Assembly (NCBI GenBank): GCA_017461385.1
Contig: JAFTXZ010000003.1
Location: 146,392-210,391 of the forward strand
Reading direction: 5' to 3'
Source of the DNA: Clostridia bacterium
GTDB lineage: Bacteria > Bacillota > Clostridia > Oscillospirales > CAG-272
DNA: 64,000 nucleotides
Below are positions 1 to 64,000 of the stretch, piece by piece. The position numbers and the translations under genes are program-made. The notes under the pieces were generated by a model. That model worked only from the letters and a program-made list of their open reading frames with translations, was not told where the DNA came from and did no database searches. Each line of letters starts with the position of its first letter. The first letter of the stretch is position 1.

Positions 1-653
1 GAGTATTGCTGTAAATATGGGTCATGCTCAAGTATAGTTACGTCAAGAGTTCCACCGCCCAGGTCAAATACCATAATGGTTTGCTTCTTTGCGTAAATTC
101 TTCTTAAATCGTCGCTATACAGATATGCAATTGCTGCGCCAACCGGCTCTTGAATAATGCTTATTTTCGACTTATCAAGGCCTGTGATTTCCACAACGGT
201 ATCAACGAGAAGCTGGTTATAGTCAGTAGCCGTCATTTGACCCTCTGCAATACCAACAGGGGCAGTTATCGTTACTCTTTCGATATCAATATTTGAAAAC
301 TCTCCACTGCGCTTTGCGTTATCCTTAGCCTTTGCAAGCAAAAACGTCAGGTACTTCTTAAGCACCTCTTTAATTGTGTAGGTTTTGCCGTTACTTGTAA
401 TAGGGGCATTCAGATTTGAAGGATTTTGCCTTACAATCCTTTTCATATATCTGATAACCTCTTTACTATTTACAACAGCCTCACCGATTTCACAATCTGC
501 GCCGTATAGCTCAGAGTTTAATGCTCTTGAATACATAAACAGAGATGGAATACCTCTTTCATCTCCCTTTGAGCCAAAGTTTGTAATTGGAATCTGACCA
601 TTCATAATTGCAATAGATGAATAACAGGTACCAAAGTCAATTCCGATAATCAT
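1..653 (-). CDS. Divergent Hsp70-family ATPase (actin-fold nucleotide-binding domain). Only the N-terminal 217 codons lie in the window; the gene continues beyond position 1.
   Basis: Hand translation of the reverse strand from ATG at 653-651 (RBS GGAG 8 nt upstream) gives MIIGIDFGTCYSSIAIMNG...TITAPVGIAEGQ...IIQEPVGAAIAY...MVFDLGGGTLDVTIL. These match the Hsp70 phosphate-1, connect-1, phosphate-2 and DLGGGTFDVS motifs with correct spacing. The rest is too divergent to be canonical DnaK. The ORF track did not list it because no stop lies in the window. Confidence 0.7.
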   Translation of the reverse strand, partial: MIIGIDFGTCYSSIAIMNGQIPITNFGSKGDERGIPSLFMYSRALNSELYGADCEIGEAVVNSKEVIRYMKRIVRQNPSNLNAPITSNGKTYTIKEVLKKYLTFLLAKAKDNAKRSGEFSNIDIERVTITAPVGIAEGQMTATDYNQLLVDTVVEITGLDKSKISIIQEPVGAAIAYLYSDDLRRIYAKKQTIMVFDLGGGTLDVTILEHDPYLQQY

Positions 654-668
654 TTGTATTTACTCCTT

Positions 669-1718
669 TTATAAGATAATTCTAATTTTTGCAATTACTG
701 CATTGTCGTTTGTTTTCACCATCAAATATGGCTCGTTATCTATCATATTTACTACAAATCTAAGAGATTTGTCGAATCTTCCTGCGTAATCCTGCAAAAG
801 CACCTTGTCGCCGTATTCAAGGCGATAATAGGTATTGCTTGGAATTCTGTAGCCGTAAATTCTTCTCATTGGGAACACGCCTCTGATTTGTAGAGGGTTC
901 TTTCTTTCATTAGTATTTGAGCAATACAGAACTAATCTTTCTGCCAAAACAAATTCATCGCTTTCGTTAAGGGTTGCATTTGGCGTTTCTTGTGGTTCTT
1001 TTTGTGGTTCTTCCTCTTTTTGTGGTTGTTCCTGAGGCTCGTTGCCTGATTCATCGCTTGGAGTCTCAGCCTGTGGCTCATCACTCTGTGGCTTTTCCTC
1101 ATTCTGTGGCTCGTCGCTTGACACCTCGTTTTGTGGCTCGTCATTTACTTCGCCGAGCCTTACCTCGTCATCGTAAAGCTTGATAATCGGCTCCTCGTCC
1201 TTTTCCTCCTCAAGCTCGGATACGTACTTATAAACAAGCACATTTTCCATTATTTCCTCGGGGTCCTCGTTGTGAATTATACAGCCTATTTGCGTGGTAC
1301 GTGCGATTTTGCCATCAAGCTCCTTGTCATTTGTTACTCTGCAAGCTCCACCCACCTTTTCAGTTGGGTCAAGAATTTCGTTTTCCTTATGCATTTTAAG
1401 CTCGACGCCTATGTTTTTAAGGTGAGCCGACATACTTCTGATATAAATGCCGATTGCTCTTTTTAGCTCCTCTAAATCCTGTGCGTCCTCGGCGTCGTTT
1501 TTGATATCGGTAATCACTGGCAAAATAGCCTCTAAAACGTCTATTGCCTGTACCTTGTTTCTGTAAACGTCTGCCTGCTTCTTTTCCCAGCTAACCATTC
1601 TGCTAAGGTCGTCAACCTCGCTGGTTATAGTTTTCTTTAATTGCTCTATGCTTTCATCAAGCTCTGCAAATCTTCCATTTACGTATTTTGCACTTGAGCT
1701 AAGCTGATTATTATCCAT
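669..1718 (-). CDS. GrpE-like nucleotide-exchange-factor domain (N-terminal half), followed by an acidic Asp/Glu/Pro/Gln repeat linker and a C-terminal domain of unknown function
   Basis: N-terminal segments WEKKQADVYRNKVQAIDVLEAILPVITDI and LKNIGVELKMHKENEILDPTEKV align with the GrpE signatures ENLRRR...ELLPVIDSL and FGVEVI...LDPNVHQA. The central DEPQNE-type repeats are encoded by imperfect about 24-30 bp DNA repeats at roughly 1000-1140. The gene lies directly upstream of the Hsp70-like gene, in the same order as grpE-dnaK. Confidence 0.5.
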   Translation of the reverse strand: MDNNQLSSSAKYVNGRFAELDESIEQLKKTITSEVDDLSRMVSWEKKQADVYRNKVQAIDVLEAILPVITDIKNDAEDAQDLEELKRAIGIYIRSMSAHLKNIGVELKMHKENEILDPTEKVGGACRVTNDKELDGKIARTTQIGCIIHNEDPEEIMENVLVYKYVSELEEEKDEEPIIKLYDDEVRLGEVNDEPQNEVSSDEPQNEEKPQSDEPQAETPSDESGNEPQEQPQKEEEPQKEPQETPNATLNESDEFVLAERLVLYCSNTNERKNPLQIRGVFPMRRIYGYRIPSNTYYRLEYGDKVLLQDYAGRFDKSLRFVVNMIDNEPYLMVKTNDNAVIAKIRIIL

Positions 1719-1726
1719 ATATCCTC

Positions 1727-2083
1727 CTATCCCTTGGTGGTACGCTTAGGTGGCTCACCACTTGCGTATTCCTTACCTAAAATTACAATTCTCAAATTTC
1801 CCATATACATATCAACACTGCCCTCGACAGAGCTTGCTATGTTATCTCTCAATTGCTTAAGCCTTTGATCCCTCTCGTTCTCAATTACGCTAATTTGAGC
1901 TTGGGTGGACTTTGATTTTTTCGCCTGCGCGATTCTTGCTTCAAAGTCCTTTTCCGCCTTTTCTATCTTCTTATTGAAGAACTCTATTTCGTCCTTAAGG
2001 TCGTCAATTAGTCGTTGCTCCCTGGTTTCCATAAAGCTCTTTGTAAATGATAACTTTTGTTCAACGGTTTGCTTTTCCATCAC
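1727..2083 (-). CDS. Small (118 aa) predicted coiled-coil protein, function unknown
   Basis: Charged heptad-rich sequence with no HPD or WXG motif. Tightly packed between the giant ATPase gene and the GrpE-like gene (8-15 nt gaps), so it is very likely part of the operon. Confidence 0.45.
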   Translation of the reverse strand: MMEKQTVEQKLSFTKSFMETREQRLIDDLKDEIEFFNKKIEKAEKDFEARIAQAKKSKSTQAQISVIENERDQRLKQLRDNIASSVEGSVDMYMGNLRIVILGKEYASGEPPKRTTKG

Positions 2084-2098
2084 TTACACCTCACTCAC

Positions 2099-5000
2099 TT
2101 AGCGAAAGGAAATAGGTCTTATTCTGCAAAGGCTTGCGCCCCTTACGAGAATAGCCTTATAGCCTTCCTCTTCCTTTTTGATTTCCTCAAGGGCTGAGGC
2201 AAGTCGCTCCCTGCCCACTATTCCTATTCCGTCGCAGTCGCACTCCTTAGTTACAAGGCAGGCAGGCACCTTCTTAGCAAGCTCCTCTATATCTGCTCTT
2301 TGACTTGCTGAGGCAATTACGTAAATACCATACTTGCCACCCAGTGTTGCTATTGTGTATAGCGCCTCAAGAGCACTGGTATTGGAGTCTCTTACCTCCT
2401 TTTGCGCCTGCTCCTTTGCTTGAATAGCAAAGTTCATTTTGTTTTCCTTCATCTTGAGCATATTGAATATGTCCTCGATTGATGCGTCCTGATTCTTCGA
2501 CGGACTTGACGGTGCACTTCCGTATCTTGGCGCTCCGTCAGAGGTTGAAATGCTTCCCTTTAGTCTGGAAAGAGAGGAAAGCCTATTAACCATTACGTAT
2601 AGAGGTGATGGCTTGTATTCCTCGTCAGCCTCACATCTTTTTCTTCTTTCGAGATACTCTGCATAGGCATCTCTTACAAGCTCGCAAATATCTGCGCGCT
2701 CATACTTTCTTACGCTTAAGCCCTTTAGCCCCTCAAGGATTGGATGAAGAACGTTTTCAGTTACCTCCTCACCGTTACAGCAAAGCACCCTTGCGCTCTC
2801 TTTTTTGCTTATGCCCACTAGCATGCAAGCAAGAATTGATGATTGAATGGTCTTATTTTCGCTGATAACCAGCATAGATGAGCTATTTTTACTTAGCTCA
2901 ATTGACACCGGCAGACCAGAATAATCGTTTTCACCAATTGTGAAGCGAGAGTCCTCTGCTCCTCTTACAAGCTGTGCATAGGTTTTTTCTCCATCTGCCT
3001 TATCCTCAAGCAAAACAAAGCGACATTTTTCCTTATCCTGTACGCTCTTGTGCTTTTCCTTGATTTTTTCAATATAGCCCTCAAGCTCGCTTGATGTGGC
3101 GTAGGCGGTTTTTACAAGGGAGCTCTCCCCCTTGCAATAAAGATATGCTTCTCCTCGCTTCAAGGAGCTAAGCTCACTTGATTTTTCATCAAGCGCCATA
3201 CCTGAAATGTTTTTCTTTTCCAGTCTGAAGCATATCATTGTTTTTATTTGATTAAATACAGGGTTCCTTTCCACCTCGCCGTTTGCAATTATTATAAAAT
3301 GCACGCCTGCACATCTGCCCTGTAAAACAGTTTGCGCAAGGCTAAGGATTGTTTCAGAATAAGGCTGATCCTTTTCTCCCTCAAGTAAAGCCTGTGCCTC
3401 ATCAAGCACCACGACTATTCTCGGAAGCACCTTGCCTCCATTCCTTCTCATATCCTCATTATATTCATATACCGTGTTTTTTCCAAGTGAAGCAAAAAGC
3501 GCTTTTCGCCTTTCGATTTCCTCGGAAAGCGCCTCTATGGTGTAGTAAATATCCCACTGACTACAGCCGTCCTTTGCCAGTCTTACGTGGGGCAGTCCCT
3601 TGCTTATATATCTACCAACGGCTCCGTTTTTCTTAAAGTCCAAGAGCCAAAGCTCCAAAAGCTCCCTTGAATACTGCATACAGCCGTTAATTACTATACT
3701 GTGCAAAAGGGAGGACTTTCCCGTGCTGACCTCTCCTAACACCAAGCAGCCTCCCAGCTGAGTGTCCTCTGCCTTACAGCTAAGTTTTAAGCATACCTCT
3801 TTTCCGTTGGACACGCCAATCGGTAGAAGCATTACCTCGCCATCATCTCTTGTAGCTTTATCAAAGCCCAAGTCATTATATGTTACTCTTTGCTCATTTT
3901 TACCATTCACAAGGGACGCCATTTCGGAACAAATTCCCCTTACAAAGGCCACGGAATCCTCTCCTGCCGGAATCATACAAGGGGTGATTTTTGAGTCGCC
4001 CTTGAATATTTCCTTGCCCCTTTGCTCAAGCTTAACGCCTGTATTAAGAAGCTCCTCGTCCTTGTCGCAGACAATTATCAATCTAACGCCTGCCCTTACT
4101 CCATTTTCAGAAAGAAGCTTTCTTAAAATTGATTTTTCCTCAGCGTTTTCCAAAAGCTCCGTCAGCTTATCTCTTATAACAAGCAGGGTATGCTCCTTAT
4201 CGGTTAGTCCTGTGTCTAGTGGAGCTAAAATTTCCATTGGCTCACTTGATATAGTAACAAGCTCACTTGAGAGGGTGTCCCTTATTGTCTCAAGCACAGG
4301 GCATTCCCTTGAAATTATCTTGACGCTCAGGTCTCCTAAAGGAAACTCCTCCAGATATTTCAGCGTCAAGCCACCTATTATTTTATCAAGATAGTCGTTG
4401 TTTTTTCCGTCTCTTTTTAGAATTACTGCCTCGCCACACTGCACGTCAACGCTAAGTATTGCCGGAATTTCCACACTGCGTGAACCGTAAACCTCCTCAA
4501 GAAGCTCACATTTTGCAAGAGCCGTGCCGAAATCTCCAATTGGAATAAATTTTGGCACGCTTCCCTTGTAATCTCTTATTTGACCTATTGAAAGGTCCTT
4601 GCTTTTTTCAATCAGCTCGCCAAGCTCTGCCCTTGCCTTATCAAGAATGCCTGCAAGCTCGCTCTCGCCCTGCTCGCAAAATTCCTTTAGCTTGACCTTT
4701 GCCTGTTGCAAAAGCTCCTCGTGCTTTCGTAGCTCGTCTGCCTTAACTAAATTGAACATTCTTGTCTTTGCGCCCTCGCCCCTTGACAAGTCCTCAACCA
4801 GCCTTCCGCTTTCCTCCACAAGCTCCTTTTCAAGTCTTTCTATCTCATTATCAATTTGAATTGCCCTTTGGAAAACCTCTTGATTTTCTCCACCAGAGCC
4901 GTCCATTTGTCTTTCCAAAATAGCCTTTTCGCTACTATAATTTTCGTTTTCTCTCTCAAGCTCGCTGGCATACCACTCGCTAATGTCCTTAATTGAGCTC

Positions 5001-5770
5001 TCGTGATCCTCCTTTGCCCTTTGGAGCCTTTTCTCGTTATACTTAACAAGCGGGTCGCTTTCCCCTGTGGGCTTGAGCTGAGTGTTTAGCTCCTCCAATC
5101 TGTCCTGTCCCTTGTAGTATTCCTCTGCCAGCTCAAGAAGCTTTTTTCTTGATGGTGGTACAAAGTCCTTGCCACCTAGCTTAAGATAGTCGGAAAGGGC
5201 CTCCTTGTATCTGTCAAGCTCCTTATAAATCCTTGATCTTATTTCTCCGTTTTTCTTTTCCTGTTCCTCAATTCTCTTGATTAAATCACGGTTTTTTCCG
5301 CTATTTATCATTGCATAAACGTCTGAACGAACGCTAAGAGAGCTTTCAAGCTCTGCCTTTAATTGCTCATACTCGCTATCAGCATTGTTCTTCATTCGCT
5401 CATATCGGCAGGATAGGTATTCAAGCTTTTCAGAATGCTCTCTTTCAAGTCCCTCAAATCTTTCGTTGTATGCCTTTTTTACGTTGTCGAGTCTTTCGCC
5501 CTCGTCTGAAAGAAGCTTTTCTCTTTCCGCCTTCAGAATATCTATTTTTTCAATAGCTACCCTTTCGATTTCTCCAAGGCGCTCCTTTTTTGTTGCATCA
5601 AGAATGGAAAGAAGCTCCTCCTCCTCGCGCTTGAATCTTTCAACTTCCTCGTTTAAGGATTTTTGTGCCTCCTCAAGTATTGCGTTAAGGCTGGCTCTTT
5701 TTTCCTCAAAGGTCCTTTTGGCTTCCAAATATTCTTTGTTCTTTTCTTCGATAAGACTCTTTATATCCAA
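2099..5770 (-). CDS. Giant (1223 aa) cytoplasmic protein: about 400 aa N-terminal coiled coil, an FtsK/SpoIIIE/EssC-family P-loop ATPase domain, and a probable second degenerate FtsK-like domain
   Basis: Walker A LGEVSTGKSSL. Walker B IVVVLDEAQALL. The following GVHFIIIANGEVERNPVFNQIKTMICFRL...GEAYLY matches the FtsK block GIHLILATQRP...IKANIPTRIAF...GDMLY. The C-terminal GIYVIASASQRADIEELAKKVPACLVTK resembles a second degenerate copy. No TM helix or FHA motif seen. The start codon is TTG at 5770, preceded by RBS AAGGGGGAG. Confidence 0.7.
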   Translation of the reverse strand: MDIKSLIEEKNKEYLEAKRTFEEKRASLNAILEEAQKSLNEEVERFKREEEELLSILDATKKERLGEIERVAIEKIDILKAEREKLLSDEGERLDNVKKAYNERFEGLEREHSEKLEYLSCRYERMKNNADSEYEQLKAELESSLSVRSDVYAMINSGKNRDLIKRIEEQEKKNGEIRSRIYKELDRYKEALSDYLKLGGKDFVPPSRKKLLELAEEYYKGQDRLEELNTQLKPTGESDPLVKYNEKRLQRAKEDHESSIKDISEWYASELERENENYSSEKAILERQMDGSGGENQEVFQRAIQIDNEIERLEKELVEESGRLVEDLSRGEGAKTRMFNLVKADELRKHEELLQQAKVKLKEFCEQGESELAGILDKARAELGELIEKSKDLSIGQIRDYKGSVPKFIPIGDFGTALAKCELLEEVYGSRSVEIPAILSVDVQCGEAVILKRDGKNNDYLDKIIGGLTLKYLEEFPLGDLSVKIISRECPVLETIRDTLSSELVTISSEPMEILAPLDTGLTDKEHTLLVIRDKLTELLENAEEKSILRKLLSENGVRAGVRLIIVCDKDEELLNTGVKLEQRGKEIFKGDSKITPCMIPAGEDSVAFVRGICSEMASLVNGKNEQRVTYNDLGFDKATRDDGEVMLLPIGVSNGKEVCLKLSCKAEDTQLGGCLVLGEVSTGKSSLLHSIVINGCMQYSRELLELWLLDFKKNGAVGRYISKGLPHVRLAKDGCSQWDIYYTIEALSEEIERRKALFASLGKNTVYEYNEDMRRNGGKVLPRIVVVLDEAQALLEGEKDQPYSETILSLAQTVLQGRCAGVHFIIIANGEVERNPVFNQIKTMICFRLEKKNISGMALDEKSSELSSLKRGEAYLYCKGESSLVKTAYATSSELEGYIEKIKEKHKSVQDKEKCRFVLLEDKADGEKTYAQLVRGAEDSRFTIGENDYSGLPVSIELSKNSSSMLVISENKTIQSSILACMLVGISKKESARVLCCNGEEVTENVLHPILEGLKGLSVRKYERADICELVRDAYAEYLERRKRCEADEEYKPSPLYVMVNRLSSLSRLKGSISTSDGAPRYGSAPSSPSKNQDASIEDIFNMLKMKENKMNFAIQAKEQAQKEVRDSNTSALEALYTIATLGGKYGIYVIASASQRADIEELAKKVPACLVTKECDCDGIGIVGRERLASALEEIKKEEEGYKAILVRGASLCRIRPISFR

Positions 5771-6004
5771 TTTATCTCCCCCTTCTATAAGGTGTATTGG
5801 CTTTGCGAATTTTTGAACTAGCTGACGTCTTGTTCATATTTTCGAATTACGATTTTTTCAAGAACTTAAGTCCATAAAAACGCGCAAATATAGGTACAGC
5901 TTAATTCTAGCACAGTTTTTTTCTACTGTCTATAATGTTTAAGTGATTTTAGAAAATGTTCTTATTTTTTGAACTTTACTCCATTTGAGGGTTTTTTTGT
6001 TTTC

Positions 6005-6052
6005 ATTTTTTGAAAAACGAAGCAAAAGGAGAGCGAATCAATCGCTCTCCTT
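6005..6052 (-). terminator. Rho-independent terminator for the glycoside hydrolase gene
   Basis: Stem AAGGAGAGCG/CGCTCTCCTT at 6026-6052 directly after the stop at 6053-6055, with a T-run on the minus strand. Confidence 0.5.
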
Positions 6053-8080
6053 TTACTCTTTGATTTCTGTAACCTTAACTAACGGTCTGTACTCGATAAA
6101 TTTGTTTTTGCCTGGGCAAATTTGATATTTACCAATAGTTGCAAGAATATACCAGGACGCCATGCTTCCGTTATCCTCATCACCTGGGAAGCCCTCCTCG
6201 GTGCTAAACAGCTCCGTGGTGATTTTTTTAACCAGCGCTCTCGTTTTTGATTTTTTTCCAAAATGTGCGTAGATAAATGGCAAATGGAAGCTGGGCTGAT
6301 TTGATATAGCAAGCTGACCTAAGCCACCTCTTGCCATTTCAGACATTTCGTGAATTTCTGCTCCATAGCTTCCAACTCGAAACTCTGCGGGAGCTGACAA
6401 AATTTCATCAAGCCTTTTCAGTAGCTTATCCCTTCCACCGTATAGCCTGCTAAGCCCCTCAATGTCGTGAACAACAGATAGGGAGCCCTGCCAGGGCGCG
6501 CACTCGGTGAAGCCGTAGCCCCACTCGTAGGGGTCAAAGTCCACTCTAAACTCGCCCCTGCTGTTTTTTGGTACAATAAAGCATCTTTCCTTGTCGAAAA
6601 GCCTTTTGTATGCGCCCTTACGAGAGGATTTCCCACATTCCTTATAATAACGTCTTGCAAGCTCCACCGTCTGTGGTTCTAGTCCAAATTTACCTGTCTT
6701 GCATAGCTCGTCATTCCTTATTATAATACAATCAGCAACTTGACAAACGCACCAGTCCCCGTAGGAATAATCAACTGTCAAATTCACACTTTCTCCATAC
6801 AAATCACTGGGGACGTATCCGTATTTTAGATAATCACCAAGTCCGGCTCTGCCATAAATTTTGCTAGGAGGACACTGACTTACGTTTTTAACCATGCCCA
6901 AAAATCCGTTTACCAGCATTTCGTCATCAAGCAAGCCCTTTGTAGCGCCATCTGCAATAACCGACTCAATAAGGGTGCTGGGCATACAGCCAACCTCACC
7001 CATGCTACTCCATCTGGGCAGCCAGCCTCCGTCCACATAGTCAACAATAAAGCCTTGAAGAATCTCTCTGAATTCCTTCTTAGCAATTATGGTAAAGAGA
7101 GGCAATTGAGTTCTGTATGTATCCCAAAAGCCACTGTCAGTATATCGAACACCTTGCCTTTTTTCCTTTAACAGCGGTGCATAGTGAACGCACTCACCAT
7201 TTTTTTCAATCTCGTAAGCCTTGTGTGGGAACAAAAACGCCCTATACATACAGGAATAAAAGGTTCTTAAAATCTTTTCGTCAGCCTCTATCTTAATCCT
7301 CGAAAGCTTTTCCTCCCAAGACTCTTTGGCTCTTTCTCTTACTTGCTCAAGGGTTTTGCCTTGAATTTCCCTTTCCATATTTACAAGCGCTTGAGCATAG
7401 CTAATATAGGAAATTCCTACACGTACCTCGGTATTTTTTGCGCTAAGTGGCAAATGAAGATACGTTTTGCCATCCTCGCTTCCGCATTCTGCGCTTTCCA
7501 AAAGCGCATCACCTAGCTCAAGCACAAAATATGTTTTGAAGTCTGGCGCGTCTGCCTGGTGAGTGCCCTTTATAACTCCGCGAACTTGCTTTCTTTCCTT
7601 ATCAAGCTCTTCTATTTCAAGCTGACAGGAGGTTGAAAAAATCGAAAGCACAGGTTGACTCTTTCCCTCGTAGCTTAGCTTTATAATAGCGCATCTTTCA
7701 CTTGGTGCTAGCTCTAGAGTGCATTTAGGCTTTATTAGTCTAACCTTAATGTAATCGGGGGATAGCTGACACTCTGTCGGCAAAAAGCTGGAGCACGCCG
7801 AGGAGGCGCTGTTTTTTATTTGGTCGCACTGGGGAACAAAAAGCATCGTACCATAATCCCCAATCCAAGGACTCGGCTGATGCGTTAGCCTAATTCCCTC
7901 CATATAGCTTGCTCTCGGCTTATAAAACCAGGTCTCCTTGCCCGCCTCAAGCTCCGTCTGTGGGCAAAAGGACACCATACCAAAGGGAAGCTGGCAAAGT
8001 GGCAGGGTGTTTCCCGTTGAATATTTAATGGTACTCTCTGTACCCATTTTTACATTGACATAATCTAAATATCCCATCAT
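6053..8080 (-). CDS. Cytoplasmic glycoside hydrolase, probably GH92-like (alpha-mannosidase-type). Family assignment is tentative.
   Basis: N-terminal GT...GNTLP...PFGMV...P.T resembles the GH92 N-terminal signature. No signal peptide. The ORF track start is TTG at 8095; RBS GGGAGA favours the ATG at 8080 or 8077. Confidence 0.4.
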   Translation of the reverse strand: MMGYLDYVNVKMGTESTIKYSTGNTLPLCQLPFGMVSFCPQTELEAGKETWFYKPRASYMEGIRLTHQPSPWIGDYGTMLFVPQCDQIKNSASSACSSFLPTECQLSPDYIKVRLIKPKCTLELAPSERCAIIKLSYEGKSQPVLSIFSTSCQLEIEELDKERKQVRGVIKGTHQADAPDFKTYFVLELGDALLESAECGSEDGKTYLHLPLSAKNTEVRVGISYISYAQALVNMEREIQGKTLEQVRERAKESWEEKLSRIKIEADEKILRTFYSCMYRAFLFPHKAYEIEKNGECVHYAPLLKEKRQGVRYTDSGFWDTYRTQLPLFTIIAKKEFREILQGFIVDYVDGGWLPRWSSMGEVGCMPSTLIESVIADGATKGLLDDEMLVNGFLGMVKNVSQCPPSKIYGRAGLGDYLKYGYVPSDLYGESVNLTVDYSYGDWCVCQVADCIIIRNDELCKTGKFGLEPQTVELARRYYKECGKSSRKGAYKRLFDKERCFIVPKNSRGEFRVDFDPYEWGYGFTECAPWQGSLSVVHDIEGLSRLYGGRDKLLKRLDEILSAPAEFRVGSYGAEIHEMSEMARGGLGQLAISNQPSFHLPFIYAHFGKKSKTRALVKKITTELFSTEEGFPGDEDNGSMASWYILATIGKYQICPGKNKFIEYRPLVKVTEIKE

Positions 8081-8479
8081 TTCTCCCGTTTTCAAAATCT
8101 CACACTGGGTGAGGCTTTTTTCGATTTTATATAAAATTACCAGTTACATTTTATCACACTCCTCCTTATTATGTCAACAAATCCGACACTCCTTTTAAGG
8201 AAATTATTCAAATCCTCTAGTAATATAAGAAAAAACGTGCTACAATAAAAGAAAAAAAGACACCCCGTTCCCATTATTTCTCTCTAACTAAATCTATTTT
8301 TTCCTTTTCTTTGTTAAAAATATAGCAAAGTTACCTGCAAAGTGGAGATTATATGGCAAAAAGCTATCTTTTTAACGAAATGTTTAGGATTTTTTAGGTT
8401 AAAATTAAAAAGCGTGCATATTAGTATTGTAAAATGTTAGTGTATCTTAGCTGTATAAAATTTAGAAAGGATGTTTTTT

Positions 8480-8692
8480 ATGTATCAGCGAATTCGCGAT
8501 TTAAGAGAAGATAAGGATCTTACTCAGACACAAATTGCAAAAATGCTTGGTATGTCCCAAACTGGATATTCAAAATACGAAACGGGCGAAAACGATATTC
8601 CGACAGACATTCTCATTAAGCTAGCGCGTTTTTATGGAACTAGTATTGACTATTTACTTGGTGAAACCAACAACCCCGAGAGGTACAAATAA
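8480..8692 (+). CDS. XRE-family (Cro/CI-type) helix-turn-helix transcriptional regulator
   Basis: LTQTQIAKMLGMSQTGYSKYETGENDIPTDILIKLARFYGTSIDYLLG is a classical XRE HTH. RBS GAAAGGA is 8 nt before the ATG at 8480; the track ATG at 8471 has no spacing. Confidence 0.8.
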   Translation: MYQRIRDLREDKDLTQTQIAKMLGMSQTGYSKYETGENDIPTDILIKLARFYGTSIDYLLGETNNPERYK

Positions 8693-8696
8693 CAAG

Positions 8697-8725
8697 GACA
8701 GGAGCGTTTTGCTCCTGTCTTTTTA
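8697..8725 (+). terminator. Rho-independent terminator after the XRE gene
   Basis: GACAGGAGC-GTTT-GCTCCTGTC followed by TTTTT. Confidence 0.75.
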
Positions 8726-8842
8726 TCGTATAAGCTTGAAAAGAGCACACAAGGCGGACATTTTCTGTCTCAATCAGAAAATTGCATTTGTCCAGCAAAT
8801 ACAAAAGAGCTAGAATAAAGCCTATATTAGCGAGCACTATAC

Positions 8843-8890
8843 AAAAAAAGAGAACAACCTGACTGTGCAGTCAGGTTGTTCTCTTTTTTA
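8843..8890. terminator. Bidirectional terminator hairpin downstream of the GH3 gene
   Basis: Perfect 17-bp stem AGAGAACAACCTGACTG/CAGTCAGGTTGTTCTCT with a 3-nt TGC loop, flanked by an A-run and a T-run. Confidence 0.75.
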
Positions 8891-8894
8891 TATA

Positions 8895-11027
8895 TCATAG
8901 TATCTCGGTTTCCTTACAAGCTACAGTAAAGCTTGCAGGCGCATTTTTTGTTAGCTGTGTCGCTCTTTGCGTTCCTTGACCATTGCCGACAAAAACAGTA
9001 TATTCGCCCTCGTTTAGCGTAAGCTCACCATTCTCGTTATAAAGAGCAAAGTCTCTTTTTCCAAGATGGAGTGTTATTTTCTTTGCTTCACCCGGCATAA
9101 GCTCAACTCGCTTGAATGCCCTTAGACTCATAACGGGTGCGTCCTTGCTATGTGCCTTTACATAAGCCTGAACGACCTCGCTTCCCTGAAGCTTGCCTTT
9201 GTTTTCTACCTCTACCGTCACATTTATTCCCTTGTCGGTCAGCTCCAAAACATCAAGCTCAGCGCTGATTTTATATGAGTTGTATGAAAGACCAAAGCCA
9301 AATGGATAAAGAGGCTCCCTCGTCATATAGCGATAGGTTCTGTCCTTCATTTCGTAATTTGTGAATTCAGGCAAATCCTCAAGAGATTTGTAAAAGGTTA
9401 TTGGTAGCTTACCCTCAAAGGAAAACTCGCCGAATATTGCCTTAGCAATAGCCTCGCCACCCCTTTCGCCTGGATACCAGCCTTGAATTATAGCATCAAA
9501 CTCCTCATCCTGCCAGCTTAAATCCATAGCGCTTCCTGTCATTGACACAAGGATTGATTTTTTTGCGTTTTCTGAAATTTCCTTCATTATTTGATTTTGT
9601 ATGCCTGGAAAGGAAAGGGTTGGCTTATCTCCCTGCATGCCAAGTCCGCCTGGCATTTCCTCTCCCTCTAGGCTTTCATCAAGCCCAAAGACTCCAATTA
9701 CTACGTCGCATTCCTTGCAAATTTCTCTCACCTCATCAAGACGATCGTTGTCATACCACTCGGTAGTTGGCTTTATAAGGTCACAGCCCTGGGAATAATA
9801 GACACGTATCCCCTCTTTTTCGCAATAATCCTGCACTCCCTCTAGCGCAGTTACGTATCTTGAAGCAATGCCGTGGTAGTTACCTTGAAGCGCAGCTCGG
9901 CTATCTGCGTTAGGTCCAATTACACCAATTGATTTAATTTTCTTTTTGTCAAGAGGCAACGCCCCATTGTTTTTCAAAAGCACAATGCTCTTTTTTGCGC
10001 ACTCCAATGCCAAGGCTCTGTGCTCAGGGCAAGCCACAACAGAATAAGGAATATTGTCCCAAGGGGTGCTTTCGTCAAACTCACCCAGCTTCATTCTTGT
10101 TGTAAATAGTCTTACGCAGCATTCGTCAATATATTTTTCCTCGAGCAAGCCACTTTTTACTGCATTGACAGCGTGCTGATACATACAGCCACAGTTTAGG
10201 TCACAGGTGTTTTCAACTGCAAGCTTAACCGACTCCATAGGCTCCTTTGTTACCTTGTGATACTCGTGGAAATATCTAATAGCCTCACAGTCAGAGGTTA
10301 CGTAGCCGTCAAAGCCCCATTTATCTCTTAAAATTCCCTTTAGGAGTGTAGGACTTCCACAACAGGGCTCATCATTAGTACGGTTGTATGCGCCCATTAC
10401 TCCCTCAACCTGTGCTTCCTTGACACAAGCCTCAAAGGCTGGCAAATAGGTTTCCCACAAATCTCTTTGACTTACCCTTGCATTAAAGCTACTTCTTATT
10501 CCCTCAGGTCCTGAGTGCACCGCGAAATGCTTAGCACAGCCAGCCGACTTTAGGTACTTTTCGTCATAGCCTTGAAGTCCATTTATAAATGCAACGCCAA
10601 TTTTTGATGTAAGATATGGATCCTCACCATAGGTTTCGTGACCTCTGCCCCAGCGTGGGTCGCGAAAAATATTAATGTTAGGAGACCAAAAGGTAAGCCC
10701 CTTGTAGCCCTTATAGTCCTTTACTCTTTGTGAAGCGTTAAATTTTGCTCTTGCCTCCGTGGAAATTACGTCTCCAACCCTTTCCACAAGCTCAGTGTCA
10801 AAGGTGGCACCAAGCGCAATAGCCTGTGGAAACATAGTAGCAACGCCTGCCCTTGCAACGCCATGAAGCGCCTCATTCCACCAGTCGTATTCCTTAATGC
10901 CTAGATGCTCTATTTCAGACGCCTTGTTTATTATTTGAGAAACCTTCTCCTCAAGCGTCATTTGGGAAACTAATGCCCTTGCACGCTCCTCAAATTCCTT
11001 TTTGTACTTTTCCTTTACGTTTGCCAT
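8895..11027 (-). CDS. Glycoside hydrolase family 3 (beta-glucosidase/beta-xylosidase type)
   Basis: GFDGYVTSDCEAI matches the GH3 GFxGxVxSDW motif. Length and domain order are typical. Confidence 0.8.
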   Translation of the reverse strand: MANVKEKYKKEFEERARALVSQMTLEEKVSQIINKASEIEHLGIKEYDWWNEALHGVARAGVATMFPQAIALGATFDTELVERVGDVISTEARAKFNASQRVKDYKGYKGLTFWSPNINIFRDPRWGRGHETYGEDPYLTSKIGVAFINGLQGYDEKYLKSAGCAKHFAVHSGPEGIRSSFNARVSQRDLWETYLPAFEACVKEAQVEGVMGAYNRTNDEPCCGSPTLLKGILRDKWGFDGYVTSDCEAIRYFHEYHKVTKEPMESVKLAVENTCDLNCGCMYQHAVNAVKSGLLEEKYIDECCVRLFTTRMKLGEFDESTPWDNIPYSVVACPEHRALALECAKKSIVLLKNNGALPLDKKKIKSIGVIGPNADSRAALQGNYHGIASRYVTALEGVQDYCEKEGIRVYYSQGCDLIKPTTEWYDNDRLDEVREICKECDVVIGVFGLDESLEGEEMPGGLGMQGDKPTLSFPGIQNQIMKEISENAKKSILVSMTGSAMDLSWQDEEFDAIIQGWYPGERGGEAIAKAIFGEFSFEGKLPITFYKSLEDLPEFTNYEMKDRTYRYMTREPLYPFGFGLSYNSYKISAELDVLELTDKGINVTVEVENKGKLQGSEVVQAYVKAHSKDAPVMSLRAFKRVELMPGEAKKITLHLGKRDFALYNENGELTLNEGEYTVFVGNGQGTQRATQLTKNAPASFTVACKETEIL

Positions 11028-11028
11028 A

Positions 11029-13014
11029 TTACTCTCCCTTAAATAGCTCAGTAGTAAGCTCGCTACCCTTTCTTATAAATACAGGTATTTTCTCAATAGG
11101 TGCATCAACAATTATAGACACTCCCCCTTGAATTTCCTCGCCAGAGAATGCATCAATCCAAGAGCTTCCATTTGGTAAATACACCTCTCTTTGTCGCTTT
11201 CCTAAATAGCATACAGGACAAACTAAAAGGTCGTTACCAAGCATAAATTGGTCCTCAATTTCCCAACATTTTAAGTCAGTTGGAAAATCATAAAATAGTG
11301 GCCTTGTAGGTGGTGTACCCTGCTTGTGGGCTACGTCCATAATTTCCTTTAGATAAGGTCTTAGTCTTTCTCTTAGGAAAACGTAGTCCTTCATTATTTG
11401 GAAATTATCCTCACCATAGGACCAAAGCTCGTTATTTCCACCACTAAAGCATTGACCGGCACCCGTTGCTCCCTCCCTTGCAGGAATATATGGCGCACGA
11501 TAGCCGTGCATACGAAGGACGGGCAAGAAGGTTGCATACTCAAACCATCTTACAACAAGCTCACGATAGTCCTCGTCGTCAGGGTCACCCTCGTCAAAGC
11601 CTCCAATATCGGTAGTCCACCAAGGAATACCAGCAATTGCCATATTAAGCCCGGCTCTAATTTGACACCTTAACGCCTCAAAGGTTGGCATAATATCGCC
11701 ACTCCAAACAAGAGCACCATATTTTGCGCTACCTGCCCAAGCACAACGAATAAGACAAATAGGCTCCTTTTCCCCTGCCTCTATAAGTCCCTCATAAAAG
11801 CCCTTTAGATAGTCAACGGGGTAAACATTTCCCACCTCGGCACAATGGCCCTTGTAGTATCTATGATTGTCAAAATCATAGGTCATATATTCAGGCTCAG
11901 CCTCATCAAGCCAGAAAAGGCGAATACCCTTATCGTAATAATTTTTCTTTATCTTATTCCAAACATATTGTCTTGCATCTGGGTTAGTCGCATCATAGAA
12001 TACAGCCGGCTGTACGCAATCCATTTGCATAAATGAGCCTCTGTCATTCTTAATAAGCATACCTCCCTCAAGCATTTCCTCGTAGCTTTCTCCACCCTTT
12101 TCAACGGTAGGCCAAACGGACACCATAAGCTCTGTGCCCATTTGTGCAAGCTCCTTAGTCATAGCAAGAGGGTCTGGGAAATAATCATAGTCAAAGCGAT
12201 AATCCCCTTGGTGAGGCCAATGGAAAAAGTCGCAAACTATAACGGAAAGCGGAATACCAAGCTCCTTATATTTCCTTGCAACGCTCATTAGCTCCTCTTG
12301 AGTGCTATAACGCAACTTAGATTGCCAAAGTCCTAGTGCGTACTCAGGCATTTTAGGTGGCTTACCTACTGCCTCCATATACCTCTCAACTATTTTTGCA
12401 GGAGTGTCCTCTACTATTATTAAGTAGTCTAATACGTCAGTTGACTCTGCCTTAAATTTTGTCAGGTTAGTGCCGAAAATAGCCTCGCCAATAGCTGGCA
12501 AATTCCAAAGAAAGCCATAGCCAAGGCTAGATAAATAAAAGGGCACGCTAGCCTGTGAATTTCTGTGTGCTAGCTCCAAAACAGCACCCTTCAGGTTCAA
12601 AAGCTCCTGCTGGTACTGACCCATACCAAAAATTTTCTCATTGGCAATTGACTCAAAGGTCATTGTAAGCTGATACTTGCCTAGGTGATTAGCCTTAAAA
12701 AATCTTGCAGGCGCCTTTAAGGGCTTTTGCCTTAATGCTTCCTCAAGCAATTTTTCTCCCCTTTGATTGTAGAAGGTAATTTTTCCGTTTTTGTCTATTT
12801 CTGCCCTTGCGTTTCCGTTTTTAATAGTGGCACAATCTTCAAAAATTTCAATCTCTGCCTTTTCCTTGTTTACGTCAAGCAAGGCTCTTGCTTCATTGTC
12901 AAGCCTGCCAATAGGTGTTGCCCTTACACGTAAGGAGTTTTTGCCCCAAGGCTCAATTCTTACAAGCTCACCATCAAAAAATCTAATAAGTCCGTTGTTA
13001 TCTATCTTAAGCAT
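11029..13014 (-). CDS. Glycoside hydrolase family 31 (alpha-xylosidase/alpha-glucosidase type)
   Basis: YicI-like N-terminus MLKIDNNGLIRF...RVRAT. Catalytic region LFWLDEAEPE. GGFDEGDPDD...ELVVRWFEYATFLPVLRMHG matches the GH31 C-terminal catalytic block. The gap to the GH3 gene is 1 nt, so they form an operon. Confidence 0.75.
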   Translation of the reverse strand: MLKIDNNGLIRFFDGELVRIEPWGKNSLRVRATPIGRLDNEARALLDVNKEKAEIEIFEDCATIKNGNARAEIDKNGKITFYNQRGEKLLEEALRQKPLKAPARFFKANHLGKYQLTMTFESIANEKIFGMGQYQQELLNLKGAVLELAHRNSQASVPFYLSSLGYGFLWNLPAIGEAIFGTNLTKFKAESTDVLDYLIIVEDTPAKIVERYMEAVGKPPKMPEYALGLWQSKLRYSTQEELMSVARKYKELGIPLSVIVCDFFHWPHQGDYRFDYDYFPDPLAMTKELAQMGTELMVSVWPTVEKGGESYEEMLEGGMLIKNDRGSFMQMDCVQPAVFYDATNPDARQYVWNKIKKNYYDKGIRLFWLDEAEPEYMTYDFDNHRYYKGHCAEVGNVYPVDYLKGFYEGLIEAGEKEPICLIRCAWAGSAKYGALVWSGDIMPTFEALRCQIRAGLNMAIAGIPWWTTDIGGFDEGDPDDEDYRELVVRWFEYATFLPVLRMHGYRAPYIPAREGATGAGQCFSGGNNELWSYGEDNFQIMKDYVFLRERLRPYLKEIMDVAHKQGTPPTRPLFYDFPTDLKCWEIEDQFMLGNDLLVCPVCYLGKRQREVYLPNGSSWIDAFSGEEIQGGVSIIVDAPIEKIPVFIRKGSELTTELFKGE

Positions 13015-13094
13015 AAAAATTCCCCTTTCTATTCCTATGTTAAACCATAATCATACCTAAAACAATTCAACAATCATAAATTTATAGTCATAAA

Positions 13095-13868
13095 TTAAGA
13101 TTTTGAACCTCTATCTTGTCTAAACTCCTTAGGTGTTACACCTGTTATCGCCCTGAAGTTTCTATTAAAGGAGCAAAGACTATCATAGCCACATTCGTAG
13201 GCTATTTGGGAAATGCTTTTATTTTCCGTTGTCAAAAGGTGCTGTGCGTGAGAAATCCTGTACTCGTTAAGAAGAGCTCTAAAGGTGCTTTTTAATCCCT
13301 TTTTAATAAGAGAGGTTACGTATCTGTGGTCGTAGCCCAGCTCCTTAGCCACGTCAATTGCCGTAATAGGCTCCTGATAATGCTCGGAAATGTAGGTAAG
13401 AATTCTTACGTAGTTGTCAGCGCTTTTGCTTTTTCTTTCAACGAAGCTTGTGCTTTTGTTAAAGATATGGGCGATTTTATAATAAATCGACTTCAAAAGA
13501 TACTTGTCTGCCCCTTCTGTGTGAAGCTCGTCAAGGACTGAAAAATCAAGCTCAAAAACAGGATTGAGCGCCATTTTATCCTTCACCTTGTGATAAAATG
13601 AGCTTATGTAATTGTTTGCAAAAATATGGACTCTGCTTTTTGATTTTACCGGTGTTCTGTATGAGTGAATCCTGTTTGGTAAAATCATAATTGCCTGTCC
13701 ACCAGAAACACAATAATCGCACCCCTCAATAGTTACAATAACCTCGCCGTCAATTACATAAAAAATCTCAAAGCTATTGTGTAAATGAAGGTCAAAGGAT
13801 ATATTTTCATCATCTCTTTCAAAGGTTTCATAATTTAAGTAAGACCTAAATTCTTCATATATTACCAT
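13095..13868 (-). CDS. AraC-family transcriptional regulator (cupin sensor plus AraC HTH), likely regulating the xylose/xyloside genes
   Basis: N-terminal cupin and C-terminal paired HTH (SISQIAYECGYDSLCSFNRNFRAITGVTPKEFRQ). RBS GAGGTG precedes the ATG at 13868; the track TTG start at 13880 is less likely. Divergent to xylA. Confidence 0.8.
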   Translation of the reverse strand: MVIYEEFRSYLNYETFERDDENISFDLHLHNSFEIFYVIDGEVIVTIEGCDYCVSGGQAIMILPNRIHSYRTPVKSKSRVHIFANNYISSFYHKVKDKMALNPVFELDFSVLDELHTEGADKYLLKSIYYKIAHIFNKSTSFVERKSKSADNYVRILTYISEHYQEPITAIDVAKELGYDHRYVTSLIKKGLKSTFRALLNEYRISHAQHLLTTENKSISQIAYECGYDSLCSFNRNFRAITGVTPKEFRQDRGSKS

Positions 13869-13980
13869 AAAGCACCTCAAAATATTAATTTGTGATTATA
13901 ATTATATCACTAATGAATAGAATTTTCAACAAGTATGTATTAAGATTATAATAGATAAATATTTTTTAAGGAGTAATATC

Positions 13981-15297
13981 ATGTCAATTTTTGAATCAAT
14001 TCCACAAATCAAATACGAGGGTCCTAAGAGCAAAAACCCACTTGCGTTTAAGTATTATGACCCAGACAAGGTAATTATGGGCAAAAAAATGTCCGAGCAT
14101 CTTCCCTTCGCAATGGCTTGGTGGCACAATCTTTGTGCAGAGGGTACAGATATGTTTGGCCGTGGCGTTGCAAACAAATCCTTTGGCTGTGAGTACGGCA
14201 CAATGGAGCATGCAAAAGCCAAGGTAGATGCAGGCTTTGAGTTTATGCAAAAGCTAGGTATTAAGTACTTCTGCTTCCACGACGTTGATATCGTACCAGA
14301 GGCAGATGATATCAAGGAAACAAATCGTCGTCTTGATGAAATTACCGACTACATTCTTGAAAAGATGAACGAAACAGGCATTAAGTGTCTTTGGGGCACA
14401 GCTAATATGTTCTCAAATCCTCGCTTCTGTAACGGTGCAGGAAGCTCCAACAGCGCTGAAGTATTTGCCTTTGCTTGCGCACAGGTAAAAAAGGCACTTG
14501 AGCTAACGGTTAAGCTCGGTGGTCGTGGCTACGTGTTCTGGGGTGGTCGCGAGGGCTACGAAACACTTATAAACACAGACGTAAAATTTGAGCAGGACAA
14601 TATCGCCCGCCTAATGAAAATGGCAGTTGAGTATGGTAGAAAAATAGGCTTTACAGGCGACTTCTACATAGAGCCAAAGCCAAAGGAGCCAATGAAGCAC
14701 CAATACGATTTTGACGCAGCAACTGCAATAGGCTTTTTGAAGGCGCATGGTCTTGACAAGGACTTTAAGATGAATATTGAGGCAAACCACGCAACCCTTG
14801 CAGGTCATACCTTTGAGCATGATTTAAGAATTAGCGCAATCAATGGTATGCTTGGCTCAATTGACGCTAACCAAGGCGACTATTTGCTGGGCTGGGACAC
14901 TGATGAGTTCCCATTTGACGTTTATTCTGCAACTATGTGTATGTACGAGGTGCTAAAGGCTGGTGGCTTGACTGGTGGCTTTAACTTTGATGCAAAGAAC
15001 AGACGTCCATCCTACACCTACGAGGATATGTTTATCGGCTTTATTCTTGGCATGGATACATTTGCACTTGGCCTTATGAAGGCTGCTGAGCTTATTGAGG
15101 ACGGACGCGTTGACGAGTTTAAGGCGCAAAGATATTCAAGCTACTACAATACAGAAATCGGCAAAAAAATCCTTTCAGACAATGCAACGCTTGAGGAAAT
15201 CTCAGCTTATGCAGAGGGACTTGGTAAGGCCTCACTTCCAGGTAGTGGTAAGCAGGAATACCTTGAGGGTGTTATTAACCAAATTCTTTTCAACTAA
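13981..15297 (+). CDS. xylA: Xylose isomerase
   Basis: [37 protein letters not shown]...FAMAWWH is the canonical XylA N-terminus; full length 438 aa. Confidence 0.95.
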
Positions 15298-15306
15298 GGT
15301 ATAAAA

Positions 15307-16779
15307 ATGAATACTTATATCGGAATAGACCTGGGCACCTCCTCGGTAAAGCTATCACTAGTTGGTGCCGATGGTAAAATATTAAAATCAGCAACGCGCT
15401 CTTACCCTGTCAACTATCCACAAAGTGGCTGGAGCGAGCAAGCCCCAGAGAATTGGTACGACTCTACCCTTGACGCAATAGTTGAATTGCTAGAGGGACA
15501 GAACAAAAAAGCAGTACGTGGCATTTCCTTTGGCGGACAAATGCATGGTCTTGTAATTCTTGATAAAAACGACAAGGTTTTGCGTCCTGCTATACTTTGG
15601 AATGATGGCAGAACCTTTAAGGAAACCGAATACCTAAACACAGTAATCGGCAAGGAAAAGCTATCAGAGTATACAGCAAATATTGCCTTTGCAGGCTTTA
15701 CCGCACCAAAAATTCTATGGGTTAAGGAAAACGAGCCTGAAATTTTTGAAAAAATTGAAAAGATTATGTTACCAAAGGACTATCTTGCATATATGCTAAG
15801 TGGCGCCTTTGCAACAGATTTTTCCGATGCCTCGGGTATGCTGCTTTTAGACGTTGAAAACAGATGTTGGAGCAAGGAAATGCTAAATATCTGTGGTGTA
15901 ACGGAAAATATGCTACCTACCCTTTATGAATCAAGCGAGAAAATAGGCACGCTTAAGATTGACCTTGCAGAAAAGCTGGGTCTTGATAAGGACGTAGCAA
16001 TTGTTATAGGTGCAGGAGACAATGCAGGCGCTGCCGTTGGTACAGGCACTGTAAACAATGGTAGCTGTAATATTTCTCTTGGTACAAGTGGTACTGTTTT
16101 TGTATCTCAAGATAAGTTTTTTGTTGATTCCTCAAATGCGCTTCATAGCTTCTGTCACTCAAACGGCAAATATCATCTTATGGGCTGTATTCTTTCTGCG
16201 GCATCCTGTAATAAGTGGTGGGTTGAGGATATTCTCGGCACAACCGATTTTAGGAAAGAGGAGTCAGAGTGCGATTCTTATCTTGGCGAAAACGAGGTTT
16301 TATTCTTGCCTTACCTAATGGGTGAAAGAAGTCCTCACAACGATACCGATGCCCGTGGCGCATTTATAGGTATGCGACCAAACACCAAAAGGTGTCAAAT
16401 GACTCTTTCCGTTTTAGAGGGTGTTGCCTTTGCCCTTCGTGATTGCGTGGAAATCGCTAATGAGGCAGGCATCAAAATCGACAAAACAACAGCCTGTGGA
16501 GGCGGAGCAAAGAGTCCGCTTTGGCGTAAAATCTTGGCAAATGTTCTTGGTATTCCCGTGCTTCGCACAGAAATCGAGGAGGGTCCCTCCTACGGTGGTG
16601 CAATCCTTGCAATGGTAGGCTGTGGCGAATATAAAACTGTAGAGGAAGCCACAGAAAAGCTAATTAAAATAAAGGACGAAACAGCCCCCGACACTATCCT
16701 TACACAAAAATACGAGCAAAAATATCAGCTTTGGAAAAAGCTTTACCCTGCATTAAAGGACGTATATAAGCAATTCTAA
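15307..16779 (+). CDS. xylB: Xylulokinase (FGGY carbohydrate kinase)
   Basis: MNTYIGIDLGTSSVKLSLV and FGGY-family motifs throughout. Immediately downstream of xylA. Confidence 0.9.
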   Translation: MNTYIGIDLGTSSVKLSLVGADGKILKSATRSYPVNYPQSGWSEQAPENWYDSTLDAIVELLEGQNKKAVRGISFGGQMHGLVILDKNDKVLRPAILWNDGRTFKETEYLNTVIGKEKLSEYTANIAFAGFTAPKILWVKENEPEIFEKIEKIMLPKDYLAYMLSGAFATDFSDASGMLLLDVENRCWSKEMLNICGVTENMLPTLYESSEKIGTLKIDLAEKLGLDKDVAIVIGAGDNAGAAVGTGTVNNGSCNISLGTSGTVFVSQDKFFVDSSNALHSFCHSNGKYHLMGCILSAASCNKWWVEDILGTTDFRKEESECDSYLGENEVLFLPYLMGERSPHNDTDARGAFIGMRPNTKRCQMTLSVLEGVAFALRDCVEIANEAGIKIDKTTACGGGAKSPLWRKILANVLGIPVLRTEIEEGPSYGGAILAMVGCGEYKTVEEATEKLIKIKDETAPDTILTQKYEQKYQLWKKLYPALKDVYKQF

Positions 16780-16785
16780 TAAAAA

Positions 16786-16816
16786 AGATGCAATCAGTTC
16801 CGATTGCATCTTTTTA
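16786..16816 (+). terminator. Rho-independent terminator after xylB (first of two)
   Basis: AGATGCAATC-AGTTCCG-ATTGCATCT then TTTTT. Confidence 0.75.
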
Positions 16817-16821
16817 TATTC

Positions 16822-16853
16822 AAAACGGAGCAGATTTCTCTGCTCCGTTTTTG
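16822..16853 (+). terminator. Second tandem terminator after xylB
   Basis: ACGGAGCAG-ATTTCTC-CTGCTCCGT then TTTTT. Confidence 0.7.
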
Positions 16854-16861
16854 TTAATTTA

Positions 16862-17338
16862 CGCACCAACTAACAACTAGGGAAAGTTAGAAACAAGAAT
16901 TTCTCGTGAACCCCCAAAACTCATACCTCGTTTCGGGGAACCCCTCCCACGGCGCACCGCAGGCAGGGGACGAAGTCGTACTTTGCGTACGTCGAGGTCA
17001 CTGCCGAGGAGCAACACAGAAATGCGACGCTTATCGCACCAACTAACGACTAGGGAAAGTTAGAAGCAAGAATTCCTCGTGAACCCCCAAAAATTCGCAG
17101 AATTTTCGGGGAACCCCTTCCACGGCGCACCGGAGTTGGCAGATGATGACGTACTTTGCGTACGTCGAATTTGTCAGCGAGGAGCAACAACGAATTTCGT
17201 AGCTTATCACTTTACCTAGCATCTAGATGAACAAGAAGCAAACATTTCAAGGCGCACCGCAGGCAGGGGACGAAGTCGTACTTTGCGTACATCGAGGTCA
17301 CTGCCGAGGAGCAACACAGAAATGCGACGCTTATTGCG
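16862..17338. repeat. GC-rich 173-bp tandem repeat array, about 2.7 copies, non-coding
   Basis: Copy 1 is 16862-17034 and copy 2 is 17035-17207. The third unit has a divergent 5' part, but its 3' half (17251-17334) is near-identical to copy 1 (one mismatch). Each full copy carries the hairpin motif GAACCCCCAAAA...TTTCGGGGAAC (16908-16941 and 17081-17114). The array abuts the infB stop codon at 17339-17341. Confidence 0.85.
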
Positions 17339-20137
17339 TTATCTCGCAACTTCTTGCATTTCGTAAGCTTCTAATATATCCCCTTCCTTTATGTCGTTAA
17401 ACTTATCTAGTCCAACGCCACACTCGTAGCCAGCTGCAACCTCTTTTGCATCGTCCTTGAATCTCTTCAAGGAAGAAATTTTGTCTTCTGCTATTACTAC
17501 ACCGTCACGAATAATTCTTATGAGGGATTGTCTTGTAATCTTACCGTCTTGAACGTAGCTACCTGCAATTGTACCAACGTTTGGAACTCTGATGGTCTGA
17601 CGAACTTCAGCGTGGCCGTTGATAACCTCTTTATAGGTTGGTGCAAGCATACCCTTCATAGCAGCTTCGATTTCTTCTATGATTTCATAAATAATTCTAT
17701 GGGTTCTAATATCAACGCCCTGTCTTTCTGCAGAGTCAATAGCACTCTTGTCAGGACGTACGTTAAAGCCAACGATAATTGCATTTGATGCAGCAGCAAG
17801 CATAACGTCGCCCTCAGTAATACCACCAACGGCTGTATGAATTACGCTAACCTTAACCTCTGGATTGGAAAGCTTAACAAGTGAAGCCTTTACAGCCTCT
17901 GCGCTTCCTCCAACGTCTGCCTTAACGATAATATTGATTTCCTTAGCACCGTCGCTAATTTGAGCAAATAGGTCGTCAAGGTTAACCTTTGCATTAGCCT
18001 TGAATACCTCCTCCTTAGCCTTAGCCTTTCTTTGCTCAGCAAGCTCTCTTGCCATCTTTTCATCCTTAACGGCATTGAACTCATCACCTGCCTGTGGAAC
18101 CTCGGAAAGACCAGTAATTTCAACAGGAACAGATGGACCTGCAACCTTAAGTGATTTTCCGTTGTGGTCAGTCATAGCTCTTACGTGACCTACTGCAGTG
18201 CCTGCAATAACAACGTCACCAGACTTAAGTGTACCATTTTGTATAAGAATTGTTGCAACAGGTCCTCTACCCTTATCAAGCTTAGCCTCAATAACGATAC
18301 CCTTAGCAAGTCTGTCAGGATTTGCCTTAAGCTCCTTAACCTCAGCAATAAGCAAAATACTTTCAAGTAGGTCGTCAATACCCATCTTTGTGTGAGCAGA
18401 AACAGGAATACACATAACGTCACCACCCCATTCCTCCGGAACAAGGTCGTATTTTGTTAGCTCCTGCATAATGTTGTCAGGATTTGCAGTTGGCTTATCC
18501 ATCTTATTTATAGCAACAACGATATCTACGCCAGCAGCCTTTGCGTGGTTGATAGCCTCAACGGTTTGTGGCATAATTCCGTCGTCTGCTGCAACAACGA
18601 TGATTGCAATATCAGTTGCCATAGCACCACGTAGACGCATAGCAGTAAATGCCTCATGGCCCGGGGTGTCAAGGAACGTAATGTCCTTGCCGTTAATATT
18701 TACTCTGTAAGCACCGATGTGCTGGGTAATACCACCAGCCTCACCAGTTGTAACGTGAGTGTGTCTGATTGCGTCAAGAAGTGATGTTTTACCATGGTCA
18801 ACGTGTCCCATAACGCAAACAACCGGAGCTCTCTCCTTAAGGCTTTCCGGAGCATCAACCTCCTCCTCAAAGAGCTTTTCCTCGATTGTAACCACAACCT
18901 CTTTAGAAACCTTAGCGCCAAGCTCATCACCAATTAGATATGCTGTATCATAGTCAATTACTTGGTTTACGGAAGCCATAACGCCCATAAGCATAAGTCT
19001 TTTGATAACCTCGCCAGAGTTTACCTTAAGTCTTGTTGCAAGCTCACCAACGGTAATTTCGTCTGGAACAGTAATAGCAAGCTGAGTGTTCTTAGCCTTT
19101 TCAAAGATAGCTCTCTTTTGCTTATCAAGCTGTCTTTCCTTGTCCTTTTTAGAGCCGAAGCCCTCCTTGTTATTCTGCTTTTTGAGCTTTTGTCTGTTGC
19201 TTCCGCCACCTTGGTATCTCTCGTTCTCGTCCTCGTATGCCTCAAACTTTTCATCATACTTAGAAAGGTTTACGTTAGATGAACGAGTATCTACAAGACG
19301 GGTTGCACCTGTCTTTGTCTTAATCTCGATAACGTTGCTTTCAGGCTTCTTGGTTTTTGGCATAACGTTGTAGGTACGGCGCTCGCCACCGTCTTTATCG
19401 AAGCCACCAAATTGACCCTTTTGTCCCTTATCAAACTTATTGTTGTTATCGAATTTGCGGTCAGGTCTTTGTCCTTGACCCTGTCCCTTATTATCAAAGG
19501 ACTTCTTTTCAAACTTGTTCTCGAATCTGTCATTTTTATTCTCGAACTTGTTTTCGCCCTTAAAGTCAGGCTTTTTATCGAACTTTTGGTTGTTACCAAA
19601 ATCCTTTTTCTCAAATTTCTGCTCTGGCTTAGTCTCAGGCTTCTTTTCTACCTTAGCCTCAACCTTTGCTTCAACCTTTGGTTCAGGCTTCTTCTCTACC
19701 TTAGCCTCAACCTTAGGTTCAACCTTAGCTTCTACCTTCTTTTCAGCCTTTGGTTCAACCTTTGATTCAACCTTTGGCTCAGGCTTCTTCTCTACCTTAG
19801 CTTCAACCTTTACTTCAACCTTTGGTTCAGGCTTCTTCTCTACCTTTACCTCTGGCTTAGCTTCAACCTTAGGCTCAACCTTCGGTTCGGCCTTTACCTC
19901 TGGCTTCTTTTCTGCCTTTTTCTTCCTTGTGCCAATGGTAATCTCACCATTTAGGTATTTCTCCATCAAGCCCTTTGCCTGATGCTCCATTGTATATTTG
20001 TTCAAGAAAACGGAGATTTCATCATCTTGAATATTTCCTGTCTGTTGCTTTTGTCCTAAGCCGTATTTCTCAATTAGGTCAAGAGCGTCCTTTATATCAA
20101 GGCCTAAATCCTTTGCAAAGTCTTTAATTCGTGCCAT
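17339..20137 (-). CDS. infB: Translation initiation factor IF-2 with an N-terminal KPEVK repeat region
   Basis: GTPase motifs [16 protein letters not shown]...DTPGHEAF...NKMD, 932 aa. The gene context is that of the nusA operon. Confidence 0.95.
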
Positions 20138-20154
20138 ACGCTACACCTCTTTCT

Positions 20155-20445
20155 TTAATTGTTGTGTATTAGGGTTTTTAGTTGATTTGAGAAGCTTTCA
20201 TTGGTTATGCCGAGGACACAAACGCTTCCACTCTTGCCAATAGCACTGCTTACCTCATCTGAGGTATGCTCCGTCATTTCGCATTCGACACCGTAAAACT
20301 TACATTTATCTGTAACTCTTTTGGTGGTATTTTGAGAGGAATTTTGCGTATATATAACCAGCTTTACTTTCCCGCTGGCAAGAGCTTTAGTCACCAGCTC
20401 CGTGCCGATTATAATAGCGCCTGCTTTTCTTGCAAGTCCAAGCAT
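20155..20445 (-). CDS. L7Ae-family ribosomal-protein-like RNA-binding protein (YlxQ-type)
   Basis: MLGLARKAGAIIIG...GKVKLVIYTQ is the L7Ae/L30e fold signature. The internal Met start avoids overlap with the ylxR-like gene. Confidence 0.7.
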   Translation of the reverse strand: MLGLARKAGAIIIGTELVTKALASGKVKLVIYTQNSSQNTTKRVTDKCKFYGVECEMTEHTSDEVSSAIGKSGSVCVLGITNESFSNQLKTLIHNN

Positions 20446-20455
20446 AAATAAAAAT

Positions 20456-20728
20456 CTATTCGTCAATTTGCTCAAGCTCCCTCTGAAGTGCATCATATAG
20501 CTCATCTGGTATTTCTACCTCAAGGCTACGGGATACCCTTTTTGATTTAATTGCCTTTTTTAAGCATTCCTTGCTCTTACAAATATATGCGCCTCTACCG
20601 TTTGCTCTTCCTGTTTTATCAAGAATTACGTTTCCCTCAGGAGTCCTTACAACCCTTGCAAGGTCCCTTTTAGGGAACGAGCACATACATCCAAGGCATT
20701 TACGCAGTGGAACCTTTTTTGCTTCCAT
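20456..20728 (-). CDS. YlxR-family (DUF448) RNA-binding protein
   Basis: LRKCLGC...RDLARVV...GRGAYIC is typical of YlxR between nusA and infB. Confidence 0.75.
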   Translation of the reverse strand: MEAKKVPLRKCLGCMCSFPKRDLARVVRTPEGNVILDKTGRANGRGAYICKSKECLKKAIKSKRVSRSLEVEIPDELYDALQRELEQIDE

Positions 20729-20772
20729 TTTCTAAACCCCCTTTGACAGAATACTGTCAGTTTGGCAAGCGA

Positions 20773-21837
20773 TTACTCGCTCTTAATATCAATCTTACAG
20801 CCTGTTAGTCTTGCAGCAAGACGAGCATTTTGTCCCATCTTACCAATTGCAAGTGAAAGCTGATCTGGTGCAACGATTGCTCTTGTCTGTCTGTCGCCGA
20901 TAAGCTCAACGCTCTTAACGGTTGCAGGAGAAAGCGCGCTCTTAACGTACTCACAAATATCGTCGCTATATGGAATAACGTCAATCTTTTCGCCGTTTAG
21001 CTCATTTACTACAACGGAAATTCTTGAGCCTCTGTTACCGATACAAGCGCCTACTGCATCAACCTCTGGATTTCTTGATTGAACAGAAATCTTTGTTCTT
21101 GAGCCTGCCTCACGGGAAATAGCTCTTACAGTGATTGTGCCGTCAACGATTTCAGGAACCTCAGCCTCAAAAAGTCTTTTTACTAGTGTTGGGTGAATTC
21201 TTGTTAGGCTAACAAGTGGACCCTTACCCTCTGAATTTACCTGTGTTGCAAAAACCTTAATTCTGTCGTCAACCTTGATAACCTCACCAGGAATTTGCTC
21301 CTCCTTTAGAAGAACAGCCTGTGAAATACCAGTATCAACTACTACGTTTCCTGTTGAATCCTCAACCTTAGTTACGATACAGGAGAGCATTTCGCCCTTC
21401 TTATCCTCGTATTCCTTAACCTGATAGCTTCTTTCAGCCTCACGAATGCCTTGAATAATTACCTGCTTCGCACTTTGTGCGCTTAGACGTCTGAAATTCT
21501 TTGTTTGTAGCTCATACTCATAGTCGCTACCGATTGAACGACGGCGTGAGCGTACCTTATGCTTAATGCCGAGTGCCTTTTGTGTCGCCTCAAGCTCCTC
21601 GATTTGCTCCTTTGTGATCTCTGTTGATGGGTCCTCAACCTCAGCAACGATTTTGTACTTACGGTAAACCTTCATATCCTCCTTAACAGGGTCGATAACG
21701 ACTGTTATGTTGGTTGTACCAAGCTCTCTCTTACATGCGGTTGCCATAGCAGCCTCAATTTTTTCAATCATGTAAGCCTTTGGAATGTGACGCTCTTTTT
21801 CAAGAAGGTCAAGTGCCTCAAAAAACTCCTTGTTCAT
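20773..21837 (-). CDS. nusA: Transcription termination/antitermination factor NusA
   Basis: N-terminal domain, S1 domain and two KH domains are recognisable; MNKEFFEALDLLEKE is a typical start; conserved operon position. Confidence 0.9.
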   Translation of the reverse strand: MNKEFFEALDLLEKERHIPKAYMIEKIEAAMATACKRELGTTNITVVIDPVKEDMKVYRKYKIVAEVEDPSTEITKEQIEELEATQKALGIKHKVRSRRRSIGSDYEYELQTKNFRRLSAQSAKQVIIQGIREAERSYQVKEYEDKKGEMLSCIVTKVEDSTGNVVVDTGISQAVLLKEEQIPGEVIKVDDRIKVFATQVNSEGKGPLVSLTRIHPTLVKRLFEAEVPEIVDGTITVRAISREAGSRTKISVQSRNPEVDAVGACIGNRGSRISVVVNELNGEKIDVIPYSDDICEYVKSALSPATVKSVELIGDRQTRAIVAPDQLSLAIGKMGQNARLAARLTGCKIDIKSE

Positions 21838-21882
21838 TTTTGTCTCCTTTTTCTTTTTTATTCAACATATTAAAATAAGCAA

Positions 21883-22344
21883 TTAAAATTCGAAAAACAA
21901 ATTCATTTTCGCAATGTTTTTCCTAGGTATTACAATTTCGCTTTCATCTCTTAGCACGAGGCTTTCCTCGTCATAGCTACGGAGAGTGCCCACTGCTACC
22001 TTACAGCCATCAATCGGTGCATAGAGCTTAATCTCAATAACCTGGTCAATTGCCCAGTCAAGATGCTCATTTGTTCTTATCTCCCTCTCAAGTCCAGGCG
22101 AGGATACCTCAAGCCTGTAAAAGCCCTCGATTGGATCAGCCTCGTCAAGCACAGGGTCAATTGCACGGGACATTTTCTCACAATCCTCAATACCAATGCC
22201 CTCATCAGAATCAATGGTGATTCTCAAAATCCATTCTGTGCCCTCTTTAACGTATTCCACGTCCCACACAGAATAACCAAGCTCACCTGCCACTTTTTCA
22301 ACCATTGGGTAAACCGTTTCCACAACGCTTTTTGATGATTTCAT
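21883..22344 (-). CDS. rimP: Ribosome maturation factor RimP
   Basis: 153 aa, EKVAGELGYSVWDVEY...LEVSSPGLEREI is the RimP signature; lies upstream of nusA. Confidence 0.85.
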   Translation of the reverse strand: MKSSKSVVETVYPMVEKVAGELGYSVWDVEYVKEGTEWILRITIDSDEGIGIEDCEKMSRAIDPVLDEADPIEGFYRLEVSSPGLEREIRTNEHLDWAIDQVIEIKLYAPIDGCKVAVGTLRSYDEESLVLRDESEIVIPRKNIAKMNLFFEF

Positions 22345-22497
22345 TCTGCTCCTCCTAACTATAAAAGAGAGAGTGAACTGTTCTGTCCACTCTCGCCTCG
22401 GTATGAAACTACGGGTATTATAACACGCATTTTTCCAAATTGCAACAGTTTTTTATAAATTTATTAACAAATTAAGTATTAAAATATATAAAATAAT

Positions 22498-22526
22498 ATT
22501 TACAAACGTATTTTTGTGTGCTAAAA
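22498..22526 (+). promoter_or_regulatory. Sigma-A type promoter for the CPBP-cysS transcript
   Basis: TTTACA, 17 nt spacer, TGnTAAAAT extended -10, about 30 nt upstream of the RBS. Confidence 0.5.
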
Positions 22527-22554
22527 TATCTTTAATTCAAGGGGTGGTGATGGA

Positions 22555-23358
22555 ATGAACAAAGCAGGTGGAATAAAGGAAGTGCTTATTTCTCTTTTGA
22601 AATGTGCGCTCTACTTTGGGCTGTGGTATGGAATTTCCACAATCGTTACCTCGGTTGTTACGTCAGCCATTACCGTATCAAATCCCGCCTCCACACCCGG
22701 GGCTATTTTAGAAAAATTTATGCCCTATGCAACAGGCGTCAGCGCCCTGTCGGGAATACTGTTCGTAATTTTATGCTCATTCCTTTACAGGTCAAAGGGC
22801 TACACTCTTTTTGAAAGAACCAGAATAAAGCCAGTTAAGGCTTCGCTTATTTATCACTCAATACTTTTTGGAGCAAGCTTTGTCTTTGTAATAAATTTGA
22901 TGCTTTTTGCACTGGAATACGTGCTTCCTGCCTCTTGGTATACATCCTTTGAGGACAACTCAGTTTTTGGAATGGGCAATCAAATGATAGAAATGCTTTC
23001 CGTTTGCGTGGTTGCTCCTATTTATGAGGAAATTTTATTCCGCGGACTTATTGCAAAGAAGCTTCAGTCCATTATGCCAAGCTGGTTTGCCTTGATTTTA
23101 AGTAGCTTGCTATTCGGTGCGCTACACAACGGTATGATTGGTTTTATTTATGCAACAATTTGTGGTGGAATTATGTGCTTGATTTACTTTAAGACCGGCT
23201 CACTGGTGCCCGGCATTTTATTCCACGTTGCCTTTAATACCACATCTACACTGGTTTCGGGCACTACTATTCCGATATTCGTGTTCGTTTTAACTACGAT
23301 AGTTACTATAGCAGAGCTTATTTATCTATTTATCACATACAGAGGTTTTAAGAAATGA
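22555..23358 (+). CDS. CPBP-family (CAAX protease/Abi) intramembrane metalloprotease
   Basis: Multi-TM protein with EEILFRG (EExxxR) and FGALHN motifs. Confidence 0.75.
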   Translation: MNKAGGIKEVLISLLKCALYFGLWYGISTIVTSVVTSAITVSNPASTPGAILEKFMPYATGVSALSGILFVILCSFLYRSKGYTLFERTRIKPVKASLIYHSILFGASFVFVINLMLFALEYVLPASWYTSFEDNSVFGMGNQMIEMLSVCVVAPIYEEILFRGLIAKKLQSIMPSWFALILSSLLFGALHNGMIGFIYATICGGIMCLIYFKTGSLVPGILFHVAFNTTSTLVSGTTIPIFVFVLTTIVTIAELIYLFITYRGFKK

Positions 23359-24794
23359 AGATTTACAATACACTTACAAAAAAAGTTGATGAATTTATTC
23401 CAAACGAGGCTGGTAAGGTTAAAATGTACACCTGTGGCCCTACCGTTTACCACTTTGCACACATAGGCAATCTTCGCTCCTACATTATGGAGGACGTGCT
23501 TGAAAAGTTTCTTCGCTTTTACGGCTATGACGTTACCCGTGTAATGAACATTACCGACGTTGGCCACCTATCAAGCGATGGCGACACAGGTGAGGACAAA
23601 ATGCTCAAGGGTGCAAAGCGTGAGAAGAAAACCGTTTTGGAAATTGCAGAGTTTTACAAAAACGCCTTTTTTAGTGATTGCAAGAAGCTAAATATCAAGT
23701 ATCCCGATATTGTTGAGCCTGCTACAAATTGTATTGACAGCTTTATCGAAATGGTTCAGGCTCTTATTGAAAAGGACTACGCATATTTTGCAGACGGCAA
23801 CGTTTATTTTGACACCTCTCGCGTGGAAAACTACTATGCTTTGACTGGACACAACCCAGAGGAGCTTATGGTTGGCGTTCGTGAGGACGTAACCGAGGAT
23901 ACCAGTAAGAGAAATAAGAGCGACTTTGTTCTTTGGTTTACTAAATCAAAGTTTGACGATCAGGAGCTTAAATGGAATAGCCCTTGGGGCGTTGGTTATC
24001 CTGGCTGGCATATTGAATGCTCAGCTATTTGTATGAAGCATCTTGGTCAGAGCCTTGATATTCACTGTGGCGGTGTTGATAACATTTTCCCACACCATAC
24101 AAACGAAATTGCTCAAAGCGAGGCATACACAGGCAAAAAATGGTGTAACTACTGGTTCCATGTTCATCATCTAAACGATGAAACAGGAAAAATGAGCAAA
24201 TCAAAGGGAGATTTCCTTACAGTTTCACTTATTGAATCAAAGGGCTACAATCCTCTTGCATATAGATTCTTCTGCTTGCAATCTCACTACAGAAAGCCTC
24301 TTGTGTTCTCTTATCCCGCACTTGATCAGGCGCAGGCCACCTACGAGAAGCTTCTACGCAGAATTGCATCTCTTAAGGACGAGGGCGAGGCTGATATGTC
24401 CTTTGTTAACGAGGCAAGGGCGCAATTTATTGACTCTGTTGGATCCGACCTTAACACTGCCCTTGGTATTACAAGCATTTATAATATTCTTAAGGCTAAG
24501 ACAAGCGACAAGTCAAAGCTTGAAACACTTAAGGAGATTGACAAGGTGCTTTCTCTTGACCTAATTGAGGGTGCTAAGGCCCTTGCTCCACAAAAGGCTG
24601 ACGAGAGCGCTTCACAGGGTGCCGATATTGACCCAGAGCTAAAGGCAAAAATCGAAGCACTTATTGAAGAAAGAGCAAGCGCAAAAAAGGAAAAGAACTT
24701 TGCACGTGCTGACGAAATAAGAGCTCAGCTTACCGAAATGGGAGTTACTATTAAGGACACCCGTGAGGGCACAACATATACAGTAAATCAATAA
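23355..24794 (+). CDS. cysS: Cysteine--tRNA ligase
   Basis: CGPTVYHFAHIGN (HIGH) and KMSKS motifs. The start overlaps the CPBP stop (ATGA). Confidence 0.95.
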   Translation: MKIYNTLTKKVDEFIPNEAGKVKMYTCGPTVYHFAHIGNLRSYIMEDVLEKFLRFYGYDVTRVMNITDVGHLSSDGDTGEDKMLKGAKREKKTVLEIAEFYKNAFFSDCKKLNIKYPDIVEPATNCIDSFIEMVQALIEKDYAYFADGNVYFDTSRVENYYALTGHNPEELMVGVREDVTEDTSKRNKSDFVLWFTKSKFDDQELKWNSPWGVGYPGWHIECSAICMKHLGQSLDIHCGGVDNIFPHHTNEIAQSEAYTGKKWCNYWFHVHHLNDETGKMSKSKGDFLTVSLIESKGYNPLAYRFFCLQSHYRKPLVFSYPALDQAQATYEKLLRRIASLKDEGEADMSFVNEARAQFIDSVGSDLNTALGITSIYNILKAKTSDKSKLETLKEIDKVLSLDLIEGAKALAPQKADESASQGADIDPELKAKIEALIEERASAKKEKNFARADEIRAQLTEMGVTIKDTREGTTYTVNQ

Positions 24795-24854
24795 AAAGCT
24801 AACAAAAAAGAGGTGCTTGCACCTCTTTTTGAAAATTTAGTGAAAGGATATAAA

Positions 24855-25031
24855 ATGCCTAACATCTGTGAATCCTGCGAGTATTACGACTACGACGAGG
24901 AATTTGAAGAATACTACTGCAAAATAAACCTTGACGAGGACGAATATCTTCGCTATATATCAAGTAAAAACCAATCCTGTCCATACTACAAATTTTACGA
25001 CGAATACAAATCTGTACAAAAGCAAAATTAA
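24855..25031 (+). CDS. Small (58 aa) acidic Cys4 protein, possible zinc ribbon
   Basis: MPNICESCEYYDYDEEFEEYYCKINLDEDEYLRYISSKNQSCPYYKFYDEYKSVQKQN. RBS AAGGA lies 7 nt upstream. Its 3' end is the first unit of the 127-bp tandem repeat. Confidence 0.5.
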   Translation: MPNICESCEYYDYDEEFEEYYCKINLDEDEYLRYISSKNQSCPYYKFYDEYKSVQKQN

Positions 25032-25285
25032 CTGCTTTATACTACACCTCATCCGTCTGCCTTGCAGACACCTTCCCCTCCGAACAAAGGGGAAGGCTTT
25101 AACCTGTCCGTACTACAAATTCTACGACGAATACAAATCTGTACAAAAACAAAATTAACTGCTTTATGCTACACCTCATCCGTCTGCCTTGCAGCCACCT
25201 TCCCCTCCGAACAAAGGGGAAGGCTTTAACCTGTCCCTATTACAAATTCTACGACGAATACAAGTCGGTACAGAAGCAAAATTAA
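24978..25285 (+). repeat. 127-bp tandem repeat, 2.4 copies: a 54-nt coding segment (CPYYKFYDEYKSVQKQN plus stop) and a 73-nt spacer carrying the hairpin CCTTCCCC-TCCGAACAAA-GGGGAAGG
   Basis: Units begin at 24978, 25105 and 25232. The period is not a multiple of 3. All nine substitutions in the coding parts are third-position synonymous. Confidence 0.85.
25166..25285 (+). CDS. Possible 39-aa small ORF created inside repeat copy 3 (MLHLIRLPCSHLPLRTKGKALTCPYYKFYDEYKSVQKQN)
   Basis: An A-to-G change in the spacer creates an in-frame ATG at 25166. The C-terminal 17 aa are identical to the upstream small protein despite 6 synonymous changes. No obvious SD. Confidence 0.25.
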   Translation: MLHLIRLPCSHLPLRTKGKALTCPYYKFYDEYKSVQKQN

Positions 25286-25299
25286 ATCACGCAAAGCGT

Positions 25300-25410
25300 G
25301 TATGGAATCGACACAACGCGTCGTATGGAATTACTACCACAGGTAGTGTATGGAATCGACACAACGTGTCGTATGGAATTACTACCACAGGTAGTGTATA
25401 GAATCAACCC
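25300..25410 (+). repeat. 48-bp tandem repeat, 2.3 copies, in the dus leader
   Basis: Unit GTATGGAATCGACACAACGCGTCGTATGGAATTACTACCACAGGTAGT at 25300 and 25348, then a partial third. Each unit contains an internal GTATGGAAT direct repeat. Confidence 0.8.
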
Positions 25411-25440
25411 ATAGGTTGTATGCTTGGAAAGGAGTCAAAA

Positions 25441-26433
25441 ATGGACTTTAAGAATAAAATAGTTTTGGCTCCTATGGCAGGGGTTACGGACTACCCATTC
25501 AGAAAAATAGCAAGGCGCTATGGTGCCGACCTTACTGTGTCAGAGATGATAAGCTCCCGTGCTATGGAGTACAGCGACAAGAAAACTGCAACTCTTATAT
25601 ACACAAAAAATGACGACGTGCCCTATGGCATACAAATCTTTGGTCATGAGCCAAGTGCCATGGCACAAAGCGCATATCTTTTGTCAAGAGGTCTTTACAA
25701 TCCTGAAAATATAGACACTCCTCGTGGCTTTTTAGAGCCACTTCCCTCATATATTGATATAAATATGGGTTGTCCTGTAAAGAAAATCGTTTCCGCAGGA
25801 GACGGAAGTGCCCTTATGAATAACCCTTTGCTGGTTAAGGAGATAGTAACTGCTTGCGTTAAGAGCTCTGCTTTGCCTGTTACTGTAAAAATCCGTGCAG
25901 GCTGGAGCAAAGACAAAATCAACTGCGTAGAGATTGCAAAAATAGTCGAGGGCTGTGGTGCCTCAGCTATTACAATCCACGGACGCACCAAGGAGCAAAT
26001 GTATGAGCCAAGCGCCAACTGGTCATACCTTGAGGCTGTAAAAAAAGCAGTTTCAATCCCTGTTATTGGAAATGGTGATATTTTCACAGGTGATGATGCA
26101 ATCAATATGCTTGACAGAACCGGTGTGGATAGCGTTATGGTGGGCAGAGGCGCTATGGGTAATCCCTTTATTTTTGAGGAAATCAAGTGCAAAATGAACA
26201 AAATTCCGTACACTCCCCCAACAATTCACCAAAGAGTCGAGGTTGCCCTTGAGCAGGTTTCCCTTATGGTTGAGGAAAAGGGCGAAAGAGTTGCAATTTG
26301 CGAGGCTCGAAAGCACCTTTCCTGGTATCTTCGCGGTGTACATGGTGCTGCCCAAGCCCGTGTTCAAATTAACAACGCCACCACCCTTGAGCAGATAAGT
26401 CAAATCTTGAATAATTTTCTACTAAATAGATAA
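25441..26433 (+). CDS. tRNA-dihydrouridine synthase (DusB-like)
   Basis: MDFKNKIVLAPMAGVTDYPFRKIARRYGADL, TIM-barrel Dus motifs; RBS AGGAG before the ATG at 25441. Confidence 0.85.
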   Translation: MDFKNKIVLAPMAGVTDYPFRKIARRYGADLTVSEMISSRAMEYSDKKTATLIYTKNDDVPYGIQIFGHEPSAMAQSAYLLSRGLYNPENIDTPRGFLEPLPSYIDINMGCPVKKIVSAGDGSALMNNPLLVKEIVTACVKSSALPVTVKIRAGWSKDKINCVEIAKIVEGCGASAITIHGRTKEQMYEPSANWSYLEAVKKAVSIPVIGNGDIFTGDDAINMLDRTGVDSVMVGRGAMGNPFIFEEIKCKMNKIPYTPPTIHQRVEVALEQVSLMVEEKGERVAICEARKHLSWYLRGVHGAAQARVQINNATTLEQISQILNNFLLNR

Positions 26434-26460
26434 AAAAAGACGGCGCAGCCGTCTTTTTAA
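26432..26460. terminator. Bidirectional terminator between dus and the LRR gene
   Basis: AAGACGGC-GCA-GCCGTCTT flanked by A and T runs. Confidence 0.75.
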
Positions 26461-27389
26461 TTCTTTCTTTTATTTCCCCAGGTGTAGGTGATTGTGCCAC
26501 AGGACCAGCCCTCGCTCCAGCCCTTTGGCACATCGTCTGCCTCGCAATATGCGTACACGTTGCTTTGCCAAAATACGCAAAAGCCCATATATTCCACACT
26601 TGACGGAATAAAAATTCGCCTTAATTCCTTGCAATACGCAAAGGCATAGTCGTCAATAGTCTTAAGGCTTCTTGGCAAGCGAATGCTCTTTAGCTTTCGA
26701 CAACCAGAAAAAACGTTTCTGCTAAGAGTCTCTAGTCCCTCAGGTAGCTCCACGGAGGCAAGCTCCCCACAGCCTTCAAGCACGCTATCGCCTAAGTACT
26801 TAATTCCCTTTGGTATCTCTATATGCTTTAGCTCAAAGCAATCCTCAAAGGCACCGTCTCCGATTTCAACAAGGGTGTGTGGTAGGCTTATTTCGCAAAC
26901 AGCCCTGCACCCAAAAAAGGCTTGAATTCCTATTTTTTCAAGGTGTGGTGGGAGAATTATCTTTTCAAGCTCCCAACAGGCTGAAAAGGCTCTTTCGCCA
27001 ATTTCCTTAACTCCCTCGGGAATAGTAACTCCTATAAGCTTAAAGCAACAGTAGCAAAGATTGTCTGGTATTTTTTCAATACCCCTGGGCAAAATCAAGT
27101 ATTTTAGCTCCTCACAGCCTAAAAATGCTCCCTCTCCAATATAATTTACTGTGTCGGGCACCTCAATCTCCTCAATTTTTTCACAGCCACGAAATGCATC
27201 CTTGCCAATATACTCAAGCCCATCGGGCAAGCAAGCTCTTTTAAGGCTTGTGCAATCCTTAAAGGCTCCGTCCTCTATCTTCAAAACGCCCTTTGGCAGG
27301 ATTACCTCAACTAGCTCCTCATTTTCTGCAAAATCGCTTGTAATTATTGTTTCACCCTCTAAAACAAGAGCTCCGTTTTCTATTTTCAT
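26457..27389 (-). CDS. BspA-type leucine-rich-repeat protein with no signal peptide
   Basis: Repeated about 23-aa units of the form IxxxAFxxCxxLxxIxIP. Confidence 0.65.
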   Translation of the reverse strand: MKIENGALVLEGETIITSDFAENEELVEVILPKGVLKIEDGAFKDCTSLKRACLPDGLEYIGKDAFRGCEKIEEIEVPDTVNYIGEGAFLGCEELKYLILPRGIEKIPDNLCYCCFKLIGVTIPEGVKEIGERAFSACWELEKIILPPHLEKIGIQAFFGCRAVCEISLPHTLVEIGDGAFEDCFELKHIEIPKGIKYLGDSVLEGCGELASVELPEGLETLSRNVFSGCRKLKSIRLPRSLKTIDDYAFAYCKELRRIFIPSSVEYMGFCVFWQSNVYAYCEADDVPKGWSEGWSCGTITYTWGNKRKN

Positions 27390-27463
27390 AAAATTCTCCT
27401 TACTTAAAACAAGCTTCCCTCTTATTATAGCACACTTGTGTTTTTATGTAAAGACGCGCACAG

Positions 27464-27494
27464 GACAAAAAAATCCTCCGTGTAATCACGGAGG
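27464..27494 (-). terminator. Terminator for mscL
   Basis: TCCTCCGTG-TAAT-CACGGAGGA with a T-run on the minus strand. Confidence 0.7.
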
Positions 27495-27503
27495 AAAATT
27501 TTA

Positions 27504-28127
27504 TTACTTTGTGGACTTATTCTCTGCCAGCAAGTCTCTGATTTGCTTAAGTAGATCCTCGGTTGTTGGATTAGCAAGTCTTTCAGCCTCTGCTGCTTCC
27601 TCAGCTGCCTTAGCCTCTGCCTCAGCTTGAGCCTGAGCCTCTGCTTCCTTCTTTGCAAGGTAAGCTGCAACCGCTTCCTTGTCCTTTTTGTCAATACCGT
27701 TTGCCTTAAGCTCTGCCTTTAGTGCGCGCTTAGCTTCCTTTGCCTTCCTAGCTTCCTCGCCACCCTCTCTTACACCATTAATAATCTTAACGATTGAGAA
27801 AAGAACGAATGCGATGATAAAGAAGTTGATAATAGCGCTGATGAATGAGCCCCAGTCAATGTAAATGGAGCTTGCAAGGTCGATGACATCAGTAGCAGCA
27901 CCGTTTTCATCAAGAACGTATACTGGCGAAAGCACAGTGATAGCGCCACTAAGTCCGTCCTTGCCGATAATCAATGCCAAAACTGCGTTAATGAGTGGCT
28001 TTAGCACGTAGTTGCTGAGTCCGTTTACAATACCTGTGAATGCACCACCAACGATAACGCCGACAGCCATATCAACAACGTTGCCACGGGTAATAAACTT
28101 TTTGAATTCTTCAAAAAACTTTTTCAT
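27504..28127 (-). CDS. mscL: Large-conductance mechanosensitive channel MscL with an unusual about 70-aa Ala/Glu/Lys-rich C-terminal extension
   Basis: FITRGNVVDMAVGVIVGGAFTGIVN is the MscL TM1 signature. 207 aa versus the usual about 130-150 aa. Confidence 0.8.
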   Translation of the reverse strand: MKKFFEEFKKFITRGNVVDMAVGVIVGGAFTGIVNGLSNYVLKPLINAVLALIIGKDGLSGAITVLSPVYVLDENGAATDVIDLASSIYIDWGSFISAIINFFIIAFVLFSIVKIINGVREGGEEARKAKEAKRALKAELKANGIDKKDKEAVAAYLAKKEAEAQAQAEAEAKAAEEAAEAERLANPTTEDLLKQIRDLLAENKSTK

Positions 28128-28279
28128 TGTTTTTCTCCTTTATGTAGTTTTACATAAAAATTATACATTCAAATTAGACACTTGTCAAGAGAAAAGTCGA
28201 ATAATGCTTGATTTTGTCAATTTTATAAAATATAATAATTATAATAATACTGGAATATTACGAAAGGGGAATTTGCAAA

Positions 28280-29524
28280 ATGGCTAGCGAGCTTATAAAA
28301 AATTACGAAAAAATCCGTGATTATATGAGAGAATTTTACGTATACGGCTTTAAGTATCGTGAGGATTACAGCTCAAAGAGCGCTCGCTCCTATGATTACG
28401 AAAAGCACAGAATCGAAAGCTGGCTTGGAGACTATATGTCCTTTAACAGAACAGCTGATGGCAAAAACGTTTTTCTTTCTATTGATAGCCGTGATATTGT
28501 ATCAAACCCCCTGTTTCAATCCTTAAGGTCAAAAAGCTTCACGAGCAGAGATATCGCTCTGCACTTTTTAATTCTGGATTTACTACACTCCCCCCACGTC
28601 TCTCTTTCCCACAAGGAAATTTTGGAGGGAATCGATAAACAGCTTGCGGAAATGGGAAAAAGCATAACTGAGCTTTGCGATGAGTCCACCCTTAGAAAGA
28701 AGCTGAAGGATTATGAGGGTCAAGGTCTTCTTTGCTCCTTTAAGGAAGGTAAGACGGTAAAATACACTCGCCCCACAGAGCCGAGCCTTACCGAGCTTTA
28801 TCTCGCAATTGCATTTTTTGCCGAAACCTCTCCCTTAGGTGCACTAGGCTCTTTTATACTAAAGCGAGATGAAATGTCCCAGTTTCCTCTTTCCTTTAAG
28901 CATCACTACATTACCTCTGCCCTCGACAGTGATATTTTGTGCCAGGCACTTTTAGCCATAAGAGAAAGGCGAGAAATAGTGGTAAAAAGCAAAGCCAAGA
29001 GTGTCAAGGAGGGTCAAATAAGGGTTGTTCCCATAAAAATCTTTTCCAGCGCGCAAAATGGTAAGGTGCATCTTATGGCTTACGACCTGCGCCTGCAAAA
29101 AATGGTTCCTCTACGGGTTGATTACATAAAAAGCATTACTCTCGGTCAAAGCTACGAGGATTATGAATCTCTTTGTCAGCTATTTTCAAAAATGCGTAGC
29201 CACATTTGGGGCGTGTCTATGAAAAAGGATCTGGATGATACTGAATACGTGGAATTTACTGTGGAAATCAACAAGGGCGAGGAATATATATACAACCGAC
29301 TTATTCGCGAAAAGCGCTGTGGATTTGTGGAAATGATTGACGAAAATCACGCAAGATTTTATGCCTACATTTACGACAGTCAAGAAATTATACCTTGGGT
29401 GCGTACCTTTATCACAAGAATTACAAGCGTCAATTTTCAAAACAAGCACGTTTGTCAGCAGTTTTATAAGGATTTTGACTCTACCTACAAGCTTTATTTC
29501 AAAGACGAGGGGGAGAGTGTATGA
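28280..29524 (+). CDS. WYL-domain protein, first of a coupled pair (PafB/PafC-like architecture)
   Basis: IRVVPIKIFSSAQNGKVHLMAYDLRLQKMVPLRVDYIKSI has the WYL-domain pattern (beta-strands ending in an RxD-type motif). No confident N-terminal HTH seen. Confidence 0.45.
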   Translation: MASELIKNYEKIRDYMREFYVYGFKYREDYSSKSARSYDYEKHRIESWLGDYMSFNRTADGKNVFLSIDSRDIVSNPLFQSLRSKSFTSRDIALHFLILDLLHSPHVSLSHKEILEGIDKQLAEMGKSITELCDESTLRKKLKDYEGQGLLCSFKEGKTVKYTRPTEPSLTELYLAIAFFAETSPLGALGSFILKRDEMSQFPLSFKHHYITSALDSDILCQALLAIRERREIVVKSKAKSVKEGQIRVVPIKIFSSAQNGKVHLMAYDLRLQKMVPLRVDYIKSITLGQSYEDYESLCQLFSKMRSHIWGVSMKKDLDDTEYVEFTVEINKGEEYIYNRLIREKRCGFVEMIDENHARFYAYIYDSQEIIPWVRTFITRITSVNFQNKHVCQQFYKDFDSTYKLYFKDEGESV

Positions 29525-30444
29525 TTTTTAATGAAATTTACGGCGTATATTATGATACTGTTTCCAAAATCATAGCAAAAATTTTGGAAAAAGGCTCTCT
29601 TGAAAAGGGAGAGCTTTTAGAAATTGTAGAAAAATATGCCTTTTCCGATAGTTATATTGAAATTTCGCAAGCAATAAAGGATGAAAGGTGGCTCTTTCTT
29701 ACTAAGGACTTCAAAACTTGCCTTAAAAATCCACCTAAAACGCCCCTTACCACCTTGCAGTTAAGATGGCTTCGCTCCCTGCTTGAGGACAAAAGGTTTA
29801 AGCTTTTTGTAAAGGAAATTCCCTATCAGCTTTGGTGCTATGAGCCCTTATTTTTGCCTAGTGATATAGAATTTTACGACAAGTATGAGGATAGCGACCC
29901 TTATGAAAACGACTTCTATAAGGAAGTGTTTCATACTATTTTGGAGGCTATTGAGAGCCAAAGCGCCCTTGAGCTTTCCTTTATTACAAGGGCAGATAAA
30001 GCGAGACGCGTACAAGTTTTACCTAAGCGACTTGAGTATTCACAAAAGGACGACAAATTTCGCCTTATTGTGTCTGGCAACAAGGACATAGGAGTTATTA
30101 ATCTTTCGACTATCGTCTTTTGTAAGGCTGTACCTAAGCTTAATTGGCTAGCAGATAAGAGTCGCGTGTCAAGAACAAAGACCCTTACCCTTGAGCTAAC
30201 TGACAAAAGAAACACTCTCGAAAGGCTTATGCTACATTTTGCCCACTTCAAAAAGCAAGCAAGGAAAACCGACAAGGACAAATATACGGTGCAAATTGAG
30301 TATAGCGCCCAGGACGAAAGCGAGCTTTTAATTCGCGTGCTTTCCTTTGGCCCAACGGTGCGTGCCGTTGCCCCACAAGATTTTGTGGAGCTTATAAAAG
30401 CGCGACTTGAAAAGCAACAACTTCTCTTTTCCAGTAAAAAATAA
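29521..30444 (+). CDS. WYL-domain transcriptional-regulator-like protein, second of the pair: N-terminal wHTH-like, WYL, C-terminal WCX-like
   Basis: RVQVLPKRLEYSQKDDKFRLIVSGNKDIGVINLSTIV is WYL-like; C-terminal VRAVAPQDFVELIKARL is WCX-like. The start overlaps the upstream gene by 4 nt. Confidence 0.5.
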   Translation: MIFNEIYGVYYDTVSKIIAKILEKGSLEKGELLEIVEKYAFSDSYIEISQAIKDERWLFLTKDFKTCLKNPPKTPLTTLQLRWLRSLLEDKRFKLFVKEIPYQLWCYEPLFLPSDIEFYDKYEDSDPYENDFYKEVFHTILEAIESQSALELSFITRADKARRVQVLPKRLEYSQKDDKFRLIVSGNKDIGVINLSTIVFCKAVPKLNWLADKSRVSRTKTLTLELTDKRNTLERLMLHFAHFKKQARKTDKDKYTVQIEYSAQDESELLIRVLSFGPTVRAVAPQDFVELIKARLEKQQLLFSSKK

Positions 30445-30523
30445 TAAAAGGAACAGACGCTATGGAGCGTATTCTTAAGGACAGTTTTTGAAATGTAATA
30501 AAGTACGTTACCTACCGACAGGA

Positions 30524-30565
30524 AAAGGACGAAGAGTTGTAAAGCTCCTCGTCCTCTTTTCTTTG
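30524..30565 (+). terminator. Terminator after the WYL pair
   Basis: GGACGAAGAG...CTCCTCGTCC stem with one mismatch, then a T-rich tract. Confidence 0.5.
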
Positions 30566-30589
30566 CAAGCACTGCTTTTGTAGCCACAA

Positions 30590-30790
30590 ATGCAAATTTA
30601 GTGAAGTTTTCGCTTATGCGAAAGTGAAGTTGCTTTGCAGTGAAGTTCGTGCTATCGTACGAGTGAAGTTAAGTTTGCCCACCTTGCCGAAGGCAAAACT
30701 TCACGATCTGCAGGATCACTTCACTTACGAAGTAAACTTCACTTGCCCGCAAGGGCAAACTTAGTTGCGTAGTGTCCTTAAGGGCACTAC
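30590..30790. promoter_or_regulatory. Iteron-like array: 4 direct GTGAAGTT motifs, then 3 inverted AACTTCAC motifs, interleaved with at least 6 short perfect palindromes
   Basis: Read directly from the sequence. Palindromes are TTCGCTTATGCGAA, TCGTACGA, TTGCCGAAGGCAA, GATCTGCAGGATC, TTACGAAGTAA, TTGCCCGCAAGGGCAA and GCGTAGTG..CACTACGC. Confidence 0.6.
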
Positions 30791-31047
30791 GCATAGATGT
30801 CTGTTCTTTTTTTACTCAAAAAGCATAAAAAGATGCAAAAATCAAGAATTCGCAAGTTTTTTTCCGTGATTTGTTCCGTTTTATGCCATAAACTGATATT
30901 GTCAGCAGGACAGTACCAGTGATTTGTCGGTAAGTCAATTAAGACCTGGCGTCACGGAGATACACGAGTGTCCCATCGTTTTTTGCAATTTGCAAAAAGG
31001 GCTAATATTTCTCTTGTGTATATCAGCCTGCAAAAATGTGGTTCGAT

Positions 31048-31064
31048 TCCACGGAGTGTTGCTT
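31048..31064 (+). other. tRNA-like T-arm fragment (GTGG-TTCGATT-CCAC) with no complete tRNA around it
   Basis: GGTTCGATTCC matches the T-loop consensus GGTTCGAATCC with a 4-bp stem. No acceptor or anticodon arms could be built. Confidence 0.35.
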
Positions 31065-31453
31065 TTACACTTGTTGGTTACAATTTTTTTGCCAGAAGAA
31101 TAAAATCTTCCCAAAAATAACTAAGGAGTTATAAAAAACATAAACACACTCTTGAACCCCGTCTCCATGCCTTTCCCTAAGGGCAAGCCTGCCTATAATA
31201 AATAGGTAGGCCTTAAGAGTGCCATTGCCACACGCCGTGGCAATGGCTAACGCCTAATGGTAAAGGATATACAAGCGAGCCTTGTTGTTTTAAGGATATC
31301 GTAAAGGGCGTTTTGGCGCCAAGCTATAAAGCCCCGCTCCTTCTCCCCCTTTACTAAATTGAAATACCGCCGTTTGTATAAGAGGCGAGTTCATTCGCAT
31401 TCACCACGGCTTAGCCGCTTAATATAAGACTAAATACTAAAGGAGAAAACAGA

Positions 31454-32548
31454 ATGAAAAAGTATCTAATTAATGAAAATCAAAGAGGCTTACTTTTCAA
31501 AAAGGGTAAGCTTGAAGGGCTACTTTCCGCAGGTACATATAGATTTTTTGGACAAAGAGAGGTTGAAATAGTGTCTATTGATGCACCAATTGTCTCAAGC
31601 AGATGCTCACTTGATGCCTTGCTTGCCAACGAGAAAATCAAAAGCGCCTTAAACGTTTATGATATTCCTGCAGGAGAGTACGCAATGCGTATTGTAAATG
31701 GCATTTCTACTTCCTTTTTAAGGGAGGGTAGATATGCTTATCTTAAAACTCAAGGGTGTGAGGAGCTTTATCGCTTCGACACCTCCAGCCCAATAATTGA
31801 GAATGTTCCCTCTCAAATTATGGCGAAAATTCCTGCCCTTTACTATCAAAGGGTATCAGTTGCTTCCTACGAAAAGGCTCTGTTGTACCTTGACAACAAG
31901 CTTGACAGAGTGCTTGAGAGTGGAGTTTACTACTTCTGGAAGGGCTTCACTGACGTAAAGGTAATCCCTGTTGACACAAGACTCCAGCGAATGGACGTAG
32001 CGTGTCAGGAAATTCTTACTCAGGATAAGGTCAATGTTCGTATTAACTTCGTTTGCAATTATCGTGTTACAGATGCTGTAAGGGCTGTTACACAGCTTAA
32101 CTCTTACGAGGAGCAAATCAGACTCTATGCACAGCTTGCTATGCGCGATTACGTAAGCAAGGCAAGGCTTGATGAAATCCTTGAGAACAAGGACGCAATT
32201 TCTAAATACGTCTTTGAACAGCTTGTAAGTAAGGAGTCCGAGCTTAGCGTTAGCTTCTCTAACGCAGGCGTTAAGGATATCATTCTTCCAGGCGAGATAC
32301 GAGCTATAATGAACACCGTTCTTATGGCTGAAAAGAAGGCTCAGGCTAGCGTTATCGCTAGGCGCGAGGAGGTTGCTTCAACCCGTTCGCTTCTTAACAC
32401 TGCCAAGCTTATGGATGAAAATGCAACCCTTTACAAGCTTAAGGAGCTTGAGTACCTTGAGCGCATTTGCGAAAAGGTTGACACTCTTAACCTAAGCGGT
32501 GGCTCTAATGCAATCACAGAGCTTGCTTCAATTCTTAGAAGCAAATAA
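31454..32548 (+). CDS. SPFH/band-7 (stomatin/prohibitin-like, slipin-type) domain protein
   Basis: NENQRGLLFKKGKLEGLLSAGTYRFFGQREVEIVS and the C-terminal coiled region match the SPFH pattern. RBS AAAGGAG. Confidence 0.6.
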   Translation: MKKYLINENQRGLLFKKGKLEGLLSAGTYRFFGQREVEIVSIDAPIVSSRCSLDALLANEKIKSALNVYDIPAGEYAMRIVNGISTSFLREGRYAYLKTQGCEELYRFDTSSPIIENVPSQIMAKIPALYYQRVSVASYEKALLYLDNKLDRVLESGVYYFWKGFTDVKVIPVDTRLQRMDVACQEILTQDKVNVRINFVCNYRVTDAVRAVTQLNSYEEQIRLYAQLAMRDYVSKARLDEILENKDAISKYVFEQLVSKESELSVSFSNAGVKDIILPGEIRAIMNTVLMAEKKAQASVIARREEVASTRSLLNTAKLMDENATLYKLKELEYLERICEKVDTLNLSGGSNAITELASILRSK

Positions 32549-32659
32549 TTCAAAGAAGCTATTCAAGCTTGCTCCCATCTCTTATAAATTGACAAAGCTG
32601 ATAAAAAATATTATAATTGAATAAGATACATACTTTTAATACACAAGGAGGTTTAAGTT

Positions 32660-33871
32660 ATGGTAGAGGTTTATGGTAAATATAACGTAGCAAAGTGCTA
32701 CACTGATATTTTAGCAGAGGACGCTTATGGTCAAATATTAAACGCCTGCAATAACGAGGCGTTTAAGGATTGTAAAATCAGAATTATGCCTGACGTTCAC
32801 TCAGGCAAGGGCTGTACCATTGGTACAACTATGACTATTATAGATAAGGTTCCACCCTCAATGGTTGGCATTGATATTGGCTGTGGTATGGAAACCGTTT
32901 GCATAGGCGATGGCGAGGTTGATTTCAAGAAGCTTGACGATTGCATCAGAAAAAACATTCCATCAGGCAACTCAAACAGAAAGACCTATCACAAATACGC
33001 TGAAAAAATCGACCTTAAGAAGCTTTACTGCTATGACAAAATTGAGGCTGAAAAGGCACTTTTCGGCTTAGGCACACTCGGTGGTGGTAATCACTTTATT
33101 GAGATTGACAAGGACGAGGACGGGCTCAAGTATTTAGTCGTTCACTCTGGTAGCAGACGTTTAGGCAAGGAGGTGGCTGAATTTTACATAAAGGAAGCCT
33201 ACGAAATGCAACGCACATTCCCAGAGTCCTTACGCGACAAGGTAACAAAGGAGCTTTTAGCTCAAGGCAAGAAGCAGGGCGAAATTGCTGAAATAATTGA
33301 CAAAATGAAAAAGGACTACGCCCAAATACCTGTTCTGAGAGATACTGCGTGCCTTGAGGGCAAGCTATTCAATGACTATATTCACGATATGAAAATAGTT
33401 CAAGAGTTCGCTACCCTTAACAGACAGGCAATTGCTGATACGATTATTTCCTGCCTGGGTCTTGCTCAAAGAGAGCGCTTCACCACTATTCACAACTATA
33501 TCGACACAGAGTCAATGATTTTGAGAAAGGGCTCCGTTTCTGCCAAAAAGGGTGAAAAGCTTTTGATTCCTATCAACATGCGTGACGGCGCGCTTATCTG
33601 TATCGGTAAGGGCAACGAGGATTGGAACTGCTCTGCTCCTCACGGCGCAGGCAGACTTCTAAAGAGAAGCACTGCAAAGGAAACCTTGTCTCTTGAGGAA
33701 TATCAAAAGCAAATGGAGGGCATCTATACAACCTGTGTATCTCAGGGCACTCTTGATGAGTCCCCTATGGCGTACAAGGATATGGACGCAATCGTTTCTC
33801 AAATCACTCCTACTGCCGAGATTGTAAAGGTGATTAAGCCTATATATAATTTCAAAGCATCAGGCAAGTAA
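32660..33871 (+). CDS. rtcB: RtcB-family RNA 3'-phosphate ligase
   Basis: MPDVHSGKGCTIG, DIGCGM, GGGNHFIEI, IHNYID and APHGAGR motifs in the canonical order. RBS AGGAGG. Confidence 0.85.
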   Translation: MVEVYGKYNVAKCYTDILAEDAYGQILNACNNEAFKDCKIRIMPDVHSGKGCTIGTTMTIIDKVPPSMVGIDIGCGMETVCIGDGEVDFKKLDDCIRKNIPSGNSNRKTYHKYAEKIDLKKLYCYDKIEAEKALFGLGTLGGGNHFIEIDKDEDGLKYLVVHSGSRRLGKEVAEFYIKEAYEMQRTFPESLRDKVTKELLAQGKKQGEIAEIIDKMKKDYAQIPVLRDTACLEGKLFNDYIHDMKIVQEFATLNRQAIADTIISCLGLAQRERFTTIHNYIDTESMILRKGSVSAKKGEKLLIPINMRDGALICIGKGNEDWNCSAPHGAGRLLKRSTAKETLSLEEYQKQMEGIYTTCVSQGTLDESPMAYKDMDAIVSQITPTAEIVKVIKPIYNFKASGK

Positions 33872-33982
33872 GGCGCGCCAAATCCGACTTCGTCGGGCTG
33901 TGGTTAGCTTCATCTGAGTGTTAAACGAAGATTTCGTTCAAGCTTGCTTGGTTTCATTTCTTTATAACTGCATAAGTTAGAA

Positions 33983-34022
33983 AAAGATAGTATTTCTACT
34001 GGTAGAAATACTATCTTTTCTA
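33983..34022 (+). terminator. Strong terminator after rtcB
   Basis: Perfect 17-bp stem AAAGATAGTATTTCTAC/GTAGAAATACTATCTTT with a TGG loop, then TTTTCTATT. Confidence 0.8.
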
Positions 34023-34083
34023 TTGCAAACCCTTCGCCTCTATGCTAAAATTATGCTATAAAAGCATTGTGCGAGGTACTAAT

Positions 34084-35757
34084 ATGTTAGATTTTGCAAA
34101 AGACAAGAAATTTTGGGAAAACGTGCGTCTTTCTGATGACTACGCCCAACACAGACAGGAAATTTTAGACTTATATAAGGAGGCATTCAAAACCGAGCCT
34201 CGTCCTCATTCTGCAAGGGAAATTTTGGAAAATAACGACCACGGCCTTTGGAGATTGCAATTCGACCAGCTACAAACAGCCTCAATGCTTTCTCTGATTT
34301 ACCCAGATAACGAGGAGTATTATAGCAATCTATTAAAAATAGTTTGGGCATATCTTGGCGAATACACCTGGGCTCCCTTAGGACACTATAATAGCTACTA
34401 TAATAGAACCCCTAAGGATTACGACATAGGTCTTATAGATATTTTTGCATCTAGCACTGCCCTTGCTCTTGCTGAAATTAAAAATCTTTTTGCTGATCGC
34501 TTTCCTCAGCTACTAAAGGACAGAATCAGTGCAGAGCTAAGGCGCAGAACAATTGAGCCATTCCTTACAAGGACGTATTTCTGGGAAAAGCACCCTAACA
34601 ACTGGGCAGCAGTTTGCGCAGGAGGTGTAGGTGGTGTTTTAATGTACGAATGCCCCGAGATCTTTTTACAGCAAAGAGAGCGTCTTGACTCCGTTATGCA
34701 GGTTTACCTGGATTCCTATCAAGACGACGGCGTTTGCGTTGAGGGTACAGGCTACTGGTCCTTTGGCTTTGGCTTCTTTGTAACCTACGCTCTTTTAGAA
34801 AAGGAGCTAACCGGTGGCAAGGTTGACTGGTTTCCTTTACCTAAGGTAAAGGAAATTGCAACCTTTATGCAAAAAATGTTTTTACAACGTGACGTTATCG
34901 TTTCCTTTAGTGACTGCGCAGGTGTACAAAACTATTCCGTATGGCTTCCACACGTTTTAAGGACAATTTACGGTGAAGCCGTTGAAAGACTACCAATCAA
35001 GCTTGCAATTATGGCAAAGGACAATACACACCACAATTTTCTCCTTCGTTGTATCCTTTATTTCCGTCCCGAATACGTAACTAACGAAATTGAGGAAAGC
35101 GCCACATATCACATGAAGGACTCTGCTTATTTTGTTAAGCGCACGCCACACTACGGCTTTGCAACCAAGGGTGGTAATAATGGAGAAAGCCATAACCACA
35201 ACGACGTTGGCTCCTTCATTTTTGCAAGAAACAATCACCAAATCCTTTGCGACCTTGGCGCAGGTCCATACAAAACTGGCTACCACGAAAACGCAAGATA
35301 TACCTTCTTTAACCCCTCTGCCTTTTCTCATAATATTCCATTCTTTGACGGTGTTGGTCAGGACGGTGTCCGTCGCGATAACGTTTATCTGAACGTAAAC
35401 GAGGATAACTCGGTTGTATCAATGGACTTTACAAACGGATATGGTCAAGATTACCTAAAAAAAGCCGAGCGTACCTTTACACTAAGTGATGATAAAATAG
35501 CGCTTTGCGACAAATTTATCCTAACTAAGGAAAGCGTAATAACAGAACGCTTCGTTTCCGTAATCGAGCCAAAAATTGTTGGCAACAAGGTAATTATTGA
35601 GGACACAACTCTTGAATGTAAAGAGGGTATAATACCAAATATTTCTATCCACGAGGCAGAAACCCACATAGGCGAGGTAAAGTTTAACGCATACCTAATC
35701 GACTACGTTTTACCCACAGGAGTGTGTGAATTTAACCTTTCAATTAGTACAAAATGA
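34084..35757 (+). CDS. Heparinase II/III-like protein, cytoplasmic
   Basis: Alginate-lyase-like N-terminus and HNHNDVGSF...HNIPFFDGVGQ matching the Hepar_II_III C-terminal pattern. RBS GAGGT precedes the ATG at 34084. Confidence 0.6.
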   Translation: MLDFAKDKKFWENVRLSDDYAQHRQEILDLYKEAFKTEPRPHSAREILENNDHGLWRLQFDQLQTASMLSLIYPDNEEYYSNLLKIVWAYLGEYTWAPLGHYNSYYNRTPKDYDIGLIDIFASSTALALAEIKNLFADRFPQLLKDRISAELRRRTIEPFLTRTYFWEKHPNNWAAVCAGGVGGVLMYECPEIFLQQRERLDSVMQVYLDSYQDDGVCVEGTGYWSFGFGFFVTYALLEKELTGGKVDWFPLPKVKEIATFMQKMFLQRDVIVSFSDCAGVQNYSVWLPHVLRTIYGEAVERLPIKLAIMAKDNTHHNFLLRCILYFRPEYVTNEIEESATYHMKDSAYFVKRTPHYGFATKGGNNGESHNHNDVGSFIFARNNHQILCDLGAGPYKTGYHENARYTFFNPSAFSHNIPFFDGVGQDGVRRDNVYLNVNEDNSVVSMDFTNGYGQDYLKKAERTFTLSDDKIALCDKFILTKESVITERFVSVIEPKIVGNKVIIEDTTLECKEGIIPNISIHEAETHIGEVKFNAYLIDYVLPTGVCEFNLSISTK

Positions 35758-35848
35758 AAAATATGGTCGATTTTCGACCATATTTTTTTCAGATACTGTA
35801 ACTAGCCTTTTATATTTCCCGTCATTATTTATGAAAGGAGTGATTCCT

Positions 35849-36958
35849 ATGAAAAGGCTAAGTATAATTCTTTTGTTGCTATTTGCACTTGCCTTGGGTA
35901 GCTGTGGCACACCACCTCCACAAAGCGAAACGGGCAATGAGGACACAACGCCAAATACGACCATCACAGACACGTCAACCGACACAGGCATAACAACTAA
36001 TAGCCAAGTGGTCGATACCTCTACACAAGGTGGCTTAATAGATGACCCCTCCCCTGAATTGCCAAGCGACCCACAGCCTGATACAATTGACCCTGTGCTT
36101 ATAAAGCTAGACAAAGTCCTAGCCGATGCAATTAGTGGCTACGAGAGTCTTACCACACTTCACGACATAATTATTATAAAGGAGGATGGCTCCCTTATCC
36201 TTGGTGCAATGCTTTATAAATCAGCAAAGAACACAACCTATACCTCTGAGTTAGTAAATAGCCTTGACGGCGACTTTAATGGTAGCATAACAAGGAAGGA
36301 AATCCGTACACTTGATGACGATTTTCTTGGAATTGACACAATCTATGGCAAGTCCTACTACCTACCAGAGGGCGACGGCTGGCGCCGTTATGACGGCTCT
36401 TATCTTGAGGAATCAATCTTTTCCTTTATCGCCCTGGGCAATCTCAGATTAAGCATAAGAGACTTCACCTACGATAAGGAAACAGACCTGTATAAATCAA
36501 CCTCTATTAAGGGTTATTCAAGCATTTCCAATTTAGAAATTAAGCTAAATGACACACATATAAGCCATATCAGCTATGAATGTGGTGGTACCTATCCGGG
36601 TGCAAAAAAGGAATACCACACCCTTACTCTTTATGATATAAACGAAACAAAAATTTCAGGTCCTACTTCTGAGCTTGTAGAGGACTATACCGAGCCACTT
36701 TACTACTTCGAGGAGGAGGAATTAGCCACGATAAGCAGGCAAACTGCTTGCTTCCTTGCAGAATATCACTACAGAAATTATCTTGACAAATCCCCCGAGG
36801 ACATTTTGTCCTTGCACGCAACTTGTCTTAGTGCAGGTGAATACTACACCATTTATTTAAGTGGCGCAAAGGATACCCCAGGCCCCCAGGACAATGCCGA
36901 GGAAATTAACCTGACCTATAAAATCACCCCCGAGGGTGAAATCCTGCTTCTCAGGTAA
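35849..36958 (+). CDS. Lipoprotein of unknown function
   Basis: MKRLSIILLLLFALALGSCG is a signal peptide with a lipobox Cys. RBS AGGAG is 9 nt upstream. Confidence 0.7.
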   Translation: MKRLSIILLLLFALALGSCGTPPPQSETGNEDTTPNTTITDTSTDTGITTNSQVVDTSTQGGLIDDPSPELPSDPQPDTIDPVLIKLDKVLADAISGYESLTTLHDIIIIKEDGSLILGAMLYKSAKNTTYTSELVNSLDGDFNGSITRKEIRTLDDDFLGIDTIYGKSYYLPEGDGWRRYDGSYLEESIFSFIALGNLRLSIRDFTYDKETDLYKSTSIKGYSSISNLEIKLNDTHISHISYECGGTYPGAKKEYHTLTLYDINETKISGPTSELVEDYTEPLYYFEEEELATISRQTACFLAEYHYRNYLDKSPEDILSLHATCLSAGEYYTIYLSGAKDTPGPQDNAEEINLTYKITPEGEILLLR

Positions 36959-36992
36959 AAAAGGATAACGAAAATTTCGTTATCCTTTTTTG
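36956..36992. terminator. Bidirectional terminator
   Basis: AAAAGGATAACGAAA-ATT-TTCGTTATCCTTTT. Confidence 0.8.
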
Positions 36993-37000
36993 CTATATAT

Positions 37001-37597
37001 CTAATTTTTAAGCATATTATATTCTCTTTCTCTGTCCTTTTCCGTTACCTCTCTGTGCACACGGCAGGGATTGCCGAAGGCGACAACCCCCGAGGGGATA
37101 TCCTTAGTTACAACACTACCTGCGCCGATAATTGTATTATCGCCAATAGTAACACCGGGGCAAACGATTACCCCTGCGCCCAGCCAACAATTTTTGCCAA
37201 TATGTACGGGCAAGTTATATTGATACGCCTCTTGGCGAAGTGTGGGGTCAATGGGATGAGATGCAGTTGCAATAACACAGTTAGGGCCAAAAAGCGTATA
37301 GTCTCCTACGTAAATGTGAGTGTCGTCAACTAATGTAAGATTATAATTTGCATACACTCCCTTGCCAAAATGAACGTGATGCCCACCCCAATTTGCGTGA
37401 AGCGGTGGCTCAATGTAACAGCCCTCTCCTATTTCTGCAAACATTTTCTTTAGCAGTTCTTCTCTTTTGTCAAGCTCGGTAGGTCTTGTCATATTAAAGT
37501 CGTATTGCATATTCACGTAAGAAAGCTGTTCCTTCATTATATCATCTCCACTTGGATAATAAAGCTCACCCGAGTGTATCTTTTCTCTATCGGTCAT
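37001..37597 (-). CDS. Hexapeptide-repeat sugar O-acetyltransferase (maltose/galactoside acetyltransferase-like)
   Basis: Left-handed beta-helix repeats GKNCWLGAGVIVCPGVTIGDNTIIGAGSVV with a Maa-like N-terminus. Confidence 0.8.
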   Translation of the reverse strand: MTDREKIHSGELYYPSGDDIMKEQLSYVNMQYDFNMTRPTELDKREELLKKMFAEIGEGCYIEPPLHANWGGHHVHFGKGVYANYNLTLVDDTHIYVGDYTLFGPNCVIATASHPIDPTLRQEAYQYNLPVHIGKNCWLGAGVIVCPGVTIGDNTIIGAGSVVTKDIPSGVVAFGNPCRVHREVTEKDREREYNMLKN

Positions 37598-37659
37598 TTT
37601 AGGTATCTCCTTTATTGTTGCTATTTACATTTTATCATAAATCATAATAAAATCAATAC

Positions 37660-37688
37660 CTAAAAAAGAGCCTTTCGGCTCTTTTTTA
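37660..37688. terminator. Bidirectional terminator after the rubredoxin gene
   Basis: AGAGCC-TTTC-GGCTCT flanked by A and T runs. Confidence 0.7.
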
Positions 37689-37841
37689 GCTCTTACTAAA
37701 ATTAGTCTTGTCAACGCCACATAGAGGACATTCAAAATCCTCTGGCAAATCCTCAAATTTTGTGCCTGGTGCAATTCCGTACTCAGGTGCGCCTGCCTCC
37801 TCGTCGTATTCCCAGCCACATACGTCGCATACATATTTCAT
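37686..37841 (-). CDS. Rubredoxin (51 aa), absent from the ORF track because it is under 60 aa
   Basis: Hand translation gives [51 protein letters not shown], with both CxxCG knuckles. RBS GGAGG. It lies 12 nt downstream of the flavodiiron gene. Confidence 0.9.
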
Positions 37842-37852
37842 AATAGATCCTC

Positions 37853-38992
37853 CTATTTACATAGCTCTTTTGCAAGAGCCTTAATTTGACTTAGATTTTC
37901 CTTACTGATTGAGGACAAAATCGTTACCCCTGTGTCTAAAATCGTAAGATTTTTTGAGTCCTCTAGCATTGATGCCATTTTCTTTTTTGCAAGTGGTGCC
38001 CAGCTTCCGTTTTCAATAAGGGCTACGGTTCTGTTTTGATAATTTCTCTCGGTCAGGTGGTTTATAAATTCCTTCATATAGGGGAATATATCACCATTAT
38101 AGGTGGTGGTTGCTAAAACTAGCCTGTCGTACTTAAAGGCGTCCTCTATTGCCTCGTGTATATCTTCTCTTGCAAGATCACAGGTGGAAACCTCGTAAAG
38201 CCCTCTATCAAGTAGCATATCCTTTAGTATCATAACTGCCTTTTCAGTATTGCCATACACAGAGGTATATGCAATTAAAACGCCCTCTTTTTCTGGCTTG
38301 TAGCTTGACCATGTATTATACAAATCAAGATAATAACCAAGATTTTCACGCAAGGCTGGTCCGTGCAAGGGGTAAATCCCCTCTATTTCAACACCCTCCA
38401 GCTTTTTAAGAAGCGCCTGCACCTGCGCACCATATTTTCCAACAATGCCAAAATAATAGCGCCTTGCCTCGCAAGCCCAGTCGTCCTCTATATCAAGTGC
38501 CCCAAATTTTCCAAAGGCGTCAGCTGAAAATAGTGCTTTTTCCGTGTTAAGATAGCTTACCATTACCTCTGGCCAATGAACCATCGGTGCAGAAAAAAAG
38601 GTTAACTCCCCCTTACCTAGCTGTAGGGTGTCCTTATCTCCTACTACCACTGACCTTTGTAGATAGTCCTTACCATAAAAAGCGTTTATCATACCAAGCC
38701 CCCTTTGGCTGGTAACGATTTTTGCATTCTCGTATCTTTCCATAAAGGCTACAATGCTTCCAGAATGGTCAGGCTCCACGTGATGAACGACTAAGTAATC
38801 AGGAGCTTTTCCCTCAAGCGTTGCATCTATATTTTCAAGCCACAGTCCACCAAAGCGTCCGTCTACGCTGTCCATAATTGCAATTTTTTCATCAAGCACC
38901 ACATAGGAATTATATGCCATTCCGTTTGGTACGATGTATTGACCCTCAAATAAATCTATTTTGTGGTCGTTTACTCCAATATATTTTATCAT
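37853..38992 (-). CDS. Flavodiiron protein (rubredoxin:oxygen/nitric oxide oxidoreductase, FprA-type)
   Basis: Metallo-beta-lactamase-like HHVEPDHSG di-iron motif plus a C-terminal flavodoxin domain. RBS GGGAGAG favours the start at MIKYIGV (38992) over the track start at 39046. Confidence 0.85.
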
Positions 38993-39197
38993 ATTTTCTC
39001 TCCCAGATTTATTATTTGCCATCACTTCTCGGTTATATTCTACCACAGAATTTTTCTCTTTTCAATTATATATTTATACCATTTTTACATTTTTTAAGTG
39101 TCGTGTTTTCAGGACACCTTATATCTTTACAAAAACACGCTTCTGTGCTAAAATAATCTCACAAGGGCAAGAAAGCCCAAGAAGGAGATTACAAAAA

Positions 39198-39458
39198 ATG
39201 AAAGAAAAAATTAAAGCTTACTTTAAGCAGGATACAGATACAACTATTGATTTTATAGGAAGGCTTTTTGTTTTGCCTGTGCTTGCACTTTTTTATTCTA
39301 TTATTTTTCCATTTAATCTTGCGTCAAATGGTCTTGAGGAGTTTTCTCGCCTTGAGTCCACAAAAGCAAAGCTTCTGGGTCTTGGAAAGCTTTTGCTTGG
39401 CGTTTTGATTTTCGGCGCTCTTATGTGTCTTTTCACCCTTATTGGTAGGTTGATATAA
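39198..39458 (+). CDS. Small (86 aa) two-TM membrane protein, hypothetical
   Basis: RBS GAAGGAG, two hydrophobic helices, followed by a terminator. Confidence 0.45.
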   Translation: MKEKIKAYFKQDTDTTIDFIGRLFVLPVLALFYSIIFPFNLASNGLEEFSRLESTKAKLLGLGKLLLGVLIFGALMCLFTLIGRLI

Positions 39459-39490
39459 AAAAAGGACAGATTGAATCTGTCCTTTTTTAT
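39459..39490. terminator. Bidirectional terminator
   Basis: AAAAGGACAGATT-GAA-TCTGTCCTTTT. Confidence 0.8.
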
Positions 39491-39492
39491 TT

Positions 39493-42400
39493 TTAGTCAA
39501 CTACAATGTAGATTGGATTTTCGCTAACGTTAACCTTTACGTAACCAAGCTCATCAGCCTCAAGCTCGGTCTTTTTACCCTCGGTTAGTCCGTTTACGTT
39601 TTCAACCAAGGTTGCACCTGTGCTATTAATTCTTACACAGTAGTCTTCAACCTTTGTTCCGTCAGAGGTTGGGCACCATACTGCGTAAGCTGTCTTGCCG
39701 TCCTCGTTTTGGTATTCGTAAAGCATTACGTTTTCGTCATAGGTTTCAATCTGCCTTGTGAAGATATAATCGCCAAGAGTATTTTTTAGTGTATATAGAT
39801 AATAGTAAGAATCCTTCTTGAACTCTACCACGTTTCCATCCTCATCATACTCATAGCCGATAACACCTGAGGAGCCAAACTTACCAACTGCCTCGTTTTC
39901 AACGCCTGTGTCCTCACACATATACATAGTTGCCTTATCTACACCAGATGCAGAAAGCAGTAGATATGCACGAGTTAGCCACATTGCCTGTACCTGTCTG
40001 CCTGTGTATTCACCATAAGCATGCGCAGAGTTTACTGTTGCGTAGCTTTGGTTAGTATCCCAACCAAACTCAGTTAGCCAAACCTCTTTATCCTTATAGT
40101 ACTTGTCTCTTATTTCAACAAGCTGTGAAAGGATACCAGGTAGGTCTGCTTCCTCTGGAGACATACCAACGTAACGAATCTTATCGCCGGCAACCGTAAT
40201 CGCCTTTGACATATATTGGTGAACGTTGAATGCGTCGATTGCAACCTTGCCGTCAGCACGGTTTGCCTTCATCCAATAGCACATAGCTGTAATGTACTCA
40301 TTACTTGCAGCAGAAATACCTGCCATGCCAACGCCCATATCGGTATTTGCGTTCTTTGCACCGAAGTGGTAAGTTCCTGTCGAAACTGCTGTGTTGATTG
40401 TTGAGCAGTGTCCGTCGTAGCCTGCAGAGGTCAACGCAGCAAGCTGATATGCTGAGAAGTAACCGTCAATTCCGCCGTGCCATGAAGCGTCTGGCTCGTT
40501 TCCAAGCTCAAGCCACTTAACAAGGCCAAGACCAACTGTTGGTGAATCGTTATAGTGCTCTCTTACAGCATCAAGAAGTGCTGTGGAGGTGTTTGTGCCA
40601 TAACGTGCAGAGTATGCAAACATTAAATCTGCGTATGTATAATAGGTGTTAGGATCGAACTTATCCCAATAATCACCCTTAACAAGTTTGCCCTCGGTAT
40701 CTCTTACCGGAACACCGTCCTCATCAATCTTATTTGATACGCCGTTCTTTTGTAAATCCCATTGAATACAAGGAATTAGGTTAATTCCAGCCTTTACGTA
40801 TTCTGCATAGCGCTGGTCAAAGTTACCCATTCCGCTTGATGAGAAGTATGACGCCTTACCTGGGAAGTCAGATTCCACGTACGCCCAGCCAAAGTTGTGA
40901 TATTCTCTTAGTACAGAGGTACAAATTACAGAATCAACAGGTGTGTTACCACCACCGATAGCAGTGAAGCCACACATACCCATCATTTCGTTGATGCTTG
41001 GTAGATTATTCTTGCTTGTGTTAATCTTGTCGCCCTCGCCGTTTTGATAACCGTAGGTTAGCATCTCGTAAGGAGCAGTTCCGTCTGTAAATACAATTTG
41101 AATATATCTTGTGTCTGTACCAATCTCAATTTCATTCCAGCCAGTAGCCGTTGTGAACGTGTAGTAGCCGTCCCAGACTGAATTCTCTGACATAAAGTCA
41201 AGAGGTGTGTCGCTCCATCTAACGGTTACATTATAGCCCTCATCTGCATAATACAAATATACAGAGCTTATATAGTGGAGTGTTTCAAGGTCAACGATTG
41301 GAGCAAGTCTTAGATTGTAATATTTGCTTTCTGTATCTGTAAAGTTTCTTGCAATTACAGTGCTTGGCATTGTTGAGCCAGTTCTGAACTCATCACTTTG
41401 CTCATCAAATAGATTTGCAAAGGAGGAAAGAATTTCACCGTGATATACGTTTGCCTGCTCGTAATCAATAGGAATTAGCTTATTTCCACCAACTCTTACG
41501 CACTTAACCGTTCCTAGGTTAGTGCCAGAGTATGGTCTTACCGCTACGTAGTAGCACTTATCAAGGCTTGCATCAAGGTTAAAGGTAGCAGTTATTTCTC
41601 TGTTGCCAGAAATCGTTGCGTTTAGCTGTGTTGCGCTATCGAAGTTTTCGCTTGTGATTTCGCTTGTGCTATATCTGATATCGTAAGCCACGGGGTTTGT
41701 GTAAATGTTGAACTTTAGCTTAACCTGTGTGCCGTTTACCTGAGTTACTCTTAAGTACTTGATTTCCTCAAGAGCAAGCGCCTTAACCTCGCGCTCCTCC
41801 TCTAAATTACAGCCTACGCACCTATAGGTTGCCATTCCATTTGAGGATATGCTGGGCGCCTTTGTATATGAAACAAATCTTTGATAGTTATGTCCTGTTG
41901 CGTCAAGAGTAATTGTTCTTCTATACGCGCCACAGGTGCATAGATAAACCGCCTGTCCCTTTTCTGTACAGGTAGGTGCTGTATAGGAAACCAGTTGAGT
42001 GAATTCTCTTACAAGCTTTGGAGTGTAGTAGTCTCCAGTTTTTCCACAGTAGCAAGCATACTTAGCTGTACCTCTTTCTACACAGGTAGAAGGAGTCATT
42101 TGCTCAACAAACTCTCTATGGTCGCAAATATGCTTATCATCAACACTAAGAAGTCTTGTATCCTCCTTAGCACCATGAATTTCTATCTCTGTTAGCTTGA
42201 AGGTCTGATAGCTTTCCTTAATAGAGGTAATTTCAACCTCAATTGTATATACTCTGTACTTTTCGCCCTTGAACACCTCAATCTTATCGCCAGGTCCACC
42301 ATAAGCAGAGGCATTTGCTCTTACGCTTTCACTAATTAGCGTTTGACCGTTTGCATTCTTTACTCTTACGGTTGCAGTAGTCCAGTTACCTGCAACGTAA

Positions 42401-43110
42401 ACGTATAGCTCCTTAAGAATGATTTCTTGACCAAGAGTAACAACTAAAACGTCACCCAAATCCCCAAACCAGTCGCTTCCCTGTGCATAGATACCAGCAC
42501 TATCCGTATTGCCGTCAAACACCTTCCAAACGTTATCAACAGCAGGGTTATAAATGCTACTTGCTTCAACGGTGTAAATGTCATCCTTTGTCAGCTTCTT
42601 TGTGATAAGCTGAGGAAGCGCTTGACTGTTTGTCTTGCCACAGTTTACGCACTCAAAGGTTGCTCTGCCAGCCTGGGTCAGAGTTGGTTTCTGAGAAACA
42701 CTTGCAACCTTTGAAAAATCGTGGTCATCAGACTTTGGAAGCTGCTGCTGAGATTTTAACAATGCATCACACACGGAGCATTTCTTTCCCTCTGTTTTAC
42801 CAAAGGTTTTGCAGGTTGGAGCAACTGCAGGAATAATTTCCTCTGTATGGCCAATTGCGTTTATGTATCTTATTCCTATTTCTCCACAAAGAGTACACTT
42901 ACTGTGCTCCTCGCCTCTTATGTCGCATTTTGGCTCGTAAATTACTTCCCACTCCTCATAATTGTGCTGACAGGTGTCGGGGTTTCCTCCTCCACCTTCG
43001 CCACTTCCCGTCTCAATTGCTGGAGGCTCTTCTCCTCCACCACAGGCAGAGAAAACGCAGACAATTAAAAGCAATGCTATAATTAGTAAGCTTAATTTCT
43101 TTACGTTCAT
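39493..43110 (-). CDS. Giant (about 1205 aa) surface lipoprotein with Cys-rich CxxC repeats, an F5/8 type C (discoidin)-like domain and a C-terminal clan GH-A glycoside hydrolase catalytic domain
   Basis: Lipoprotein signal MNVKKLSLLIIALLLIVCVFSAC. WLELGNEPD is the acid/base NEP motif and VWLTEFGWD the nucleophile TEFG motif of clan GH-A. The start is taken at MNVKK. Confidence 0.65.
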   Translation of the reverse strand: MNVKKLSLLIIALLLIVCVFSACGGGEEPPAIETGSGEGGGGNPDTCQHNYEEWEVIYEPKCDIRGEEHSKCTLCGEIGIRYINAIGHTEEIIPAVAPTCKTFGKTEGKKCSVCDALLKSQQQLPKSDDHDFSKVASVSQKPTLTQAGRATFECVNCGKTNSQALPQLITKKLTKDDIYTVEASSIYNPAVDNVWKVFDGNTDSAGIYAQGSDWFGDLGDVLVVTLGQEIILKELYVYVAGNWTTATVRVKNANGQTLISESVRANASAYGGPGDKIEVFKGEKYRVYTIEVEITSIKESYQTFKLTEIEIHGAKEDTRLLSVDDKHICDHREFVEQMTPSTCVERGTAKYACYCGKTGDYYTPKLVREFTQLVSYTAPTCTEKGQAVYLCTCGAYRRTITLDATGHNYQRFVSYTKAPSISSNGMATYRCVGCNLEEEREVKALALEEIKYLRVTQVNGTQVKLKFNIYTNPVAYDIRYSTSEITSENFDSATQLNATISGNREITATFNLDASLDKCYYVAVRPYSGTNLGTVKCVRVGGNKLIPIDYEQANVYHGEILSSFANLFDEQSDEFRTGSTMPSTVIARNFTDTESKYYNLRLAPIVDLETLHYISSVYLYYADEGYNVTVRWSDTPLDFMSENSVWDGYYTFTTATGWNEIEIGTDTRYIQIVFTDGTAPYEMLTYGYQNGEGDKINTSKNNLPSINEMMGMCGFTAIGGGNTPVDSVICTSVLREYHNFGWAYVESDFPGKASYFSSSGMGNFDQRYAEYVKAGINLIPCIQWDLQKNGVSNKIDEDGVPVRDTEGKLVKGDYWDKFDPNTYYTYADLMFAYSARYGTNTSTALLDAVREHYNDSPTVGLGLVKWLELGNEPDASWHGGIDGYFSAYQLAALTSAGYDGHCSTINTAVSTGTYHFGAKNANTDMGVGMAGISAASNEYITAMCYWMKANRADGKVAIDAFNVHQYMSKAITVAGDKIRYVGMSPEEADLPGILSQLVEIRDKYYKDKEVWLTEFGWDTNQSYATVNSAHAYGEYTGRQVQAMWLTRAYLLLSASGVDKATMYMCEDTGVENEAVGKFGSSGVIGYEYDEDGNVVEFKKDSYYYLYTLKNTLGDYIFTRQIETYDENVMLYEYQNEDGKTAYAVWCPTSDGTKVEDYCVRINSTGATLVENVNGLTEGKKTELEADELGYVKVNVSENPIYIVVD

Positions 43111-43239
43111 TTTTTCTCCTTCTCTTGCTAATATAAGCAAGGATTAAAAGTTTCTAATATAATTATAAAGTATAATAATCGATATTTCAATAATAAAATT
43201 TGATTTCACCTTTAATATAAATATTTTTCTAAAAATATA

Positions 43240-43268
43240 TTGACACGTAGAAAAAAGTGTGATATATT
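43240..43268 (+). promoter_or_regulatory. Sigma-A promoter driving the tRNA-Ser leader transcript
   Basis: TTGACA, 17 nt, TATATT, rightward, about 340 nt upstream of the tRNA. Confidence 0.5.
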
Positions 43269-43326
43269 AATTAAGCAACAAAATTTGTGCTTTTATCATT
43301 TAGTACGGAGTAACGAGAAAATAGCA

Positions 43327-43601
43327 GATTTGAAAAATAAAATTTTTCAAGCCACTTCTCAATTCTGCGTATTAAATCGTAGTAAACCACAATTTTTTCT
43401 ACGGGGTAGCAAAACTTTCGTTTTGTGCTACGGACGGTCCCTTGTGAACAACCTGCGAACCCCCCTAAACTCATTCTTCGTTTTGGGGAACTCCAGTTGC
43501 TCCCAGATGACCTTGTCCTTGCATACGCAGCGGATTTGAAAAATAAAATTTTTCAAGCCACTTCTCAATTCTGCGTATTAAATCGTAGTAAACCACAATT
43601 T
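43327..43601 (+). repeat. 69-bp direct repeat (43327-43395 and 43533-43601) flanking a 137-bp segment that contains the GAACCCCCC...GGGGAAC hairpin (43457-43491)
   Basis: Read directly. Each repeat contains the palindrome TTGAAAAAT-AAA-ATTTTTCAA. The second copy forms a 13-bp inverted repeat (CTGCGTATTAAAT/ATTTAATACGCAG) abutting the tRNA 5' end. Confidence 0.8.
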
Positions 43602-43606
43602 AATAC

Positions 43607-43694
43607 GCAGGGGTATCGAAGCGGTCATAACGAGGCGGTCTTGAAAACCGTTTGGCCAAAAGCCACGTGGGTTCGAATCCCACCCCCTGCGCCA
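43607..43694 (+). tRNA. tRNA-Ser (anticodon UGA) with a long variable arm and encoded CCA
   Basis: Acceptor GCAGGGG/CCCCTGC, anticodon loop CTTGAAA, variable stem TGGCC/GGCCA, T-arm GTGGG-TTCGAAT-CCCAC, discriminator G plus CCA. A terminator follows. Confidence 0.85.
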
Positions 43695-43695
43695 A

Positions 43696-43735
43696 AAACA
43701 AAAAGGACACATCTCGTGTCCTTTTTGTTTTTTTG
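43696..43735 (+). terminator. Terminator after tRNA-Ser
   Basis: AAAAGGACAC-ATCTC-GTGTCCTTTTTG then TTTTTT. Confidence 0.8.
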
Positions 43736-43866
43736 GCTTAGTGGGTGATTCCGAAGACATCTTTGTAAATGCAACGCATTTGCAAATTGGGTGCGCAAGT
43801 CCAACGAAAGCCGTTGTCAGCTTGCTAGCAAAAGGCTCGTTGTGGCTCTTTGCAAAAAGCAAAGCC

Positions 43867-43887
43867 TCCCACCCCCTGCGCCAAAAA
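43867..43887 (+). repeat. 21-bp direct repeat of the tRNA-Ser 3' end (TCCCACCCCCTGCGCCAAAAA), an att-like scar
   Basis: Identical to 43678-43698. Followed by its own terminator hairpin at 43888-43919. Confidence 0.8.
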
Positions 43888-43919
43888 ATTCGACAAGCTT
43901 AGACTTGTCGAATTTTTTT
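43888..43919 (+). terminator. Terminator-like hairpin after the tRNA 3'-end copy
   Basis: AATTCGACAAG-CTTAG-ACTTGTCGAATT then TTTTTT. Confidence 0.7.
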
Positions 43920-44098
43920 ATCCATTGTGAAAGCAATGGCATATCATCACGCATTAGCGTGTATCTCATCACCGAAGGTGTATATCATCAGCCGTGGGCT
44001 GTATTGTACCTTCCCTTTGATACACCAAAATTCAAAGACAGAAATGCTTTGCATTTTCTGTCTTTTTTCATCTTATAAGGGAATTTTTTCTTTATATA

Positions 44099-44164
44099 TT
44101 GACAAATTCTTGAAAATCGTGTATAATTTGGTTGTGAACAAGTTGTTCACGAACAAGTTGTTCG
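44099..44164 (+). promoter_or_regulatory. Consensus sigma-A promoter with two tandem palindromic operators for the TetR gene
   Basis: TTGACA, 17 nt, TATAAT at 44099-44127. Operators GTGAACAAGTTGTTCAC (44134-44150) and CGAACAAGTTGTTCG (44150-44164), plus a third half-site. Confidence 0.65.
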
Positions 44165-44198
44165 CGAACAAGCGAGCTTGATTGGAGGGACTTACAAA

Positions 44199-44924
44199 AT
44201 GGCACACATAAATACACAACGACCAAACACAAGATTGCAAATTATTCAGCTGGCTGCGAAGCTATATATTGAAAACGGATATTCTAAGACCACGAACAAG
44301 GAAATTGCCACACTCTTGGACATTAGCCCTGGAAATATAACCTTTTATTTTCCAACAAAGGACCATTTGCTCTCTGTTTTAGTAGATGAGCTTTGCAACT
44401 TCCAAGAGCTACTAATGGAGCAGGTTGCGCAGGAGGGCAAAAGCTCACTTCTTGCCTATTGCCTTGAGCTAACCTCTATGGTGGCAGCCTGTGAGGATTG
44501 CGCCGTTACAAGGGATTTCTTTGTGTCTGCCTATTCATCAGAGCTAACCCTAAGAAAAATTCGCGAAAACGATACTCAAAAAACAAAAGAGGTTTTTGGT
44601 GAGTTTTGTCCAGATTGGAGTGAGGAAATGTGGCAGGCAACAGAAAATATTGTATCTGGCATTGAGTATGCTACTCTTATGACAAAGGAGCAGGATATTC
44701 CTCTTTCCGTTCAAATTGAAAGAACGCTAAATACTATTATGACCATATATAACGTTCCCGAGACTCTTCGCAAAAGCAAGCTTGAAAAGGTGCTCAAAAT
44801 AGACCAGCACGCACTGGGACAACGAATTCTTGTGGAATTTAAGGAATATATTGAAAAGGTAAACGAAGAAAATCTTAAAAAAGCAATTTGCGACAAGGCA
44901 AAAAAAGCAAGCTCGTCGCATTAG
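44199..44924 (+). CDS. TetR/AcrR-family transcriptional regulator
   Basis: N-terminal HTH LQIIQLAAKLYIENGYSKTTNKEIATLLDISPGNITFYFPTKDHLL. RBS GGAGGG precedes the ATG at 44199. Confidence 0.85.
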   Translation: MAHINTQRPNTRLQIIQLAAKLYIENGYSKTTNKEIATLLDISPGNITFYFPTKDHLLSVLVDELCNFQELLMEQVAQEGKSSLLAYCLELTSMVAACEDCAVTRDFFVSAYSSELTLRKIRENDTQKTKEVFGEFCPDWSEEMWQATENIVSGIEYATLMTKEQDIPLSVQIERTLNTIMTIYNVPETLRKSKLEKVLKIDQHALGQRILVEFKEYIEKVNEENLKKAICDKAKKASSSH

Positions 44925-44937
44925 TAAGGAGCAAGAT

Positions 44938-47097
44938 ATGAAAAAAATTACAAAAAGAATCATTTCTGTGCTACTTGTTGCTTGTCTTTTAGGAGCAATT
45001 GTGCTTCAGCTTGCAGGCTGTGCGCTATTCAGAGTTCCTATTGATACAGGCACGGAGGCAGCAAAGCTACTTTTGGCAAATGAACGATTGGACGAGGGGC
45101 TTCTAGGCTCTAATATAGACGTGGGATTTTCTAGCAGAGCGACCCTTTCTGCAAAGGACCACTTCGAGATTATGAAGCTCTCCTCTAATACTCTGCTTTC
45201 CACTGAGGCTGTTAGTCAATCCTCGGGCAGACATACCTGGTATGATTTCCCTGCAAAGTCTTCATCCTTAACTGAGTTTAATCAATTTGTGAAATCAGTT
45301 GACGAGGAGGTAAAGTGTGTAGCAGAGGATATTGCTAATATGAAGCAAAACGTTGGCGTTACTGACAAATGGGTTGAATTTCTAAATGGCGAAAAGCAAA
45401 TGCTAAGAGTTTTTGAAAATTACGATTGCTTGCTTGTCTATGGTATATACGACGACGTACATGTATATTACAGATACACCGATGAAAACGCACGCAACTA
45501 TTACGAAATGTACTCTTTTATGTCCTACGAGGACGGCACAACTGGTGATATAAAAACCATCTACGTACCAAATGAGCGCTATGAGTATATGTATGAAAAC
45601 TCTAATGGCTTTAGGGATTACTTTATTGCAGAAAATTCTCGTGGCTACTGGGTAAACACTCGTTTTAATACGATAGAATATAGCGAAAACAGCTCCGTTG
45701 CAGGCTTTTCCACCTACATTATAAGGGACGGCCTTGGCTACGGCTTTATTACAAGCTATGAAAAGAATAGCACCAGCGAATCAAGCAGAACACAGGGTCT
45801 TTACGTATTTGACCCAAATCTTGACAGGGAATTATTCCACGTATTCCAAATAGGAAGCAGCTATGATTTCGACTTGTATTTTTCAGCAATTAAGGACGGC
45901 TTTGTTTCAGCATCTGCAAGTGAGTTTTCTACCAATGAGGGCGTTTACGAAACAAATCAAATCGACACACTCGTTACAACTAACGGCACTTACACGGCTA
46001 CCGAGGAAGATGCAAATGGTGAGTTTGAATTTACACGTGGACACGTTCAATACTATTATGGCGATGAGATTTATTACGGCTCACTTTCGTTTAGCGCCAC
46101 TTCTCCAAATTGGACCATGGCTATTGCCTGTGAGGAGCTTGGCAAATACGTAAGCAGTCTAGGCTTAACCCTTTGGTGCGATATGGAAAGCGTTGCAAAA
46201 TCCCTTGAGCATGCCTCACTTATGGCAGAGGGCTTTAATGAAAGCTTCCGTTGGTATGACAGCGTAATAAGTAATATGAGCGCGCTTGAAGAAGCCGTTG
46301 TATTGCTTCGCAACGATTATAAAAGCGCCTACGAGGACTATGAGGTGGTAAAGGACTTTGAAAAGGTACAGGTGCGTCAGGTGCTTTCGCCAAATGCACA
46401 CTTTGCAAGCGTTAGCATCACCTCAAATGGCGATAACAAAATGACCGGCGAGACGATTCAGATAGATGGAATTACAATTTTGACCGATGACGTGGCGCTT
46501 TTCGAGACTGGAATGAGGTACGTTTTGAAGGTTGGTCTTTCCCTGGTTGACGAAAACGGCAACCCTATTAGCGTTAATACTGTGGCGCTAAAGGGTGGAA
46601 ATGAATCCCCTATTGCCTTTGAGGGTGATGGTATTGGTCTTTCTATCTCTGGGGAATACGCTATTCCTAAAAACCTTCATAACGGACGATATGCAGCAGT
46701 TGTGTATATTGCAACGGCTGATGATGGCATACGTGTTAGCGAAATGAAAAAAATTGCCTTTGCAGAAATCAAGGAGGGCGAGATTGAGTCCGCTGCGATG
46801 ATAATGGAGGCCTTTGACGAGGAAGCCAGCCTTATAGTAGAATACAAAATTAAAAATACTCGTTCTATTTCAATAGTGGCAACGAAGGAAGGCTATAGCT
46901 ACAAGGAAATTGAAAAAATCATTATGGCTGAAATTTTAGCCTATGGCACACCTTTCCAAAGCGCAACCCTTGAAACACAGACAGGAGAGGAAATTGGAGG
47001 CGAGCAAACCCTTGGCAAGGGTACTTATCGAATGATGTGCTACTTTAATACCTCTGACGGACTTGCACAGGGCTACGTGTACTTAACGGTAGAATAA
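44938..47097 (+). CDS. Large (719 aa) lipoprotein of unknown function
   Basis: Signal peptide with lipobox LQLAGC. Immediately downstream of the TetR gene. Confidence 0.6.
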   Translation: MKKITKRIISVLLVACLLGAIVLQLAGCALFRVPIDTGTEAAKLLLANERLDEGLLGSNIDVGFSSRATLSAKDHFEIMKLSSNTLLSTEAVSQSSGRHTWYDFPAKSSSLTEFNQFVKSVDEEVKCVAEDIANMKQNVGVTDKWVEFLNGEKQMLRVFENYDCLLVYGIYDDVHVYYRYTDENARNYYEMYSFMSYEDGTTGDIKTIYVPNERYEYMYENSNGFRDYFIAENSRGYWVNTRFNTIEYSENSSVAGFSTYIIRDGLGYGFITSYEKNSTSESSRTQGLYVFDPNLDRELFHVFQIGSSYDFDLYFSAIKDGFVSASASEFSTNEGVYETNQIDTLVTTNGTYTATEEDANGEFEFTRGHVQYYYGDEIYYGSLSFSATSPNWTMAIACEELGKYVSSLGLTLWCDMESVAKSLEHASLMAEGFNESFRWYDSVISNMSALEEAVVLLRNDYKSAYEDYEVVKDFEKVQVRQVLSPNAHFASVSITSNGDNKMTGETIQIDGITILTDDVALFETGMRYVLKVGLSLVDENGNPISVNTVALKGGNESPIAFEGDGIGLSISGEYAIPKNLHNGRYAAVVYIATADDGIRVSEMKKIAFAEIKEGEIESAAMIMEAFDEEASLIVEYKIKNTRSISIVATKEGYSYKEIEKIIMAEILAYGTPFQSATLETQTGEEIGGEQTLGKGTYRMMCYFNTSDGLAQGYVYLTVE

Positions 47098-47100
47098 AAC

Positions 47101-47134
47101 AAAAAGAAAGCACCGACAGGTGCTTTCTTTTTGT
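47101..47134 (+). terminator. Rho-independent terminator
   Basis: AAAGAAAGCACC-GACA-GGTGCTTTCTTT then TTT. Confidence 0.8.
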
Positions 47135-47192
47135 AGATTGCAAATACGATGCTTTTATGGTATAATAAGTACATCAAAAAAAGGAGAGGCTT

Positions 47193-48338
47193 ATGAAAAA
47201 GATAGTATTTGCTTTACTTTTCTTTGTTCTGATTTGTCTTTCTGCTTGTGGCTCAAACGAAAGCAGGGAGCAACAAATTGGCAAGCAGTATGACGTTTCA
47301 GAATACAGAACAACTATGCAATATCACGACAATTTCGAAATTCTTCAGCTGACGGATTTACACCTTGGAATTGAAAGCGACCTTAAGGCTCAGCTTGGAA
47401 TTATTGAAAAATCAATCAAGGAATCCGACCCAGACTTAATTATTCTGACTGGCGACAACTTTATGTATGCCACAAAAAGCATTGTGCGTCAGCTTATAAG
47501 CACGCTAAACGAGCTTTGTGGTGAGCTTACAAGCAATCACCCAGACAGGCTTACAAAGTTTGCCATTACCTACGGAAATCACGACAATCAGGGAGATTAT
47601 CCTCGCTACTACACAAACAGCGTGGTAAAGGAATTTACCTGTCCCGACGGCAAGGAAATTGAAACCGGTAAGTATGCAGCCTTCGTTGACTACGAGGACG
47701 ACAATTTGTTTGGTCTTACCAATTATTATATTGACCTGGTTGACGACAGAGAAAAATCCCTTGACACGGTTGACGTAAAATATCGCATACACATAATTGA
47801 CTCAAATACCTACTACTCTCTCGGCATGAAATACGGCTATGACGTAATTCACACTGAGCAATTGCTCCACGCAAAAAGCATTTACGAAAGCGCAACTGCA
47901 GACAAGGAGTATATTGGTATGGCATTTTTACATATTCCCTTCCAGGAATACGACCAGGTAAGAATTCAATATCAGCAAAGTGAGCATCCTGAAAAAATAG
48001 GGCAGGGAGAATTTGGCGAAAATACATTTTTCCCATACGAAAACAACGGCTCATTCACCATGCTAAGGGAGGCTAATATTGTTTCCTTTTTCGCAGGCCA
48101 CGACCACGTAAATTATGGCGATTTTATATATAACGAATCAAGCGATAAGCTAGAGGACAAGGCAATTCTTTCTTATGGTGTTAAGGCAACGAATCAGCTA
48201 TATCACGAAAAGGACAAAATAGGATACAAAGAGATTACGCTGAAGGACAACCTTACCACAGAGGAATTTATAAGCATTGAAAATATAAAGGAAAACTTCA
48301 AAAATATAACGACAGGATATGACTACTATGAAGAATAA
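47193..48338 (+). CDS. Calcineurin-like metallophosphoesterase lipoprotein
   Basis: Lipobox LSAC. ILQLTDLHLG, ILTGDN and GNHD motifs. Confidence 0.75.
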   Translation: MKKIVFALLFFVLICLSACGSNESREQQIGKQYDVSEYRTTMQYHDNFEILQLTDLHLGIESDLKAQLGIIEKSIKESDPDLIILTGDNFMYATKSIVRQLISTLNELCGELTSNHPDRLTKFAITYGNHDNQGDYPRYYTNSVVKEFTCPDGKEIETGKYAAFVDYEDDNLFGLTNYYIDLVDDREKSLDTVDVKYRIHIIDSNTYYSLGMKYGYDVIHTEQLLHAKSIYESATADKEYIGMAFLHIPFQEYDQVRIQYQQSEHPEKIGQGEFGENTFFPYENNGSFTMLREANIVSFFAGHDHVNYGDFIYNESSDKLEDKAILSYGVKATNQLYHEKDKIGYKEITLKDNLTTEEFISIENIKENFKNITTGYDYYEE

Positions 48339-49269
48339 TATTAAAAAATCAAGCATTTGTATCCATGCTTTAACAGGTGTTCTGCTTCTTTTGTCCTGCT
48401 TCTTTATGTATAACTTTTACAAGTGCCTTTCTGGCTTTGTAGCAAACGAGTTCAGAGAGCCTCTTGTAATGCTTCCGATGATTCTTTCATACCTTTTGCC
48501 CGCAATTTCCTTTGCATTCTATTTTTATAGCTTCTACGTAAAGAAAATGTCCCGCCCTGTGTCTATTTTTTACATTTCCTTTGCGTCGATTTTAGCTATT
48601 TTGAATCTTGCTCTTATCTTTGTAAGCATTGAGAGATTTGCATCAAATAGCGCACTTGGAGTTTATGACTCCTTGCTTTCAATTTTTGTAAAATTCCCTT
48701 ATGACGTAATAGTCGTAAACGTAATAATTTTAGCTATGCAGGTGATAAGCATTATTGCTCTTGCGAAGCCAAAATCAAAGCTGGCAGATTTTAAGGAATC
48801 ACTTTTACAAAATGGCAAAATTGAGGTTAAGAGGTACGAATATGCTCTGCTTTGCCTTTTGGCAATCTGGGCGTTTGTGTTTACCGGCGACGGACTTTGC
48901 TCCTTTAACGCCATTGAAAACGTGCTTTATGATGCAAGGCTTATTTTCCTGATTTTGTGGGTGCTTTTAATTCCAATTTCAAATCTTGTTTTTCTATGCG
49001 TGAAATTTGAAAAGCGAGATATATCAAAAACAAAGAAAATCGTGCTTCTTTCAAGTATGATTTTTGCAAATCTTCTCTTTGGTATTTTATTTTTAATCCT
49101 TGAGCTGGTAACGCCTGGATTTATAATCCACGTGGGCAAGCCACTTTTCTTAATTGCCTTTTCAGTTTCAATACCAATTGAGGTAATTATTCTTATTTTA
49201 ATAATGGTTATTTCAACTGTGCTTTTAACTATTAGACTGATTTCAACTATTAAAGAGAAAAAAGCATAA
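48319..49269 (+). CDS. Polytopic membrane protein of unknown function; start is either 48319 or 48328
   Basis: At least 8 hydrophobic helices. Overlaps the end of the upstream gene. Confidence 0.5.
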   Translation: MTTMKNNIKKSSICIHALTGVLLLLSCFFMYNFYKCLSGFVANEFREPLVMLPMILSYLLPAISFAFYFYSFYVKKMSRPVSIFYISFASILAILNLALIFVSIERFASNSALGVYDSLLSIFVKFPYDVIVVNVIILAMQVISIIALAKPKSKLADFKESLLQNGKIEVKRYEYALLCLLAIWAFVFTGDGLCSFNAIENVLYDARLIFLILWVLLIPISNLVFLCVKFEKRDISKTKKIVLLSSMIFANLLFGILFLILELVTPGFIIHVGKPLFLIAFSVSIPIEVIILILIMVISTVLLTIRLISTIKEKKA

Positions 49270-49363
49270 AAAAGGGGCATAGTTCCCCTTTTTATTTTTC
49301 ATAAGCATTGATTTTATTTTATGATATGATATAATAAAAGCATCACTTCAATGGGAGGCAATT

Positions 49364-50386
49364 GTGGACAACGTACAGTGGTTTAAGAATGCAAAATATG
49401 GCTTAATGGTGCATTTTGGCTTATATTCTCTTTTAGCTGGAACGTATAAAGGGAAAAGAAGCAGTCAATATGCTGAATGGATTGAAAGCGCCCTTTCTAT
49501 TCCTAATAGGGAGATAGAACGCCTAGCAGATGTTTTTAATCCTATATATATCGATGCAGAGGAATGGGTTTTGTTTGCCAAGGAATGTGGCATGGAATAC
49601 ATAGTTCTCACCTCAAAGCATCACGAGGGCTTTGCTCTTTTCAAGTCGGAGGCTGATAGCTTTAACTGCTATGACGCAAGCCCCTTTCATCGTGATATTG
49701 TGGACGAGCTTGCAAAGGCTTGTAAGAAGCACGGACTAAAGCTAGGACTTTACTATTCACAGGACCTTGATTGGCACGAATACCACGGTGGCGGTTACCT
49801 TTCCGACCCTAGTGGTTGCTGTGGCGTTTCCTGGGACAACTCATGGGATTTTAAGGGTGAAAAGGACTTTTCAATAGCTTATGAAAAGAAAATTCTTCCT
49901 CAGGTCAAGGAAATTATGTCAAAATACGGAGATATTGCTCTTGTTTGGTTTGACGTGCCAATGACCCTTTCCAAGGAGCAAAGCGAGGAATTATACAACG
50001 TAGTTAAAAAATATCAGCCTAATTGCCTAGTAAACTCTCGTCTAGGCAACGGAAAATACGACTACGTATCCCTAGGCGATAACGAAATCCCCGACAAAAT
50101 AGACACTCCTCTAGGTGAAATTGATTATAATGATATATGTGGCTTTAAGCCATCTCCTCTTGGGCTTTACGAGTCAGCATGCACTCTAAACGACACCTGG
50201 GGCTTTTCAACAATTGACACCAACTGGAAAAGCGCTAAACAAATTTACGAAAACAAAAAGCGTCTTAATGCCCTTGGAATTAATTATCTTATAAACATAG
50301 GACCCGACCACTTAGGTCGCTTCCCTGTTCAAGCAACAGAAATTCTAAGAGAGGTAAAGCGCCTCGAAAACGAGGAAAATAAATAA
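49364..50386 (+). CDS. Alpha-L-fucosidase-like glycoside hydrolase (GH29), catalytic domain only
   Basis: WFKNAKYGLMVHFGLYS...EWVLFAKECGMEYIVLTSKHHEGFALF is the GH29 N-terminal signature. GTG start with RBS GGGAGG. Confidence 0.7.
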   Translation: MDNVQWFKNAKYGLMVHFGLYSLLAGTYKGKRSSQYAEWIESALSIPNREIERLADVFNPIYIDAEEWVLFAKECGMEYIVLTSKHHEGFALFKSEADSFNCYDASPFHRDIVDELAKACKKHGLKLGLYYSQDLDWHEYHGGGYLSDPSGCCGVSWDNSWDFKGEKDFSIAYEKKILPQVKEIMSKYGDIALVWFDVPMTLSKEQSEELYNVVKKYQPNCLVNSRLGNGKYDYVSLGDNEIPDKIDTPLGEIDYNDICGFKPSPLGLYESACTLNDTWGFSTIDTNWKSAKQIYENKKRLNALGINYLINIGPDHLGRFPVQATEILREVKRLENEENK

Positions 50387-50388
50387 CA

Positions 50389-50447
50389 AAAAAGGCTCGC
50401 AAGAGCCTTTTTCTATTAAAAAATGCGACACAGTGTCGCATTTTTTA
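50389..50447. terminator. Two adjacent terminator hairpins; the second is bidirectional
   Basis: AAAAGGCTC-GCAA-GAGCCTTTT, and ATGCGACAC-A-GTGTCGCAT flanked by A6 and T6. Confidence 0.8.
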
Positions 50448-51188
50448 GAATTCCATTGTGAATCCTGCATAAAAACTGTGCCATTCGGTTGATATTCTTG
50501 ACTTTCTATAATCCTTAAGCAAAAGTTTACCAGGTTTACTCCAATAATTATCATATATTCCAGAAAAAATAATATTGTCTTTTCTCAGGCGTTCACACAA
50601 CATATCAAGGATGCTTATCAGTTCTACTGGCAAGCTTTCTATCCCTATTATTAATATAGATTTACGATTTGTTGTTCCATATCCAATTACTTTTTCATAA
50701 TAGTCGAAGCTAGAGCTTTCATTGTCACTGTGAAACCTTATTCCCAATTCCCTTGCAAAATCATATTTCATGATACTCTTATATACGTCCTGCCCGACAA
50801 CGTTTCCATTTTCATCCGCTCTATCATAGCGATGAATGTTGCAAAACATATCGTATTCCATAATTCTTCTTTCGAAAGAATCCATAAGCTCTTTTGGAAG
50901 CCTTTTTTGTTCCCAAGTACTAATATAAACCTTTACAATTTTCTTTCCTTTTTTGGTTATATAATCTTTGTTCTTAACCTTTTCCATTATGGCTTTTTTT
51001 ACCGATTCATATAACCCGTCGAAGAACTCCTTGTACATTTCATCACAAATGACTTGCAGTTCCTTCTTGATTTTTTCTAGTTCTTGCTTTCCAAGCTCTT
51101 CTTTTCTCTTTTCCGCATTATCTGCTAGATTCAACTGCTCGGCAAAGCTAAGCTCTTTCTTTTCGTTTGAACCCTTTGTGTCGTTCAT
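50445..51188 (-). CDS. Hypothetical protein (247 aa), N-terminal coiled coil
   Basis: ORF with good terminators on both sides. No recognisable motifs. Confidence 0.4.
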   Translation of the reverse strand: MNDTKGSNEKKELSFAEQLNLADNAEKRKEELGKQELEKIKKELQVICDEMYKEFFDGLYESVKKAIMEKVKNKDYITKKGKKIVKVYISTWEQKRLPKELMDSFERRIMEYDMFCNIHRYDRADENGNVVGQDVYKSIMKYDFARELGIRFHSDNESSSFDYYEKVIGYGTTNRKSILIIGIESLPVELISILDMLCERLRKDNIIFSGIYDNYWSKPGKLLLKDYRKSRISTEWHSFYAGFTMEF

Positions 51189-51256
51189 TTCGTTGTCTCC
51201 TTATGTAATAATCAAACACGCCCCTTGGATTTTATTTCAAGGGGCATTTTATAGCT

Positions 51257-52030
51257 TTATTCGTTTGTGTTGATATATTTTCCGTAAATTCTTAGGTAGT
51301 TTATGCCTGATGCTACGGTCATAAATAGCATTGCTAAAATTGCAATATAGGAAGCTATATAATAGGTGCTAAATGAGCCTAGGTTGCTTTCATTAATTGC
51401 AAACTCAACAAGAATTATTATAACTGCAAGTATTTGTGTAACGGTCTTTGCCTTACCAAAGAAGTTTGCAGGAATTACGCCCACCTTTTTATTTGCGCAA
51501 ACGAGACGGATTGAGGTAACGCCAAGCTCGCGTAAGAATACGATAACGCTAGCCCACAATAGCACGTTAAACATAATTTGTGCGTTTGTATTTTCTACAA
51601 CTTCTCCTACCGGGAAGCCAAAGAAGCTTCCGGTTGTGATTTTGAAGGTTTGCTCACCAGCTATGGCAAACTTACCTGTCAATGCAAGAAGCATACCAAA
51701 AATCATAATTTTATCTGCTACTGCATCTATAAACTTACCAAAATCTGTTACAAGATTATATTTTCTTGCAATTTTGCCGTCAAGAAAGTCGGTAAATCCG
51801 GTAATTGCAAATACTATTGCAGTTACAACGCCACAAGCAACCGGATTTTGAATATAAATTAAGCAAGCAATAAAAGCAGGCACTAAGGCTACTCTTAAGA
51901 GAGAAAGCATATTAGGCACGTTAAGTGTGCTTTTGTACTTTTCCTTTTCAATAACTCTAGGCTCTGCTTCGTTTTTCAAAACAGGAGCTTCCTTTTGCTC
52001 TTGCTCCTTGAGCTGTTCATTTTTGTTCAT
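51257..52030 (-). CDS. pgsA: CDP-diacylglycerol--glycerol-3-phosphate 3-phosphatidyltransferase with an about 35-aa N-terminal extension
   Basis: LNVPNMLSLLRVALVP...DFLDGKIARKYNLVTDFGKFIDAVADK is the CDP-alcohol phosphatidyltransferase motif. Confidence 0.8.
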   Translation of the reverse strand: MNKNEQLKEQEQKEAPVLKNEAEPRVIEKEKYKSTLNVPNMLSLLRVALVPAFIACLIYIQNPVACGVVTAIVFAITGFTDFLDGKIARKYNLVTDFGKFIDAVADKIMIFGMLLALTGKFAIAGEQTFKITTGSFFGFPVGEVVENTNAQIMFNVLLWASVIVFLRELGVTSIRLVCANKKVGVIPANFFGKAKTVTQILAVIIILVEFAINESNLGSFSTYYIASYIAILAMLFMTVASGINYLRIYGKYINTNE

Positions 52031-52056
52031 ATTTTCACTCCAAGACTATTAAATAT

Positions 52057-53388
52057 TTACTTTTCAGTAGCATAAATGTTGTGGTCGTCGATTTCGTCAA
52101 TTACTACGTTTACAAAATCCCCCACAGAGTGTTTGATTTTTGATTGATAGAACACCAAATCGTCAATTTCCGGAGCATCGGTATAGGCTCTTGCAATATA
52201 CCTTTTTTCTAGCTGATCGTAGCCCTCGGTAAGAACTCTTATTGTTTTTCCAGCTTGATTTTTTGATAGCTCCTCGCAAACGCTTTGTTGCTCTCTCATT
52301 ATAATTTCTTCTCTTTTAGCCTTTATATCCTCGTCAATTTGCTCCTCAAAGTCGTAAGCCGGAGTTCCCTCCTCGCGAGAATAAGCAAAGGCGCCAAAAT
52401 GCTCGAACTTAACCTCTCTTATGAACTGGCAAAGCTCCAAAAACTCCTCCTCTGTTTCAGAGGGAAAGCCAACGATTGCAGTTGAGCGAATAACCATTCC
52501 CTCAACCTCTCTTAGGGACTTAATCGCTTCCCTTATGGTATTCCCATTTCCACGCCTGTTCATTCTTTTTAGAATTCTGTCGTTTATATGCTGAATAGGT
52601 AGGTCTATGTACTTAACCAGCTTAGGATTTTCCTTAAATTCGCAAATTAGCTCCGGAGTGATTTTATCTGGATAGCAATAAAGAACCCTTAGCCACTCAA
52701 CGCTTGTTTCCTTAGCCAAGCGAGAAAGCAAATGCGCGAGCTTATACTCCCCGTAAAGGTCCTTGCCATAGGCAGTTGTATCCTGTCCTATAACGATAAG
52801 CTCCTTAACTCCAACGTCGCAAAGCTCCTTAGCCTCAGTTATAATATCCTCAATAGGCCTTGAACGGAATTTTCCTCTGATAGACGGAATTGCACAATAG
52901 GTGCAACGGTTATCACAGCCCTCGCTTATCTTCAGATATGCGTAAGCGTCGCCTGTGGTAATTATTCTATCTCCGCCAAGGGGAACAAGATTTTTATCTA
53001 AATAGGAGGTATATTTCTCTTTTTTAGACACTGCCTCCACTGCTTTTACAATTTCGTGAACGCTTCCAGTTCCCAAAACTGCATCAACCTCGGGCATTTC
53101 CTTCATTATCTCGTCCCTGTATCTTTCTGCAAGACAGCCAGTTACAACAATGCCCTTTAGCTTGGAATTTTCCTTTAGCCAGGCTATATCAAGAATATTG
53201 TCAATAGACTCCTGCTTCGCATCACCAATAAATGCACAGGTGTTTATTATGATAATATCTGCCTCAGTTTCCTCGGGAGTAATCTGATACCCTGCCTTAG
53301 CAAGATGTCCTAGCATTACCTCTGTATCAAGAAGGTTTTTAGGACAGCCAAGGGAGACAAAGCCTACCACCACGTCCTTATTCTGCAT
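52057..53388 (-). CDS. rimO: Ribosomal protein S12 methylthiotransferase RimO (MiaB-family radical SAM)
   Basis: VGFVSLGCPKN, radical-SAM CxxxCxxC and a TRAM domain. RBS AAGGAG precedes the ATG at 53388, which overlaps the recX end by 11 nt. Confidence 0.8.
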   Translation of the reverse strand: MQNKDVVVGFVSLGCPKNLLDTEVMLGHLAKAGYQITPEETEADIIIINTCAFIGDAKQESIDNILDIAWLKENSKLKGIVVTGCLAERYRDEIMKEMPEVDAVLGTGSVHEIVKAVEAVSKKEKYTSYLDKNLVPLGGDRIITTGDAYAYLKISEGCDNRCTYCAIPSIRGKFRSRPIEDIITEAKELCDVGVKELIVIGQDTTAYGKDLYGEYKLAHLLSRLAKETSVEWLRVLYCYPDKITPELICEFKENPKLVKYIDLPIQHINDRILKRMNRRGNGNTIREAIKSLREVEGMVIRSTAIVGFPSETEEEFLELCQFIREVKFEHFGAFAYSREEGTPAYDFEEQIDEDIKAKREEIIMREQQSVCEELSKNQAGKTIRVLTEGYDQLEKRYIARAYTDAPEIDDLVFYQSKIKHSVGDFVNVVIDEIDDHNIYATEK

Positions 53389-54028
53389 CGCTATTCTCCT
53401 TAACGATATCAATTGCGTTCTTAATATCCATTACAGTATAGCCAAGACGCATTAGGCTCGCTATCATTTTCTTAATATCCTCGCCTGTCTTTGGTAGTGG
53501 GTTATGCTTTTGAACGATAACCTGTGCGCACCTTTGACCAAAGTCAATCTCTGCCAGACTGTCGGAAACGTAGTTCATTACGTCCTCTCTTTGATAGCCC
53601 TTTGTAACAAGCTCGTTTATAATCTTTTGCTTGCCAAAGCCCTTTCTCAGATAGCCCTCGCAAAGAAGTCCAATTTGCTTCTTTTCATCAATGTAGCCTC
53701 TGTGCTCCATATAAACGGCTACGTTTTTAGAAAGCTCATAGGAGAAGCCTCTTGCCTGAAGCTTCATTGATAAAGTCTTTTTGTTGTTTTCTCCACAGGA
53801 TAGAATTGAAAAGGCAGCACGTCTTGCATTATCAAAAAGCATTTCCTCTCTTATTGAAAGAAAGCGATTATCGTCAAGAACTGCGCCCTCCTTAATTCCA
53901 AAGCGTAAAAATTGCTCCTCGGATATTTGCATCTCAAACGTTGTTTCCATATTCGATCTGATGCACAATATTCTTCCCTGTGTTGTCTTTTTTATTTTTT
54001 CAACCTTGTAGTATATTTCTTTTTCCAT
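53378..54028 (-). CDS. recX: RecX-like regulatory protein
   Basis: Three-helix-repeat protein directly downstream of recA; length 216 aa. Confidence 0.6.
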   Translation of the reverse strand: MEKEIYYKVEKIKKTTQGRILCIRSNMETTFEMQISEEQFLRFGIKEGAVLDDNRFLSIREEMLFDNARRAAFSILSCGENNKKTLSMKLQARGFSYELSKNVAVYMEHRGYIDEKKQIGLLCEGYLRKGFGKQKIINELVTKGYQREDVMNYVSDSLAEIDFGQRCAQVIVQKHNPLPKTGEDIKKMIASLMRLGYTVMDIKNAIDIVKENSDAE

Positions 54029-54031
54029 AAA

Positions 54032-55138
54032 TTAATCATCCAAATTAAGTGACTTAATATCGAAATCATCGCCTATATCAATATCGTCGTCATCGCCACC
54101 TGTTGCACCGCTTTGTATCTTTGCTATAATCTTTTCCTCTAGCTCCTTCATAAGAGCAGGGTCCTTTTCAAAATATGCTCTTGTATTATCCTTACCCTGA
54201 GCAACCTTTTGTCCCTCATAAGAGAACCAAGAGCCACTCTTTTGTACAATGTCAAGAGTCAAGGCAAGCTCCATCATTTCAGAAGCCTTTGAAATGCCCT
54301 TACCGTAAAGAATATCAAATTCAGCAACCTTAAACGGTGGCGCTACCTTATTCTTTACAACCTTACATTTTACGTGGTTACCGTAAGCCTCTGTTCCGTT
54401 TTTCAAGGTATCTGCCTTTCTAACGTCGATTCTTACAGATGCGTAATACTTAAGCGCCTTACCACCAGTGGTTGTTTCTGGGTTTCCGTACATTACGTTT
54501 AGCTTATCACGAAGCTGGTTAATAAATATAACGATACAGTTTGTCTTAGCAATCGCACCAGAAAGCTTACGAAGCGCCTGAGACATAAGCCTTGCCTGAA
54601 GTCCCATGTGAGAATCACCCATTGAGCCCTCAATTTCCTGCCTTGGAACAAGTGCAGCAACTGAGTCGATTACTACAATATCAACGGCACCTGAGGAAAC
54701 AAGCTTCTCTGTAATTTCAAGTGCCTGCTCTCCGTTATCTGGCTGAGATACAAGTAGCTCGTCAATATTTACTCCAATTGCCTTTGCATATACTGGGTCA
54801 AGGGCATGCTCTGCGTCGATAAACGCAGCAGTTCCTCCCTGCTTCTGCGCCTCTGCCACTGCGTGGAGAGCAACAGTTGTCTTACCTGAGCTTTCAGGAC
54901 CGTAAATTTCAACAATTCTTCCTCTTGGCAATCCACCAACACCAAGAGCTAAATCAAGAGTCAGTGAGCCTGTGGATACTGCGCCAATTTGAATATCGCC
55001 CTTTTCACCCAGACGGCGAATGGATTCCTCTCCGCATTCTCTTTTAATTTGACTTAGGGCAGTTTCAAGCGCCTTTCTTTTTTCCTCCGGGCTAACTACC
55101 TGCACATCGTCCTTAGCCTTAACTGCTTTTTTAGCCAT
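54032..55138 (-). CDS. recA: Recombinase RecA
   Basis: GPESSGKTT Walker A, L1/L2 loops and a C-terminal acidic tail. Confidence 0.95.
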
Positions 55139-55171
55139 TATTTTCTCCTATTCCAGAGCCGTGCTCTAATT

Positions 55172-55738
55172 TTAATAGGTTGTGCTATTTATTCGCCAAC
55201 CATTTTTCTCAAGCCTTACCTGAATGCTTTTTATATTTCCATCAATGGTAGTTACCTGAGCATTTATTATATTACTTGTAGTTTCCTTAATTTCTATTGT
55301 GTCAAGGTCATAAACGTAAACGTCCACTAGTGGCTCAATGTCCTTTCTCACCAAAATTGCACCGCCAACCTCAATATATCTTGGCTGAGCAAGGGTGCCT
55401 CCACCTGCGCTATATCTTCCCTCAAAGGTAGAAACGATAAGCTCCTCGGCGTAGCTTTCAGTAAGAATAGACCTTGTAAAAGCCTTTATTTCCTCTAGGC
55501 TTTTATATTTTTCACTTGAGCTCATTTCCACGTAAGCATTATTAGTTTCTATATCTATATGCTCAAGACCGTCTCCGTAATGAATACGGTTTATTTCAAA
55601 GACACCCTCCATTAGCTTTTGAACTATTGGAAGCGCCTCCTCCTTAGAAATGGACTCCTCTCCGTTACAGCCCACCATTAGGGTAGCCAAGGAGGCTACC
55701 ACTAATAGCATAGCTAGAATCTTAGTTAATTTTTTCAC
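55172..55738 (-). CDS. Lipoprotein of unknown function between gyrA and recA
   Basis: [24 protein letters not shown]. Overlaps the gyrA stop by 4 nt. Confidence 0.55.
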
Positions 55739-58302
55739 GCCTCGTCACCCTGTGGCTTGTCGTTTTGGTTGTTTTCCTCATCAACAGCCTCGCCCTGCGC
55801 TGGAGTAGCTGGCAATTCCTCGCCCTCTGCTAAGGAGTCAGAAATTTCCTCCTCGTCCTCCTTGTCAACAAGGGTTGTATTTGCAACGATTGCATTTTCA
55901 TTGAGCTTCATTATTCTTACACCTGTTGTCGATCTCTTATAGGTTGGAATAACGTCTGTCGCTGTTCTTATTATTGTGCCCTCGTTTGTAATTACCATTA
56001 CGTCCTTACCCTCGTCTACGCAGGAAACAGATGCCAAAAGTCCTGTCTTATCGTTGATATTATGAACTATAACGCCCAAAATACCACGATTTCTAGGCTC
56101 AAATTCAGAGAATTCACTCTTCTTTCCATAGCCCTTTTCAGTTATTGTGAGTAGCTTCTTTGTTTCGTCGACGATAACTGCGCCACAAACAATATCGCCC
56201 TCACGTAGATCAATACCACGAACGCCACGAGCTGTTCTGCTGACAACCTTAACCTTGTCCTCATGGAATCTGACTGCATAGCCGTTCTTTGTAGCTATAA
56301 GCACGTCCTCCTTGCCAGTTGTATGTCCAACGAAGATAAGCTTATCGCCCTCGTCAAGATTTATAGCAATCTTACCACCCTTACGCTGGTATTCGTATTC
56401 CTCAAGGTCTGTGCGCTTAATAATACCGTTTTGAGTAATCATTGTTAGATACTCACCGTGTGTAAACTCATCAAGAGCAATCATAGCCGTTACTCTTTCA
56501 CCCTTTTCAATTTCAATAATATTGATTAGGTTAGAGCCCTTAGCTGTTCTTGAAGCCTCTGGAATTCTATATACCTTACGAACGAAAATCTTACCATTAT
56601 CAGTAAACATAAGCAGGTATGAGTGGCTATTTGCAACGAGAACTCTTTCAATAAAGTCCTCCTCCTTAGTATGCATAGCAATAAGTCCCTTACCACCACG
56701 TCTTTGTGCTGAATATGTATCAGCTGGGATTCTCTTGATGTAGCCAGAGTTTGTAAGTGTAATTACACACTCGTGTCTTTCAATTAAGTCCTCAATATCA
56801 ATTTCGTCATCATTATCAAGGATTTCTGTTCTTCTTTCATCAGCATACTTGCGCTTGATTTCAGAAAGCTCGTCCTTAATAATAGACTTGATTTTTTCCT
56901 CGCTTCTAAGAATTTCAGTATATTCCTTAATAAGCTCATAAAGCTTAGCAAGCCTGTCCTCAATCTTTTGTCTTTCAAGACCAGACAAGCGTCCAAGAGT
57001 CATTTCAACAATAGCCTGTGCTTGTACGTCAGTTAGGTCAAAGCGCGCAATCAGGTTTTCCTTTGCAACAGGAGTTGACTCAGATGAACGGATTATGGAA
57101 ATAACCTCATCAATATTGTCAATTGCTGTCTTGTAGCCCTCATAAATATGAGCCTCGTTTTGAGCCTTATTTAGGTCAAACTGTGTTCTTCTTCTAATTA
57201 CGTCCTCCTGGAAGGATATGTAGTTATTAAGAACGTCCTTCAGACCAAGTGTCTTTGGCTCACCATTTACAAGTGCAAGCATATTTACTGCACAGGTGTC
57301 CTCAAGCTGAGTATTCTTGTAAAGTAGATTTAGTATAATGTGTGGGTTTGCATCTCTCTTATATTCAATAACGATTCTCATTCCTGCACGGCCACTCTCG
57401 TTACGAATATCAGTAATACCCTCTATCTTCTTATCCTTAACTAGTCCAGCCATTGACTCAATGAGCATTTGTCTGTTAACCATATAAGGAATTTCAGTTA
57501 CAACAATGCGTCTGTTCTCCTCCTCAATAGTAGCCTTGGAGCGCACTCTAATTCTTCCCTTACCTGTTGTATAGGCATCAACAATGCCACGCTTTCCATA
57601 GATAGTTGCGTAGGTTGGGAAGTCTGGACCCTTAATGTATTCCATAAGCTCGGAAACCTCGCACTCTGGATTATCCATTAGGTAAATAGTACCGTCAATA
57701 ACCTCTCCTAGGTTATGTGGGGGCACGTTTGTTGCCATACCAACCGCAATACCAACGCTTCCGTTAACCAGGAAGTTAGGGAAACGAGATGGAAGAACAG
57801 TTGGCTCCTTTCTTGAGTTATCAAAGTTAGGAACAAAATCAACAACGTCCTTTTCAATATCGCCCATTAGCTCGTTTGCGAGCTTGGACATTCTTGCCTC
57901 TGTATAACGGTAAGCAGCAGCGCCGTCGCCGTCAACGTTACCAAAGTTACCGTGTCCGTCAACTAATGGATAACGAAGTGAGAAGGGCTGAGCCATTCTA
58001 ACCATAGTTCCATATACGGACTGGTCGCCGTGTGGATGGTATCTACCGAGCACGTTACCGACGGTTGTAGCTGATTTTCTGAAGGGCTTATCACTTGTCA
58101 GGTGATCCTCATACATAGCGTACATAACACGTCTTTGACCTGGCTTCATACCGTCTCTTATATCTGGTAGGGCACGGCTTACAATAACACTCATTGAATA
58201 CTCAAGAAATGCCTCTGGTACTCTTGACTCGATAGTTTTGCCAACTATCATCTGTTCAATATTTTCATAATCTAAATCATCATGCTTTAATTCCTTTGCC
58301 AT
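55735..58302 (-). CDS. gyrA: DNA gyrase subunit A
   Basis: [21 protein letters not shown]-terminus, active-site region and a beta-pinwheel C-terminal domain. Confidence 0.95.
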
Positions 58303-58316
58303 CTTAAGCCACCCCC

Positions 58317-60260
<1,944 letters not shown>

Positions 60261-60291
60261 CTATGCTCTCCTTTTTTAATTCTCAAACCTT

Positions 60292-60516
60292 TTATTTTAT
60301 CGCTTGTACATTAAGTGGGGATAAATACACAGTCTTATCTGTGGTTACAATAAAGGATTTTGGCAAGCTGTAGCCTAATGCTATAACTCTTTTTTCCCTT
60401 TGCGCCTTGTTAAGAAAATTTCTTGTATTTACAGAAACCGTTGCAAAGTCAAGGTCAAATATACCGACTATATTTTTATCTCTTAAAACCTTGCCCTCTC
60501 CTATGTGTAAATACAT
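60292..60516 (-). CDS. remB: DUF370 (RemB/YaaB-like) small protein between recF and gyrB
   Basis: 74 aa at the conserved position in the Firmicutes origin cluster. Confidence 0.55.
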   Translation of the reverse strand: MYLHIGEGKVLRDKNIVGIFDLDFATVSVNTRNFLNKAQREKRVIALGYSLPKSFIVTTDKTVYLSPLNVQAIK

Positions 60517-60530
60517 AACAATTCTCCATT

Positions 60531-61754
60531 TTATTCGTCGTCAATGCTTCCAATATCGTCAGGGTCATACTCATAAGGAATATCCTCATCCTCATTTTCA
60601 GCCTCTATATCAATATTTTCATCATTTTCTGATTTTTCTATTTCCTCGCCCTTAAAAAGTGCGCCGTTTCTTATTTCTATAAAGTTGGCAACCTCTGTTT
60701 TATCAAAGCCGGATTTATCACAGGCAGTAATTATAACCTGTCTTTTACTTATATTTGCAAGAATATATTGCTTTCTTGTATCATCAAGCTCTGACAAAAC
60801 GTCATCAAACAAAAATACAGGATATTCTCCACTATATTCACGGCTTATTTCACCCTCAGCCATTTTCATAGCCAGAGCAAGTGAGCGCTGTTGACCCTGT
60901 GAGGAGTAAAATCTTGAATCCTTTCCATTAAGCTCTATTTTCAAGTCGTCCTTATGAATTCCAAACAGAGTTGCCCCATATTTGAATTCTCTTTCTAGAT
61001 TGTTCTTTAATAGGTCAAAATATTTATTTTTAAGGAGTTCTCTTGTTTCAAAGTCATTTTCCTGTGCATTAGTTTCGTAGGTGATTTTTGGCTTTTCTCG
61101 CCCCTTTGTCATTTCCTCAAAGAAAATCCTTACCCAGGAATCTAGCTTTTTAATATAGTCAATTCTCATAAGAGCTATATCAGCACACAGATAAGCAAGC
61201 TCCCCTGAATATACCTCAAGCATATCAAGAAACTTTTCTCTTTCCTGTGGCTCCATTTTCAAAATAGCATTTCTGCTTTCAACCACACTATTATATTGAG
61301 TTAGCATTTTAATATAAATTGGTCTTAGCTGAGAAATTGCAACGTCAATAAATTTTCGTCTTACAGAGGGTGAATCCTTAATTATTCCCAGGTGAGAGGG
61401 ACAGAATAAAACTGAACGAAACTCACCTATAATTTCAGAGGTCTTTGAAACCTTTACCTTATTTCTGTAAAACCTTTTAGTTTGATACTTCGGAATTTCA
61501 ACGCCCAAGGTCGTTTCTTTTCCGCTTTTATCAAACTCTAACACTGCGTAGGCACAGCTTTTATTAAAGGCAACGGTTTCCTTATCCTTAAATGCGCGGA
61601 AGCTTTTTCCCCTTGCAAATATGTAAATTGCCTCTAATATGTTAGTTTTACCCTGAGCATTTTCTCCGTAAATTACATTTATACCATCAGAAAACTCAAT
61701 TTCTTCATTTTCGATATTACGAAAATCCTGAAGCTTAATTTTCTTACAATACAT
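60531..61754 (-). CDS. recF: DNA replication and repair protein RecF with an about 35-aa acidic C-terminal tail
   Basis: GENAQGKTNILEAIY Walker A, SMC-like signature and FDDVLSELD Walker B. Confidence 0.9.
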   Translation of the reverse strand: MYCKKIKLQDFRNIENEEIEFSDGINVIYGENAQGKTNILEAIYIFARGKSFRAFKDKETVAFNKSCAYAVLEFDKSGKETTLGVEIPKYQTKRFYRNKVKVSKTSEIIGEFRSVLFCPSHLGIIKDSPSVRRKFIDVAISQLRPIYIKMLTQYNSVVESRNAILKMEPQEREKFLDMLEVYSGELAYLCADIALMRIDYIKKLDSWVRIFFEEMTKGREKPKITYETNAQENDFETRELLKNKYFDLLKNNLEREFKYGATLFGIHKDDLKIELNGKDSRFYSSQGQQRSLALAMKMAEGEISREYSGEYPVFLFDDVLSELDDTRKQYILANISKRQVIITACDKSGFDKTEVANFIEIRNGALFKGEEIEKSENDENIDIEAENEDEDIPYEYDPDDIGSIDDE

Positions 61755-61770
61755 AATTTTTCCTTAATTT

Positions 61771-62919
61771 TTATCTTGTCATTCTCATTGGCATGATGTA
61801 GTAAAGGAATTTACCCTCATCCTGCTTAGATGGCTCAATTATAACTCCTGTAACCGGATTTACAAACTTTAGGTTCATAGGACCATCATCACAAACCTTA
61901 ATTGCCTCAATAATGCTTCTGCATTCAAAGGCAATTGTCAAGCTATCGCCACTAATTTTTTCAATATCAATTTCATCAAAGGCATTTCCATTCTGGCTTT
62001 GAGTAGAAACTGAAAGAACCTCGTCAATAGTAAACTTTACGTAAGGACGGAAGGTGTTTACAAGCTTATCCTCGATAATAAGAAGGCTTCTTTCAAGAGC
62101 TCCTCTTAAATCGCTTGCTTCAAGATTAAACTCAAGCTCACTGTTCTTTGGAATAAGTCTTGTATAATCAAAATACTGTGAATCAATTGTCTTTGAGAAG
62201 AAGGTGTATTGACCAATCTTGAAAATAACGTATTTCAAGGTAAGACGGATTTCAATTTCATCCTCTGTGTCCTTAACCATCTTTAGTATTTCAACAAGTG
62301 TTTTGCCAGGAACAATAAACTTAAGGTTTAATGCCTCACCAAACACGTTTTTATTTTCAATGTCAATATTATGCTCACAAATAGCAAGTCTGTTACCGTC
62401 GCAGGAAACAACCTTAAAGCTTGTGCCTGTAATTTGGAAATAAGCACCATTAAAGAATGGACGTGGATTATCTCTGCCAATTGCAAACATAATTCTTGTT
62501 ACAAACTTTCTGAAAAGATACTGTGGGAATACGAAGCCACGGTCTCCTCTTAAATCAGGCAAGCTTGGAAATTGATTTCCAGGCATACACTTTATGTCAA
62601 AGTGTGAAAGTCCTGATTCAATAACCGTGTTGTATGCAGAGTCAACTGAAATTTTAACGTCTCCGCTAGGCATAGCCTTAAGAAGCTGAAGTAGCTTTTG
62701 TGCGTTTATAATACAAGAGCCACCCTTTTCAATTTTACAATCAACGTAGGTTCTCATACCCTTTTCAAAGTCGTAGGTTTCAACCATACATCTTCCCTCA
62801 TCCTCGTAGCAAACAAGGTGAACACCCTCAACGGTAGGCATAGTATTTTTTGCAGCAACTGTGTGCATTGCAGGAATAAGTGCATTAACAAGCGTATCTC
62901 TGTTAAACGTAACTATCAT
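61771..62919 (-). CDS. dnaN: DNA polymerase III beta sliding clamp
   Basis: Three-domain beta-clamp length (382 aa); N-terminus MIVTFNRDTLVNAL. Confidence 0.9.
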   Translation of the reverse strand: MIVTFNRDTLVNALIPAMHTVAAKNTMPTVEGVHLVCYEDEGRCMVETYDFEKGMRTYVDCKIEKGGSCIINAQKLLQLLKAMPSGDVKISVDSAYNTVIESGLSHFDIKCMPGNQFPSLPDLRGDRGFVFPQYLFRKFVTRIMFAIGRDNPRPFFNGAYFQITGTSFKVVSCDGNRLAICEHNIDIENKNVFGEALNLKFIVPGKTLVEILKMVKDTEDEIEIRLTLKYVIFKIGQYTFFSKTIDSQYFDYTRLIPKNSELEFNLEASDLRGALERSLLIIEDKLVNTFRPYVKFTIDEVLSVSTQSQNGNAFDEIDIEKISGDSLTIAFECRSIIEAIKVCDDGPMNLKFVNPVTGVIIEPSKQDEGKFLYYIMPMRMTR

Positions 62920-63008
62920 AAATACCTCTTTACTCTTGAAAAAATCAAGAAATTTTTCTTTTATTCTTTTTATTATTTATTAATATTTAGTAGTAGTAGT
63001 TAAAGGGG

Positions 63009-63244
63009 TGTGGAAAATGTGGAATAATTTCAAACCCCAATAAAATCAAGGGCAAAATTAAAAAATTATCAACGTACCCCTGTGGACGATTGTGGAAAAA
63101 TAGGAATCTTTTTCTAAAAATTAAAAATTTCAATTCTTAAAAAAGTTTTCAACAAAATATCAACGGTTGATAACTCCTATGTGGAAAACTCATAAAAAGC
63201 CTTTTATTACATAGACTTGTCCAGATGTTGAAAGGTGTGGAAAG
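63009..63244. promoter_or_regulatory. oriC segment: cluster of six DnaA boxes (TGTGGAAAA type) plus an AT-rich putative unwinding element between dnaA and dnaN
   Basis: Boxes at 63009, 63018, 63081, 63091, 63180 and 63236, all in one orientation. AT-rich tract at 63108-63175. Confidence 0.8.
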
Positions 63245-63247
63245 AAT

Positions 63248-64000
63248 TTAGCTTATATTAAGCTCTCTTATAAGATCCTCAACCTCCATAGCAAAGGATG
63301 GATTTTTAGCCATTTCGTCCTTTACGTAGGTTTCACTGGAAATAACAGTTGTTCTATCTCTGTTAATAGCCTTGCCTATTTGTGATTGGGAAAGAGCTGT
63401 GCAGGTTCTTGCAAGGTAAACGCAAATATGTCTTGGAACTGCAATCTCCTTGGTTCTCTTTGTGGACATAATATCCTCTCTTGTAAGCTTGAACTTATTA
63501 CAAACAGCAAGAATAATATCGTCCATTTTCTTTGCCTCGGTATCTCTTGTGGGTAAAAATTCCTTAACTGAATTTTTAACTCTTTCAAAGGTAATATCTC
63601 CACCCTCAAGCAATTGAATAGCACCTAGCTTTTTAACTGCACCCTCAAGCTGTCTTATTGAGGTGGTAATATTTTCTGCTAAGAAGCTGATAACAGCTGG
63701 TGGAAGTGAAAGATTATGTAAAAGTGATTTTTGCTTCAAGATTGCGCATCTTAAATCAAAGTCTGGTAATTGAATATCAACGATAATACCTGACATAAAT
63801 CTTGTCTTAAGCCTGTCCTGTAGAGTTTTAATCTCATTTGGTGGACGGTCTGAGGTAAAGATAATTTGCTTATTTGATTCGTAAATAGCATTAAAGGTAT
63901 TAAAGAATTCCTCTTGAAGTGAAGCCTTACCTGCTACAAAGTGAATATCGTCGATAAGTAAAACGTCTGCATTTCTGTATTTCTCACGGAATTCCTTTGT
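63248..64000 (-). CDS. dnaA: Chromosomal replication initiator DnaA, C-terminal part; the 5' end lies beyond the window
   Basis: Domain III/IV sequence KEFREKYRNADVLLIDDIHFVAGKASLQEEFFNTFN...SDRPP... and C-terminal HTH KEIAVPRHICVYLARTCT. The reading frame stays open upstream of the track start. Confidence 0.9.
   Translation of the reverse strand, partial: TKEFREKYRNADVLLIDDIHFVAGKASLQEEFFNTFNAIYESNKQIIFTSDRPPNEIKTLQDRLKTRFMSGIIVDIQLPDFDLRCAILKQKSLLHNLSLPPAVISFLAENITTSIRQLEGAVKKLGAIQLLEGGDITFERVKNSVKEFLPTRDTEAKKMDDIILAVCNKFKLTREDIMSTKRTKEIAVPRHICVYLARTCTALSQSQIGKAINRDRTTVISSETYVKDEMAKNPSFAMEVEDLIRELNIS

Follow-up and report, generated by a model that had tools for sequence, protein, structure and literature searches.

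Introduction

Nostoc and other cyanobacteria reportedly carry small dispersed repeats (SDRs), which are said to have been described by Elhai et al. in Genome Research in 2008. Other small palindromes, namely the Rickettsia palindromic elements and the pneumococcal BOX, RUP and SPRITE repeats, are either 100-150 nt long or modular, some of them with terminal inverted repeats and target duplications. MITEs are IS-derived elements, typically of 100-400 bp, defined by terminal inverted repeats together with a target-site duplication of fixed length. The spacers of tRNA transcripts can themselves be functional, as in the 3'ETS-leuZ sponge of E. coli. In Enterobacteria and Pseudomonas, REP sequences and their BIME and REPIN arrangements are found with RAYT (TnpA-REP) transposases (PMC3733652, PMC3116915, PMC6006769).

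Here we compare with these systems a GC-rich hairpin that lies between a promoter-like site and a tRNA-Ser gene in the genome of an uncultured Clostridia bacterium. The window, by which we mean the whole stretch of 64,000 nucleotides that was analysed, has a G+C content of ~41%, taken as that of the source bacterium, and in the databases its nearest relatives are MAGs of uncultured Clostridia from gut and rumen, which carry the labels Eubacteriales, Oscillospiraceae or 'Ruminococcus sp.'. We propose, with a probability of about 0.7, that two independent things overlap at this locus: a REP/SDR-like mobile hairpin, and an array of two decayed tRNA-Ser(TGA) copies 5' of the intact gene.

Results

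A dispersed family of hairpin modules

The hairpin core GAACCCCCCTAAACTCATTCTTCGTTTTGGGGAAC is found at 43457-43491. Its homology to hairpins close to infB, claimed in the initial annotation, is borne out by the pattern GAACCCCC-N(10-25)-GGGGAAC, which matches the window three times (at 16908, 17081 and 43457, always on the + strand) and none of 100 dinucleotide-preserving shuffles. Plain similarity between the infB and tRNA-Ser loci covers 31 nt only, at 87%, and hence the shared part is the hairpin module and not the larger units in which it lies. Two of the matching copies, at 16900-16949 (+, covariance model score 61.7 bits) and at 17073-17122 (+, 59.1 bits, with a different and fully paired upper stem), belong to intergenic repeats 3' of infB, where they sit in ~173-bp tandem units in the gap between the infB 3' end and a convergent sugar kinase gene; a third unit there (17215-17337) is without the module. 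The leader copy occupies 43449-43499 (+, 43.1 bits, E=2.8e-10) at the tip of the long hairpin of leader unit 2, and has diverged further than the other two: it has T at -3 and +1, and T·T replaces the A·C mismatch. Run with filters off, the covariance model finds in the window only these three known copies, which were in its training set.

A genome-wide pattern search, which the initial annotation had proposed, was run across GTDB representatives (one genome per species) using the pattern GAACCCCCNNAAN{6,20}TTTYGGGGAAC. At least 119 stretches matched, holding 126 copies in 68 assemblies among the matches listed, and 66 of these 68 assemblies are gut Clostridia MAGs of animal or human origin; a simple arithmetic estimate gives ~8 chance matches for this pattern. 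The matches in a Thermodesulfobacteriota MAG and a Dadabacteria MAG have different flanks and are probably due to chance. The covariance model, also suggested at the outset, was built from 66 distinct copies and reports 139 copies at E<1e-3 in 100 loci, ~30 of them beyond the strict pattern. What had been put forward as a dispersed family of at least two loci is thus far larger.

The consensus of the module is ~45 nt long, CG-N-GAAC-CCCC-A-AAAC-(variable tip)-GTTT-C-GGGG-AAC-CCC, around a core of 33-38 nt. Much of the lower stem was prescribed by the search pattern, and its conservation follows from the way the copies were retrieved. Flank positions without such a constraint are conserved as well, with C at -3 in 95/109 copies, G at -2 in 94/109 and CCC at +1 to +3 in 108/109, the sole exception being the tRNA-Ser leader copy. 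In the alignment of the 66 distinct copies, the equally unconstrained pair of columns 23-37 just above the AAA/TTT stem covaries (CG 33, AU 23, GC 5, unpaired in 2/66), and one position further down 54/66 copies have no pair, mostly with A·C as the mismatch. In 63/66 copies a pair forms between the G of the 5' GAAC and the C that directly follows the 3' GAAC, which makes the enclosed flanks a symmetric AAC/AAC internal loop. Our data therefore show a family of hairpin modules with a conserved architecture and a covarying stem. The tips range from unpaired CTCG...CTCG loops to fully paired extensions, and TCATNCNTC, earlier described as the conserved loop, marks only one subfamily, since loops and upper stems vary widely.

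The commonest tails after the CCC are TAC and TAT (30/116 copies), so that the reverse strand starts GTAGGGG in 19/116 copies and ATAGGGG in 11/116, while the remainder vary after the CCC. Rfam, searched for both window loci at the gathering threshold and at permissive E-values, has no family for the hairpin or for the leader units and gave chance-level matches only. The literature searched, by topic as well as by sequence string, gave no earlier account of this hairpin repeat, and the ~45-base mobile palindromic repeat is apparently undescribed so far.

Module copies at the loops of other hairpins

As judged by crude ORF calls the module copies are mostly intergenic, and any ORF that 'contains' a copy is short and probably not a real gene. 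For copies with both neighbouring genes known, the contexts from the same crude calls are convergent in 24 cases, tandem sense in 16, tandem antisense in 13 and divergent in 4, implying a bias towards gene 3' ends and no orientation preference with respect to transcription. The GAACCCCC orientation lies on the strand of negative GC skew at 39 loci as against 23, a tendency short of significance (p=0.056). Many copies are a few dozen bases from a contig end, as expected because a repeat breaks assemblies. Copies occur as singletons or as direct tandems. The genes between paired copies, at loci L009 and L082, are housekeeping or metabolic genes only, with no transposase and no autonomous element among them. 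Scans of viral contigs matched the tRNA pattern in zero contigs and the hairpin pattern in one, and this near absence argues that the module is not phage-borne.

All-against-all comparison of the flanks gave collinear matches without the hairpin, and 23 filled-versus-empty comparisons were examined. The insert measures 43-56 nt in 22 of them; in the remaining one it measures 71 nt, a whole REP having come along. Most of the 23 have the junction within or close beside the loop of a small hairpin that could form at the empty site, for example GGGTGG-TCGC-CCACCC, GGGGCGACG-TCCT-CGACGCCCC or ACCGC-TGTC-GCGGT. The hosts include GTAG-tagged REP-like palindromes, hairpins just 5' of terminators and a Gut-1 RNA. 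This last case (L047) is a homologue of the Gut-1 RNA of the window, and the Rfam alignment places 46 nt where hairpin 2 would have its 4-nt loop. Hence the module, at less than 60 nt, occupies some homologous sites and not others, mostly with its junctions within or next to the loop of a hairpin, which is the behaviour of a small mobile repeat that targets such loops. Inserts of 43-56 nt with a variable microhomology of 0-6 nt do not make a MITE.

Spread of the module by an enzyme is not the only way to read these comparisons. Gene conversion, template switching or slippage between palindromic repeats could distribute a hairpin, as could selection for stable 3'-end hairpins that protect mRNA. 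The junctions lend this some support, since their microhomology varies from 0 to 6 nt and no fixed target-site duplication is seen, as do the tandem copies of L025 and the infB units and the bias to gene 3' ends. Against it, the insert boundaries are very uniform (43-52 nt nearly everywhere) in host sequences that are unrelated, and 66 species show almost no variation in the single-stranded GAAC flanks or the A·C mismatch; selection for stability alone would not keep a mismatch. We therefore regard enzyme-free spread as rather unlikely.

The module in the tRNA-Ser leader

The intact tRNA-Ser(TGA) gene, with an encoded CCA end, lies at 43607-43694 (+) and was called by ARAGORN and by the Rfam tRNA model (55.9 bits); at the gathering threshold Rfam passes only tRNA and Gut-1 in the window. 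A promoter-like site ~340 nt 5' of the gene, at 43240-43268 (+), is of the sigma-70/sigma-A type with an extended -10 (TTGACA-17-TGaTATATT) and agrees with the consensus at 11/12 positions; transcription from it would start near 43275. A terminator-like hairpin with a T run follows the gene at 43700-43734 (+), as judged from reading of the sequence, the inverted repeat and the predicted fold.

Orthologous tRNA-Ser(TGA) loci were available from two related species, L092 (MAG RGIG8547) and L061 (MAG SGB_680), whose coding DNA is ~67-77% identical to that of the window. Both have the promoter TTGACA-N17-GTGATATATTAAGTAAGCAA 5' of the tRNA gene, and for this reason we consider it very probable that this sigma-A-type promoter drives transcription of the leader. 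That the leader repeat is no assembly artefact is clear from L001, an independent metagenome contig (k=141 assembly) with 100% identity to the window over 43100-44198. A strain with a 95%-identical neighbouring protein has the same leader as far as the hairpin module, right after which its contig stops. An exact look-up of the neighbouring 1205-aa protein gave no record, its homologues (65-70% identity) do not adjoin tRNA-Ser, and synteny yielded no further leaders; the one contig matched in a metagenome scan with the leader/tRNA junction pattern was irrelevant.

The promoter and the unit architecture are the same in the leaders of L061 and L092, and the hairpin module is absent from both. Comparison of window unit 2 with the L061 units reveals an extra segment of ~48 nt, and this segment is the module. 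It is positioned at the TAAA loop of the L061 hairpin GGTGAG-TAAA-CTCCCC, the empty homologous loop in the L061 units reading GTGAGTAA/ACTCCC. Since the additional nucleotides fall exactly at this loop, the module is a secondary insertion at the tip of an older leader hairpin. The link between hairpin and tRNA-Ser leader that the initial annotation had implied is not supported by this comparison. In our model a hairpin of the tRNA-Ser leader would have received the module in its loop, and the copy there is most probably a neutral passenger.

A different view is that the hairpin is a functional structured RNA of the leader, acting as a processing, stability or protein-binding signal in this and other transcripts. 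It would fit the sense orientation in a probably transcribed leader, the covarying stem with its conserved non-Watson-Crick features and the strong folding of the whole leader (z=-8.3 against shuffled sequence). A signal of this kind should not, however, be missing from the orthologous leaders of two related species, nor be represented in the leader by the most degenerate of the three copies in the window. Most copies lie at gene 3' ends and they point either way with respect to the genes beside them, a transcript of the infB 3' region would contain the reverse complement, the same module is inserted in unrelated hosts, and no Rfam family matches it. Collectively these observations make a function of the hairpin as leader RNA improbable, and favour insertion of a mobile repeat into the leader.

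Tandem units between promoter and tRNA-Ser

The exact direct duplication of 69 bp noted earlier in the leader is confirmed (43327-43395 = 43533-43601), and forms the core of a 73-nt direct repeat with one mismatch (43323-43395 versus 43529-43601) and a period of 206 nt. This repeat is the 3' part of two units. Leader unit 1, at 43296-43399 (+), begins ACGGAGTAA, contains repeat copy A (43323-43395) and, from the unit alignment and the tRNA-Ser alignment, appears to be a short and strongly decayed tRNA-Ser copy; its alignment to tRNA-Ser has z=3.1, equalled by 1/500 shuffles. Leader unit 2, at 43400-43606 (+), is likewise a putative decayed tRNA-Ser copy, on the evidence of homology to the L061 and L092 units, covarying hairpins and the fold. 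Along the + strand it consists of ACGGGGTAG, hairpin 1 (43406-43431), the long hairpin (43436-43512), ATACGCAGCGG and repeat copy A' (43529-43601).

As in the window, two tandem units separate promoter and tRNA-Ser in L092 and in L061. The L092 units are 112 nt each and identical to each other at 108/112 positions. Each opens with GCAGGGGTA, the first nine bases of tRNA-Ser, and the 3' end ...AAATCCAC...CTGCG resembles ...GAATCCCAC...CTGCG of tRNA-Ser. They align to tRNA-Ser over their whole length, including the anticodon-arm region, with z=4.3 and 5.2, scores that 0/500 shuffles reached. As this similarity is significant, the L092 units are pseudo-tRNAs that originate from tRNA-Ser. No cloverleaf was recognised in the leader units, those of L092 included, with ARAGORN or with the Rfam tRNA model (E<=5).

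Taken alone, the alignments of window and L061 units to tRNA-Ser are not significant (z=1.2-1.6). These longer units are homologous to the L092 units at both ends and share the extra blocks GTGA..AA..CTCCC and ATACGCAGCGG. To call leader units decayed tRNAs would thus rest on the L092 units and on unit-to-unit homology. In the two hairpins of the window and L061 units the arms differ between copies and the pairing is kept, and given this covariation the units could be functional RNAs rather than relics. Units are alike far more within a genome than between species, implying concerted evolution or repeated re-duplication.

The 206-nt periodicity would on this evidence reflect two decayed tRNA-Ser(TGA) copies arrayed in tandem 5' of the intact gene, all three apparently behind one conserved promoter. 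The decayed copies would retain the 5' GCAGGGGTA and 3' ...CCAC...CTGCG ends of the tRNA and would have been homogenised or re-duplicated inside a genome. The leader had at first been described as a 206-bp unit plus a partial copy, that is, a single duplication; an arrangement of two tandem decayed tRNA-Ser copies common to relatives takes its place.

Repeats downstream of tRNA-Ser

Beyond the terminator-like hairpin lies a tRNA-Ser-derived unit that we call psi-X (43735-43887, +), the last 21 nt of which (43867-43887) repeat the tRNA 3' end exactly, and which is followed by a second terminator hairpin, an inverted repeat at 43883-43918 (+). Hence each copy of the tRNA 3' end has its own terminator hairpin. 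Equivalents of psi-X are found in L092 and L130, and the region differs by whole units between strains of ~94% identity. We also considered psi-X as a tmRNA; the best tmRNA_permuted match in the window is at chance level (10.8 bits, E=8.4), and there is none at E<=0.01 in L002 or L005.

The repeats around the gene might all be att-site remnants of integrative elements and not decayed tandem copies. The exact 21-nt copy of the tRNA 3' end, 189 nt downstream, fits this view. In L002 and L130 the 3' halves of tRNA-Ser start at the anticodon loop and adjoin foreign or prophage-like DNA, and a similar split is present in L126. The tRNA-Ser gene is an integration hot spot, which explains the downstream copies and not the upstream units. 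The latter open with the tRNA 5' end GCAGGGGTA, and the alignment of the L092 units spans the whole tRNA with its anticodon-arm region, something that 3'-end duplication by an integrase does not yield. We give little credence to att remnants as the source of the upstream units, for which decayed tandem tRNA-Ser copies remain the better description.

That the GC-rich stem of the hairpin module, placed as it is within a leader, acts as an intrinsic terminator or attenuator is very improbable, since AACTCC or AACCCC and no U tract follows the stem and a terminator scan is silent at the hairpin. CRISPR-like and integron attC-like arrangements were rejected from the sequence, in which the spacing is irregular and the flanks are GAAC/GAAC and not RYYYAAC/GTTRRRY.

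A hairpin joining leader and tRNA

The 13-bp inverted repeat that had been reported as fused to the tRNA 5' end is real, and it is conserved with compensatory changes. In the window 43571-43583 pairs with 43598-43610 over exactly 13 bp, the last 4 nt being nucleotides 1-4 of tRNA-Ser; the resulting leader-tRNA hairpin at 43571-43610 (+) has 15 pairs when G·U is included. Its arms are CTGCGTATTAAAT and ATTTAATACGCAG, with a predicted energy of -17.6 kcal/mol. The corresponding arms are CTGCGTATTTAAT and ATTAAATACGCAG in L092 (predicted -15.3 kcal/mol) and CTGCTTATTTATTTGG and CCAAATAAATAAGCAG in L061 (predicted -17.4 kcal/mol). Thus in 3/3 species a perfect palindrome fills the spacer in front of the intact tRNA and extends with its 3' arm into the tRNA itself, and in all three the hairpin is part of the minimum-free-energy fold of the whole precursor.

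Between the window, L092 and L061, three pair positions are changed on both sides and none is broken, as read by eye from the folds; the folds were used because L061 is misaligned in the MAFFT alignment of the three junctions. This conservation rests on three species, too few for statistics. Part of the pairing comes free, in that the unit 3' end CTGCG (acceptor strand) is complementary to the tRNA start CGCAG, and this complementarity leaves the AT-rich remainder of the hairpin unaccounted for.

The inverted repeat would be a palindromic spacer that separates the last decayed copy from the real tRNA, and in the precursor it would hold nucleotides 1-4 of tRNA-Ser within the leader hairpin. Since RNase P needs the acceptor stem, the predicted structure makes a role in 5' processing plausible. 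It is less likely that the sequestering of nucleotides 1-4, together with the tRNA-like units as decoys, constitutes a control device for maturation of the tRNA-Ser(UGA) precursor.

Discussion

From these comparisons the GC hairpin appears to be one copy of a mobile DNA repeat that is very small, non-autonomous and of the same kind as REPs or 'small dispersed repeats', and this repeat would have spread through a clade of uncultured gut Clostridia. It seems to prefer the apical loop of existing hairpins, or a position beside it, such that the arms of the host would become its outer stem. We infer that a trans-acting enzyme reading the folded single strand would copy the module; its recognition surface would seem to consist of the invariant GAAC flanks together with the A·C mismatch and the CG/CCC tags, and a Y1/HUH transposase of the RAYT or IS200 type would be the most likely candidate. 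More tentatively, and at somewhat less than even odds, the modules may constitute a new class of ultra-small mobile DNA, ~45 nt long, that has the apical loops of folded single-stranded DNA hairpins as its target, is moved by an enzyme conserved across a large clade of uncultured gut Clostridia, and can settle in Gut-1 RNAs and tRNA leaders while leaving them intact.

A module that is indeed mobile and directed to loops would offer a sequence-defined handle on the enzyme that moves very small palindromic repeats. To our knowledge the moving enzyme of small palindromic repeats is an open question for cyanobacterial SDRs and partly solved for REPs, and the problem becomes approachable in a clade known only from metagenomes. 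Module copies break MAG assemblies, and because of the insertion the Gut-1 homologue in L047 falls below the Rfam gathering threshold; annotation pipelines would gain from a model of the hairpin module. The tRNA-Ser locus, with a single essential tRNA gene amid apparent decayed copies and att-site remnants, is relevant to the delimiting of genomic islands by their tRNA flanks.

Comparison with known repeat systems

The leader resembles tandem tRNA arrays in having several tRNA-derived units behind one promoter, and its transcribed spacers could therefore yield stable RNAs. It differs from them in that the last unit alone is a tRNA, and those upstream of it have lost the cloverleaf and are near-identical within a genome. 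The module, for its part, is like the Rickettsia elements, BOX, RUP and SPRITE a small palindrome tolerated inside RNA genes or transcribed regions, whereas these elements are not known to show loop targeting of its kind.

The likeness to REPs is closer. Both are short imperfect palindromes, extragenic and biased towards gene 3' ends, present in many copies and sometimes clustered; the module is a dispersed, mostly extragenic palindrome whose core lies in the short (20-40 nt) range of REPs. Both also carry conserved single-stranded tags beside the stem. The reverse strand of the module starts GTAGGGG in 19/116 copies, and genomes that host the module carry classical GTAG-tagged palindromes as well. 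Unlike REPs, the module has the GTAG tag in a minority of copies only and is found inserted inside other hairpins, REPs included. Inverted doublets of the REPIN type were not seen among the module copies, and no RAYT gene was identified in the material covered, which comprised 8-kb blocks and the 64-kb window. The clade of uncultured Clostridia was not found in the published REP surveys searched.

With the cyanobacterial SDRs, as these are reported, the module shares mobility, a length well under 100 nt and insertion into hairpins, which are thereby extended. SDRs are also said to be nestable and to insert without classical target duplication, again like the module. The two differ in sequence and in phylum, which are unrelated, and in size, SDRs having 21-27 nt as against ~45 nt for the module, which forms a complete hairpin with an internal loop. 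The closest described counterparts of the module, whose copies are singletons or direct tandems and carry GTAG in a minority of cases, are the REPs and the cyanobacterial SDRs.

Rearrangement at the tRNA-Ser 3' flank

The tRNA-Ser 3' flank is a hot spot for rearrangement, as judged by comparing window positions 43695-43925 with the corresponding regions of other genome or metagenome stretches (designated by L-numbers; L002 1-520, L005 1-620, L004 1-53, L092 3009-3245 and L130 7240-7480 on the - strand). Window 43867-43887 is a 21-nt exact duplicate of the tRNA-Ser 3' end, and each copy of this 3' end in the window is followed by its own terminator. The intervening unit opens with the tRNA T-arm/acceptor in an imperfect, inverted copy. 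This flank varies between strains by whole units, one of which is GC-rich and around 390 nt long. The tRNA 3' halves in L002 and L130 run from the anticodon loop onward and sit beside DNA that is foreign or prophage-like. Ahead of the same terminator in L004 (GCA_965323265.1) stands a tmRNA 3' end (E=4e-13); no tmRNA gene was found within the 64-kb window.

On a metagenome contig (L126 400-690, - strand) a tRNA-Ser 5' half stops at the anticodon loop and is followed by unrelated DNA, then by a different, complete tRNA-Ser and unannotated sequence on the opposite strand. This arrangement may represent another tRNA-Ser gene split by insertion.

A separate observation concerns the TetR-family gene that actually starts at window 44199. 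The region upstream (window 44099-44175) carries a perfect consensus promoter, TTGACA-17-TATAAT (12/12), and 3' of this promoter lie the overlapping palindromes GTGAACAAGTTGTTCAC and CGAACAAGTTGTTCG (window 44134-44164), which are likely TetR operators.

Sequence contexts of the hairpin module

The units 3' of infB (window 16862-17337) are composite, and the third of them lacks the hairpin module, a probably mobile palindromic repeat of about 45 nt. Their 'b' part is a second repeat family of around 90 nt, with the form GGCGCACCG...GACGAAG-hairpin-TCGAGGTC...GAGGAGCAACACAG. Homologues of 'b' occur in tandem arrays in L025, L113, L115, L080, L092 and L098, and the inner stem varies in sequence across species with its pairing kept. 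Among the window copies b1 and b3 share 97% identity, compared with 73% for b2.

All three module copies in the window lie on the + strand, which has a negative GC skew. Across the 62 loci with |GC skew| of at least 0.03, the GAACCCCC orientation fell on the negative-skew strand at 39 loci against 23 (p=0.056); this hints at a replication-strand bias without establishing one.

Many MAG species share a conserved element, about 150 nt long, that is a frequent host of the module (L007, L028, L032, L075, L081, L096, L107, L112 and L124; for example L107 60-260), and empty versions are found at L119 4858-5060 and L056 4045-4131. Its layout is AGGGAGRG...hairpin...GCTCCTTCCACCGC-loop-GCGGTCCCCCTCCCTC-terminator. 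Because the upstream AGGGAGRG and the terminator stem could be rivals for CCCTCCCT, the element looks like an attenuator or small RNA. It is absent from the window.

Classical REP-like palindromes with a GTAG tag, such as GTAGGGGGCGACGTCCTCGACGCCCCG, are seen in relatives (L088 144-281, L022 6795-6930, L031 3233-3426 and L054 2120-2260), and forms with and without the module in the loop were both found.

Gut-1 RNA (Rfam RF01706) is present at window 30693-30767 (- strand, 53.3 bits), with comparison regions at L047 6463-6581 and L004 5563-5639. The L047 homologue scores 44.2, below the Rfam gathering threshold of 50, because the hairpin module is inserted in the loop of hairpin 2.
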